In this document: one piece after another, positions 1 to 36,145 of the stretch
Layout: each line of letters begins with the position of its first letter
How positions within the stretch are numbered: the stretch's first letter is position 1
From: a virus
Virus record (IMG/VR): IMGVR_UViG_3300045988_006074
Span: 1-36,145 of that record
DNA length: 36,145 nt
Strand: one strand, 5' to 3'
The notes under the pieces: model-generated
The model's input: only the letters and a program-made list of their open reading frames with translations
What the model was told of the DNA's origin: nothing
Databases searched by the model: none
Program-made: the position numbers and the translations under genes

Positions 1-55
1 CACGCTCCAGATCCTTGACCACCTGCCCGGCGGCAATCTTGATGATTCCAGGTAC
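1..55. repeat. Terminal direct repeat, copy 1. Identical to 36091..36145; an overlap of a circular assembly.
   Basis: cacgctccagatccttgaccacctgcccggcggcaatcttgatgattccaggtac occurs at both ends of the window. One ORF reads through the junction. Confidence 0.9.
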
Positions 56-400
56 ATTCTCACCGATGATGCAACGTGGGCGCAGCTCGCGGATAACTCG
101 GAGCATCTCCGGCCATAGGTAACGGTCGTCCCCCTTTCCTTTTTGCTTTCCAGCCACGGAAAAGGGCTGACAGGGGAACCCTCCGGAAATAACGTCAACT
201 GTTCGTAGGCCTGTTCTTGCATAAAAACTCTCCTTTGTCAGCGTTCGGATATCCCGCCAACGCGGCACGTCAGGCCAGTGCTTTTCCAGCACCCGTGTTG
301 GGTAATCCGCAAACTCACATTGCCCGACGGTCTCGAAGCCCGCCCACTCTGCAGCAAGGTCCAAGCCGCCGATTCCAGAAAATAGGCTAAGATGCGTCAT
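1..400 (-). CDS. DNA (cytosine-5)-methyltransferase, N-terminal part (motifs I-IV). It continues across the circular junction into 36090..35489.
   Basis: Hand translation from the ATG at 400: [30 protein letters not shown]...[50 protein letters not shown]. It contains the FxGxG, PCQ and ENV motifs. The ATG overlaps the end of the upstream ORF. Confidence 0.9.
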
Positions 401-1220
401 CGCCCACCTCAACCTTTTCGTCCTGCTCCTCCGCGAACAGCTTCTGGAGTGCCGCTGCAGCTGCTTCGCTGCGGCGGTTTCCCGTCCTGGTTGGAGCCGT
501 TTCACCGGCATAATTTGCATCCAGCTCCTGGGCCTTCGTCGGCTTCTGACAGGCTTGCCGCTGATTTCCGCCAGACGGGCGCGCCCGGTTCTGTTCCCGG
601 GATAGCCAGGCATTGACGAACCGCATGATTCCGGTTTTGGTTTTTCGATTCCTGGGATTCGCCAGAAGCCACCCCCGCATGTTCCGCAGCTCCTGCATCA
701 CATCAACAGCGGGGTACAAGGTGCACAGCTCGTCCGCCGCATCCTGGCCGATCAAAAAATTATCGCCGCCGATCAGCGGCAACACCGCTGCGGCCGGGGG
801 GCTGTTTGGCAGCTCCCCGGAAACATTCGTAGTCTCCGAAGGAGACGGAGAATGTTTATTATAATATTCATTCTCTACCTCTACCTCTACCTCTTTCTCC
901 CTCTCTTTCTCGCTTACGGTTTCCCCTAGCTTCCAGTTTCCCCTAGCTTCCGGTTTGCTTTCCGTTTGCTTCCGGTTTGCTTCCGGTTTGCTTCCGCCTC
1001 TTTTACCACTTTCTGACTTCTCTCTCGCCTTGTCCAGCACGGGCCGGAGAAGCTCAAAAGCAATTGCCACGGAGTCGGAAACGCCAGATAAATCAGGCTC
1101 GACCTGATTCAGCGCATATGCGCATATGACATCATAGGCGTCGGCACGGTCAGTCTTTTTCCTAATCCTGCTGATTGCAGAATAGAAGCTTTCATAGAAC
1201 GTGAATTGCTTTCTTGCCAT
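387..1220 (-). CDS. Replication-associated or replisome-organiser-like protein. It has a DUF6291-like N-terminus ([16 protein letters not shown]...), a low-complexity linker and a conserved C-terminal module.
   Basis: An internal ATG at 1220 is preceded by GAAGAGGGGTGAG. The C-terminal part reads [11 protein letters not shown]...[39 protein letters not shown]. The function is inferred. Confidence 0.7.
874..996. repeat. Tandem direct repeats inside the replication-protein linker, next to an AT-rich patch at 851..873. The repeats are tctacc x3, a 17-bp unit x2 and an 11-bp gtttgcttccg-type unit x4. This is a candidate iteron-type origin.
   Basis: Read directly: 874..891 (6-bp x3), 919..952 (gtttcccctagcttcc[a/g] x2), 953..996 (11-bp period x4). 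Confidence 0.6.
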
Positions 1221-1227
1221 CTCACGC

Positions 1228-1410
1228 TCACCCCTCTTCTGCGTATTTGAACGCCTCTCGCAGCGCCTGCCGACCGGCGGGGTACTCGGCCAAATAATAC
1301 CGGTGCTGCCGGTTGATGTAGACGATGCGGCCCGCAACCATGTTCTCGGTGTCGTCTCTGTTAAAGCACGTCGGCAGGAATCGCACCCGTTCACCCAATT
1401 GCACTCTCAC
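1228..1410 (-). CDS. Small hypothetical protein (VRVQLGERVRFLP...RIVYINRQHRYYLAEYPAGRQALREAFKY).
   Basis: A GTG at 1410 is preceded by GGAGGAAGGAGGG. The longer ATG start at 1485 lies inside the upstream gene. Confidence 0.6.
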   Translation of the reverse strand: MRVQLGERVRFLPTCFNRDDTENMVAGRIVYINRQHRYYLAEYPAGRQALREAFKYAEEG

Positions 1411-1630
1411 GGCTTGTCCCTCCTTCCTCCAGGCGATAGCGCTTAATATGGCACGTCTCGCCGTAGCGGTTCTTGACGCACTCAATCGCGCCGGTGATCT
1501 CGTACCCCCGGTTCTTCAGATCGAAAATTCTAACCCCCAGCCGATAGCAGCCGTACTCTGTCATTGCCTCGGCCTGGGTGATGCTGCCATAGTCCCGCAA
1601 ATGGCGGAGGATGCGTTCACACTGTGTCAT
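1391..1630 (-). CDS. Winged-helix DNA-binding protein (HTH_39-like).
   Basis: MTQCERILRHLRDYGSITQAEAMTEYGCYRLGVRIFDLKNRGYEI...RYRL, read from the internal ATG at 1630. Confidence 0.65.
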   Translation of the reverse strand: MTQCERILRHLRDYGSITQAEAMTEYGCYRLGVRIFDLKNRGYEITGAIECVKNRYGETCHIKRYRLEEGGTSRESAIG

Positions 1631-1856
1631 GGTCGTCACCTCCGGAAAGCAGGTCCAGATATTTGTTGATGTACCAGCGGGCCTTTTCCATGTCCTCTGT
1701 GCCGCCTTTGTGGTCGGCCCGCCACAGATACTTGAACGCCGCAATCTTCGCGTATACGGCCACCTGGGCCGCCCCAAAGGCAGATACCATGGCGTCAATA
1801 CATTCCACGCTGCCGCTCGTGTAATGTGCAGGATGATTTACAGGGTCGTTATACAT
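1617..1856 (-). CDS. DUF3310-family phage protein.
   Basis: MYNDPVNHPAHYTSGSVECIDAM...AAFKYLWRADHKGGTEDMEKARWYI, the classic DUF3310 pattern. Confidence 0.75.
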   Translation of the reverse strand: MYNDPVNHPAHYTSGSVECIDAMVSAFGAAQVAVYAKIAAFKYLWRADHKGGTEDMEKARWYINKYLDLLSGGDDHDTV

Positions 1857-2205
1857 CGCTCTTGCCCTCCATTTCGTTGTACCGTTCCTCCCACGGAGAA
1901 AAGTTTTCGTCACCGACAATCTGCCGCAGCTGCTCGTCGATCTTTGCGCGGGAGTAGACCAGTTCTTTGTCCTCGGCGCCGTCAGCGTCGATCATGGCCG
2001 CGATATCGTTTACTGCCTTCTTGTATTCGTCCATGAATTGCCGTGCGCGGCCCTTGCCCAAGCCAAGCTTGCGATTTGCAGCGATGACGGCGGCATCTGC
2101 GCCGATCTGCAGGCAGACGTCAAGCTGCTGCTGATACCTGGAATAAGCCCGCGCCATCATCGCGGCGTCCCGCTTCATCAGATACGCGCTTTGCCCTCTA
2201 GCCAT
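1849..2205 (-). CDS. Hypothetical early protein.
   Basis: An ATG at 2205 lies 6 nt after GGAGG. It overlaps the stop of the upstream gene. Confidence 0.6.
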   Translation of the reverse strand: MARGQSAYLMKRDAAMMARAYSRYQQQLDVCLQIGADAAVIAANRKLGLGKGRARQFMDEYKKAVNDIAAMIDADGAEDKELVYSRAKIDEQLRQIVGDENFSPWEERYNEMEGKSDV

Positions 2206-2551
2206 TGGCATCCTCCGTTTCCGCACAACGCTCTGCCAGCCGTGCGACTTTGGTCTCCTCCCACCGCGCTACCGCTTCCGCGCAGTCAAACAGCTGCACC
2301 ATCTGATCTACCGTGATAAGCACGTCCGCGATTTCCTCCGCGATATGATCCGGATCGCCGCCGCTGCGGATGTATTTGCAAAGCTCTTTTTGCAGCTCGG
2401 AAAGCTCTTCGACGCAGACGGTCGCTTGCATTTTCCCGCCGAATTTCTCCAGCGCGGCGGCGTAGGTTGGGTGATTGTCCTTCGTCCGCGACGCCCGGCC
2501 AAATGCAAAGCCGTTGCGGAACGCCGTTTCCAGCATATCGTATTGATTCAT
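2198..2551 (-). CDS. MazG-like nucleotide pyrophosphohydrolase-family protein.
   Basis: CVEELSELQKELCKYIR...HIAEEIADVLITVDQM, an EExxE...EExxD-type helical pattern. Confidence 0.6.
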   Translation of the reverse strand: MNQYDMLETAFRNGFAFGRASRTKDNHPTYAAALEKFGGKMQATVCVEELSELQKELCKYIRSGGDPDHIAEEIADVLITVDQMVQLFDCAEAVARWEETKVARLAERCAETEDANG

Positions 2552-2913
2552 GGAGTCTCCCTTCCTTTCAGATCTATCCCGGCCTCATATTCCCGGTAAA
2601 TTTCCATAAAATCCGGCAGTTCCAGCGTCACCAAAATCTCGTGATTGTTTCGCTTGTGGAATACCGCTGGGAGCCGCCCAGTGCCCGTACAATCGCGCTT
2701 CGCCTGGGCCATCCAATCATAAATCCGCATCTGTTCGCAGGCCTTTGCTTCGATGTGCAGGCCAGGCAGGCCGACGACGTCGGATGCGTCGCCGGTGTTG
2801 CCGCAATACTGGGCCGTCCGCCGCGCCGGGTAGCCGTATTCCCGCAGCCGGGATGCAAGCTGCCGCTCAAAGCGGGCCCCTTTTTGTTTGCTGTTGATTG
2901 GCACGATCGCCAC
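2548..2913 (-). CDS. PD-(D/E)xK Holliday-junction resolvase-like nuclease (Hjc/RecU-like).
   Basis: SKQKGARFERQLASRLREYGYPARR...DASDVVGLPGLHIEAK, a D...E-x-K arrangement. Confidence 0.6.
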   Translation of the reverse strand: MAIVPINSKQKGARFERQLASRLREYGYPARRTAQYCGNTGDASDVVGLPGLHIEAKACEQMRIYDWMAQAKRDCTGTGRLPAVFHKRNNHEILVTLELPDFMEIYREYEAGIDLKGRETP

Positions 2914-2965
2914 CCCTTTCCTGTGTGCTGCGCGGCCCTATATGGGCCGCGCAGCAGTATGAATA

Positions 2966-3700
2966 TCATAGCATCACTACAACGCTGCCCGCTTCGATTT
3001 CAGGTGAAAGCGCTTCGTCCAGGTATGATTTGATACGCTTTCTGGCTTCTAGTTTCCACATTCCGCCATCAGCTTCAACAAAACTAATCCCGCGCTCATC
3101 AATGCGGATCAGGAAAAGTCCGTCCGGCTGCTCCAGCTCCTGGAAGGTTCGATAAGGACGCAGGGAAACAAGCGGTTTTATTGTTGCGTTTTGCTGCAGC
3201 GAAACGCCCTTTTGCGTGACAACTGTAGTCGCAACCCCGATATCGTTATAGGTAACTTTCGCTCCGGTGGTAATCTGACTGAGTAGCTGTAGGGTATAAG
3301 CACGGTCGGGGCTATCCTGGAATCTCGTCTGCAACGCCACGGCGGCGCGTTCAAACGAGAGCTTCGTTTCTTCATCCCACCCGGGGACATCCGTTGCGTG
3401 TACGGAATAAATCACAGGCCGAATTTCGCGGGTCTGCGGCTGCAGGAATGATTCCACCAGCAGGTGGGACGGAATATCGACATAAATCGGACCAGCGCCG
3501 GAATATTTCGTGAGTGCTTCGGTGCGAATCATCTTTACAATCGCATCCAAACTGTTCAACTTCAACGCTTCCGGGAGGTCGATTTCCTCGCGGATTTCTG
3601 CGAATTCGCCATCCCGATTGATCAGAAAAGAATGGCCATCCTTCTCGTAAACGCTCGGCTCTACCATGGATTCGATTTTTTCAATTGCACTTTTCAGCAT
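2966..3700 (-). CDS. Conserved hypothetical early protein (244 aa).
   Basis: Clean ORF with a strong RBS: AAGGAGGAAGAAAA then ATG. Confidence 0.7.
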   Translation of the reverse strand: MLKSAIEKIESMVEPSVYEKDGHSFLINRDGEFAEIREEIDLPEALKLNSLDAIVKMIRTEALTKYSGAGPIYVDIPSHLLVESFLQPQTREIRPVIYSVHATDVPGWDEETKLSFERAAVALQTRFQDSPDRAYTLQLLSQITTGAKVTYNDIGVATTVVTQKGVSLQQNATIKPLVSLRPYRTFQELEQPDGLFLIRIDERGISFVEADGGMWKLEARKRIKSYLDEALSPEIEAGSVVVML

Positions 3701-3712
3701 TTTTCTTCCTCC

Positions 3713-4084
3713 TTATGCATTTCTTACCATTTTCAAAATCGGCGCGGCTTCCTGCTCTTCGCCGAACATATCCTGCTGCCCCGGAACATTGGGCACCATT
3801 TCCACGGCTACCACTTCGCCAGTAGCGCCATCTCCAGTGATGTACAGCGATGTAGATACCGGATTCGTCGGGCAAAGTGCGCTTTTCGCTGTGCAATTTA
3901 CGAACACGGTCTGCCGATTATCGTCCGGCTGCAGCTCAATCGTCAGTGTCAGCTTGCGCTTTTTCTGCGTGCTTGTGTTCGGGTCCAGGATGTTGTCAAT
4001 TACCTTCGCCATCTCATAGTCGATCCGTTCCTGAATCGCACCCCTGGCCATTTGCAAAATACTTGTTTTCGCTTCTTCGTTCAT
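3713..4084 (-). CDS. Hypothetical early protein (123 aa).
   Basis: ORF with a GTGAGG RBS, located between ssb and the 244-aa gene. Confidence 0.7.
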   Translation of the reverse strand: MNEEAKTSILQMARGAIQERIDYEMAKVIDNILDPNTSTQKKRKLTLTIELQPDDNRQTVFVNCTAKSALCPTNPVSTSLYITGDGATGEVVAVEMVPNVPGQQDMFGEEQEAAPILKMVRNA

Positions 4085-4100
4085 GTTTTACCTCACTTTC

Positions 4101-4523
4101 TCAAAACGGCAGGCCGTCATCGTCGCATTCCGGCAGTTCTTCCAGCGCCGGGGCCGTGCCATCCTGGGCCGCCGCCTGCGGAGCCGCGCTGCCGGTTTCT
4201 TTCTTGCTGCCGCCAAAATACACGTGCTCCGCGACGACCTCGGTACTTCGGCGCTTATTCCCGTTGTCGTCCGTCCATGGCCGGATCTGCAGCCGTCCGG
4301 AGACGATTGCCAGCTGTCCCTTGGTAAAATACTTGCTGACAAACTCCGCCGTGCCGCGCCAGGCAACGATGTCGACAAAGTCCGTTTCCCGTTCGCCGCC
4401 GTCCTTGCTGGTATAATCCCGGTCGACGGCCAGCGCGAAGGACGCAACCGCAGTCCCGTTTGCAGTGTGCCGAAGCTCCGGGTCTCGCGTCAGGCGGCCT
4501 GCGATGGTGATTTGATTAAGCAT
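4101..4523 (-). CDS. ssb: Single-stranded DNA-binding protein.
   Basis: MLNQITIAGRLTRDPELRHT...FVDIVAWRGTAEFVSKYFTKG, with an acidic tail ending DDDGLPF. Confidence 0.9.
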   Translation of the reverse strand: MLNQITIAGRLTRDPELRHTANGTAVASFALAVDRDYTSKDGGERETDFVDIVAWRGTAEFVSKYFTKGQLAIVSGRLQIRPWTDDNGNKRRSTEVVAEHVYFGGSKKETGSAAPQAAAQDGTAPALEELPECDDDGLPF

Positions 4524-5319
4524 TGTCGATTACCTCCACGATTTTCCCAGACTCCAGCTTGTACCATGTGTTTTCTTTAATTGTTTCTCCGTCCACTTTC
4601 ACGGCGGCAAAGTCAAGCGTGTTGCCGTCATCATCCGTATCTACCAGCAGAAGGATCGCGCCGACCTTCCCGCTGACATTCCCGCCGTTTCCGATCACAG
4701 CAGCGATTCCGTTGCGTCCAACGGACGCTTGGCCTTCTTTCCGTGCTATGGCTGCGCCGCAGTTCCCGGCGTTGGCTGCGCCCAAGTCCCCGGCGTTGGC
4801 TGCGCCCCAGTCCCCGGCGTTGGCTGCGCCGCAGTTCCCGGCGTTGGCTGCGCCGCAGTTCCCGGCGTTGGCTGCGCCACGGTACCCGGCGTTGGCTGCG
4901 CCCAAGTTCCCGGCGTTGGCTGCGCCACGGTACCCGGCGTTGGCTGCGCCCAAGTCCCCGGCGTTGGCTGCGCCGTCTACTTGTGTCGCTTCTGCGATTT
5001 TACCGGCGAAGTTTACGCGTTCAAAGAACGCGCAAACGCTGGCCTTCACCATATCAAATACACTGATTTTCGCGCCGATCCGCAACTTTTTGCTGCAGTA
5101 CTTGGCGTCATCATCTGTCACAGGATCGTCCAGTGCTTCTACCTCGGCAAATTCGTGATTTTCACTGGGGGCATAATACGAAAACACTTGATGTGGCAGG
5201 GCGCAGAAGTGCATCCCGCTTTGGCAGATTTCGGCATCATCTTCTTCGAATACGGTATTTTCAGCGTACTGCTTGCCGCGGCACACCAGGCCTTTTTCAA
5301 ATCCCTTGTAGCCTTTCAT
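4516..5319 (-). CDS. DUF7666-like phage protein with nine GAANAGxx octapeptide repeats.
   Basis: The N-terminus reads MKGYKGFEKGLVCRGKQYAENTVFEEDDAEICQSGMHFCALP. This is followed by the GAANAG[D/N/Y][L/W/C/R] array. Confidence 0.8.
   Translation of the reverse strand: MKGYKGFEKGLVCRGKQYAENTVFEEDDAEICQSGMHFCALPHQVFSYYAPSENHEFAEVEALDDPVTDDDAKYCSKKLRIGAKISVFDMVKASVCAFFERVNFAGKIAEATQVDGAANAGDLGAANAGYRGAANAGNLGAANAGYRGAANAGNCGAANAGNCGAANAGDWGAANAGDLGAANAGNCGAAIARKEGQASVGRNGIAAVIGNGGNVSGKVGAILLLVDTDDDGNTLDFAAVKVDGETIKENTWYKLESGKIVEVIDNA
4750..4974. repeat. A 24-bp tandem repeat array within a CDS. Nine perfect units each have 18 invariant nt and a 6-nt variable cassette.
   Basis: ggctgcgcc-NNNNNN-cccggcgtt x9. 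The variable hexamers are gcagtt, caagtc, ccagtc, gcagtt, gcagtt, acggta, caagtt, acggta, caagtc. Confidence 0.95.
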
Positions 5320-6125
5320 TCACTCACAACCTCCCACGTATTCGCATCGACGTTGGGAATCTCCTCTGCATCCGCGTCAAAGATCGTCTCCGAAGGGACG
5401 GAATACATGTCATCCGAGATATCCCGTTTGATGGTCTCATCCTGTACTGCGGCCCGAACAAAGTCGGATTTCAGCGGGGCATATTTGAGGACGCGCTTTA
5501 ATACGGTTTTCTTTGCCATTTCCTCAAAATTCGTTTTCCAGGGGGAATAGCTGCTGCTATATGCCTTACTGTATTTCGCCGCGTGCTTGCGGACGTCTTC
5601 CATGCTCATGACTTCAAAGCCAAAGCCGCCGCTCTTCGTTTTGAATACGGCATAGACTTTGATCGGATCACCACGGTCATGGTCTGCAGGCCGGTGCGTT
5701 AGTTTCGGCTCCAGGCCGTATTCGCATTCAAATTCGTCGTTTTCGTAGACGACGTGCGCCTGGATTACCTCGACCTCCCCGGACCGATACGCCAGGTCAA
5801 TCAGCCCCTTATATCCAAGCTGGAATTGGGCCTCCAGAACGCCCTTATTGCTGTACGGCAGGACGTACGCCTGCCCCAGCGGGGTATTGACTTCCAGGCC
5901 AAGCTGGGCGCTCGTCATCATGGCCCCCAGGAAGCTTGCCGGGGTGCAGCTGCCAAGCTTCGGATTGACGGAGATCGCGGAAAGCACGATCCGCGTGAAG
6001 CGCTCTGGAGTGATAACAGAAGGGAGCGCCTTTCTGATCTCGCCCTCCATGCTCTTGATGTACTGCTGCATTGTCTTCTGCTCTGGCGCTCGATTGGCCA
6101 GCTGATTCTGAATTTTTCCTGCCAT
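5316..6125 (-). CDS. recT: RecT-family single-strand annealing protein.
   Basis: ...ITPERFTRIVLSAISVNPKLGSCTPASFLGAMMTSAQLGLE...QFQLGYKGLIDLAYRSG. Confidence 0.85.
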   Translation of the reverse strand: MAGKIQNQLANRAPEQKTMQQYIKSMEGEIRKALPSVITPERFTRIVLSAISVNPKLGSCTPASFLGAMMTSAQLGLEVNTPLGQAYVLPYSNKGVLEAQFQLGYKGLIDLAYRSGEVEVIQAHVVYENDEFECEYGLEPKLTHRPADHDRGDPIKVYAVFKTKSGGFGFEVMSMEDVRKHAAKYSKAYSSSYSPWKTNFEEMAKKTVLKRVLKYAPLKSDFVRAAVQDETIKRDISDDMYSVPSETIFDADAEEIPNVDANTWEVVSE

Positions 6126-6130
6126 GCTGC

Positions 6131-7066
6131 CTAGTCTCCTTTCGTTTCCATCACCCGGAACGCCCGGGCGGTCGATTCTTTGTAATAGCCGGATAGATCC
6201 ATATCCGGATGGTCGCTTGCAAAGCGCTTGCTATCGAAGGTGCGCCGGGTCTGTGTTTTCCAGGAAACTTTGTACCGGTCACATACCCCGGTTCCGGCGT
6301 CGCACATAAATGCTTTGATGCGGTTCGCGCATTCGTTCCGGTCGGTCTCCAAAGCTTTGATGTTCTGGCCAATGTCTGCATACCGATCCAGTTCCGCCGC
6401 CAGGCAGAACAGATCAACCGTGCTTTCGTCGCTGTCCGGATGCAGCGCCGTCAGGGCCGCCGTCGTGCCGCTGGAACCGTCGATTTCCGGCGGCGTGCCC
6501 GTTTTCACGTGCTCCCAAAAATCCGCTTCTGCGGTCATCAGCGCCGCAATCTCGGCTTCGTCGCGCTCGATCGTGAACCACCTGAATTCCCGGTTTCCGA
6601 TAAGCACCGCCAAATACCAGCGCTGCTTTCCGGTGACGGCAAGATAATGCACGCTTTGGACATAGTAGTTTGCCGGATATTCGCCGCCCCGGAATTTTTT
6701 CAGGTTCATCGTGTCCGTCGTTTTAATCTCAAGCCCGGCGTCCTCGCCGATGATCTCCCGGTCGATGTTTGCAATGGCCCATGGGTAATCACTGTTGAAG
6801 AAACTGTGATTCGCCCGGCGGACCTTCTTACCGGTTTCCGCCGCGAATTTCTGGGCGACGAATTCCTCCAGGTATGTGCCGACCTCCGTCGCCAGGTTCC
6901 CGGAAAAGCCCGGAAGCCTTCCGGTTTTTTCTGCCCACAGGCTGTACGGGGAAACATAAGCATTCATCCCGACGACCGCAGCGGCGTCGCTGCCGCCAAT
7001 GTACCGGCTCCGGAGGGCCTTCCATTCCTCCAGGTTCGCGGTTTTTACCTTTGTGATCTCTGGCAT
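6131..7066 (-). CDS. YqaJ-type (lambda Exo-like, PD-(D/E)xK) recombination exonuclease.
   Basis: EEWKALRSRYIGGSDAAAVVGMNAYVSPYSLWAEKTG...LEIKTT. The gene is paired with recT. Confidence 0.85.
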   Translation of the reverse strand: MPEITKVKTANLEEWKALRSRYIGGSDAAAVVGMNAYVSPYSLWAEKTGRLPGFSGNLATEVGTYLEEFVAQKFAAETGKKVRRANHSFFNSDYPWAIANIDREIIGEDAGLEIKTTDTMNLKKFRGGEYPANYYVQSVHYLAVTGKQRWYLAVLIGNREFRWFTIERDEAEIAALMTAEADFWEHVKTGTPPEIDGSSGTTAALTALHPDSDESTVDLFCLAAELDRYADIGQNIKALETDRNECANRIKAFMCDAGTGVCDRYKVSWKTQTRRTFDSKRFASDHPDMDLSGYYKESTARAFRVMETKGD

Positions 7067-7084
7067 TTTCTCACCCTCTCGCAG

Positions 7085-7276
7085 TCATCCGACATCGCGC
7101 CGGAAAAAGAAATCCACGCAGCTTTCACACATGATCCTGCCGCCGATTTCGTAATAATAGCCGTCTTGAATCGGCTCATCGCAGGAGTCACAGATCGGCA
7201 ATTCCTCTAGCTGCGCCGCCTGGGCCGCATCGTGGGCCTGCCAGGCGTCGTAATTATCCGGGATGCGCTGATTCAT
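7085..7276 (-). CDS. Small zinc-binding protein (63 aa).
   Basis: MNQRIPDNYDAW...ICDSCDEPI...RIMCESCVDFF. The start overlaps the upstream stop as ATGA. Confidence 0.6.
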   Translation of the reverse strand: MNQRIPDNYDAWQAHDAAQAAQLEELPICDSCDEPIQDGYYYEIGGRIMCESCVDFFFRRDVG

Positions 7277-7593
7277 TCCGCCACCTCCTGCACCTTCTCG
7301 CGAATCTCCAGCCGCTTGCGCAGCCGTCCGCACTCCGCCTCCAGCTCCAGGATGCGGATATCCCGGTCACTGTCCAGGAGAAACTGTGCGCCGTCCAGCC
7401 GGTTTTGCAGCCGCTTGACCTCGCACTGTAGCCGCTTCGCCTGGGCGGCGCTGCGGTCCCGCTGCGCCGCAAGGGACGCATTATCTGCCTGCAGCTTCTG
7501 CATCGCCCGGCGGCCTGCCGCGTTCTCGCAGATCCAGTCGATCAGCAGGAAGAGGACGAATGCAGCAGTCAGAAAAAGCATTGTTAAGGCCAT
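7273..7593 (-). CDS. Membrane-anchored coiled-coil protein.
   Basis: MALTMLFLTAAFVLFLLIDWI, then a heptad-like stretch QKLQADNASLAAQRDR...LELEAECGRLRKRLE. GAAGGGGGG lies upstream. Confidence 0.6.
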   Translation of the reverse strand: MALTMLFLTAAFVLFLLIDWICENAAGRRAMQKLQADNASLAAQRDRSAAQAKRLQCEVKRLQNRLDGAQFLLDSDRDIRILELEAECGRLRKRLEIREKVQEVAE

Positions 7594-7754
7594 TGTGTGG
7601 CGCCCCCCTTCTTCCGCTCCGCCATCCGCCGGAATGGGCCGCAGACCGCCGCCCAGTTGACGCGGATGTAATATTTCCAGGCCTGGCACATATAGTTTCC
7701 GTTTACGCATTTAGCGCTCTGGTGCTCGCAGATATCGCACGGATTCGGCAGCAT
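7584..7754 (-). CDS. Small Cys-rich protein (56 aa, below the ORF-track cut-off).
   Basis: Hand translation: MLPNPCDICEHQSAKCVNGNYMCQAWKYYIRVNWAAVCGPFRRMAERKKGGATQWP. The start is coupled to the upstream stop as TGATG. Confidence 0.5.
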   Translation of the reverse strand: MLPNPCDICEHQSAKCVNGNYMCQAWKYYIRVNWAAVCGPFRRMAERKKGGATQWP

Positions 7755-7993
7755 CACTCCACCGCCGTTTCTGCGTCGATCGCGTTCTCCACGATCTCAA
7801 AATCCAGCATCGTGACGCCCTGGGCCATCAGCTGCTTGCCGCGCTTTTCCAGCACACGCAGCGAATAAAGCACCTGACGGCGGCGGTATTTCACGCGCTG
7901 CTCCCGCCGGGCCAGCTTGACCGCGTCCGTTTTCGTCAGGCGCGCGATCTCGGATTCTACCTGTTCGTCCGTCAAAAATGTGGTCTTTGCCAT
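7754..7993 (-). CDS. Hypothetical early protein (79 aa).
   Basis: ORF with a GAAGGAGGA RBS. Confidence 0.65.
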   Translation of the reverse strand: MAKTTFLTDEQVESEIARLTKTDAVKLARREQRVKYRRRQVLYSLRVLEKRGKQLMAQGVTMLDFEIVENAIDAETAVE

Positions 7994-8023
7994 TTTGGTG
8001 ATCCTCCTTCGTGTTTTCGTTGG

Positions 8024-8233
8024 TTACTCGGTCGGGACGCTTCGCTCAGAAATCCACTCGTCGAGAAGCCTTTTAAAGATCATGACGACGCGGCTCTTGC
8101 CGTTTGCTCTGAATGCAGTGCCGAAGGAGAAAACGCCATTCTCCAGCCCCGACGCAAGCGTCTCGTTGGAAATGGAAAGCCCCCGCTCACGAAGATAAGC
8201 CGCCGCCTCATTGAGTGTTAATGTTTGAATCAT
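8024..8233 (-). CDS. Small HTH DNA-binding protein (excisionase/MerR-like, HTH_17 type).
   Basis: MIQTLTLNEAAAYLRERGLSISNETL... It lies in the early operon just downstream of the Cro-like gene. Confidence 0.55.
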   Translation of the reverse strand: MIQTLTLNEAAAYLRERGLSISNETLASGLENGVFSFGTAFRANGKSRVVMIFKRLLDEWISERSVPTE

Positions 8234-8261
8234 TGATTTTCCCTTTCTCCTGTGTTATAAT
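8233..8261 (+). promoter_or_regulatory. Near-consensus extended -10 promoter on the plus strand, antisense to the early operon.
   Basis: TTGATT (8233..8238), a 17-nt spacer, then TGtTATAAT (8253..8261). It overlaps the palindrome TCCTGTG-N10-CACAGGA at 8248..8271. Confidence 0.35.
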
Positions 8262-8440
8262 CGGCACAGGACACAATATCTTGTGGTGAAGATTTGTTCC
8301 GCTGCCCTGTTCGGTGCGTAAGTGCCGGGCAGGGCTTTTCCCGTTCCTGGCTTTCGTTCCATTCCTCCGGGCTCATGTCATCCTCATCCAGGATGCAGTC
8401 CGGATAAGGTCAGTGGAAGCAGTCCCGGTCGCAGGCCGGT

Positions 8441-8656
8441 TTATTTTGCGTGTGCATGTCGGTCCTCCTTTCTGCGTTGTAAAACTGCGTCAAGCGCTTC
8501 CTCCATTCGCTTCTGCACGCCCTCCGGCTTGCGCTTCCCGTTGAGAAGCATCGAAACATACGGCTTTGTCACGCACATTTCTTTCGCAAGCTCGTCGAAG
8601 GTGACGCGCTCGTTGTGCATCTTACCGACGAGCCGCCCTGTCCATTTTTCCGGCAT
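8441..8656 (-). CDS. Cro-like XRE-type HTH regulator, the first gene of the leftward early operon.
   Basis: MPEKWTGRLVGKMHNERVTFDELAKEMCVTKPYVSMLLNGKRKP. The RBS is AAGGAGG followed by 7 nt. Confidence 0.7.
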   Translation of the reverse strand: MPEKWTGRLVGKMHNERVTFDELAKEMCVTKPYVSMLLNGKRKPEGVQKRMEEALDAVLQRRKEDRHAHAK

Positions 8657-8683
8657 TGTTTCGCCTCCTTTGCGTTTAATATG

Positions 8684-8712
8684 TTGACTGCTGCCCGAAA
8701 ATCTGATATTCT
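8684..8712 (+). promoter_or_regulatory. Sigma-70-type promoter on the plus strand, firing toward the repressor gene.
   Basis: TTGACT (8684..8689), a 17-nt spacer, then TATTCT (8707..8712). Confidence 0.45.
8686..8701. repeat. Left arm of a 16-bp perfect inverted repeat (GACTGCTGCCCGAAAA).
   Basis: Its reverse complement is found at 9041..9056. Both arms are flanked on the outside by GTT. Confidence 0.9.
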
Positions 8713-9040
8713 GTCTGTAGCCCTATGCGGCATTTTTAAGGGGGTGGTCGCATTGACCAAACTTTTGAACTTGCCAGTTCCAGACCAAAGAAACGGCGCG
8801 ATGCGTTAGGGCAAGGAGCAGAACCGGAACTGCTAAAGTGAGCGGCACACAAAGAAGCGTGCTACGAACACGTATCTTTGAGCGCTGCCGCAAAAGAATC
8901 TGCGGCAACGGTGGATCGCACATCCCAAAGCAATGCGGATGCTGCGTGAGATCGGGTGCTCAAAGGTTGCAATGTGTTCTGGTAAACAAATTCCGGTGGA
9001 GCCGTCGTTCGTGTTCGCAGCGCGGGCGGCGGTTTCAAAT

Positions 9041-9056
9041 TTTTCGGGCAGCAGTC
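9041..9056. repeat. Right arm of the 16-bp perfect inverted repeat (TTTTCGGGCAGCAGTC).
   Basis: Exact reverse complement of 8686..8701. Confidence 0.9.
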
Positions 9057-9074
9057 GTTTTTAACCGTGTCTTG

Positions 9075-9103
9075 ATTATACAGCTAGAAAAATTAGCAGT
9101 CAA
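9075..9103 (-). promoter_or_regulatory. Consensus sigma-70-type promoter on the minus strand, a candidate early lytic promoter.
   Basis: The minus strand reads TTGACT (9103..9098), GCTAATTTTTCTAGCTG (17 nt), then TATAAT (9080..9075). Confidence 0.6.
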
Positions 9104-9108
9104 TCTAC

Positions 9109-9122
9109 ATTTTGTACAAAAT
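9109..9122. promoter_or_regulatory. Perfect 14-bp palindrome ATTTTGTACAAAAT, a candidate operator.
   Basis: Read directly. It lies between the -35 of the minus-strand promoter and the RBS of the repressor gene. Confidence 0.4.
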
Positions 9123-9134
9123 AGGAGCGATTTT

Positions 9135-9464
9135 ATGGACGATTTTTACAAGCGCTATTGTGAGCTGTGCGCAAACAAAGGAATGTCCGCCTCTGGGGTA
9201 GCATCTGCTATTGGGCTATCAAATGCCGCCGCCAACGGTTGGAAAAAAGGGAAGCTGCCGAATGATACTACACTAGCCAAGCTTTCGGCTTATTTTGGCG
9301 TCACCGTTGAATATCTCAAGGGCGAAGAAACAAAAAAAGACCCCGCCGGAACCGGCGAGGTCGGGAGTGCGAAAAAAGCGTTGATTAACTTGATTGTTGA
9401 CCTCGACGAGGAGCAGTGCAGGAAGCTGCGCTCGATCATCGAGGAAGCTGTGAATTTGTTATGA
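9135..9464 (+). CDS. XRE-family HTH repressor-like protein (CI-like).
   Basis: An ATG at 9135 lies 7 nt after AGGAG. The protein reads MDDFYKRYCELCANKGMSASGVASAIGLSNAAANGWKKGKLPNDTTLAKLSAYFGVTVEYL. The gene is divergent from the Cro-like gene. Confidence 0.8.
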   Translation: MDDFYKRYCELCANKGMSASGVASAIGLSNAAANGWKKGKLPNDTTLAKLSAYFGVTVEYLKGEETKKDPAGTGEVGSAKKALINLIVDLDEEQCRKLRSIIEEAVNLL

Positions 9465-9799
9465 GACTTACAAAGAATTGCAGATATGTGCTTGACGTGC
9501 TGATTGCAAACCCGCCGCAAACGCAATCGTCTTCATACGACGCCTTTGCATTGATGTACGTTATTGAGAAAGACAGAATTGAAAGCTATGCCGTGTACAT
9601 GGGCGTTTTAAGCACTCTCGCAGAGGGAGGATACATTGAATGGCTTGACGGAAGCACGTCGGAATTCATGCTGACGGAAAAAGGAAAAAACTATAAAGAG
9701 CTAAAATACATGGAGATTCGTTCAGCGGTTATCCACGAGGCTATCGGTTTTGCTCTCGGCGTGGGCGCTGCGATCGTGGTAAAACTCCTTGTAAATTGA
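9461..9799 (+). CDS. Small protein with a winged-helix-like N-terminus and a C-terminal transmembrane helix, co-transcribed with the repressor.
   Basis: The start overlaps the repressor stop as ATGA. The C-terminus reads AIGFALGVGAAIVVKLLVN. The sequence is low in GC. Confidence 0.6.
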   Translation: MRLTKNCRYVLDVLIANPPQTQSSSYDAFALMYVIEKDRIESYAVYMGVLSTLAEGGYIEWLDGSTSEFMLTEKGKNYKELKYMEIRSAVIHEAIGFALGVGAAIVVKLLVN

Positions 9800-10012
9800 A
9801 TTTGGTCGGAAATTATTACACGCACGACCGTTCGCCTTGCAGCCAATCAGCACAAACGGCAAGTCTGTGTCCGGCATAATTGCATTCTCGCACAGTGCGC
9901 AGTGATAATTCAAACACGCTTCTTTGACGTCGGTTTCAATGTTTTGGCATTTCCGCAGTCGATCTTCAAGATAGCGGATACGTTTTTTCAATTCTCGTTT
10001 TGTAGTAAACAT
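9722..10012 (-). CDS. Cys-rich hypothetical protein (96 aa).
   Basis: Strong RBS: AAGGAGG, 5 nt, then ATG. The protein reads ...CLNYHCALCEN...GCKANGRACNNF. The 3' end overlaps the convergent gene 9461..9799 by 78 nt. Confidence 0.6.
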   Translation of the reverse strand: MFTTKRELKKRIRYLEDRLRKCQNIETDVKEACLNYHCALCENAIMPDTDLPFVLIGCKANGRACNNFRPNSIYKEFYHDRSAHAESKTDSLVDNR

Positions 10013-10149
10013 AGCAACCTCCTTATGACATATTCGGCCTGCGCCTCCGTCAGCGCAAGGGCTTTTTCAATCAGGTCCGCGCGGGTTTTCTCCAACATTA
10101 CTGTACGCGATGCTTGTTCTTTTGTCAATGGCGTAACTTTTTCTCTCAC
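9988..10149 (-). CDS. Small helical protein (53 aa, GTG start).
   Basis: AAAGGGGTAGG precedes a GTG at 10149. The protein reads VREKVTPLTKEQASRTVMLEKTRADLIEKALALTEAQAEYVIRRLL... It overlaps the next gene by 25 nt. Confidence 0.45.
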   Translation of the reverse strand: MREKVTPLTKEQASRTVMLEKTRADLIEKALALTEAQAEYVIRRLLCLLQNEN

Positions 10150-10212
10150 GTTCCTACCCCTTTCGTTGAATTGTGACAAAAATAGATCATTAAAATTGTG
10201 GAGTATTACGGT

Positions 10213-10240
10213 TTGTAAAAAACGTATGAAGTGGTAATAT
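10213..10240 (+). promoter_or_regulatory. Candidate promoter for the 10282 gene.
   Basis: TTGTAA (10213..10218), a 16-nt spacer, then TAATAT (10235..10240). Confidence 0.4.
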
Positions 10241-10281
10241 GGATATGTAAATGAAACTAAGCAAAACACGGAGGTACTACA

Positions 10282-10530
10282 ATGGTTTGTCCAGATTGTG
10301 GAAGCGAAAATGTAACAATTTCTATGGAACAGGTTGCAAGCAAAACAAAGAAGCACGGAAACGGATTTGGTGGTCATATGAATAACGCTGCAAGGGGCGT
10401 CACTGCTATGTGTACCCTCGGTATGTCCAACCTTTTTTGGAAAAAGAGTAAAGGAACCGAAAAAACGAAAATCAGGAGCGCCAAAATATGCCTGTGCCAA
10501 AACTGCGGAAATTCCTGGGAAATCGAATGA
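10282..10530 (+). CDS. Zinc-ribbon protein (82 aa).
   Basis: MVCPDCGSENV...ICLCQNCGNSWEIE. The RBS is ACGGAGG. The sequence is low in GC. Confidence 0.6.
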   Translation: MVCPDCGSENVTISMEQVASKTKKHGNGFGGHMNNAARGVTAMCTLGMSNLFWKKSKGTEKTKIRSAKICLCQNCGNSWEIE

Positions 10531-10571
10531 TGCGCACAAAACATACCGTATTATTACTAATGTAATTAGCT

Positions 10572-10745
10572 CTAATGTAAGATTTTTTTCTGCTCCTGCT
10601 TCCCACCAATATCCGCGACACAAGAGAACAGCAGCGGGCAGCCCTTGACGTAATCCAAAGAAAAGCTATGAAGGTCCGTTAACGTAATCCCGTCGATGGT
10701 GATGCTCACCTTGTTGCCGTCGGCAATAATCTGAATATATTGCAT
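10572..10745 (-). CDS. Small hypothetical protein (57 aa).
   Basis: An ATG at 10745 lies 5 nt after AAGGAGGTG. Confidence 0.55.
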   Translation of the reverse strand: MQYIQIIADGNKVSITIDGITLTDLHSFSLDYVKGCPLLFSCVADIGGKQEQKKILH

Positions 10746-10881
10746 GATGTCACCTCCTTGCATCATTACTCTTCAGTCACGAGACTACTACTGAAACGCG
10801 ACAATCTCAATACGCAAGTATGCAAAAGGCAAACCAAATGTACGCTGTACAGTCGCCATAAAAAATGCTGCACAAAAGGGA

Positions 10882-11289
10882 GTGCTTGTTACGACGGTTC
10901 AGGATATTATTTTTGGTATTATTGCACAAAAAGAGGCAACCGGCATGACAAACCAGCAGATTGCGGATTCAGCGAAGGTATCAAAGACAACCGTTGACCG
11001 ATTGCTGCGAAACGACCCAGGAACCAGCCCAAATGCGCAGACGCTTATCGATGTAGCTAATACAGTCGGGTATCAAATCGGAGGCGCCGAACCACACAGC
11101 GAGGTGCGGGAAATCTACGAGGAGCAAATCAAGCAAACAGAAGCGCATTACAACAGAATACTTACACTGCAAAATCGGTGGCTGCGCTTCGCTGTTATTC
11201 TCTGCCTGATCTTAATCGTCTTTGTCATAGCAATGCTTCTATTTGATATGACGCACCCAGACACAGGCTGGATAACAGACAATAGTTGA
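10882..11289 (+). CDS. HTH (XRE-like) protein with a C-terminal transmembrane anchor.
   Basis: GMTNQQIADSAKVSKTTVDRLLRND, followed by RWLRFAVILCLILIVFVIAMLLF. The start is ambiguous: GTG at 10882, or ATG at 10945 with an AAAGAGG RBS. Confidence 0.65.
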   Translation: MLVTTVQDIIFGIIAQKEATGMTNQQIADSAKVSKTTVDRLLRNDPGTSPNAQTLIDVANTVGYQIGGAEPHSEVREIYEEQIKQTEAHYNRILTLQNRWLRFAVILCLILIVFVIAMLLFDMTHPDTGWITDNS

Positions 11290-11342
11290 TAATGCGGGGG
11301 TATCAGCGAAAGCCGATACCCCTTTTTTGCAGGAGGAAAAAT

Positions 11343-12419
11343 ATGGGATGTATCAAATGCGGTCGAGACATTCCCGACGGGGCCATGTTCTGCCCGTGGT
11401 GCGGAAAAAAACAGGTGCAAGAAAAGCGGAAGGCCCTCAAACGAGCAAACGGGACAGGCACGGTTTACAAGCTGTCAGGCCGTCGCAGCCGTCCGTGGGT
11501 AGCGGCTAAAAACAAGATTGTCATTGGGTATTACGCGAAGAAAACAGAGGCCATGGAAGCCATAGAGCGCCTGGCTGGTAGATCAATCTCGGAACGGTAC
11601 AATATGACATTCGAGGAGGTATTTCAGGAATGGAAAGCGGAACACTTCCGGGAAATTGGAGAAAAGAGCATTGCCGCATATGAAAACGCTTACGCAAAAA
11701 GCAAGGAGCTCTATGGTAGGCAGTTTCGCTCCCTGCGCGTGAAGGACTTCCAGTCAATTATTGATAACAACAAAGCTGCCAAGTCACGCTCTGCACAAGC
11801 CAAATACAAGCATCTGTTTGTGCAACTATCAGAGTGGGCCGTGCGCGAGGAGGCTGCCACGACAAACTACGCCAGATTTGTGAAGCTAGACGGTGAAAAG
11901 CCGAAAGAAAAAGCTGTGTTTACAGATTCAGATATAAAAAAGATGGAAGCAGCCGGAACACCCGCGGCAAAACTCACCCTCATGCTGATTTACACCGGGA
12001 TGCGCATCGGCGAAATGTTTTCCCTGCCGCTTTCCGGATATCATGAATCCTATGTTATCGGCGGCGAAAAAACAGAAGCGGGCCGAAATCGAGTCATACC
12101 GATCCGCCCAGAGGGGCGTGCCTACTTTGCAGAGATCGCAGCTAGAGCAGATGGTGATCTTCTGATTTCCGGGTATGCCGGGCAAAAAGTAGCTGAAAAC
12201 TTCCGGAAGCGAGATTATTACCCGATGTTGGAGCAGCTCGGTATTGAAAAAAAGCCACCACACGCAACGCGTCACACCTTCGCAAGCTGGGCCGTCTCCG
12301 CCGGGATCAGACCGGAAATGCTGCAGAAAATTCTTGGTCACTCAAACTATGATACAACAGCAGATATATACGTTCACGCAAATATTGATCAGCTTGTGGA
12401 AGAGGTAGAAGCGCACTGA
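11343..12419 (+). CDS. int: Tyrosine integrase with an N-terminal zinc ribbon and an arm-type DNA-binding domain.
   Basis: An ATG at 11343 follows GGAGG. The protein reads MGCIKCGRDIPDGAMFCPWCG; TGTVYKLSGRRSRPWVAAK...; GMRIGEMFSL; HATRHTFASWAV; LGHSNYDTTADIYVH. Confidence 0.9.
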   Translation: MGCIKCGRDIPDGAMFCPWCGKKQVQEKRKALKRANGTGTVYKLSGRRSRPWVAAKNKIVIGYYAKKTEAMEAIERLAGRSISERYNMTFEEVFQEWKAEHFREIGEKSIAAYENAYAKSKELYGRQFRSLRVKDFQSIIDNNKAAKSRSAQAKYKHLFVQLSEWAVREEAATTNYARFVKLDGEKPKEKAVFTDSDIKKMEAAGTPAAKLTLMLIYTGMRIGEMFSLPLSGYHESYVIGGEKTEAGRNRVIPIRPEGRAYFAEIAARADGDLLISGYAGQKVAENFRKRDYYPMLEQLGIEKKPPHATRHTFASWAVSAGIRPEMLQKILGHSNYDTTADIYVHANIDQLVEEVEAH

Positions 12420-12451
12420 CGCAGACATTTTTTTCATGTATGAAGCCGCAT

Positions 12452-12472
12452 TGTTAGCAACGTGTTAGTAAC
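12452..12472 (+). repeat. Candidate integrase arm-type sites, left pair: TGTTAGCAAC-G-TGTTAGTAAC.
   Basis: The same 10-mers recur at 12685..12705 in swapped order. Confidence 0.6.
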
Positions 12473-12596
12473 CGAAGTAGAACGTCGTGCACTCTGGAAA
12501 CTTTTTAAACGTGCGCAATTCGGAAATTCCCCTAAATTCCATTGCATTTCAAACTATAATGTTTATTTTTTTCATCTCGTCAAATTCACATCAGCA

Positions 12597-12628
12597 GGTC
12601 GCCGGTTCGAGTCCGGCCAGTAGCTCCA
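12597..12628 (+). other. A tRNA 3' fragment (T-arm, 3' acceptor strand and CCA), the likely attP core.
   Basis: GGTC-GCCGG-TTCGAGT-CCGGC-CAGTAGC-T-CCA. No matching 5' acceptor strand (GCTACTG) is found upstream, so this is not a complete tRNA. Confidence 0.7.
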
Positions 12629-12667
12629 AAAAATCCTTGAAAACATCGCGTTTTCAAGGATTTTTTA
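12628..12667. terminator. Rho-independent terminator, bidirectional in appearance.
   Basis: A perfect 14-bp stem, AAATCCTTGAAAAC / GTTTTCAAGGATTT, with loop ATCGC. It is flanked by an A-run and a T-run. Confidence 0.8.
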
Positions 12668-12684
12668 TGTGGTCTCGCCTATTT

Positions 12685-12705
12685 TGTTAGTAACGTGTTA
12701 GCAAC
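12685..12705 (+). repeat. Candidate integrase arm-type sites, right pair: TGTTAGTAAC-G-TGTTAGCAAC.
   Basis: Direct-orientation copies of the 12452..12472 motifs. Confidence 0.6.
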
Positions 12706-12711
12706 TAAGGG

Positions 12712-13026
12712 TTAAGCGTTGCCAAGCCTGACAAGAACAGAATTATACGCCACAGGGTTCACAACTCGAAGCACATCCATTAACTCATCAATAATGGACC
12801 ATGCCTTTACGCTGTCTACCCCAGATACAGCAAGCAAAAACTCGCTTTCTCCATCAATAGACACCGGCTGTGGTTCGTAAACCTCCGAGTTTGAACAGAG
12901 CCGTTTGTAAATCATCGCAGCATAGAGAGGGGCCAGCCGTTCCATCGTCGCATAAGATGTGTCGCGACTCGCCTCCATGTTGATGATTTCTTTTTCAATT
13001 TCGTCAAAGTCAATCATATCGCTCAC
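12712..13026 (-). CDS. Hypothetical acidic protein, the last gene of the accessory cluster.
   Basis: The ORF overlaps the upstream stop. The start is GTG at 13026 or ATG at 13017. Confidence 0.6.
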   Translation of the reverse strand: MSDMIDFDEIEKEIINMEASRDTSYATMERLAPLYAAMIYKRLCSNSEVYEPQPVSIDGESEFLLAVSGVDSVKAWSIIDELMDVLRVVNPVAYNSVLVRLGNA

Positions 13027-13331
13027 CCACGATACATACTCTGGTAGGCCTTGACCTGCTGCGCCTCTTCGATCTGCCGCTCGTGCAGATAATCATACAC
13101 AGCAAGCATGGATTCTGGCGGCGCCCCTTTCTCCTTTCTGTACTGTGTAATGATGCGGGCCACTTCTTCGTGCAGAAGATTCATGTGGCGCATTTCGTCA
13201 GTCGACAGATCGAAAAACGTCTTAGCCAGGACACCATCTGTATCTTTGTACTTCAGCGCGCACTTTGCGTATTTCTGCGCGTCGCCAATCTCTTCCTCGA
13301 TCATCTCAGATAACTTTTCAATCAATCTCAT
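13023..13331 (-). CDS. Ferritin-like or four-helix-bundle-type hypothetical protein.
   Basis: EEEIGDAQKYAKCA...LSTDEMRHMNLLHEEV, an E...ExxH-like pairing. The RBS is GAGGTGG. Confidence 0.55.
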   Translation of the reverse strand: MRLIEKLSEMIEEEIGDAQKYAKCALKYKDTDGVLAKTFFDLSTDEMRHMNLLHEEVARIITQYRKEKGAPPESMLAVYDYLHERQIEEAQQVKAYQSMYRG

Positions 13332-13340
13332 GGCGCCACC

Positions 13341-13742
13341 TCAGATGCGCTGCACACGCAGGGCCACATTGTTTACGGTGGATGCTGCTCCGGTAAGAAC
13401 GATGGTAAGGGACGACCCCGCCGAGCAGCACGCCTGACGTACCAAGGAGGGGAACGAGAGAAGCACGGTGGAGCCTGCTGCGGCGGTCGCAGATGCCGTT
13501 GCACCAGGCACGGCTACACCATTCAAAAATAGCGTGGCTGTAACTGTCCCTGCGGTAGTTGGAGTGAGGGTGACGGATGCATCAACGTCGTAATAGCCCT
13601 TGCTCAAAATATTGATAGCATTGCCATTCATGGCAATATCACATCCATATCGACGAATCAGGCTGCCGAGGGGGATAACACCATCGACAGAAACTCCGGT
13701 CGGATTCTGCATTGCGGTATAAATAGCAGATTTGCAAGACAT
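13341..13742 (-). CDS. Beta-rich hypothetical protein, with a possible BclA-C/C1q-like jelly-roll fold (inference).
   Basis: An ATG at 13742 follows GAAAGGAGAA. The protein reads MSCKSAIYTA...IPLGSLIRRYGCDIAMNGNAINILSKGYYDVDASVTLTP...LVRQACCSAGSSLTIVL. Confidence 0.6.
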   Translation of the reverse strand: MSCKSAIYTAMQNPTGVSVDGVIPLGSLIRRYGCDIAMNGNAINILSKGYYDVDASVTLTPTTAGTVTATLFLNGVAVPGATASATAAAGSTVLLSFPSLVRQACCSAGSSLTIVLTGAASTVNNVALRVQRI

Positions 13743-13823
13743 ATCAAATTCTCCTTTCAAAATACACGGGCGAGGGATATGCCCCCCGCCCGTTCACCCG
13801 GCCAAGAGGGCCTACCATTTTAC

Positions 13824-14480
13824 TCAGATATTGCCGCAGCCGCTATTGCAGCCACAGAACGGGGACGAGCCAGCGCTGTATGTAAGGCCATTGGGATAGC
13901 GAACGACGCCACACATGCGGTTGTCCATTTCAAGGCTTGCTACCTTGTCGCGGAGCGCCTGCAGTTCGTTCGCCTGCATCAGTGCGCGGGTCGCCTCGCC
14001 CTCAGCGTGGATGGCCGTCGTGATGTCGCACGTCTGGCGATCCATCTGCGCAGACAGATTGGCAGTCGCCAGGCGGTTGTCGCAGCAGCACTGCGCAATC
14101 TGGCCCTGAATACTGTTGCCGGTCTGCATGATCGTTGTGTTTGTGCCAGCCTGCGCCAGCGCGACCTCCCTGCCAAGTTGGCCAATATTCCCCTGCATCT
14201 CATAGCCGAGCGTGCATAGGCCGTTGCCTACGTTGGTGATTCGATCGTTGAGCTGTCCAAAGTGCTGGCCGAACAAGATTTCCTGTTGGCTGGCTGCAGT
14301 GGCGTACTGCCCAAACTCGCCCTGGCGGTTGAAGCCACCCCATCCGCCGCCCATAAAGACGAACAAGAAAAGGATGATAATCCACCATGCACCACCGCTG
14401 CCGCCCCAACCGTCGTTGTCTTTGCTAACTGCAGCGAGATCGGAAAGGCTATAGTTGTCCAAGTTAAACACCTCTTTCAA
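13824..14480 (-). CDS. Gly/Trp-rich membrane-anchored protein with a CCC motif and a Cys-rich C-terminus.
   Basis: GWGGSGGAWWIIILFLFVFMGGGWGGF...QIAQCCCDNRLA...SPFCGCNSGCGNI. A likely TTG start at 14462 follows AAAGAGGTG. Confidence 0.65.
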   Translation of the reverse strand: MKEVFNLDNYSLSDLAAVSKDNDGWGGSGGAWWIIILFLFVFMGGGWGGFNRQGEFGQYATAASQQEILFGQHFGQLNDRITNVGNGLCTLGYEMQGNIGQLGREVALAQAGTNTTIMQTGNSIQGQIAQCCCDNRLATANLSAQMDRQTCDITTAIHAEGEATRALMQANELQALRDKVASLEMDNRMCGVVRYPNGLTYSAGSSPFCGCNSGCGNI

Positions 14481-14509
14481 ATTAAAATTATAAACCGTGT
14501 CGACCCGGC

Positions 14510-14728
14510 TTATTTCAAAAATTGCATGAAGTCCTTTGCTTGTTTTTGAAGCTGCTGAAATTGATCCTGCGTCATCTGCCCGGACGACAGCAACTGTTCA
14601 ATCTGCTGCTTCGCATTCTGCGGCGTCATACCGGCTGCAAATTTTCTAAACTCAGATATCATTGCAAGCGGGTTATTCTGCTTTCTGGCCCCGTTTCCCA
14701 TCAACATTTGCATCATCGGATTTGCCAT
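14510..14728 (-). CDS. Small Gln/Met-rich protein (72 aa).
   Basis: The RBS is TGGAGGA. The protein reads MANPMMQMLMGNGARKQNNPLAMISEFRKF...QDQFQQLQKQAKDFMQFLK. Confidence 0.6.
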   Translation of the reverse strand: MANPMMQMLMGNGARKQNNPLAMISEFRKFAAGMTPQNAKQQIEQLLSSGQMTQDQFQQLQKQAKDFMQFLK

Positions 14729-14942
14729 TGATCAAGTCCTCCAATCTCTTCACGCGCTCCTCTAAACTGTTGACATCCACCGGCAAGGCCGTCTGATATG
14801 GGGCAATGCTATACGGTGTGGTCGTCGCATAGCCAGCACCATCCGTCACTTTTAGCCATACAATAGGATCGTTTTCATCCATCAGCAGGACAGAGCTATT
14901 TGGGGCCAGCCTGAGCGCGTCTGCGCCGTTTTTTCCGTTCAC
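14673..14942 (-). CDS. C-terminal portion of a split gene (VNGKNGADALRLAPNSSVLLMDENDPIVWLKVTDGAGY...).
   Basis: GTG-initiated ORF with no SD sequence. It overlaps ORF 14896..15051 by 47 nt in the +1 frame. Confidence 0.55.
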   Translation of the reverse strand: MNGKNGADALRLAPNSSVLLMDENDPIVWLKVTDGAGYATTTPYSIAPYQTALPVDVNSLEERVKRLEDLINGKSDDANVDGKRGQKAE

Positions 14943-15051
14943 GCGGATAATTTACTTGCTGCGCTCCTGCGGCGTTCTGCGGCCCGGTAGGCATGTAATT
15001 ACTGTATGGGTTATACGGTTGATAAGTATTTCCATAGTACGGGTATGCCAT
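14896..15051 (-). CDS. N-terminal Tyr/Pro-rich portion of the split gene (51 aa).
   Basis: Hand translation: MAYPYYGNTYQPYNPYSNYMPTGPQNAAGAQQVNYPRERKKRRRRAQAGPK. The RBS is AGGAGAAAGGAA. Confidence 0.45.
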   Translation of the reverse strand: MAYPYYGNTYQPYNPYSNYMPTGPQNAAGAQQVNYPRERKKRRRRAQAGPK

Positions 15052-15171
15052 CGCTACACATTCCTTTCTCCTAGCATTGTATTGAATAGAATCACACTTT
15101 TTTATTTTCCATGTAAATCATACAACACATCGATGCGCGCTGTGCCTCAAATGCGCATCATCTTTGCGCAA

Positions 15172-15200
15172 ATAAAAAACGCCGCCCCGAAGGGCGGCGT
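15172..15200 (-). terminator. Strong rho-independent terminator at the end of the late/lysis operon.
   Basis: The minus strand reads ACGCCGCCC-TTCG-GGGCGGCGT followed by TTTTTTATTT. Confidence 0.85.
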
Positions 15201-15204
15201 AAGC

Positions 15205-15453
15205 TCAACTCTTAAAATATTTTGATGCAATTTCCATTTTCTTTTGAATCTCTGGGAGCCTGCGCTGTATTGTTGCCCTTCCGAGATATAGCTCAGAAGC
15301 GACGTCAACTTGAGGAAGGCGATCCACGAAATATAGTCGTGCGATTCGTTCATTCTCCAAGCCAATACCAGCCTCATCAATCACTTGCAAAAGCTCCGGC
15401 TTTGTAAGAGTCTCTAGGCCAAGCGGCAGCCTTCCACGCGCCTGCGGGCTCAT
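15205..15453 (-). CDS. Small sigma-70 region-4-like HTH protein.
   Basis: ERIARLYFVDRLPQVDVASELYLGRATIQRRLPEI. The start overlaps the endolysin stop as ATGA. Confidence 0.6.
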   Translation of the reverse strand: MSPQARGRLPLGLETLTKPELLQVIDEAGIGLENERIARLYFVDRLPQVDVASELYLGRATIQRRLPEIQKKMEIASKYFKS

Positions 15454-16250
15454 TTCCCCCGCAGCACCATCGCTGCGACTTCCTCGCGCTTGGCATACCC
15501 GCCAGGCCGTGTGCCGTCGGTGATTCCCGCCGCGACCGCCTGGGCCAGCTCCTCCTTTGCCCAGGCGCTGGCCTCGGTTCCCTTGCCCTCAAGGGCTACC
15601 TTGATGCGCTCGTCGATCAGCGCCACCACTTCTGCTTTCGTCATGTCGATCTCCTCCTTTGGTTTCATCGCATTTGCCACATCCTGCCGGAACCCCGCCA
15701 TCGTATACGGCAGGCCCAGGCCGCGCCAGAGGTGCTCCGGGTCGACGTGTCCGCTGGCAATACCACGTTTTCCACCTTCATTGTGGCTCAGAATCACGCC
15801 GTTCTGCAGCGGGTTCTTGCCGTGGAAGCTGCACAGCCGTGCAAAGAGCTGCACAGCGTTCTGGTACGTCTTGCGGCAATACGCCTGGGCCGCGGCCTTG
15901 TCCCGCACGGTAAAGCTTGCGCCGACCGTATAATGAATCTGTGCCGGTTCGCACATCTCAAAACCGATATACCCATTGTTCCCGGCAGGCTTTCCTGCGT
16001 GGGGCATACGCTTCACCTTGCCCGGCGTCTCCAAACATGGGGCCGTCAGATAGACCGCATCGGCTCCAATGAATCCGTTGATTCCAGCGTAGGTGAAGCT
16101 GGGCTTGTCCCACTGCCGGATGAAAACCAGCGGGTCCGGCTGACCGACGCCGACGGAGTGAAGGAAGAAACCCCGGAAGGCGGGGCCTGTGATCCACCGC
16201 CCATCCCGGAAATACGGATTCTGCGTCAGGTATTTAGCTATGATCTGCAT
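15450..16250 (-). CDS. Endolysin: N-acetylmuramoyl-L-alanine amidase (Amidase_2/PGRP type) with a C-terminal SLH-like motif.
   Basis: FFLHSVGVGQP...GYIGFEMCEP...ILSHNEGGKRGIASGHVDPEHLW. The C-terminus reads SAWAKEELAQAVAAGITDGTRPGGYAKREEVAAMVLR. An ATG at 16250 follows GAAGGTGG. Confidence 0.8.
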   Translation of the reverse strand: MQIIAKYLTQNPYFRDGRWITGPAFRGFFLHSVGVGQPDPLVFIRQWDKPSFTYAGINGFIGADAVYLTAPCLETPGKVKRMPHAGKPAGNNGYIGFEMCEPAQIHYTVGASFTVRDKAAAQAYCRKTYQNAVQLFARLCSFHGKNPLQNGVILSHNEGGKRGIASGHVDPEHLWRGLGLPYTMAGFRQDVANAMKPKEEIDMTKAEVVALIDERIKVALEGKGTEASAWAKEELAQAVAAGITDGTRPGGYAKREEVAAMVLRGK

Positions 16251-16509
16251 TTGCGCCACCTTCAATCATCTGTTTATACGCCTGGTGCATCCCCGTCGAC
16301 GCCAGACCGGATGCCATGCCACCCAGCAAAATTTCCGGCGACAGGGTAAAATCATGCAGCCACACGTTGACGATTGTGCCCAGCACCAACATCAGCAGCG
16401 GGATAAAGCGGTTAATTTTGTCCGACGGGATTGCGTGCTTCAGAACGTAGCCGATACACAAGCAAATACCAACCACGACCGCGACCAGATAATCATTCAG
16501 AAATTCCAT
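16234..16509 (-). CDS. Holin (Hol44 / phage_holin_5-like).
   Basis: LNDYLVAVVVGICLCIGYVLKHAIPSDKINRFIPLLMLVLGTIVNVWL...SGLASTGMHQAYKQ. It lies immediately upstream of the endolysin. Confidence 0.75.
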   Translation of the reverse strand: MEFLNDYLVAVVVGICLCIGYVLKHAIPSDKINRFIPLLMLVLGTIVNVWLHDFTLSPEILLGGMASGLASTGMHQAYKQMIEGGANADHS

Positions 16510-16522
16510 AAATACCTCCCTT

Positions 16523-16807
16523 TCACTGTACCGTGTGCTCTTTGAGCAGCCGTTTATAGTATTTTTTCACGTATCCGTTGCCGCCGAGTTTTATATACTT
16601 CCGTCCGGCAATAATCCGCTCCGGAATTGGCATATCCCGGGACATAGTAGTAAGCCGCAGAATTGCCAGATATTGCTCCCGGTCATGCTTTGTCAGCACC
16701 TTTACCTCGTTCAACAGCTTAACAATTGGCTTTCCCACCTTCTGCGCGATTAGCCCAACCGCGCTGACCAACGCCCCGGCGGTAATCAGCATCTCGTACC
16801 ATTCCAA
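16523..16807 (-). CDS. Membrane-anchored protein of the lysis cassette (one N-terminal TM helix).
   Basis: MEWYEMLITAGALVSAVGLIAQKVG... It has a TTG start after AAGGGGGTGA. The function is unassigned. Confidence 0.55.
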   Translation of the reverse strand: MEWYEMLITAGALVSAVGLIAQKVGKPIVKLLNEVKVLTKHDREQYLAILRLTTMSRDMPIPERIIAGRKYIKLGGNGYVKKYYKRLLKEHTVQ

Positions 16808-16819
16808 ACCATCACCCCC

Positions 16820-19111
16820 TTAAACACTGCCAATGGCAACCCAGGCCATCTGGCGGGTCGAGACGGTCGAAGAGCCGACGGCGGGGACGTTTACGGTGAA
16901 ATTTGTCGTTGTAACCGCATCGTTGAATACGGTACAAATTACGCCATTGAACGGCTGCCCGATAATCACGATCGGCTTTGCGGTGAACGTCGTCCCAAAA
17001 TTGATGGTTGTATTCGTCTGGCCCGTGTTTTTAAACTTGACGGCGGACCAACCGCAGACGATTTTCTTGCCGCCCAGCAGCGTCGTTTCGGCTCTGTTTG
17101 CCAGGTCGTATGCTTTTTTTACGGCGCCGGGCGTCGCGGCAGTGCCGCCGGCGGTGCCGGAGGTACTGAGGATGGAGTCCGAGAGCTTGACGTGCCCGTA
17201 ATTCGTCGATGTGCCCTTGCCGTAGGTCGTTGCCGTACTGGCATGATTCGTCGGGGCCTTTCCACTGACGGCGGCCTGTGCAGCCTCTGCCGCGCTCTGC
17301 GCGTCTGCGGCCGTCTGCGCCGCGTCCGTCGCGACCTGCCCCGCCTCATTGGCTAGGTCGTACGCACTGCTCGCTGCGCTGGAAGCCTGACTTGCCAGAT
17401 CATAGGCGGTTTTTACAGCCTTCGGCGTCGCCGCCACGCCGCCCGTGACATCCCCTGTACCATTCGTCGCATCCGAGAGCTTCACATGCCCGTACTGCGC
17501 AGCGCTGCCCGCGCCATACGTCGTCTGGGTGCTGGCGTGGGCCTTCGGGGCGCGCCCCTCCGCCATCGCTGCCGCATCCGCCGCGACCTGCTTTGCATCC
17601 ATGGCCACTGCATTTGCGTCCTGTGCCGTCCCGCTCGCCTGGTTCGCCAGATCATAGGCAGATTTCACAGCAGCAGGCGTCGCCGCGAAACCTCCGGAGA
17701 CGCTGGACGTGCTGGTGTGGGAATCCGAAAGCTTTACGTGCCCGTACTTGCTCCCGTCTCCCACTCCGTATGACGTCGCGGTGCTGGCGTGAGCCTTCGG
17801 GGCCTTGTCCGCGGCAGCGGAGGCCGCTGCTTCGGCCGCCGCCAATGCGTCAGCGGCAGTGCTCTGCGCCGCTTCGGCGGTGGCCTGCGCGCTGGCTGCG
17901 TCGGCGACAGCGTTTCCCGCGTCGGACAGTGCCTTGTTTGCAACGCCGGAAACAGATGCGGCAGCAGCAACGCTGCTGCGGATTGCGGCATCGCCGTTTT
18001 TTACAGCCGACGTCAGCGTCTGCGTCTTTGGGCCGATGGTTATCCTCGTGCTTGCCGGATCTGCAAGGTCTGTCGTTTTGGATGTGCAGAGCAGTTTCTT
18101 GTTAATACCGTGTGGCGTGGAGATAATGCGGACATAATCTCCGACATAGATAGGCTTCATGTCCGCATCGACAGCGCTGAGGTCCAGCGCCTCCGCCGAT
18201 ACGGTATTCAGTGCCTCTTTCTGCGCATTGAGATACGACTGCGCCGCCAGGAGAAGCTGACTCGGGTCCGTGATCTCGTCCCAAGTCTGCGTCCCCCAGA
18301 TATTCCGGTATTTTGCGATTGTTTCTGCGTCTGCCTTGATATACGATTTGCCATTGTTTACGCTTTCAATCGTTGTGCGGGTATCAACGCCATCCGGCTT
18401 GCCACCATAGGGAAGCAGCACAGTGATGATATCGCCGCCGACAATTCCATCCTCAATGCTCAGAAGATTTTTCCCGTACTCCACCGTCTGCTGCGCCACC
18501 CCGGTATAATCGGCCAGATAGTCGATGTATGTTACATCATTGACGTGCCGGGTGCGGAGATAGCCCCCCACCTGATTGATCAGCCCGTCGATCAGAAGGT
18601 CCCACGTGCTCTTGGCCGTATCCGCAGAATAGGTGTACCCTTTTTGGCCTTTTACCGTAACCTGCCCGATGGTAAACAGTTTCTCCCGGTTGGAGTTGTC
18701 AACGCTGGTGGTATACGCGTTGTGATTGGCAATCAGCCGCCGGAACAGATCCCCCGGTGTCGCAGTGCTGCCACCGTACACAAAGGGCGTGTGGACCGAG
18801 TCGCACAAAAAAGCAAGCTCCCCCTCGCAATAGACAGAGATAATACCATAAATGTCCTGTGTTGTCTCAATAACACGCCCCCGGAAGATGAGATCGTCTC
18901 CGTTGTAAACAGTCACTATGGTCATCAGTGCCCGGATATTGTTATACTCCGGATGCGTCGGCAGAATCTTAAAACTCAAGCTCCCATGTGCATTGACCGC
19001 CTGGTCCAGGGTCGGCTCCTCAACGTGCAGGTTTGGGTCGATCGCATTAGAGGAATGTACAAGGTGATCCTCTGTGCTGTCCGGATTTCGCCAATAGATT
19101 TTGTAATTCAC
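16820..19111 (-). CDS. Tail-associated protein (Tal, prophage-tail N-terminal domain) fused to a fibre region and a C-terminal receptor-binding-like domain.
   Basis: It lies after Dit, with a GTG start after AGGAGGG. The central part is Ala-rich coiled coil with three HAST..YG.V.LSD...AATP.AVK.AYDLA repeats. Confidence 0.8.
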   Translation of the reverse strand: MNYKIYWRNPDSTEDHLVHSSNAIDPNLHVEEPTLDQAVNAHGSLSFKILPTHPEYNNIRALMTIVTVYNGDDLIFRGRVIETTQDIYGIISVYCEGELAFLCDSVHTPFVYGGSTATPGDLFRRLIANHNAYTTSVDNSNREKLFTIGQVTVKGQKGYTYSADTAKSTWDLLIDGLINQVGGYLRTRHVNDVTYIDYLADYTGVAQQTVEYGKNLLSIEDGIVGGDIITVLLPYGGKPDGVDTRTTIESVNNGKSYIKADAETIAKYRNIWGTQTWDEITDPSQLLLAAQSYLNAQKEALNTVSAEALDLSAVDADMKPIYVGDYVRIISTPHGINKKLLCTSKTTDLADPASTRITIGPKTQTLTSAVKNGDAAIRSSVAAAASVSGVANKALSDAGNAVADAASAQATAEAAQSTAADALAAAEAAASAAADKAPKAHASTATSYGVGDGSKYGHVKLSDSHTSTSSVSGGFAATPAAVKSAYDLANQASGTAQDANAVAMDAKQVAADAAAMAEGRAPKAHASTQTTYGAGSAAQYGHVKLSDATNGTGDVTGGVAATPKAVKTAYDLASQASSAASSAYDLANEAGQVATDAAQTAADAQSAAEAAQAAVSGKAPTNHASTATTYGKGTSTNYGHVKLSDSILSTSGTAGGTAATPGAVKKAYDLANRAETTLLGGKKIVCGWSAVKFKNTGQTNTTINFGTTFTAKPIVIIGQPFNGVICTVFNDAVTTTNFTVNVPAVGSSTVSTRQMAWVAIGSV
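17099..17803 (-). repeat. Three intragenic tail-fibre repeat units (about 53 aa each) separated by Ala-rich linkers.
   Basis: The units are APKAHASTATSYGVGDGSKYGHVKLSD...AATPAAVKSAYDLAN, APKAHASTQTTYGAGSAAQYGHVKLSD...AATPKAVKTAYDLAS and APTNHASTATTYGKGTSTNYGHVKLSD...AATPGAVKKAYDLAN. Confidence 0.85.
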
Positions 19112-20187
19112 AGCACGCCCTCCTGATAAGTGATCGTGATAACGCCGTTGCCGTCTGGGTAGGTGTCGGGCGTAATCATAAGCTCAAGCATATCATGAAG
19201 CACAATATCATTATTCGACTTCGTCTCCCCAGCAGCGACATGAAGCGAAGCACCGAGAACCAGAGGCGGGCGCACAGACTTAACAACGGCGATTGTTGCG
19301 CCGTCGTTCGTGCAAGCGAATTTCGGCACAGTTGGGCGTGTGCATGACGTGAGCGTAGAAAGCGATGACTGACCGTTGTAGATTCTCTCGGCTCGGCCCG
19401 GCTTCATCCCGCTCATTTCAGTCGGATCGTACTTTGATGTTTCAACCGTGAGCGCAAAAACAGCACTGGGATTTATAGTGCTGATATCAGAAATTGGGAT
19501 GATGATTTCCGCCTGTTCCCCGACATCATACTGATATGAAAACGCCTTTCTTCCGTTTTGGCTGATAAAGGTGATCTCAAACGCACTCGAAGACAGCACC
19601 TCTCCAAAAAAGCGCAGTTTTGCATATCCATCGAATCCGACGCTCTGAAGCGTGTACGTTGTGACTCCGTCCTTCATCGATACATTGGAGAATTCAAGAT
19701 CGTACTCGAACAAATCGTCATTTGTCATCGTCACAGTCTTTACTGTCGGCGTCGCAGTCGTCCGGTACGGCCGCGCTACCGCCGTCACATCGACGTCCCA
19801 GGCATCCCCAGATGCGGACATCTGGCCGACCGTCAGGCGGCAGTCAAAGCAGAATTTATCAGATTCGTCCAGATACAATTTGCATCGCAGCCCCTGCAGG
19901 CAGGCCGCAAAGTGCAGATAGTCCTCCAGGCGCTTGTCTTGCGCCCCGTCAAGGCTCGGCATAACACGCCGGAAGTGTAAGACGATCTCGCGATCCTCAT
20001 ACACCACATGCCCCATCAGCGCTTCCGATAGGTCAATGCTGCCATTCGCCCCGGGGACATCGACGTAATTTGTTTTTGGCGCCGGAGGGGTTACCTCCGG
20101 CGCGCTTTTCTGGATGAGTCCGAAGTCAGCATAGGACTTTAGGACCCGGTCCCCAAAATCAAAAACCACATTTCTTGTAAGATTCAT
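19108..20187 (-). CDS. Distal tail protein (Dit, siphovirus tail component).
   Basis: It lies between the tape measure and Tal. The N-terminus reads ...KTNYVDVPGANGSIDLSEALMGHVVYEDREIVLHF. Confidence 0.75.
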   Translation of the reverse strand: MNLTRNVVFDFGDRVLKSYADFGLIQKSAPEVTPPAPKTNYVDVPGANGSIDLSEALMGHVVYEDREIVLHFRRVMPSLDGAQDKRLEDYLHFAACLQGLRCKLYLDESDKFCFDCRLTVGQMSASGDAWDVDVTAVARPYRTTATPTVKTVTMTNDDLFEYDLEFSNVSMKDGVTTYTLQSVGFDGYAKLRFFGEVLSSSAFEITFISQNGRKAFSYQYDVGEQAEIIIPISDISTINPSAVFALTVETSKYDPTEMSGMKPGRAERIYNGQSSLSTLTSCTRPTVPKFACTNDGATIAVVKSVRPPLVLGASLHVAAGETKSNNDIVLHDMLELMITPDTYPDGNGVITITYQEGVL

Positions 20188-20190
20188 TGT

Positions 20191-23100
20191 TTAATTTCCC
20201 CTCGCTTTCCGCCGCAGCGTTGTACCATAAAGCTCATCCAGGGCGCGCCCGCTCACTTGGGACGCACCAGTGACAAGCACCGGTTGATTTTCCGCAATCT
20301 TCGGCAGATATGCATCCAGCCGGTTCAGCACACGGGCAAGCTTTGCGTTCAGCGCGTCATATCCCCCCCGGGAGGTATCGCTGCGCGTTGTTTCCCAGGA
20401 AAAATACTTCACCCCGCCGACGGCAGACTTTTTGCCGGCGCTGCTTTCCAACTGCGCGGCGCTGGTTTGTACCCGCCATTTGGCAGAGGATAGGCCATCC
20501 GCAAACGCCTGCCCCGCATTGGCGCCGAGCTGATACAGGCGCTCCTTGAGATTTAGCGTCGTGGTAACCGTTGCCGATAGAATCGATGCAGCGACACGAA
20601 CCGAGCTCTGACTGCCACGCAGGCCGTTTTCAAGCCCCTCGCCTGCATACTGGCCCATCTGACGCAGCACCTTCGACGGGCTTGCAATACCCAGATAGGA
20701 TTTGATCGCATCGACGATAGACTGTGCAGACATTTCTGACGTGTCCTCCAGTCCTGGGATTGTGTCGTCCAAGCCCGCTGTGAGCCCCAGCAGGGCATCT
20801 TTACCGGTGCCCTCCATCTCGTCTGGTAATCCATCAAAAGCGGCTAACATGTTTTCTACAGACGTCTTGGCGGAATCCGATAGCTGACCGCCGCCCTCGA
20901 CAAGCATAGACAGCGTTGTCAGCGTTGCATTGCCCGCCTCCAGCTGACCTTCCGTCAGTCCAGCTGCAGCTAGCGCGTACTCGTTCGCGACCGCCTGTAC
21001 AGATTGATAGAGCTCCAGCAGCTCAGCCTGGCTCTTTCCTGCTGTGTTGTTCCGCTCGGCATAGTACTGGGAAACGATCCCCTGGAGCTCACCATAGGTG
21101 CTCTGCTCAGAAGAGATAGTCGCAGCCGCGTTGTCCGACAGCGCCGCCATTGCTTCCTGCTGGTATTGGTCATTCTGAGCCTGCATCGCGTCGTGGTGGG
21201 TCTTTGCCTCCTCCAGGCGTTTCTGGTATTCCTGCTCCGTAAGGGAACCCTCGACCTGGTACTGATTCTGAATCAGGGCCAGCTCGTTTAGATAATTGGT
21301 TTTCTCCAGCTCCGTTGCCTGCTCATAGGCAGCTTGGATATTGGAGATATACTGGGCCATTCCCTCCTGTGTGATTTGGTTCTTTTCCAGCTGGATTGCC
21401 TGCACGAGTGCCGCCTGCTGCTGCTGTGCAATGCCGAGCTTCTCGGCTTCTAGCTCCCGCAGATTGTCATAGTGCTGAGCGATCTCGTCGAGCTCCGTCT
21501 GCCGCAAAGCCCGGCTTTCTTCCAGTGCCGCCGCAAAGATGCGGTTGATTGCATTAGCCTCTGTCTCGATCTGGGAATCCAGGTCGCTGACGGTCTTGCC
21601 GGTGCTGGAAAGCAGAGTGTTGAGATCTGAAATATTGGGCTGCGCATCTTTGATTTTGTCAGAAAACGCGGTCACGCCCACCGCTGCCTCTTCCAGTTTC
21701 AGCCGAGCCTCATGCGCTGCGTCGCTAATTGGGCCGATGATCCCGCCTGTGATATCTGACAGCACATTCAGAACGGGCTCCAGTAAGTCACTCGTCGCAT
21801 GAACAATAGAGCTGACGCCGCCAATCAGTGACTTACTTATTGCATTGATAATGCTCGGCATCTGCTTTACAATGCTCTTTACAATGCTCGGAATCACGCG
21901 CACGATCTCCCCGAAGAGTTCCCCCGCCGCATCAATAACGACCGGTGACATCTGCAATAGCGAATCCGCGACGCTTTTTACCATCTTCGACGTCGACCGC
22001 ACGAAAGACGGCAAGATTTTGCTGAGAAGACCCGGGATTTTCGCGGAAAGCCGGGACACCAGTTCCGAAATGCCCTGCGACAGCCTGGGAAGCAGCTTTT
22101 GAATGCGCGGGATGACATTATCCGCGACCGTGTCGACGGAGTCCACGACGTTGTCTACCAGGGTGTCAAAATCCTGCGTGTCATCCGCCATGCCAGTTGT
22201 AAAATTCTTCCAGGCCGCACGCATAGCGCTGACGCTGCCCTGGATTGTCTCGCTGGCCTCCTTTGCCGTTGTGCCGGTAATGCCCATGTTAGTTTGCACA
22301 ACATGGATTGCCTCGATCATCTTGTCAAAGGACACCTCATTCACCGTCTGCTCTGTGACCTTCATCGTATCGCCGAGCACGCCGGAGTCGTTGATAAGGC
22401 GGGCCATTTCGCCCGCCGTGCCGCCATACCCAAGCTTGAGGTTATCGAGCATGGTATAATTCTGCTTTGCAAATCCCTGATAGGCATTCTGGATCATCTC
22501 CATATCCGTGCCCATCTTGTTTGCGTTGTCCGACATGTCGGTGATTGCCTGATCCGCAATCACCGACGCCGCCTCGGTATCGCCGCCAAGGCCCTGCAGC
22601 AGGGACGCAGAAAAGCTAGTGACCGTCTCCATGTAGTCGTTCGCAGACAATCCAGCGGTTTTATATGCATTGTTCGCGTACGCGATCACTTTATCCGAGC
22701 TGCTCTTGAATAGCGTCTCAACGCCGCCAACGAGCTGCTCATAGTCGGAGTAATCCTCAACACTTTGCTTCACCACAGCTCCGAACGCCGCAGCTGCAGC
22801 GGCCGTGACAGCTGCAAGCGACTTTACGGCAGCTGCCGCAGCAGGCTTAAGTTTGGTAAGCGCCTTTTTCCACGCACTACCAAAGCCGTCTGCCTTTTTC
22901 TTCGCCTTCTCCGCATCGTCTCCAGTGTCGCCAAGAGATTTGCCCAGACGGTCCATCTCCTTTTTGAGACTTCCGGCCTCCTTTTCCGCTTCGGCAAGCT
23001 TCGCCGCCAGCTCCTGTGTCTCTTTCGATGTTTCGCCGGTCTCCTGCACAGATCGATTAAACTGCTTTGTCAGGTCGTCGACTTCTTTGCTCGCAGACTC

Positions 23101-23268
23101 GTACTGTTCGCCCAGGCTATTGATTTTGTTGCGCAGGGCCTCTGAATCCTTCCCGGTCGTTTTCATATCGCCGCCAAGGGATTTACAGGCTTTCGACACC
23201 CGATCCACGCCGCTGTCAAAGTCGCCGGTGTCCACAGAGATTTTGACGAACAGATCAAATAGATTCAT
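20191..23268 (-). CDS. Tape measure protein.
   Basis: A 1025-aa helical, Ala/Gln-rich protein directly after the chaperone pair. Confidence 0.9.
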   Translation of the reverse strand: MNLFDLFVKISVDTGDFDSGVDRVSKACKSLGGDMKTTGKDSEALRNKINSLGEQYESASKEVDDLTKQFNRSVQETGETSKETQELAAKLAEAEKEAGSLKKEMDRLGKSLGDTGDDAEKAKKKADGFGSAWKKALTKLKPAAAAAVKSLAAVTAAAAAAFGAVVKQSVEDYSDYEQLVGGVETLFKSSSDKVIAYANNAYKTAGLSANDYMETVTSFSASLLQGLGGDTEAASVIADQAITDMSDNANKMGTDMEMIQNAYQGFAKQNYTMLDNLKLGYGGTAGEMARLINDSGVLGDTMKVTEQTVNEVSFDKMIEAIHVVQTNMGITGTTAKEASETIQGSVSAMRAAWKNFTTGMADDTQDFDTLVDNVVDSVDTVADNVIPRIQKLLPRLSQGISELVSRLSAKIPGLLSKILPSFVRSTSKMVKSVADSLLQMSPVVIDAAGELFGEIVRVIPSIVKSIVKQMPSIINAISKSLIGGVSSIVHATSDLLEPVLNVLSDITGGIIGPISDAAHEARLKLEEAAVGVTAFSDKIKDAQPNISDLNTLLSSTGKTVSDLDSQIETEANAINRIFAAALEESRALRQTELDEIAQHYDNLRELEAEKLGIAQQQQAALVQAIQLEKNQITQEGMAQYISNIQAAYEQATELEKTNYLNELALIQNQYQVEGSLTEQEYQKRLEEAKTHHDAMQAQNDQYQQEAMAALSDNAAATISSEQSTYGELQGIVSQYYAERNNTAGKSQAELLELYQSVQAVANEYALAAAGLTEGQLEAGNATLTTLSMLVEGGGQLSDSAKTSVENMLAAFDGLPDEMEGTGKDALLGLTAGLDDTIPGLEDTSEMSAQSIVDAIKSYLGIASPSKVLRQMGQYAGEGLENGLRGSQSSVRVAASILSATVTTTLNLKERLYQLGANAGQAFADGLSSAKWRVQTSAAQLESSAGKKSAVGGVKYFSWETTRSDTSRGGYDALNAKLARVLNRLDAYLPKIAENQPVLVTGASQVSGRALDELYGTTLRRKARGN

Positions 23269-23504
23269 CTTTTACTCACCTGCCTTTTTCTCTGCGATCC
23301 GCCTGACAAGGTCTGCCGCAACCTCCTCCGCGTCGCATGGTTCCTCCGGCTTACCGCCCGGCAGGACAATCTCCATCCAGTCCGTCAGCCGCTTACCACT
23401 GACGGCGTCCATCACGCTGTTTAGGCACTCCGCCACATAGCACTGAAACGCCAGTCCCAGCGACAGGTCGTCAAACCGCGCCGCGCAAAACGTGAGGAAA
23501 GCGT
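23269..23504 (-). CDS. T-portion of the tail assembly chaperone, with no start codon. It is reached from the 23505..23909 frame by a -1 shift.
   Basis: The -1 frame is open from about 23618 to the TAA at 23272. It reads ...VNAFLTFCAARFDDLSLGLAFQCYVAECLNSVMDAVSGKRLTDWMEIVLPGGKPEEPCDAEEVAADLVRRIAEKKAGE. No ATG/RBS ORF fills this 236-nt gap. Confidence 0.6.
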
Positions 23505-23909
23505 TTACTGTGCTTGGACCGTGGTATTCTCCGATGCAGAGCCAGAGACAGCGGCGTCCGTTTCTGTCTCCGCAGAGGGAAAAAGCCCGAGAAACTCCGG
23601 GTCCGTCATGAGGTCGACAATGTCGGAAGTGAGTTTAAACAGATTCAAGCTCTCCGCGTATGCCTCCGGCGTAACGCCAGCCAGCGCCGCCAGAAGCTGC
23701 ACAATATCCTCCCTGTGCCCCTTGATGAGAGCCGGAGCGGATTTTTTCACCCGCTCCAGCATAAACTCCTTCGGTTTCTTTCCCTTCGGGCAGCGCTGCC
23801 GCTGGAACAGCGCCGCTGCGGTCTGATCTGCGGCGATATTGGCAATAGGTTCGATGATTTCCGCGATCACGTCCAGCGTCCGCTCGCCTTTGATATCAGA
23901 AAGCTTCAT
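23505..23909 (-). CDS. Tail assembly chaperone (gpG-like).
   Basis: A 134-aa acidic protein between the major tail protein and the tape measure. Confidence 0.75.
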   Translation of the reverse strand: MKLSDIKGERTLDVIAEIIEPIANIAADQTAAALFQRQRCPKGKKPKEFMLERVKKSAPALIKGHREDIVQLLAALAGVTPEAYAESLNLFKLTSDIVDLMTDPEFLGLFPSAETETDAAVSGSASENTTVQAQ

Positions 23910-24508
23910 GCCCCAGCCTCCGCCGTACCGGCCTTGACAAAGACCTCATAGGGCACCTTGTTCTGGCCGACCATGGAATAATGGCCGGTAAATTCAAAGG
24001 CAAACTGGCCCTTTCCCTTATTGGTGCTCTGGATCTGGAAACCGCCGGTAGACAGGGAGTTAAGCATATGGATCGCGACAAAGCCGCCGTTTGTCGCGCC
24101 GTTTTTGTCGGAGTAATCGCCGACCCACCAGATATCCTTGAAGTCCGTGTCCGCAACATCGTTGCGCGGCGTGATCTTCGTTGTGTCGGCCTTGTCCACA
24201 TCCGCAGCACCCGCCATAAGCGCCGCGGAGGACGTCGAGACCGTGATAAAACTGCCGGACATTTTGACATCCCAGCCGGTCAGTTTTTTCAGTTCTTTAA
24301 CGTTAGTCGGCGCGTTATCGATATCAGCACCGTAGTCCTCGTAGGTCGGCGTTGCGGTGAAGTTGACGCCGCCGCTGGTCGCGCCGATCATGACACCAAG
24401 GAGCTCCTGCTCCGTCATGCCGTCCGTCGTGTCGAAGTCAGTGAGCAAAACGCCTGCGTTCAGCTGCAGCTCCTTAAATGCGTTTTCTGGAATCTTCGTA
24501 TATTTCAT
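23906..24508 (-). CDS. Major tail protein.
   Basis: The position and size fit. The protein begins MKYTKIPENAFKELQLNAGVLLTDFD... The RBS is GGAGGAA. Confidence 0.75.
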   Translation of the reverse strand: MKYTKIPENAFKELQLNAGVLLTDFDTTDGMTEQELLGVMIGATSGGVNFTATPTYEDYGADIDNAPTNVKELKKLTGWDVKMSGSFITVSTSSAALMAGAADVDKADTTKITPRNDVADTDFKDIWWVGDYSDKNGATNGGFVAIHMLNSLSTGGFQIQSTNKGKGQFAFEFTGHYSMVGQNKVPYEVFVKAGTAEAGA

Positions 24509-24524
24509 GTTATCGTTCCTCCAT

Positions 24525-24893
24525 TCAGTCCTGCGACAGGTATTCTACTGTAATATTCAAATACCGCCGCTTGATGTTTTTGTCGTCGTCCTGTGCAATA
24601 TTCTGGCACCATGGAGAGCCGCGCTTGAACCACATCGCGCCGCCGTCATAAGGAACCATGCAGCCGCCAAGTCCGATTGCATCTGCAATTTCCTGGGCCT
24701 TCGCATTAGGGCCAGCTTCGCTTTCCGTGTAAAACCAGAGGTTGACCGTCAGGCCGATTTCCCCGCTGTCCCACGCGCCGGTTACCAGCTCATAAGTCAG
24801 CCACGGGAAAATCGCGTCCTCCGGCACATTCGAGGCCGGATAAGCCGGCAGAAATTGGGAAAACCACGCATGAAGCGCCTTGTCCTTTGTCAT
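24525..24893 (-). CDS. Neck or tail-completion protein (tail terminator-like).
   Basis: The call rests on synteny between the head-closure protein and the major tail protein. Confidence 0.5.
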   Translation of the reverse strand: MTKDKALHAWFSQFLPAYPASNVPEDAIFPWLTYELVTGAWDSGEIGLTVNLWFYTESEAGPNAKAQEIADAIGLGGCMVPYDGGAMWFKRGSPWCQNIAQDDDKNIKRRYLNITVEYLSQD

Positions 24894-25249
24894 TTTGGAA
24901 GGTCCTTTCGTTCTGCGGTGAAGAATTTTAGCCCGCGAATTGTCGCCCCCGCAGACTTCGGTGCTTCCCGTTCCTCCGGGTTCGACGTTACGCGGTAGGT
25001 GACGCCGGATGCAACGTCGCGGAAATAGTCCATGTATTCAATGGGGACAGTCTTGTTTACCAGCGCGGAATATACCGAGGTAACGCCCTCTTTTTCCGCC
25101 CGGCGGGCCTCCATCGAAGTATCGAGGGCCTGGTAATTGAGAAATTCCGCCCCCTCCGTCCATGTGACTTCATAGCCGCCTGCGCCATCCGGGACGCGCT
25201 TTTTCTCCATCAGCACACACTTTTGGGAAAAATCATCTAACAGACTCAT
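24890..25249 (-). CDS. Head closure / head-tail adaptor protein (SPP1 gp16-like).
   Basis: From the internal ATG at 25249: MSLLDDFSQKCVLMEKKRVPDGAGGYEVTWTEGAEF... Confidence 0.6.
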   Translation of the reverse strand: MSLLDDFSQKCVLMEKKRVPDGAGGYEVTWTEGAEFLNYQALDTSMEARRAEKEGVTSVYSALVNKTVPIEYMDYFRDVASGVTYRVTSNPEEREAPKSAGATIRGLKFFTAERKDLPK

Positions 25250-25271
25250 ATCGGGATTTGCACCTCCGTTT

Positions 25272-25703
25272 TCAGGGCTCCACGCCCTTAATCTTTCTCC
25301 ATGGATTGAGCCGCGCACGGAAAGCCGCCTGCCAGCCGCCAGCCGCCCCGTTGCCGGTATTTTCTGCGGATTTGCTGTAACTGTACCCGCCGAAGCTTTC
25401 GCTTGTATACGGGCTTGCAGCGGCTTCCCCGTACTTCTCCAGCCATGCGGAAATCTCATCCGCCAGGGAAAAGATTGCCTTCGGAATCGCCAGCGCCCAG
25501 ATGTAGCCAGTGAAAGATTCGTCCATCAGATCTGTCGCTGGGTATTGATGCAGCCCGTCATTGAACACCGAGCCGATGATCCGGAAGTACTGCCCGGACG
25601 CGACAAAGGGCAGCGTTATGCTGCCCTTTTCTACGCTATAATCGCCCGGCTGAACGTCCACAACGAACCAGTTATTCAGGTGCCGCAGGATCTGTTCCAG
25701 CAT
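25272..25703 (-). CDS. Head-tail connector protein (gp6/gp15-like).
   Basis: It lies directly after the capsid gene. The protein begins MLEQILRHLNNWF... Confidence 0.55.
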   Translation of the reverse strand: MLEQILRHLNNWFVVDVQPGDYSVEKGSITLPFVASGQYFRIIGSVFNDGLHQYPATDLMDESFTGYIWALAIPKAIFSLADEISAWLEKYGEAAASPYTSESFGGYSYSKSAENTGNGAAGGWQAAFRARLNPWRKIKGVEP

Positions 25704-25718
25704 CGCCGCGCCCTCCGA

Positions 25719-26585
25719 TTAAGCCACGGAAGCAATAAGCTTTGCGATCTGGCTGCCGTCGGTGACCTTCGCGCCGTAGACATGCAGGCCCTTGACGGCG
25801 TCGGCAAAGCGCTTTTCGAGACGGTATGCCTCGGTCTTGATGATCTGCTCGGCATAGGTCGTCGCCGTGCTGACCTGGGCCGTAATCTCGAAATACGCCG
25901 TCTTCCCAGTGTCCGTGCCGGTGCCGGTGTGGACGTTGTTGGACATATAAACCGTAAAGCCAGCCACGCGGCCAACCTCGCCGTTGAGCAGGGCGCTCTG
26001 ACCGGCGGCGGCGTCGCTCTTGGCAAAGCGGTCATCCATCAGCAGAAGCGCGTAGACTTCAGGCGGGACAACGATGGTCCGGCCGGTGTTGGGGACGTTG
26101 GCCTTGTCCAGTTTCGTGCGCAGCTTCACGATGTTCTCATACACGTTTGCCGCCGTCAGTGCAATCGGGGCACTGGCCGCGCCGACCGTGTTGCCGGAAG
26201 CAGCGCCCGCAGCGATCGTCTTGAGCAGATAAGCGTCCGCGACATCCGCCAGGCTATAGGCAGCGCGGCCCATCGCAGTGTCGATCAGGTCGCCTGCTGC
26301 CTGCACATTGTCCACGTCGTCGACCTGGAAGTTAAAGTATTTGCACTGGTCGATGACAAGCGTCTGTTCCGTCGTGGTCAGCGCATCGGGATCGGCAATG
26401 TCGGCGTTTTTGGTGTAATCCTTGACGGTGATCGCGCCGATGGAGTTGATGTGAACGGTGTCGCCCTGGTTGGCAATAATACCCTGGTACTCCCGGTTGA
26501 CCAGGTTCGTTGCGACGTGCGCCTTGTCCAGTGCGTAGAGGAGCCGTGCGCTCCAAAGTTCAGGGATAAAAGTAGTAGTAGCCAT
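25719..26585 (-). CDS. Major capsid protein (HK97 fold, P22-coat/gp5-like N-terminal pattern).
   Basis: MATTTFIPELWSARLLYALDKAHVATNLVNREYQG... It lies after the scaffold gene. The RBS is AAAGGAG. Confidence 0.85.
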   Translation of the reverse strand: MATTTFIPELWSARLLYALDKAHVATNLVNREYQGIIANQGDTVHINSIGAITVKDYTKNADIADPDALTTTEQTLVIDQCKYFNFQVDDVDNVQAAGDLIDTAMGRAAYSLADVADAYLLKTIAAGAASGNTVGAASAPIALTAANVYENIVKLRTKLDKANVPNTGRTIVVPPEVYALLLMDDRFAKSDAAAGQSALLNGEVGRVAGFTVYMSNNVHTGTGTDTGKTAYFEITAQVSTATTYAEQIIKTEAYRLEKRFADAVKGLHVYGAKVTDGSQIAKLIASVA

Positions 26586-26587
26586 GT

Positions 26588-27187
26588 TTATTCTCCTTTC
26601 TGGCCAATGGACGCCTTAATCGCGTCCCAGTTTGCATTGATTTCCGCAGCGCTCATGCTGCGAAGCTCTTCTGTCGTGTAGCGTTTCGCCGGTGTCCCCG
26701 CCGGAGGATTGGCAGGATTCGCCCCTTGCTGCTGCATGGTAGAAACCAGGCCCTTGTAAGCCCCGCTGAGCAGCGCGTCAAGGCCCTTTGTGTCCTTGAT
26801 CTTGTCGCCATCCAGCTCCAATGCGGCCATTTCCTCGCCGCAGCCGCGCATGGCAAGGTCGAGATTCGCGCCGGTGATGTTTTTGCTTTCGAAGAAAGCC
26901 CGGACAGCCTTTTCCTTTGCTGCCTTCGTTTCCTTCGCGGTGATATTGGACTTAAAAGCCTCAAAATCCGAGTGCTCTTTCTCGTATTTCGACTTGTAGC
27001 CGCCATCGCCTGCCGCCTTTAGATCGTCCAATTCCTTCTGAACGCCCGCCAGCTTTCCCGCGTCGGCCTTATATCTGCTGACATCAGCTTTCAGACCGTC
27101 CACGGTTTCTGTGTGTGCCTCGATGATGGTGTCAACCTGTTCGTCGGTCAGACCCATGCCCTTCAGCAATTTTCTGGTAATGCTCAT
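26588..27187 (-). CDS. Scaffolding protein (GP20-like).
   Basis: MSITRKLLKGMGLTDEQVDTIIEAHTETVDGLKADVSRYKADA... The protein is helical and charged. Confidence 0.8.
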   Translation of the reverse strand: MSITRKLLKGMGLTDEQVDTIIEAHTETVDGLKADVSRYKADAGKLAGVQKELDDLKAAGDGGYKSKYEKEHSDFEAFKSNITAKETKAAKEKAVRAFFESKNITGANLDLAMRGCGEEMAALELDGDKIKDTKGLDALLSGAYKGLVSTMQQQGANPANPPAGTPAKRYTTEELRSMSAAEINANWDAIKASIGQKGE

Positions 27188-27270
27188 TGTGTTACTCTCC
27201 TTTTCTTCGGGGGTCGGTTCTTCGCCCTTTGAGTTTTATAAAAACCGCTGTCCTTCGCGGGTTTTACCAA

Positions 27271-27309
27271 AGCAAAAAGCCAACCGCTGACATTTTGTCA
27301 GCAGCTGGC
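27271..27309 (-). terminator. Rho-independent terminator specific to the minus strand.
   Basis: The minus strand reads GCCAGCTGCTGACA-AAA-TGTCAGCGGTTGGC (14 bp including two G-U pairs), then TTTTTGCTTT. On the plus strand the same positions are mismatches. Confidence 0.7.
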
Positions 27310-27327
27310 TTTGCGTTTTCTATTCTG

Positions 27328-27723
27328 TTATCCGTCCTTGATGGCGTCCTCAAGGATCGCGCGGTATTGGGCCGCGTGATCCGCGACGGCAGGCTTGAGA
27401 TACGGCTGCGCACGGTTGCCGTGGGTGTAATGCCAATTGCCGTGCGCGTCCTGGTATACCCAGGGCGTCGGCCTGCCGCCGGGGTAGTATTTGCCGGTGC
27501 CAAGCTCTACATATGGGGCATATTCGAGGTTGGAGCCGATGAGCACATCGTTGTCATCCACCTGATGTGTTATGCTGTTGCGCAGGGTGCCATTGTCCAC
27601 AGGGCACAGCTTTTTTGCATACCCCTCCGCCGTCAGCCCGCACTTTTCAAGCCCGCGCATAATCGCCGCTTCAAACGCTTCCTTTACGGCGTCGCTATTG
27701 TCCGTAATCTCAACATCGCTCAT
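27328..27723 (-). CDS. HK97 gp10-family protein (neck/tail component), located upstream of the scaffold gene.
   Basis: CPVDNGTLRNSITHQVDDNDVLIGSNLEYAPYVELGTG...AQPYLKPAV. Confidence 0.75.
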   Translation of the reverse strand: MSDVEITDNSDAVKEAFEAAIMRGLEKCGLTAEGYAKKLCPVDNGTLRNSITHQVDDNDVLIGSNLEYAPYVELGTGKYYPGGRPTPWVYQDAHGNWHYTHGNRAQPYLKPAVADHAAQYRAILEDAIKDG

Positions 27724-27729
27724 GGAATT

Positions 27730-27924
27730 TCACCTCTGTTTCTTGCCGCAGCTTTGCACCGCCTCATTGAGTAGCGGCGCGAAATTCTCCCAAAACCGCA
27801 GAAACGGCGCGATATTCCAGCCGTCCCCGCTGGAGGATTTCGGTACAAGCCCCGCCTCGATTGCTTCCACCATTGCCGCGCCTTTCAGTGTCGCGGCAAG
27901 CTCTGGCTGCTTACGTGATTTCAT
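27730..27924 (-). CDS. Small hypothetical protein (64 aa).
   Basis: An ATG at 27924 lies 8 nt after GAAGGGAG. Confidence 0.5.
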   Translation of the reverse strand: MKSRKQPELAATLKGAAMVEAIEAGLVPKSSSGDGWNIAPFLRFWENFAPLLNEAVQSCGKKQR

Positions 27925-27938
27925 GTGCGTCGCTCCCT

Positions 27939-28139
27939 TCACAAATCTTTGCTTACCGCCGCCACGCCACAGATCGCAGCGCAAAGGATAAGCCACGCCG
28001 CATATGCAAACAGCGGACTCAGTACAGCATACCACGGCCAGTTGACCACATCACACGCCCGCAGCACAATAAAAACGATCTGCAGCAACTCTAACATCTT
28101 CTTTACGAATCCGGGTATGATTGATTTCATTTCTTCCAT
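27939..28139 (-). CDS. Small two-TM membrane protein (66 aa).
   Basis: The RBS is GAAGGAGGA. The protein reads LELLQIVFIVLRA...WYAVLSPLFAYAAWLILCAAICGVAAV. Confidence 0.6.
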   Translation of the reverse strand: MEEMKSIIPGFVKKMLELLQIVFIVLRACDVVNWPWYAVLSPLFAYAAWLILCAAICGVAAVSKDL

Positions 28140-28161
28140 GCAATCCTCCTTCTGTGCATAG

Positions 28162-28190
28162 AAAAAGCACCATGCGGCTGCATAGTGCTT
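28162..28190 (-). terminator. Rho-independent terminator after the YjcQ-like gene.
   Basis: The minus strand reads AAGCACTATGC-AGCC-GCATGGTGCTT (one mismatch) followed by TTTCTAT. Confidence 0.55.
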
Positions 28191-28197
28191 TAATCCT

Positions 28198-28563
28198 CTA
28201 TTTCGCCATGTTGGTTATTGTGGCTGCTATGGCTTGCCCGGCAACCGCCGCTCCAATATCCCTCAGCTCCCGCAGCGCTTTTTTTAATGCAGAATTTGTG
28301 TCGATGTATTCCAATCCCGCAAGTGTGATTGACGGGTGCGAATACTCCCACATGACCACGGGAAGCGGCTGATTGTCAATATCGTCCACAACAAACAGCC
28401 CGTCTATCAGTCCTTCCTTTTGGAGCTTGATAGCCAAACTGTCACGCTTTGCAGCGGGCGCTTTCATGACCTTTTCATCAACGAGCGCACAATCAAACAC
28501 TTTCTGCCCTTCACCGACGCGGACGGCAGCCAAGAGACGCGCTATAATCTTGAAATCATCCAT
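28198..28563 (-). CDS. YjcQ-family winged-helix protein.
   Basis: MDDFKIIARLLAAV...LQKEGLIDGL...PSITLAGLEYIDTNSALKKA. An ATG at 28563 follows GGAG; a TTG at 28572 is also possible. Confidence 0.65.
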   Translation of the reverse strand: MDDFKIIARLLAAVRVGEGQKVFDCALVDEKVMKAPAAKRDSLAIKLQKEGLIDGLFVVDDIDNQPLPVVMWEYSHPSITLAGLEYIDTNSALKKALRELRDIGAAVAGQAIAATITNMAK

Positions 28564-28864
28564 CTTGCCCAACTCCGATCTTCTTTAAGTATTCCTCATA
28601 CTCATACGGAATGCCGATGTCGTAGTTCTTGTAGTAGTGCAGAAACTCGTAGGGAAAAACGAAGTCGCCGTCCTCGAAAATTCCAGCACGAATTTTTTCT
28701 TTCGTAAAAAGCTCAATCGACGGCTCAGAGGTCAACCAAGCGTCAAGCGATTCTATATGTGCAATTACATCTTTCTTTGGAATAGAATTCTTGTATTCCC
28801 TGTACTTGGAGAAATCCTCGTTGCTTCCTTCGTGTGGAAGCCCTCTAAAAAGGCCAAAATTCAT
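28556..28864 (-). CDS. Low-GC orphan protein (102 aa) directly after the MuF-fusion gene, a candidate immunity protein.
   Basis: The ATG lies 4 nt after the MuF stop, and the RBS sits within the AGGAGGAGG Arg codons. Hand counts of 60-nt lines give about 35-47% G+C, against more than 60% in neighbouring structural genes. Confidence 0.65.
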   Translation of the reverse strand: MNFGLFRGLPHEGSNEDFSKYREYKNSIPKKDVIAHIESLDAWLTSEPSIELFTKEKIRAGIFEDGDFVFPYEFLHYYKNYDIGIPYEYEEYLKKIGVGQDG

Positions 28865-28867
28865 ATT

Positions 28868-30373
28868 TTATTTTCGCCTCCTCCTCTGGTTTGGTGTAAA
28901 TGCCACAAACTTGCCATCGCCATTGAAACCTACCTTCAATGTTCCGCCCTTTGAAATGTATAACATTCCATTCGGCGCTTTGACCTCAACTCCGAGCGCG
29001 TTTGCCAATTCCTCAGCAAAGCAATAATGATCACCGACCTGCTTGCCGGTGCTGCACGAAAGCAACCGTATCTTCTGCCCGTTCCATCCGTCGCTGTGCT
29101 GGATAACGGAGGCAAGCAAGCGCGGTGACATATTCGTCTCCGCCGTGCCGAAGCCGACGGCATTCGGTGTGCCGTGCATTGCCACGTCAAAATAGGTTTT
29201 CAGCGGCTTCACGTTCTGGATGTACTTTTGCAGCGGGTCGTTGTCGGGGAAACAGGCAAAGCCGTTTTCCAGCTTCATTGTACGCTTTTTTACGATGGAT
29301 TTCAAGTCATCCCTCGCGTCAGCACCCAGGAATTTTAAAGCAGCTGTGTCATCCTTAGCATAACCGGCAACAATTTCTTTTGCTTTCCACGCCTCCCACT
29401 CTTTATAGGTCATATTCGGAATCAGAACGCTTTCGCCCGTCTCTGGGTCGCGTGCCCTGCGCTGCGCCCCAGACGTGTCCACGTCATCCAGCGCAGCGAC
29501 CATCGTGCAGCGGCAGTTATAGACCTCGCCGGGCCGCCCCTGCGGGTCGCCGGGGAAGCGGCAGCCGTTGGAAAACTTCTCGTCCGTGCCGACCTCCTCC
29601 CCGTCCAGCGCCGCGTGGGAGTGCCGCGTGCGCCCGTCTAACGTCGCCAGCCACTCTTTTTTGAGCTTGATCCCCATCTTCTCCGCCGCCGCGTAACTGT
29701 CCATACGCCCGGCGTTCTGCGCCCCGGTGAAGGCCGTGCGAGCCGTCCGGATTGCGCTAGCGCGGTCCATGGTCGTGATGCGCTGCTGCAGATCGTCCGC
29801 GATTCCCCGCAGGCTCCGGCCCTGCAGGATAGAGCTGGTCACGCTGGCCGTGATCTGCCGCCGCCCATACGCCAGGTCAATACCACGCCGCAGCGCCCGG
29901 GCAGGCGGATAATTTGGCATCAGCTCCGGCTGCTCCACGATCAGCCGCCGGGCCGTCTGCTCGTCCCAGAGGTCAAATCCGACGTTCCCGGCGACCTGCT
30001 CAATCGTATACGCCGCATAGTTGCGGTTCAGACTGTAAATGCCCGGCGTCTCGTCGTTTATGTAAGAAATCGCCACGGCGTTTGCATTGGTCATTCGCTG
30101 CGCAATCCGCTCCCGCAGTGCCTGGTAGCGCTCCCCGCGTCCGATTTGTGCCAGCCGCCATTGCTTATAGTCCTGCTCCGTCCACTCCTTGCCGTTGACG
30201 ATCTCGCCAATCAGCGCCCTCATTTCCTCGTCGCGCTTTGCAAACTGCTCAAAGTAAGCGTCGATGGTCTCTTGCAGCTCCCGCCCGGCCTGTGCATAAA
30301 TCCGCGCGATGCGTCGTTCCAAAGCCAGGAGCTTTTTGTCGGTCAGCGTATGTCCGAGGTCATGCGTCGCCAT
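28868..30373 (-). CDS. Minor head protein of the MuF / SPP1 gp7 family, fused to an unrelated C-terminal domain of about 200 aa.
   Basis: The MuF part ends ...FPGDPQGRPGEVYNCRCTMVAALDD. The C-terminal domain reads ...YFDVAMHGTPNAVGF...RLLASVIQHSDGWNGQKIRLLSCSTGKQ...FAEELANALGVEVKAPNGMLYI. Confidence 0.85.
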   Translation of the reverse strand: MATHDLGHTLTDKKLLALERRIARIYAQAGRELQETIDAYFEQFAKRDEEMRALIGEIVNGKEWTEQDYKQWRLAQIGRGERYQALRERIAQRMTNANAVAISYINDETPGIYSLNRNYAAYTIEQVAGNVGFDLWDEQTARRLIVEQPELMPNYPPARALRRGIDLAYGRRQITASVTSSILQGRSLRGIADDLQQRITTMDRASAIRTARTAFTGAQNAGRMDSYAAAEKMGIKLKKEWLATLDGRTRHSHAALDGEEVGTDEKFSNGCRFPGDPQGRPGEVYNCRCTMVAALDDVDTSGAQRRARDPETGESVLIPNMTYKEWEAWKAKEIVAGYAKDDTAALKFLGADARDDLKSIVKKRTMKLENGFACFPDNDPLQKYIQNVKPLKTYFDVAMHGTPNAVGFGTAETNMSPRLLASVIQHSDGWNGQKIRLLSCSTGKQVGDHYCFAEELANALGVEVKAPNGMLYISKGGTLKVGFNGDGKFVAFTPNQRRRRK

Positions 30374-31724
30374 TGTTATTCACCGGCGCTGGCGGCTCCT
30401 GCGGCTCACCAAAGCTGCGGCCCAAGTCCTCAGCGGACCGTCGCTCCATCATGGCCTCGTACTGGTCAATGTCCCCATTGATCGTCAGCAGCTTCTTTGT
30501 GATGTATTCGTCATCGTAATACTGCGCCCCAAGCAAGAGCGCCTGCGTCTCTTCGGTCTTGTTGATGATCTGATTCCGCGTGTAGCTTGGCTGATCGTCG
30601 ATACCGGCCAGCCGCAGAATTTCCACAATGAAGCGCGTGACCTCCGCCTCAAACTTGTCCGTTTTCAGGTCAAGCGGAACATAGCTGGCCTTGATTGCCG
30701 TCGCCGTCTGGTTTCCCGCCGTGATAGCAGAAGCGTCGAAACACTGAAAATCTTCATACAGTTTCCGTTTCAGCATATCTATCGTCGTATTTGTCCCTTC
30801 GTACGGCGCTTCAATTGTCTGCGGTGTTGCCTTCGCACCGTCGTCGCCGTCTGCGTGGGCTACATGCAGCGTTTTGAGCCGCTCCACAAATTTTACATCG
30901 TCGAGGTCATTCATGCCGCCGCAGTTGGAGAGGACCCAGTAAATCAGATTCCCCTCGTCCACATTGTTGACCATGTTTGACGTCGCCAAATCCAGCGCGT
31001 CGATGGTGTTTCGGCTCCCGGCAATCTCAGATAGGCACATGCGATTGTTTTTCAGCGGAACGACCGGGAAGCCGGGGTAATTGCCGCCGTCGTATATCTC
31101 GCTGCCGCCGACCGGAGCAGTACGAATTAAAAGCTTATAGCTGCGCTTCGGCTTCATCACGTCCATGCTTTTGTTTTTTTCCTGGAAATACTCCGTAAAC
31201 CCGTCCGGTTCATAGAGTGTGGCCCGTAGCGGCTTGTCCGGTGCAATCTGCCAGAAGCGAATGCCCGCCATCAGCGCACCGTTTTCCTCATCGTAGAGCG
31301 GCACAAACTCCAGCAAGCTGAACACCCGCAGGTGATCCAGATCCCAGAAGCCGAAGGACACGCCTGCAATTTTTGCGCTGCGTGCGGCATCCATGATTTC
31401 CTGGTCAAAATCAGCGCACAGTTTCTTTCCTGTCGATTCATCGCCGAAGGTGACGCCATTGCCCAGAAGATAGCTGACAGCCTGGTCGACCGCAAAGCCA
31501 AAAAATCGGCTTGCAAGTTTATGATTTGCCGTCCACATGTCCTTGTGTGCCTTGCCCTGCAGGTCGTAGAGGACTTTTTCATAACGATTGATCGTCGGAT
31601 TCAATCCGCTATAATACAGCTCCGCATCCTCTGCGGTCCGGTAAGCCGGAGACCCTCGGTGCTCCGCAATAGCAGCGCGGATAAATGCGATGCGGCTCTG
31701 TTTGTCATCGCCAGCCGCAAGCAA
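30360..31724 (-). CDS. Portal protein (SPP1 gp6-like).
   Basis: A 454-aa protein between TerL and MuF. The start is uncertain: TTG at 31724, and the best SD (GAGAGGTGA) lies further upstream. Confidence 0.85.
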   Translation of the reverse strand: MLAAGDDKQSRIAFIRAAIAEHRGSPAYRTAEDAELYYSGLNPTINRYEKVLYDLQGKAHKDMWTANHKLASRFFGFAVDQAVSYLLGNGVTFGDESTGKKLCADFDQEIMDAARSAKIAGVSFGFWDLDHLRVFSLLEFVPLYDEENGALMAGIRFWQIAPDKPLRATLYEPDGFTEYFQEKNKSMDVMKPKRSYKLLIRTAPVGGSEIYDGGNYPGFPVVPLKNNRMCLSEIAGSRNTIDALDLATSNMVNNVDEGNLIYWVLSNCGGMNDLDDVKFVERLKTLHVAHADGDDGAKATPQTIEAPYEGTNTTIDMLKRKLYEDFQCFDASAITAGNQTATAIKASYVPLDLKTDKFEAEVTRFIVEILRLAGIDDQPSYTRNQIINKTEETQALLLGAQYYDDEYITKKLLTINGDIDQYEAMMERRSAEDLGRSFGEPQEPPAPVNNNGDA

Positions 31725-31757
31725 ATCTTGATACGTTTTGATTGTCGCTCACCTCTC

Positions 31758-32996
31758 TTACAATAATGATTGATACGCCGTTTTCCCCGCCTTCTGGCGG
31801 AGGACGGTATAAGCAAAATAGCGGATATCGTCCATGGCGTGGTCATTCTCTTTTACGGGCCGGTCCGTCTCCGCCTTTTCATCCCATCGGTAGAGACCAA
31901 ACTCCCGAATGCAGGCGCTGCAGCTGCGGTGGATTTTGATTGTCCCGTCCTGCAAAAACCGCGCCGTCGTGTTGATTCCGGCCAGGACATCGTTTTTCGC
32001 CTTGCGGACCGGAAAGCGCTTGTGCCGCCGTATGACCTCGATGAACGACGCCGCCGACGGGTCGACGATTACCGCCTGCACAGGCTTGTCCCCGGCCAAT
32101 TGCTCCAGCGCGGTGTAATAATCCTCATCGGTTTTTTGCTGCTGTTCCCGTCGCCCGGAATAGTAATATTCCGCAACGCGGGTCGCTGTTTTGCCGTCCC
32201 AGCACCACAGCCCGGCAGAGAACGGGTTCAGCGTTCCATAGTCGCAGGAGATATAATACCGACCGCCATGCGGTGGCTTGTCCACGATGCAGCTATCGCC
32301 GAACATGGGGTAAATAAGCCCCTCCGCAACAACCCACAGGCCGCGAATGTAGCGATCATAAAAGACGCCGCTGTACATCTCCTTCGTTCGCTCGATCATC
32401 TGCGGAGTCAAAATCGGATTATCTTCCAACAGAAAGTGAATGTGCAGCGTGTTTTCCCGCTGATTTTCAATCCATTCTTTGTAAAACCAGTGCTGCGGAG
32501 ATTCGGGGTTGCAGTTGAAAAAATACTTCGGGCGTTCAAACGATATCGCACGGGACAACGCCTGTTCCACGAAGCTGCGCGGCATCAGCGCCACCTCGTC
32601 AAATAATACACCGGCCAATGTAATGCCCTGGATGAGCATATAAGAGCTTTCATCCTTGCCGCCGAACAGGTAAAACCAATTCGTCACGTCCCCACAGCGA
32701 ACCGTCAAAACCCGTGTGGAGACTTTGTATCGCATGGACAGCGCTGCACCCAAACCGTCAATTTCCATCAACGGCTTCAAAATGTTCCGCTCCGCCGCCT
32801 GCACGGTTTTTCCGCAAATGGCAAAATTGGTGTGGTTGTAATTTTCCATGGCCCACAGCACGAAGGCCATAGACATGATCGTCGTTTTGCCAGAGCGAAC
32901 AGAGCCGTCACAAATCAGCGCCAGATCATCGGAGCCGATAAAGTCCATAATCTGGCGCTGCTTTGCGGATAGCGATTTAATCCGCATTTTCTTCAC
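31758..32996 (-). CDS. terL: Terminase large subunit (PBSX/Terminase_6-like).
   Basis: The Walker A motif is CDGSVRSGKT. Other matches are ...LFDEVALMP and, in the nuclease part, DPSAASFI...DHAMDDIRYF. The start is GTG at 32996 or ATG at 32987. Confidence 0.9.
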   Translation of the reverse strand: MKKMRIKSLSAKQRQIMDFIGSDDLALICDGSVRSGKTTIMSMAFVLWAMENYNHTNFAICGKTVQAAERNILKPLMEIDGLGAALSMRYKVSTRVLTVRCGDVTNWFYLFGGKDESSYMLIQGITLAGVLFDEVALMPRSFVEQALSRAISFERPKYFFNCNPESPQHWFYKEWIENQRENTLHIHFLLEDNPILTPQMIERTKEMYSGVFYDRYIRGLWVVAEGLIYPMFGDSCIVDKPPHGGRYYISCDYGTLNPFSAGLWCWDGKTATRVAEYYYSGRREQQQKTDEDYYTALEQLAGDKPVQAVIVDPSAASFIEVIRRHKRFPVRKAKNDVLAGINTTARFLQDGTIKIHRSCSACIREFGLYRWDEKAETDRPVKENDHAMDDIRYFAYTVLRQKAGKTAYQSLL

Positions 32997-33411
32997 CCTT
33001 TAACGCCTGCACCAGCGCCGTCAGCGCCGCCGGATCGCCGCTCTTTTCGCTTTCAGCGTTCCACCCGAAGTTGCAGCCAAGGCTAAATTTCGCCCCGTTT
33101 GCACCATCCTTGTCATACAGACGCATTTCGGCATATTCCTCACATCTGGCCTTCGCGCGCGTAACCGTGTCCGCAAACTCTGGCCGTGCCTGATAGTCAA
33201 GCAGCGCTTGCCTGCCTGTAAAGCCAAGCGCAAGCGCAAGTCCCGTGATCGTCGGAGGCTTCGCGTTGATAACGATAGGAACACCATACTTGTCTCTCTG
33301 CTGTTCGCCGTCGATAATCAGCGGTTCGCCCTCACACTTTTTGAAGTAAGCGTCAACTGCCTTTTGCATCGCGCTTACACTTTTCCATTTTCTCGGCGCT
33401 CCGCCGGGCAT
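32977..33411 (-). CDS. terS: Terminase small subunit.
   Basis: PPTITGLALALGFTGRQALLDYQARPEFADTVTRAKARCEEYAE...GAKFSLGCNFGW. The RBS is GGAGGTG. Confidence 0.8.
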   Translation of the reverse strand: MPGGAPRKWKSVSAMQKAVDAYFKKCEGEPLIIDGEQQRDKYGVPIVINAKPPTITGLALALGFTGRQALLDYQARPEFADTVTRAKARCEEYAEMRLYDKDGANGAKFSLGCNFGWNAESEKSGDPAALTALVQALKGEENAD

Positions 33412-33442
33412 ACGCTCACCTCCTACTCAACTTTGAAAGGCA

Positions 33443-33472
33443 AGAGGCACCGTGAAAACTCACGATGCCTCT
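33443..33472 (-). promoter_or_regulatory. Stable hairpin in the terS 5' leader.
   Basis: AGAGGCAcCGTGA-AAAC-TCACGaTGCCTCT, 13 bp with one mismatch. It lies about 14 nt downstream of the predicted start of the 33493..33521 promoter. Confidence 0.45.
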
Positions 33473-33492
33473 GCGTCAATATTCATGATACT

Positions 33493-33521
33493 AGTATAGC
33501 ACAGAGTTTTTCGCTTGTCAC
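33493..33521 (-). promoter_or_regulatory. Candidate late promoter upstream of terS.
   Basis: The minus strand reads GTGACA (33521..33516), a 17-nt spacer, then TATACT (33498..33493). Confidence 0.4.
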
Positions 33522-33552
33522 TGCCCTAAAAGTGCCCTCGCGTGCTCTGCGT

Positions 33553-33993
33553 CTATGTCTCGCTCACACCATACAACGCAATCACGAACCGCCGAAGCGC
33601 TTTGTCCGCCCGCTTGTAAACGCTGCGCTCGTCTAAGCCCAGCATTTCCGCTATGCGCGGCATTCCACCTGAAATGCGGTGTATGTACATATCGGTTAAT
33701 AAATCCCGTTCTGCGGCGTCCAGGGCCGCGAGGGACGTATTCACGACATTGCACGCAAGCTTCACCCCGGCAAGCATCCGCTTGATCTCGTCGCGGTGGA
33801 TGATATTTGACAGCAGCTTGTCCTCCCGGGTGCTGCCTCCGCCCTGGACGGGCGTAGCGTCCGCCGTTGCACTTCGGATGTTGGTAGCCTCCAACTCCAG
33901 CCGCTGCAGCTCCTCCTGTAGGCTCTGGATTGCAGCAGCCTTTAGCGGATAATCCCGCAGCTTGTCTATCGCCTTGAATTTCCAGTATTCCAT
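33553..33993 (-). CDS. Late transcription regulator, sigma-70 region-4-like (ArpU/RinA/DUF1492-type).
   Basis: ...LDAAERDLLTDMYIHRISGGMPRIAEMLGLDERSVYKRADKALRRF. It lies immediately upstream of the packaging genes. Confidence 0.65.
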   Translation of the reverse strand: MEYWKFKAIDKLRDYPLKAAAIQSLQEELQRLELEATNIRSATADATPVQGGGSTREDKLLSNIIHRDEIKRMLAGVKLACNVVNTSLAALDAAERDLLTDMYIHRISGGMPRIAEMLGLDERSVYKRADKALRRFVIALYGVSET

Positions 33994-34002
33994 CTGGCCC
34001 TC

Positions 34003-34254
34003 CTATTTTGCGGTCGGCTCGTTCTTCCGCACCGCCCGGCTGCAATAATCCTCTGGCGTAATTGCGCCGCCGTACTCGTTGCAATAGCAGACGCCGTGTG
34101 CATTCTGCCGGAAGTTGGCGCAATTGCGGCAGCGCACCACCGGGGCAACGTCGGCAGCTGGAAGTTTTCTAATTTCCGACCACGCGGCAGCGTAATCCCC
34201 GCACGTTCGCGTCGTGATTTCCAGCGCTTCCGTGCGCTCAATGTATTCAGCCAT
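34003..34254 (-). CDS. Small Cys-rich protein, a paralogue of the N-terminal module of 35199..35492.
   Basis: MAEYIERTEALEI...IRKLPAADVAPVVRCRNCANF...GVCYCNEYG. The RBS is GGAAGGAGGG. Confidence 0.65.
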   Translation of the reverse strand: MAEYIERTEALEITTRTCGDYAAAWSEIRKLPAADVAPVVRCRNCANFRQNAHGVCYCNEYGGAITPEDYCSRAVRKNEPTAK

Positions 34255-34256
34255 TG

Positions 34257-34523
34257 TTAGCCCTCCTTCCTATGCGGTGCTCCGGGAATCCACGTCTGTC
34301 CACGGCAAGCGTAGCATATTCCGTCCTCTTTCCATGCGCCTTGACCGTGTTTGCATCTGCCGCACAACGGCATCGCTGTCATCTTTTGGCCGCAGTGTTG
34401 GCAATAATCCGTGATGCTTCTTGCATTGACGCCCTGCCCACGCCTGTATTTTGCAAAAGGCATCCACATTCCACAGCTGGTACATTGAGGCGTGTCCGCT
34501 TCATATACTTTCCACTCAGCCAT
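34257..34523 (-). CDS. Cys-rich zinc-ribbon protein.
   Basis: ...CTSCGMW...YCQHCGQKM...CGRCKHG...ICYAC. The start is ATG at 34523 or TTG at 34529. Confidence 0.6.
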   Translation of the reverse strand: MAEWKVYEADTPQCTSCGMWMPFAKYRRGQGVNARSITDYCQHCGQKMTAMPLCGRCKHGQGAWKEDGICYACRGQTWIPGAPHRKEG

Positions 34524-34728
34524 TGTCAACCATCCTGTTCCATGCTTCGATTGCTTTTTCTTTGCTGGGCAGCCCAGATACTTTCATTCTCTTTGTGTGG
34601 AGGCCATCACCAGCCCTATATCTCCCACAACCGGCATCCCACCCAAAGTCTGCTCTATCGTAGGTATCGTACATATGGATAACGGTTGCAACTCCACCGC
34701 ACTCAGGGCAGCGTTTCAATTCAGCCAT
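34516..34728 (-). CDS. Lar-family (restriction alleviation-like) zinc-ribbon protein.
   Basis: MAELKRCPECGGVATVIHM...WDAGCG...SKEKAIEAWNRM, the pattern typical of the Lar family. Confidence 0.55.
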   Translation of the reverse strand: MAELKRCPECGGVATVIHMYDTYDRADFGWDAGCGRYRAGDGLHTKRMKVSGLPSKEKAIEAWNRMVDNG

Positions 34729-35224
34729 CCTTCATCGCCTCCAATGCTTTTTCTCCCTCCGGCGAGAGGAGAGTAATCTTTCCGTGCTCCACGAGGCCGC
34801 GGAACACGCCGTATCCCATGTAAAAGACGATACCGACGCTGCTCTGGTACTGGACGCAGGGCGCCACGTTCTTCATAACCCACGGTCGTTCAAAATGCTC
34901 CTGGCAAAGCATCGACCGCCCAGGCTCCAGCGGCAGGAGGAAGAGCCTGCCTTCCTTGTCTGCCTCGGCAAGCTCGCGCAGGCGGGTATAACTGCAAATG
35001 CCCTCCAAATTAGAAAAACGCATCAACTTCAGTGTGATCTCGTCTATCTTATCTTTCGGCAGGACTTCCTCCGGCTCAAGCCCCGTGTCCTCGTAGGCTC
35101 TCAGCCTCTCCCAAACCTTCCGCTGGGAGCAGGCGCCGTCCTCGCAGAAGCTTCCGCCGGGTATTTCTGTGCATTGTGCAATGTCGCAGAAATTTCCTTC
35201 AAACGTCAGGCGTTTCATTGCCAT
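34721..35224 (-). CDS. Hypothetical protein with a Cys-rich N-terminal module.
   Basis: An ATG at 35224 follows GGAAAGGA. The protein reads MAMKRLTFEGNFCDIAQCTEIPGGSFCEDGACSQRKVWERLRAYEDTGLEPEEV... Confidence 0.65.
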   Translation of the reverse strand: MAMKRLTFEGNFCDIAQCTEIPGGSFCEDGACSQRKVWERLRAYEDTGLEPEEVLPKDKIDEITLKLMRFSNLEGICSYTRLRELAEADKEGRLFLLPLEPGRSMLCQEHFERPWVMKNVAPCVQYQSSVGIVFYMGYGVFRGLVEHGKITLLSPEGEKALEAMKDG

Positions 35225-35492
35225 CACCGTCCTTTCCGTCCATCCTCGCGCCGCATCTGGGGCAGTATTTATGCCTGCTTGCTGGAATATTTCCAAAAGT
35301 GATCCGATATCCAATGCCGCAACGAGTGCAGTACCAAGAAGAACCTCGCTTTTCCCACCGCCCATGCACCACCGGCGCAACGTCGGCGGCCGGAATCTCG
35401 CATAGCGCACGCCGCGCGCCGTAATAATCGCTAGAGTTTATCTGCAGCGCCCTGATTGCCTCATAGCGCGTAATGTAATCATTCGCTTTCAC
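35199..35492 (-). CDS. Small zinc-ribbon protein.
   Basis: A GTG start follows GGAGGTGA. The protein reads ...YITRYEAIRAL...CEIPAADVAPVVHGRWE...YCTRCG...KYCPRCGARM. Confidence 0.65.
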   Translation of the reverse strand: MKANDYITRYEAIRALQINSSDYYGARRALCEIPAADVAPVVHGRWEKRGSSWYCTRCGIGYRITFGNIPASRHKYCPRCGARMDGKDGDGNETPDV

Positions 35493-36145
35493 TGTTCGTC
35501 ACCTCCACTGGCCTTGTCCTCTATTCTTGTTAATTCCTCACGCAGCGCCCGGAAGATCGGGTATGCCTGCTGCGGCACTACCGCATTCCCAAGGCACTTG
35601 GTTCTCTGCGCGCGATTTTTTATGCCGGTCGCCACAGGTGGGGCACTCGGCGCTTTATCCCAAATATTCAGCATTCCGTCCACCCAGCAGGAAAGCTCAT
35701 CAGCCATTCCACCCATTCCGGATTCAGTTGCCCGCCAATGTCCGTGCGTAAGCTCCTGCCATTGTTCCCGCCGCTCGTTCCCTGCGCATCCCCTGCGCAG
35801 GGCGTTGCGTACATCACAGTTCCTTTCAGATTCCCGTGCTTTAAATCGTGCGCTGCTCCCTCGGAGCCACGAGGGCCGCTCCCCTTGTAGTCGCTCGCCT
35901 TCGGTGTGGGCCACATCTTCGCGATTTCTGATGGTGTCGGCGTCCTCCCGCGGCGATACGCCCCGCTCCTCTCCCTTGCGCAAGCCGTTGGCGTTCCGAT
36001 CAGCGAGCCCGACGAAGAACACACGAGATCGTCTGTGCCGTGCTCCGATAGCCGCAGCTTCAAAATTGAACACGACGACGTGATACCCAGCACGCTCCAG
36101 ATCCTTGACCACCTGCCCGGCGGCAATCTTGATGATTCCAGGTAC
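35489..36145 (-). pseudogene. C5 methyltransferase, C-terminal part. The canonical motifs are split over two reading frames (A, then B, then A).
   Basis: Frame A reads ...HRRSRVFFVG (motif VI) and, at the end, KCLGNAVVPQQAYPIF (motif X). Frame B (35916..35668) reads MWPTPKASDYKGSGP...RSLRTDIGGQLNPEWVEWLMSFPAGWTEC and then a stop. Both frames stay open across the overlap. Confidence 0.7.
36091..36145. repeat. Terminal direct repeat, copy 2. Identical to 1..55.
   Basis: Exact 55-nt identity with the window start. Confidence 0.9.

Follow-up and report, generated by a model that had tools for sequence, protein, structure and literature searches.

A predicted FuFi-1-family RNA gene between the Cro-like and repressor-like genes of a phage switch region

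The stretch of DNA analysed here, referred to as the window (IMG/VR record IMGVR_UViG_3300045988_006074, 36,145 nt), contains a gap of 478 nt between a Cro-like and a repressor-like gene (positions 8657-9134), which raises the question of what this space encodes and how it might take part in the choice between lysis and lysogeny. A sequence-only reading had described it as an oversized lysis-lysogeny switch, with facing promoters and an inverted repeat closing a structured domain in the leader of the cro transcript, and all of the features that it named are indeed present in the sequence where it had placed them (Table 1). Its designation of the two flanking genes also agrees with Pfam, by which both encode HTH_3 proteins, the Cro-like protein with a borderline match (E = 9.7e-5, 22.8 bits, cut-off 23). 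The loci used for comparison (numbered L007, L008 and so on) are IMG/VR viral contigs from gut samples, and in four of them (L039-L042) the Cro-like protein is 96-100% identical. A tyrosine recombinase gene is located 2 kb from the switch region.

Table 1 Features of the switch region and their positions in the window
Feature	Position	Strand	Description and basis
Cro-like gene	8441..8656	-	71 aa; first gene of the leftward (lytic-direction) operon; ORF list
cro RBS, GGAGG	8664..8668	-	
P1, putative FuFi-1 promoter	8684..8712	+	TTGACT-17-TATTCT, TG at 8704-8705; promoter scan
Left arm of inverted repeat	8686..8701		Overlaps -35 and spacer of P1
5′ hairpin of transcript	8729..8775	+	Three stems; beyond the Rfam model
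FuFi-1 core (Rfam RF02986)	8796..9035	+	cmscan, model positions 1-175
Lineage-specific expansion	8874..8967	+	In a FuFi-1 hairpin loop; insertion in the cmscan alignment
Intrinsic terminator of FuFi-1	8997..9045	+	19-pair stem (8997-9037); terminator scan
Right arm of inverted repeat	9041..9056		Begins inside the terminator U tract
Leftward promoter, presumed lytic	9075..9103	-	TTGACT-17-TATAAT; promoter scan
Palindrome ATTTTG-TA-CAAAAT	9109..9122		Between leftward promoter and repressor RBS
Repressor-like HTH gene	9135..9464	+	109 aa; Pfam HTH_3, 31 bits

Identity, strand and parts of the structured RNA

A search of Rfam identified a match to the full FuFi-1 model on the plus strand only, and its 87.6 bits (E = 1.5e-17) exceed the gathering score of 59.6. 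A weak match to the Rfam family 'Erse', at 16.5 bits where the gathering score is 138, was ignored. The FuFi-1 RNA motif (RF02986), a family of Firmicutes, Fusobacteria and their phages, was described by Weinberg et al. in 2017, including the 3′ terminator of the family (PMC5737381). Besides matching the covariance model over its full length at a score above the gathering threshold, the window copy shares with the family the conserved hairpin GCAGAACC..AACUGC and segment GGUAAACAAAUU, as well as the 3′ intrinsic terminator and the occurrence in Firmicutes (Clostridia) and their phages. Judging from the sequence, it is nearly certain that the gap is filled by an independent plus-strand gene for a structured RNA of the FuFi-1 family. 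The idea that a structured non-coding RNA is encoded in the region was thus borne out by a known family, whereas the assignment of the structured domain of about 370 nt to the minus-strand cro leader was not, since the domain is a plus-strand FuFi-1 RNA with its own promoter and terminator. The annotation of the region should read FuFi-1 gene rather than oversized untranslated leader.

The window copy differs from RF02986 in carrying a three-way expansion of about 75 nt in one hairpin loop, in being preceded by a conserved 5′ hairpin outside the Rfam model, and in being bracketed by a 16-bp inverted repeat. The inner helix (8874-8886 with 8955-8967) and the two hairpins enclosed by it, which had been noticed earlier as a possible three-way junction, were recovered in the minimum-free-energy fold, and the covariation sought in these helices was found on the plus strand, where compensatory and wobble changes in relatives retain the pairs. 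To judge from the alignment with the family model, the junction is a lineage-specific enlargement of one FuFi-1 hairpin. Among close relatives, 98.6% of pair cells are retained in the plus-strand fold against 81.9% in the mirrored minus-strand fold, one-sided changes are tolerated as G.U in 11 of 11 cases on the plus strand and 0 of 11 on the minus strand, and three pairs of the plus-strand fold are altered on both sides, in a comparison comprising only four distinct sequences.

These counts bear directly on the proposal that the domain of about 370 nt, including its inner junction, belongs to the minus-strand RNA and regulates cro as its leader. The minus-strand RNA does have a stable fold (z-score -5.1) and is the sole RNA containing both repeat arms, but the family match lies on the other strand, the mirrored structure loses every G.U pair and tolerates none of the one-sided substitutions, and the unit is provided with a plus-strand promoter and terminator; we therefore regard this proposal as highly improbable. 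For the internal helices the minus-strand reading is contradicted, and only the outer helix formed by the arms is viable.

The 5′ hairpin was assessed by per-sequence folds and column counts. Its stems consist of GGCA/UGCC (a), a Shine-Dalgarno (SD)-like AAGGGGG paired with CUUUU (b) and GGUC/GACC (c), and its loop holds a UUG at 8753-8755, from which a pseudo-ORF, MTKLLNLPVPDQRNGAMR, extends to a stop at 8807-8809. The motif is present in 43 Clostridia genomes, cultured hosts among them being Bilifractor porci, Jingyaoa shaoxingensis, Ruminococcoides intestinihominis and Lachnospiraceae bacterium 10-1, and FuFi-1 lies immediately 3′ of the hairpin in 15 of the 18 genomes scanned. Could this element be a translated mini-ORF (MTKLLxLPxP...) encoding a leader peptide or small protein? 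A strong SD-like AAGGAGG precedes the UUG, AUG or GUG by 5-9 nt, an ORF-like motif occurs in 69 of 98 FuFi-1 segments, and L169, which has lost the TTG, has an in-frame ATG just upstream. Translation nevertheless has little probability, as all of the distinct versions (35/35) fold as the same three-stem hairpin with the SD-like bases paired, the stems co-vary (L140, L144, L115/L185), the Leu codons are without synonymous variation (always CTT/TTT TTG) and the seeming synonymous variation in the Pro codons is base-pair covariation. The start is TTG in 24 of 35 versions, and the reading frame, between 10 and 36 codons long, is not conserved past codon 10. The earlier reading had stated that a conserved small ORF in the region would change the picture; an ORF-like motif is indeed conserved, but it is explained by the co-varying RNA hairpin.

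At the 3′ end, the terminator, which forms part of the Rfam FuFi-1 model, has an interrupted U tract, TTTCAAATTTTT, after its stem. A putative loop-tail pairing of CCNNA with UNNGG after GGUAAACAAA takes the form CCGGA/UCCGG in the window, and loop variants with matching tails (AA/TTTGG in 30 cases, AG/TCTGG, AC/TGTGG) were collected by a motif search that missed many tails. A complementarity of 9 nt between the GUAAACAAA segment of FuFi-1 and the leader of the repressor promoter in L008, read by eye, was dismissed as chance; it is not preserved in group B or group D, and the window has lost it by deletion.

Promoters and conserved position in related loci

Of 38 related IMG/VR loci, 31 have FuFi-1 upstream of the repressor and on its strand, and all FuFi-1 matches in related loci have one orientation. 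A Cro/C1-type HTH gene is the downstream same-strand ORF in 25 of the 42 independent viral clusters and at 18 of 36 loci in bacterial genomes, where some FuFi-1 genes adjoin tRNA genes rather than an obvious switch. One relative, L007, is without the FuFi-1 promoter and core and retains the switch genes. GenBank phages searched by megablast with 25 kb of the window gave no match, and the sole distant match, in the Flavonifractor phage Chenonceau, concerned the cro gene only, with no FuFi-1 within the 5 kb of that phage that were examined.

Three promoter-like sites were detected in 8300..9500, compared with 0.9 expected from shuffles. The plus-strand promoter P1 matches 9 of 12 consensus positions and has a TG-extended -10, in agreement with its earlier description, and the FuFi-1 transcript is predicted to start at about 8719. 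A P1-like -35/-10 arrangement beside the start of the lytic gene is kept in all related groups, with an equivalent matching at least 10 of 12 positions in 19 of 44 clusters. The leftward promoter had been called perfect, which is true of its -10 but not of its -35 (5/6), giving 11 of 12 positions in total; the predicted start of its transcript is at about 9068. Downstream of FuFi-1, 34 of the 44 sequences examined (43 FuFi-1 phage clusters and the window) and 26 of 35 bacterial-genome loci have a minus-strand promoter that matches at least 10 of 12 positions, and in L007-L009 the leftward promoter is kept together with the repressor module. The two promoters of the window point at each other (plus strand, 8684-8712; minus strand, 9103-9075), as had been proposed, and have in common the 9-mer TTGACTGCT. 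All promoters and start sites are consensus matches. A convergent-promoter layout at the switch is likely, and the same predictions place FuFi-1 in antisense orientation opposite the early lytic transcript of many phages of gut Clostridia.

On the repressor side, the palindrome ATTTTGTACAAAAT (9109..9122) is exact and occurs once in the window. It is kept as ATTTTG-CA-CAAAAT in L007-L009, which makes it a candidate operator of the repressor module; a search for further ATTTTG-NN-CAAAAT copies returned chance-level matches only. In most relatives a separate repressor promoter is positioned between the FuFi-1 terminator and the gene. The promoter scan detected no plus-strand promoter between these two points in the window, and a 105-nt segment with TTGCAA-17-TACTAT that is present in L007, L008, L009 and L030 is missing from it, so that a structured leader and terminator directly precede the repressor without the intervening second promoter of most relatives. 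This also disposes of the description of the switch as oversized: intergenic lengths are mostly 593-792 nt (range 532-1516) in FuFi-1-bearing relatives and 298-437 nt in relatives without FuFi-1, and the 478-nt region of the window is reduced rather than oversized because it is without the repressor's own promoter, which relatives possess.

The 16-bp inverted repeat

The repeat at 8686-8701/9041-9056 is exact (16/16), as first reported, and no other copy with fewer than three mismatches exists in the window. Of 43 clusters, about a dozen possess a similar bracket, with one arm at the -35 and the other at the U tract, whose arms differ in sequence and measure 16-27 nt; the arms recur and co-vary, and fully compensated variants occur among near-identical phages. 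Most mismatches between arms are G.U pairs when read in the minus-strand RNA (7-11 versus 2), while one intermediate, L024, is a mismatch on this RNA. Strand-specific mutation bias is an alternative source of such a wobble bias. The co-varying arms and the wobble bias are the best comparative backing for the earlier remark that only the minus-strand RNA holds both arms. The arms pair in the minimum-free-energy and centroid folds of the minus leader, and in the former the helix of the window comprises 16 bp and five more pairs past a one-base bulge. We give an even chance to pairing of the two arms within the cro leader. Among genome loci the inverted repeat is significant in only 3 of 35; being absent from most FuFi-1 loci, it is not essential to FuFi-1.

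Several explanations would place the function of the arms in the DNA. They might be sites for a regulatory protein, be it Cro, the repressor or another, with one site blocking the -35 of P1 and the other acting upstream of the repressor promoter or as a loop anchor. The left arm does cover the -35 and spacer of P1, in relatives about 8 nt separate the end of the right arm from the downstream -35 of the second rightward promoter, the arm family TTGACTGCGGCGGG is conserved across many phages, and L007 retains the right arm without the left. However, the arms are asymmetric rather than palindromic, the same arm family accompanies at least three unrelated first lytic-side proteins, and the arms of the window and L008 differ although the N-terminal domains of their repressors are 97% identical. 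Single-base variants found in both arms at once among near-identical phages are unneeded for a binding site, and arms of 25-27 perfect bases (L138, L185) exceed what a protein site needs. Protein sites are improbable on this evidence, and the suggestion of distant operators for repressor looping was not upheld, since the arms track neither the Cro family nor the repressor module.

A mobile or exchangeable MITE-like cassette (8686..9056) would account for exact terminal inverted repeats and for the GTT beside both arms in the window. It would also fit the loci in which flanks or arms are shared around different contents: groups C and D have both flanks and both arms in common with wholly different interiors, in L036 and L037 arms of the same family surround a small RNA other than FuFi-1, and the outer edge of the right arm (9056/9057) is exactly the breakpoint of a mosaic with L030/L031. 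These observations carry less weight than the single copy in the window, the constant site and orientation in dozens of phages and the lack of a target-site duplication in relatives, where the flanks read tgt/ttt (L157) and tgg/ttt (L082), and the MITE proposal fails on them. A transposase is also absent, the deletion in L007 ends elsewhere than at the arms, and homologous recombination at short conserved sequences would account equally well for exchange at the arms, leaving this explanation with a very low probability. Less probable still is an invertible promoter/terminator cassette ('inverton') flipping the FuFi-1 unit. The arms hold a complete -35 in several clusters, so that inversion would join the -10 and RNA gene to an equivalent -35, and the recombinase gene 2 kb away could be cited in its favour, but in assembled viral and metagenome contigs all 58 of the 58 junctions of arm and inner right side had the normal outer flank and none was inverted, and FuFi-1 is uniformly oriented in related loci.

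A possible switch mechanism and its place among known systems

The leftward transcript, starting near 9068, would cross the entire FuFi-1 gene in antisense before reaching cro, which would make the locus a convergent-promoter module with FuFi-1 as the rightward (lysogeny-direction) countertranscript. The FuFi-1 promoter and the leftward promoter would interfere with each other when firing, and the FuFi-1 RNA would form a duplex with the cro leader. In that leader the two 16-nt arms would bracket exactly the stretch complementary to FuFi-1; their pairing would clamp this stretch and so close a domain whose end lies 17 nt ahead of the cro RBS, and clamp and duplex would be mutually exclusive. 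As the repressor has lost its own promoter in the window, its mRNA would come from read-through of the FuFi-1 terminator. The earlier antisense or transcriptional-interference reading is compatible with the conserved layout, and we place interference or antisense action at somewhat less than an even chance. The statement as a whole, comprising the FuFi-1 gene, the convergent switch, interference or antisense, the arm clamp and read-through, is slightly favoured.

The principal competing explanation gives FuFi-1 a role chiefly in trans or as a sensor, with a conserved fold that would bind, in riboswitch-like fashion, a small ligand or a protein of host or phage and in this way gate its terminator and read-through into the repressor, antisense effects being secondary. 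It would explain why the core and the putative loop-tail pseudoknot are highly conserved in very different phages and Clostridia genomes, and FuFi-1 with its terminator does stand upstream of the repressor on the same strand, a repressor served in the window by no other promoter. The discoverers of the motif saw in it features of a sophisticated biochemical function, counting FuFi-1 among a few widespread motifs likely to have one, and judged a riboswitch role improbable because FuFi-1 is rarely found in 5′ UTRs (PMC5737381). Against a sensor also speak the separate repressor promoter past the terminator in most relatives, the conserved facing promoter and repeat arms, which it leaves unexplained, and the fact that no ligand or partner is known; we consider it possible but unlikely. 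FuFi-1 sequence and the putative loop-tail pseudoknot are kept across phages with unrelated lytic genes, which a pure antisense RNA does not need, and the core therefore probably also binds a conserved partner besides its putative antisense role.

Face-to-face lytic and lysogenic promoters are established for coliphages 186 (pR/pL) and P2 (Pe/Pc) (PMC5001618). The predicted lytic and lysogenic promoters of the window converge in the same manner, and transcriptional interference can contribute to the choice in such an arrangement. In phage 186 the overlap of the promoters is 62 bp, whereas the predicted promoters here overlap by about 350 nt containing a complete, terminated structured RNA gene. 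Convergent promoters are also found at prgQ/prgX of plasmid pCF10, with the Anti-Q countertranscript. By its predicted layout, the window resembles pCF10 in having a terminated small RNA on the repressor side that would be antisense to the leader at the 5′ end of the opposing operon, and in that read-through from the same promoter would supply the repressor mRNA; it differs in that there is no peptide signalling, the repressor is a small XRE-type HTH protein, and FuFi-1 greatly exceeds Anti-Q in conservation and degree of structure. RNA immunity factors such as the CI RNA of P4 and the c4 antisense RNA of P1/P7 act on defined short target sites. FuFi-1 is likewise a phage small RNA in an immunity region that could hold lytic expression down, but it has no sequence or structural relationship to these RNAs. 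Long-range pairing of RNA ends occurs in rRNA processing stalks, which are cut by RNase III, and in the fold-back (fbi) element of hok mRNA; as in these cases, two distant complementary segments are predicted here to close a large RNA domain, and in contrast to them the helix encloses the antisense of another gene.

The window thus provides a new member of an RNA family that is already known, and its context is a useful functional lead for that family. The main text of the 2017 study describes no switch context like this one (PMC5737381), and a search of the literature after 2017 found nothing further on FuFi-1. The repeated placement between cro-like and cI-like genes gives the orphan FuFi-1 a concrete, testable role, the co-varying 5′ hairpin extends the known boundaries of the RNA, and the co-varying long-range helix offers a simple handle for mutate-and-restore experiments. 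Quite tentatively, FuFi-1 may serve temperate Clostridia phages in general as an RNA part of their lysis-lysogeny switch, namely as a lysogeny-side countertranscript nested in the early lytic leader. Its hybridisation to the leader would compete with a conserved clamp helix and thereby set the expression of the lytic operon, its fold may sense a host factor, and the slot between the arms could take other RNA cargos, as suggested by L036 and L037.

A FuFi-1 gene in the switch region

A search of the whole window against Rfam returned a single match, the structured RNA FuFi-1 (RF02986), which lies between the Cro-like gene (8441..8656, minus strand) and the repressor-like gene (9135..9464, plus strand) and aligns to model positions 1-175 at 87.6 bits (gathering score 59.6; E = 1.5e-17). 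The match ends in a stem at 8997-9037 followed by a T-rich tract, and a terminator scan found the same stem. The locus is a new member of this known RNA family, and the switch region is almost certainly a FuFi-1 gene on the plus strand. Weinberg et al. (2017; PMC5737381) grouped FuFi-1 with three other motifs, all highly conserved, ending in a Rho-independent terminator and improbable as riboswitches or self-cleaving ribozymes, and assigned no function; no later papers on FuFi-1 were found in the literature searched.

Both flanking genes encode small HTH_3 proteins and a tyrosine integrase is located 2 kb to the right, which identifies the immunity region of a temperate phage. The integrase (11286-12419) has an N-terminal zinc-ribbon motif, and its start is overlapped by 4 nt by a second HTH ORF (10882-11289). 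The rightward lysogeny module (9001-13000) has a GC content of 0.43-0.49, compared with about 0.52-0.61 elsewhere in the window, and GC and AT skew switch sign there. The features described in the sequence-only reading are real: both promoters, the inverted repeat and the palindrome were recovered, and the inner helix with its two hairpins was seen in the minimum-free-energy fold. Promoter-like sites numbered three in 8300..9500, against 0.9 expected from shuffles.

Features of the switch region and of related loci
Feature	Position	Strand	Remarks
Leftward promoter TTGACT-17-TATAAT	9103..9075	minus	11/12 positions matched
FuFi-1 promoter TTGACT-17-TATTCT	8684..8712	plus	9/12 positions matched; TG extended -10
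Inverted repeat	8686-8701 / 9041-9056		exact, 16/16
Palindrome	9109..9122		exact; unique in window
Predicted FuFi-1 transcript	8719..9045	plus	range aligned with relatives
Apparent small ORF	UUG 8753 to stop 8807-8809	plus	MTKLLxLPxP-type motif
FuFi-1 RNA core	8796..9035	plus	Rfam covariance-model match
Expansion (read earlier as a three-way junction)	8874..8967	plus	inserted into one FuFi-1 hairpin loop (cmscan alignment)
Skipping-rope RNA, related phages	about 6163-6243 in L003, L004, L010, L011, L020, L023, L024; 3544-3614 in L013

The structured domain had been placed on the minus strand, as a leader of cro, but it was found on the opposite one. We aligned the predicted transcript to its four nearest relatives (93-99% identity, four distinct sequences) and scored base pairs both in the plus-strand fold and in the same fold mirrored onto the minus strand. 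Standard pairs formed in 98.6% of pair cells on the plus strand versus 81.9% on the mirrored minus strand, a comparison in which invariant pairs are biased to the plus strand because the structure was taken from the window's own plus-strand fold. Substitutions in the relatives behave independently of that choice: all 11 one-sided substitutions kept the pair on the plus strand (as G.U) and none of the 11 on the mirrored minus strand, and three pairs changed on both sides. These substitutions are concentrated in the expansion, the 5' hairpin and core being invariant, and because of their pattern we assign the structured RNA to FuFi-1 rather than to the cro leader.

An SD-like AAGGAGG, followed by UUG, AUG or GUG and then by codons reading MTKLLxLPxP, precedes the Rfam match in 69 of 98 FuFi-1 segments (35 distinct sequences). 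The possibility of a conserved small ORF had been raised earlier, and this motif has that appearance. Against an ORF, the start codon is TTG in 24 of 35 versions, and the frame continues for 10 to 36 unconserved codons. All 35 versions fold to the same three-stem hairpin, whose stems co-vary among related loci (GGCAA/UUGCC becomes GAGCAA/UUGCUC in L140, GGGCGAG/CUCGCCC in L144 and GGCAU/AUGCC in L115 and L185). No version shows a synonymous change in the Leu codons, and the third position of a Pro codon, seemingly synonymous, pairs with a co-varying 5' base. From these sequence patterns together we conclude that the motif is an RNA hairpin, translation of a mini-ORF being possible. The FuFi-1 transcript therefore extends 5' beyond the Rfam model. 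Its first bases (AGCCCU / AUGCC) are able to base-pair with stem a on its 5' side (GGCA; 8719-8735 in the window), and these bases and both stem a strands all co-vary in L140 and L144, which suggests two mutually exclusive pairings at the transcript 5' end in the window and other clusters.

Position of FuFi-1 among phages and bacterial genomes

Searches with the repressor and Cro proteins yielded 79 IMG/VR loci. Of the 38 repressor-centred loci, 31 contained FuFi-1 (25 reaching the gathering score, six just under it with E <=3e-9), invariably between both genes and on the repressor strand. The FuFi-1 core pattern retrieved 120 further viral stretches, representing 43 clusters at 90% identity. 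The downstream ORF was picked crudely, as the first sizeable one on the same strand, and its product was an HTH protein of Cro/C1 type in 25 of 42 viral clusters; 12 downstream ORFs matched Phage_CI_repr and three carried Peptidase_S24. Divergent upstream ORFs frequently encoded HTH, Rha or antirepressor proteins. Among bacterial genomes, an independent set, the downstream product was of this Cro/C1 type in 18 of 36, six with Peptidase_S24. Of the 44 viral clusters, 34 had a minus-strand promoter (at least 10 of 12 positions matched) located 3' of FuFi-1 and facing back across it, as did 26 of the 35 genome loci; the plus-strand control on the same stretch (16/35) is no clean null, because a genuine second rightward promoter is present there in relatives. 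FuFi-1 is probably part of a convergent-promoter module that is conserved in the switch.

The 5'-hairpin motif TTGACCAAACTTTTGANNTTGCC was found in 43 genomes representing species, against about 0.3 chance matches expected, nearly all named as Clostridia (Lachnospiraceae, Oscillospiraceae, Acutalibacteraceae, Ruminococcus, Peptostreptococcaceae), one unclassified MAG aside; FuFi-1 follows directly downstream on the same strand in 15 of 18 genomes scanned. Some bacterial genomes have tRNA genes near FuFi-1, within about 200 nt in L222 (1135-1388) and L227 (2639-2722) and about 3 kb away in L226 (688-1042), so that FuFi-1 sometimes lies outside an obvious cro/repressor gap; these sites may be prophage ends. 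Other structured RNAs occur within about 1 kb of FuFi-1 on phage contigs, namely a 6A RNA (RF02925, 44.8 bits; L127 1551-1601) and a Pistol ribozyme (RF02679, 42.3 bits; L144 3046-3106). Several related phages carry a skipping-rope RNA (RF02924, 59-63 bits), another orphan motif of the Weinberg et al. 2017 study, about 3.1 kb 3' of the repressor start; the Rfam scan found no match to it in the window.

The inverted repeat around the FuFi-1 gene

Within the window the repeat has no further copy with fewer than three mismatches. In relatives the same bracket recurs, the left arm covering the -35 of the FuFi-1 promoter and the beginning of its spacer and the right arm beginning within the terminator U tract; the -35 fixes the outer end of the left arm and the U tract the inner end of the right arm, which helps to explain conserved arm sequence. 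A significant repeat occupies this position in about a dozen of 43 viral clusters, with differing arms (the TTGACTGCGGCGGG family; GTAGTCATTGACAAGCCGCCCCGGA in L138; a perfect 27-mer in L185), and in only three of 35 genome loci, so it is not universal at FuFi-1 loci.

The arms had also been proposed as distant operators for looping, but they track neither Cro nor repressor: the same arm family stands beside at least three unrelated first lytic-side proteins, and the repressor DNA-binding domain of the window is 97% identical to that of L008, but the arms of the two differ. An invertible element was rejected, none of 58 junctions in viral and metagenome contigs being inverted, and the suggested MITE-like insertion finds no target-site duplication at the arms in relatives. 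Groups C and D of the relatives have the same flanks and arms around very different FuFi-1 versions, and in L036/L037 the same kind of promoter, arms of the same family and terminator enclose, in the same slot (L036 2564-3000), a structured RNA of ~150 nt (z = -3.0) that has no Rfam match and is not FuFi-1. Homology between the window and L030/L031 stops at the right arm's outer edge. L007 (2701-3000), with an intergenic region of only 300 nt, no longer has the promoter, 5' hairpin and core of FuFi-1 but retains the terminator and right arm, the deletion ending elsewhere than at the arms. We read this cassette pattern as probable recombination at short conserved sequences, not transposition.

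As the earlier reading had noted, only minus-strand RNA holds both arms, and they pair there in both the minimum-free-energy and centroid folds. Matched changes point to selection for complementary arms. Among near-identical phages, one position is C in both arms (12 loci) or T in both (11 loci), and another is G in both (16 loci) or A in both (three loci), with three intermediate loci forming a U.G pair on minus-strand RNA. Relative to the common arm family, the window group carries three transversions, and each has its matching change in the opposite arm. Single arm mismatches give G.U in 7-11 cases on minus-strand RNA versus two on the plus strand, a bias that is suggestive, not decisive, of pairing on the former. 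The most economical reading, which we consider about evenly balanced, is that the arms, present together only in the leftward transcript, would pair there.

A reduced immunity region and possible roles of FuFi-1

The region had been described as oversized; at 478 nt it is instead reduced, falling below FuFi-1-bearing relatives (mostly 593-792 nt, range 532 to 1516), and relatives without FuFi-1 have 298-437 nt. Compared with L007, L008 and L009, phages that have the repressor module of the window, two segments are missing around 9057-9108. One of 105 nt, just right of the right arm, carries TTGCAA-17-TACTAT, a second rightward promoter and presumably the repressor's own; the other, of 25 nt, holds GTTAA-N6-TAAC. 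A promoter scan of the window detected no plus-strand promoter in the interval from the FuFi-1 terminator to the start of the repressor gene, and repressor mRNA in this phage would therefore need read-through of that terminator, which has an interrupted U tract (TTTCAAATTTTT). The phage may represent a deletion variant of the immunity region.

FuFi-1 could act on the lytic transcript by interference, antisense pairing or both, a proposal that we make tentatively and hold at slightly below even confidence. The arms flank exactly the part of the leader able to form a duplex with FuFi-1, and the arm clamp and this FuFi-1:leader duplex of roughly 325 bp would be mutually exclusive, which we offer as a mechanism, not a result. 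In the main rival explanation, the conserved fold serves to bind a ligand or a partner from host or phage, the antisense geometry being secondary; the strong sequence conservation of FuFi-1 counts for it, as does a co-varying loop-tail pseudoknot (CCGGA/UCCGG in the window), for which the covariation count is incomplete. These two views are mutually compatible. The value of the analysis lies in the context that it provides for an orphan RNA: a conserved place for FuFi-1 in the phage lysis-lysogeny switch, together with a 5' domain not previously annotated and, in the opposing transcript, a long-range helix that covaries.

Follow-up and report, generated by a model that had tools for sequence, protein, structure and literature searches.

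A putative MuF-type polymorphic-toxin cassette with a DUF4347-related, predicted clan-CD cysteine peptidase cargo in a temperate phage

The window, i.e., the whole 36,145-nt stretch of viral DNA analysed here (IMG/VR record IMGVR_UViG_3300045988_006074), contains a packaging and head module with genes for GP3_package (TerS), Terminase_6N (TerL), SPP1_portal, Phage_scaffold, and Phage_capsid_4 proteins, in which an ORF for a MuF-type protein is located between the SPP1-type portal and scaffold genes. Since an integrase and a Cro/CI-type HTH protein are also encoded in the window, the phage can be considered temperate, probably a siphovirus of gut Oscillospiraceae-type Clostridia. Both the 501-aa MuF-fusion ORF and the 102-aa ORF following it, originally recognized from the sequence alone, proved to be real. 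The features of the locus, listed in the direction of transcription of these two ORFs, are as follows:

30360..31724, strand not given: SPP1_portal gene adjoining the MuF gene (2.3e-36)
28868..30373, minus strand: MuF-fusion ORF, 501 aa
29462..30373, minus strand: MuF/SPP1-gp7-like minor head protein part, aa 1–304 (Pfam, NCBIfam, and PHROG matches)
29384..29461, minus strand: conserved linker, aa 305–330 (RRARDPETGESVLIPNMTYKEWEAWK), common to MuFs with different cargos; the 5′ cassette junction
28205..29384, minus strand: swappable cassette of predicted protease cargo, 102-aa gene, and YjcQ-like moron (comparison with locus L086, G+C content)
28871..29278, minus strand: predicted CPD-like, DUF4347-related clan-CD cysteine peptidase domain, approximately aa 366–501 (AF2, Foldseek, conservation, hhalign)
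29174..29176, minus strand: predicted catalytic His400 (conservation and strand position)
29054..29056, minus strand: predicted catalytic Cys440 (conservation and strand position)
28877..28885, minus strand: Shine-Dalgarno sequence AGGAGGAGG in the terminal Arg codons (..PNQRRRRK*), read directly from the sequence
28556..28864, minus strand: 102-aa partner gene, predicted cognate immunity protein or inhibitor (linkage, coupling, AF2)
28198..28572, minus strand: YjcQ-like gene, a moron inside the cassette (Pfam YjcQ 1.6e-8, PHROG 3675 1e-11)
28158..28201, minus strand: intrinsic-terminator-like hairpin with a U-run, the conserved 3′ cassette border (RNA folding)

The N-terminal part of the fusion protein follows the MuF/SPP1 gp7 pattern, as proposed in the initial annotation: Phage_Mu_F (PF04233) covers aa 173–291 (nt 29501..29857; 8e-21, 75.3 bits against a cutoff of 29.6), TIGR01641 (phageSPP1_gp7) matches with 6.5e-11 (42.6 bits against a cutoff of 39.65), and PHROG 115, 'minor head protein', with 1e-39. 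The MuF part ends in ...GEVYNCRCTMVAALDD. In a blastn search of deposited phage genomes the MuF core alone found matches, in Flavonifractor phage Chenonceau and others, and a tblastn search with the C-terminal domain and its partner against 50,697 deposited phage genomes gave no match.

The linker that follows the MuF part also precedes at least 10 unrelated C-terminal extension clusters in MuFs 78–99% identical, and the DNA identity to the related loci L086, L089, L090, and L084 stops at positions 29381–29390. Compared with L086, the window is 95.5% identical along 31799..29384, displays no identity across the cassette, and is again 96.6% identical along 28205..26500. The MuFs 95–99% identical to that of the window mostly bear other cargos or none, which confirms that the C-terminal domain is foreign and swappable; in the alignment of related phages it is exchanged together with the downstream ORF, the MuF part remaining constant. 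The alternative cargos found in this slot, i.e., ADPrib_exo_Tox (6e-16) and HExxH metallopeptidase-like, JAB-like, and nuclease-like domains, are each accompanied by their own small downstream ORF. Since near-isogenic phages hold an ADP-ribosyltransferase, metallopeptidases, or nothing in the slot, the domain is dispensable for morphogenesis. The fall in G+C content described earlier was also confirmed, from 0.65–0.70 in the MuF core to 0.49–0.555 in the C-terminal domain and 0.41–0.47 in the 102-aa ORF.

At the other border of the cassette a 10-bp hairpin followed by a U-run is predicted (dG −20.7 kcal/mol, z −3.5, equalled in 0 of 200 shuffles), and the segment 28156..28205 is kept at 96% even in locus L006, whose upstream gene differs. 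A terminator closing the cassette, one of the initial proposals, is thus supported by folding and conservation; a consensus terminator scan called nothing at ~28162..28190. The identity of the YjcQ-like gene at this end was upheld by its Pfam match, but not its place as a conserved part of the module, since of the related loci only the closest relative (L004/L088) has it. Neither this gene nor a 66-aa membrane ORF, also considered as a module component, is co-conserved with the domain.

The cargo, of ~135–170 aa at the MuF C-terminus, contains the sequences ...FDVAMHGTPNAVGF... and ...IRLLSCSTGK..., with His400 and Cys440, respectively. No Pfam, NCBIfam, or PHROG model matched the last ~170 aa of the protein, and neither did PADLOC; among the Pfam models, Peptidase_C80 and other peptidase families gave no match to the window protein at E ≤ 1, nor did the DUF4347 model (PF14252), for which the protein lies below the gathering threshold. 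A PLRV_ORF5 match of the domain (0.076) is noise, and its PDB sequence matches obtained with phmmer and a profile (ribosomal L6, FAS, ostreolysin) are due to chance only. The domain as such is not a chance product, as it has ~200 close homologues and the superfamily comprises 2,124 representative clusters.

The AF2 model of the C-terminal domain (mean pLDDT 86.5, core >90) points to a clan-CD fold. Seven of the ten best Foldseek matches in the PDB are CPDs, those of V. cholerae MARTX, TcdA, and TcdB (best entries 3gcd, 3fzy, 3eeb, 3ho6, and 3pee, prob 0.97–1.0), followed in the ranking by CHAT, legumain, gingipain, and caspases. These clan-CD matches are modest (E 1e-3 to 1e-1, TM 0.25–0.37), the CPD TM values of 0.35–0.37 (E ~1e-3) being calculated relative to a query whose length includes a flexible lead of 60 residues. 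The His-Gly and Ser-Cys-Ser-Thr-Gly motifs, in whose order a clan-CD peptidase had been suspected, are present, and in the model each predicted catalytic residue directly follows a β-strand (strand 90–94 before H96-G97 and strand 130–134 before C136, in domain numbering). Additionally, His400, Cys440, and one Arg are invariant among 85 divergent representatives of ≤50% identity. Going by these models and alignments, the domain is probably a clan-CD cysteine peptidase with the predicted dyad His400/Cys440. That it could instead serve the head protein in decoration, scaffolding, or DNA binding, with no enzymatic role and with the His and Cys incidental, is hardly credible. The basic tail RRRRK could suggest nucleic-acid binding and no sequence model gives an enzymatic family, but the fold matches peptidases, the His, the Cys, and nearby motifs, invariant in the divergent representatives, are also kept in RHS-borne relatives lacking the basic tail, and the Arg codons of the tail are better accounted for by the embedded Shine-Dalgarno sequence.

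The profile of the clade to which the domain belongs matches internal repeats in P0241, P0248, and P0312, which lie inside giant WXG100 toxins and are DUF4347 by Pfam (49–57 bits against a cutoff of 24.6). An hhalign comparison of the domain with these DUF4347-type repeats gave a probability of 99.8% (E 3e-29, 134 columns), and this profile evidence relates the domain, though divergent, to DUF4347 (PF14252). Both share the motif pattern HG...L.sC.TG...FA..LA..LGv.V.AP, to which the window clade adds an N-terminal GFxCFPDxDPL element, a variable C-terminal β-hairpin region, and a PNQRRRxK tail. No experimental data on DUF4347 were found in the literature; PA0256 of P. aeruginosa, a DUF4347 protein, was described as an Hcp-bound putative T6SS toxin (PMC8262886). 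The features of the domain also agree with 'Tox-Caspase', a class of C-terminal toxin whose phyletic list includes caudovirales (Zhang et al. 2012, PMC3482391). Hence, after the profile and structure searches, the initial statement that no family could be assigned no longer applies to the domain, while it still does to the 102-aa protein.

Close relatives of the domain are found on MuF, Phage_min_cap2, VG15, LPD3, PBECR3, WXG100/T7SS-signal, and HINT scaffolds. The distant ones occupy the extreme C-terminus, i.e., the toxin slot, of PAAR-DUF6531-RHS and other RHS proteins, and each of these RHS-borne relatives precedes its own conserved small gene, of a Zn-ribbon family. 'Stand-alone' homologues of 134–145 aa were rejected as a separate architecture, being mostly truncated remnants or gene-calling fragments. 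In the MuF, Phage_min_cap2, and RHS proteins the domain is the C-terminal-most one, so there is nothing downstream of it to release. This argues against the domain being only a cis-acting autoprocessing peptidase of the MuF protein, with the 102-aa product serving as an assembly chaperone or timing regulator and no toxin–immunity relation between the two. Such a role would agree with the nearest solved structures, which are autoprocessing CPDs, with the processing-type layout of the giant toxins, where DUF4347-type repeats lie between effector modules, and with the view of Zhang et al. (PMC3482391) that caspase-like domains in polymorphic toxins are mostly releasing peptidases. It is nonetheless unlikely, as the domain is dispensable, the relatives that form the terminal cargo of PAAR-RHS proteins are carried by proteins with their own release mechanism, and the partner gene stays intact where the protease has decayed and the phage is gone. 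A conserved autoprocessing site considered at the Leu of KLENGF found no support, since this candidate cleavage residue varies (L/T/M/I) across homologues.

The 102-aa protein has 284 homologues, all of ~100 aa and none with a Pfam domain, and so its ORF is not a chance one. It was not matched by Pfam, NCBIfam, or PADLOC, and only weakly by PHROG_24729 (0.02). Its AF2 model is of high confidence (pLDDT 91.7), and in a Foldseek search of the PDB it found no fold match (best E 1.6) and no recognisable inhibitor fold. A relationship with the Zn-ribbon partners of the RHS-borne relatives, considered because of a shared FPY motif, was rejected (hhalign probability 0.1%). The partner adjoins the domain in 82 of the 83 loci of the first set and in 19 of 20 close genome loci, both exceptions being loci cut by contig ends, which corroborates the strict linkage of the downstream ORF and its swapping together with the domain. 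Furthermore, distances between the C-terminal domains correlate with those between the 102-aa proteins (Mantel r 0.79, reached in 0 of 2000 permutations), although linkage by itself might produce both this correlation and the strict adjacency.

The two genes meet at the junction CAG AGG AGG AGG CGA AAA TAA AAT ATG, in which AGGAGG is contained in the Arg codons of the MuF-gene tail and the ATG begins 4 nt after the stop codon, exactly as originally read. Among 29 distinct junctions, 73 of 90 Arg codons in the tail are AGG or AGA, compared with 82 of 184 elsewhere in the domain, and in 10 of the 29 the stop and start codons overlap as ATGA. Judging from these signals, translation of the 102-aa gene is coupled to that of the MuF gene via the Arg-tail Shine-Dalgarno sequence.

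Intact partner genes were also found beside protease genes ruined by frameshifts or truncation, with housekeeping genes around them, as one would expect if an immunity gene had been orphaned; the 102-aa protein would thus be an antidote to the domain. Remnants composed of the domain, the partner, and a gp10 fragment outlast the prophage in chromosomes in several independent contexts, one of them next to a ParE/DUF6290 TA pair, and this persistence, like the tight coupling of the gene pair, might indicate that the pair stabilises the prophage as an addiction or abortive-infection module of the toxin-antitoxin type, with no need for delivery by the virion. This is most improbable, however: the putative toxin forms one reading frame with a virion protein and is encoded in the late packaging operon, the family is common to secreted RHS and T7SS toxins, and many remnants have lost the toxin and not the partner, the opposite of what addiction predicts.

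We consider it likely that the locus is a MuF-type polymorphic-toxin cassette with a peptidase cargo of the Tox-Caspase/DUF4347 type. As for packaging, delivery, proteolytic activity, toxicity, and immunity, we infer the following course of events, the packaging and injection of MuF cargo being extrapolated from SPP1 gp7 and published hypotheses. The MuF/gp7 minor head protein would act as a delivery scaffold to which the cargo is joined by the conserved linker; the fusion protein would be made late, packaged with MuF at the portal, and would either enter the recipient cell along with the DNA or be freed at lysis. The peptidase, possibly after first cleaving itself from MuF, would cut one or more cytoplasmic proteins of the recipient, while the 102-aa product would bind and inhibit it, protecting the producing cell and lysogens. 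Cargo and partner would move jointly, exchanged by recombination at the linker-coding sequence on one side and the conserved terminator on the other.

A less probable alternative to such an anti-competitor weapon is an effector injected to take over the host or counter its defences, accompanied by an inhibitor that keeps the producer safe, following the 'polyvalent protein' logic; the peptidase would then cleave host defence or regulatory proteins early in infection, and the orphan 102-aa genes found in host chromosomes would be a host counter-measure. Indeed, enzymatic domains fused to MuF were proposed to be effectors co-delivered with DNA (PMC5512222), and Jamet et al. suggest that cargos of low toxicity, e.g., proteases, may steer lysis/lysogeny or resist defences (PMC5576092). 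Moreover, close relatives of the domain are fused to the polyvalent-protein modules LPD3 and PBECR3, and the JAB-like and ADPRT alternative cargos are typical counter-defence domains. Yet a linked and coupled partner implies that the cargo harms its producer, and no such harm is required of an anti-defence enzyme. Members of this domain family also serve as cargo of PAAR-RHS (T6SS-type) and T7SS-type proteins of interbacterial antagonism, and no known defence target is indicated, PADLOC giving no match.

The cassette resembles the MuF polymorphic toxins (PMC5576092; the 'MuF phage-capsid-like system' of Zhang et al. 2012) in its N-terminal PF04233 domain, its place in a packaging module near the portal and terminase genes, its variable C-terminal extension, its downstream ORF of <150 aa (such an ORF follows 89% of MuF toxins; Jamet et al. 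2017, PMC5576092), its temperate gut-Firmicutes type of phage, and a cargo domain common to other polymorphic-toxin families. The catalogue of MuF toxins lists nucleases, metallopeptidases, ADPRT, and RelA-like domains, whereas the cargo of the window, with no Pfam match, falls into its 'unknown C-terminal extension' class, and the partner family is undescribed there. Compared by its definition (PMC3482391), Tox-Caspase likewise has a caspase-like fold, a His/Cys dyad, a terminal position, read there as a toxin role, and RHS, T6SS, and T7SS delivery; MuF is not among its listed delivery routes, and its immunity proteins are Imm36 (DUF600) and Imm57, in contrast to the 102-aa family here and the Zn-ribbon proteins of the RHS-borne relatives, neither of which is matched by Pfam. 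With the Peptidase C80 CPDs of MARTX and TcdA/TcdB the domain shares the order of His and Cys, ~40–50 residues apart and each after a β-strand, a compact size of ~130–200 aa, and occurrence in multi-domain toxins, but no detectable sequence similarity. The C80 CPDs are InsP6-activated autoprocessing domains internal to toxins and operating in the eukaryotic cytosol, while the domain of the window sits at the end of its protein, is found in contexts directed at bacteria, and comes with a partner protein of its own. Toxins of the Cpe1 type (PMC12136450) pair an antibacterial cysteine protease effector with a cognate immunity protein, as inferred here, but they are papain-like, with Cys before His, another fold, and T6SS delivery, and have no homology to the domain. 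The best-understood relatives of the domain, i.e., CPDs and the internal DUF4347 repeats, are autoprocessing domains and not toxins, an observation that counts against the toxin reading.

MuF toxins are abundant in phages of the human gut, and no assignment exists for two thirds of their C-terminal extensions; to our knowledge, almost none of these extensions have been tested. The module in the window can be considered an uncharacterised new member of the phage-borne MuF polymorphic toxins that does not overturn current concepts. One widespread MuF extension is now placed in a predicted fold and a superfamily, CPD-like clan-CD and DUF4347-related, that spans phage-capsid, T6SS-RHS, and T7SS scaffolds, and the exact cassette borders are defined together with a strictly linked partner family whose confidently predicted fold has no solved relative. 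DUF4347 in turn gains a functional hypothesis, that of a protease toxin or a processing domain. A more speculative and rather doubtful idea is that the 102-aa protein represents a new clan-CD inhibitor fold and that its chromosomal orphans defend against a capsid-injected protease effector. If this were true, the MuF cargo/partner pairs would take part in a phage–host arms race and not only serve as a bacterium-versus-bacterium weapon, and, as a corollary, the CPD-like domain would be switched on by a cytoplasmic cue of the recipient, like the InsP6-activated CPDs. The locus thus offers a candidate toxin/antidote pair for experiments and, in the near-isogenic phages that differ only in their MuF cargo, a natural panel that could show what virion-delivered effectors do.

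The 501-aa and 102-aa ORFs recognised in the initial annotation are both present as described, and the assignment of the longer one to the MuF family is upheld by PF04233 at aa 173-291 (8e-21), with which TIGR01641 and the PHROG 'minor head protein' agree. The features discussed below are:

28868..30373, minus strand: MuF/SPP1-gp7 ORF, 501 aa, MuF domain N-terminal (PF04233, TIGR01641, PHROG)
28556..28864, minus strand: 102-aa ORF, candidate immunity gene
28198..28572, minus strand: YjcQ-like gene, sharing 17 nt with the 3' end of the 102-aa ORF
28156..28205, minus strand: terminator hairpin
27939..28139, minus strand: 66-aa predicted membrane ORF with its own AGGAGG
27328..27723, minus strand: HK97-gp10-like (tail-completion/Neck1) gene
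11286..12419, plus strand: tyrosine integrase with a zinc-ribbon (Zn_Ribbon_1/DZR) domain at its N-terminus

On the strand of the MuF gene, TerS (GP3_package), TerL and an SPP1-type portal precede it in this order, and the HK97-gp10-like gene, scaffold and capsid follow. The position of the gp10-like gene between the MuF cassette and scaffold/capsid is unusual; the order is kept in relatives, and pieces of the gene survive with orphan modules. Since the window also encodes the integrase, a Cro/CI-type HTH protein, a YqaJ recombinase and an amidase, the phage is temperate. The drop in G+C content that was first noted is confirmed, with values of 0.65-0.70 for the MuF core, 0.49-0.555 over the last 200 codons and 0.41-0.47 in the 102-aa ORF.

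Among loci whose MuF N-termini are 95-99% identical to that of the window (L084-L091), most have neither the C-terminal domain nor the 102-aa gene, both being found only in two contigs also recovered by the domain search. The linker RRARDPETG..MTYxEW is common to all and is followed by at least 10 unrelated extension clusters. After this linker the following alternatives were seen:

ADPrib_exo_Tox (ADP-ribosyltransferase), Pfam 6e-16
HExxH metallopeptidase-like extension, two types
JAB-like extension, HxHP..S..D
CdiA_C-like or nuclease-like (PD-(D/E)xK-like) extension, below the Pfam cutoff
coiled coil
no extension

For most of the alternative extension types a small downstream ORF of their own is present. 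The proposed joint swapping of domain and downstream gene behind a constant MuF part is thus borne out by near-isogenic MuFs with other cargos or none, in which the 102-aa gene is absent along with the domain. Near-isogenic MuF genes with differing cargos occur among L084-L163 (e.g. L092 at 4913-5719, L086 at 4913-5677, L094, L122 and L151).

The borders of the exchanged block are sharp: against L086/L089 the DNA is 95-96% identical between 31799 and 29384, shows no identity over the cassette itself, and matches again at 92-97% from 28205 onward. On its 3' side the block stops at the terminator hairpin, which is kept even where the preceding gene differs and is 96% conserved at this edge in different cassettes, e.g. 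in L006 and L086. The terminator placed after the YjcQ-like gene in the initial annotation is indeed a hairpin with a U-run (dG -20.7, z -3.5), not listed by a simple consensus terminator scan. This hairpin and the sequence coding for the linker (29384..29461) may offer the homology through which cassettes are exchanged. The YjcQ-like gene is found, among related loci, only in the closest relative (L004/L088) and is therefore an independent moron, inserted behind the immunity-like gene and ahead of the terminator. Just downstream of the terminator, the 66-aa membrane ORF (PHROG 1374, 8e-11; weak Tmemb_185A match) is kept in some relatives at 68-94% identity, whatever the cargo type.

No assignment of the C-terminal domain was returned by the sequence libraries (Pfam, NCBIfam, PHROGs, PADLOC and PDB sequence searches). 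Its close homologues, about 200, all carry it at the extreme C-terminus, ending PNQRxRxK, either fused to MuF (PF04233) or Phage_min_cap2 (PF06152) or as short fragments. When 51 sequences are aligned, Cys136 (Cys440 in full-length numbering), D92, G97, R132, T138 and E150 never vary, and His96 (His400) is kept in at least 90%; among 85 representatives at no more than 50% identity, the columns that never change hold His, Arg, Cys, Gly, Ala and Pro. A hairpin towards the C-terminus (about aa 468-493) is variable. The AlphaFold2 model built from the 51-sequence alignment (mean pLDDT 86.5, above 90 at residues 61-190) places the His-Gly and the Cys each directly after consecutive core beta-strands, with a helix between the strands. 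In Foldseek against the PDB the C80 cysteine protease domains (CPDs) of V. cholerae MARTX (3gcd, 3fzy, 3eeb), TcdA (3ho6) and TcdB (3pee) rank first (prob 0.97-1.0), followed by Craspase/SAVED CHAT proteases, legumains, gingipain and caspases. The clan-CD reading suggested by the His/Cys order thus agrees with a ranking that is cleanly clan-CD; in absolute terms, however, its scores are modest (E about 1e-3, TM 0.35-0.37), so the predicted fold class is well supported but not proven. Fold and dyad conservation together suggest that the domain would be proteolytic.

A profile of the clean domain core (A3) matches 2,124 representative clusters at E<=1e-3, the majority with the domain at the C-terminus. 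One set of proteins, of 2.8-6.8 kaa, contains 3-8 internal copies each, assigned by Pfam to DUF4347 (PF14252; 49-57 bits against a cutoff of 24.6), and also holds WXG100_2, PI3/PI4-kinase-like and TcdA/TcdB glycosyltransferase modules. In hhalign the clade of the window domain pairs with 42 such repeats at 99.8% (E 3e-29), its HG and C motifs falling in register with theirs. The earlier view that neither protein could be placed therefore no longer applies to the C-terminal domain, a divergent DUF4347 relative that falls below both Pfam models, C80 and DUF4347; it stands for the 102-aa protein, which is without a Pfam domain. The sole functional mention found for DUF4347 is PA0256, an Hcp-bound putative T6SS toxin (PMC8262886). 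The giant proteins (P0241 of 3184 aa, P0248, P0312 and others) are WXG100_2-led, with a DUF4347-type His/Cys domain every ~450 aa alternating with the kinase-like or glycosyltransferase-like modules; this layout recalls MARTX, except that each effector would have a putative processing peptidase of its own.

The domain is also carried by other delivery scaffolds. Several RHS proteins end in relatives of 39-45% identity, namely a PAAR-DUF6531-RHS protein of Aestuariibius insulae and one RHS protein each from a Kangiellaceae MAG and an Acetatifactor MAG; in all three the domain comes directly behind the RHS core-end motif. Scaffolds of close relatives include MuF (18/85), Phage_min_cap2 (12/85), VG15, LPD3, PBECR3, HINT and WXG100/T7SS-signal leaders, and in 71 of the 74 non-MuF loci in IMG/VR the domain sits on a ~580-aa PF06152-like protein. 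One domain shared across delivery systems is the hallmark defining polymorphic toxin domains (PMC5576092, PMC3482391), which argues for a cargo in a polymorphic slot. The RHS-borne relatives are followed by a conserved 115-121-aa protein, not by the 102-aa family (genes at L185 6396-6761, L187 4885-5232 and L188 6358-6717). This protein carries a CxxC...CxxC zinc ribbon at its N-terminus and FPY/FMY at its C-terminal end, matches no Pfam model, and is kept across Alpha- and Gammaproteobacteria and Firmicutes. Kinship with the 102-aa family was considered and rejected, as hhalign finds the two unrelated; the zinc-ribbon protein gives this protease superfamily another candidate immunity family.

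The 102-aa protein has 284 homologues, all of about 100 aa and none with a Pfam domain; their C-terminal half is nearly invariant (DGDFxFPYEFLHYYKNYDIGIPYEYEEYL), the N-terminal half more variable. Its model (AF2, pLDDT 91.7) has no fold match in the PDB by Foldseek (best E 1.6). The partner starts within a few nt of the domain stop in 82/83 first-set loci and 19/20 close genome matches, both exceptions being contig ends. The junction reads CAG AGG AGG AGG CGA AAA TAA AAT ATG, in keeping with the RBS proposed within the terminal Arg codons, and ATGA overlaps occur at 10 of 29 distinct junctions. Across these, AGG/AGA make up 73/90 Arg codons in the last eight codons against 82/184 elsewhere in the domain, a bias indicating that the conserved basic tail, absent from the RHS-borne relatives, also supplies the Shine-Dalgarno sequence of the partner gene. 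Distance matrices of the two proteins are correlated (Mantel r 0.79, 0/2000 permutations), as linkage alone could bring about. The partner is intact where the domain is frameshifted (L190-L192, among NUDIX, EPSP synthase and SmpB genes), reduced to a 60-aa stub without His and Cys (L186) or truncated N-terminally (L182, L183), and beside an internally deleted MuF (L194, L195). Its survival of protease decay argues against a role needing the cis-encoded domain and is what one would expect to see of an orphan immunity gene whose product is protective. In L001 (1872-7143) a chromosomal remnant made up of a 145-aa domain, its 100-aa partner and a gp10-like gene has as neighbours an ART-PolyVal gene in the opposite orientation, a toxin-antitoxin pair (ParE/DUF6290) and Cas1/Cas2, so that the locus looks like a small conflict-gene island.

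The best-supported reading, with functions assigned by inference, is a virion-borne cysteine-peptidase effector with its cognate inhibitor. By analogy with SPP1 gp7 and MuF fusions (PMC5512222, PMC5576092), the cargo would be delivered through the capsid. The 102-aa protein would inhibit the peptidase and so confer immunity, a role suggested by linkage, coupling and orphan persistence. Pure autoprocessing is a less likely role, given a dispensable slot and a terminal domain; the domain could in addition release itself from MuF. The effector may serve interbacterial competition, host takeover/counter-defence or both; protease cargos may be 'low-toxicity' modulators, as explicitly suggested by Jamet et al. 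(PMC5576092).

In every testable respect the architecture is that of a MuF polymorphic toxin. Its cargo agrees with the 'Tox-Caspase' class predicted by Zhang et al. in 2012 (PMC3482391), whereas the 102-aa partner is neither of that class's partners, Imm36 and Imm57. By tblastn, domain and partner are absent from 50,697 deposited phage genomes; all known copies of the module come from gut metagenomes and from MAGs of Oscillospiraceae, Butyricicoccaceae, Lachnospiraceae and relatives. The IMG/VR loci stem mostly from one large sample series (3300045988), so that locus counts overstate independent observations; independent confirmation comes from genome-contig and ENA/Logan loci. The module is no conceptual surprise but a solid lead, attractive for experiments, and the MuF genes with alternative cargos are predicted to represent a natural isogenic series of virion-delivered effectors.
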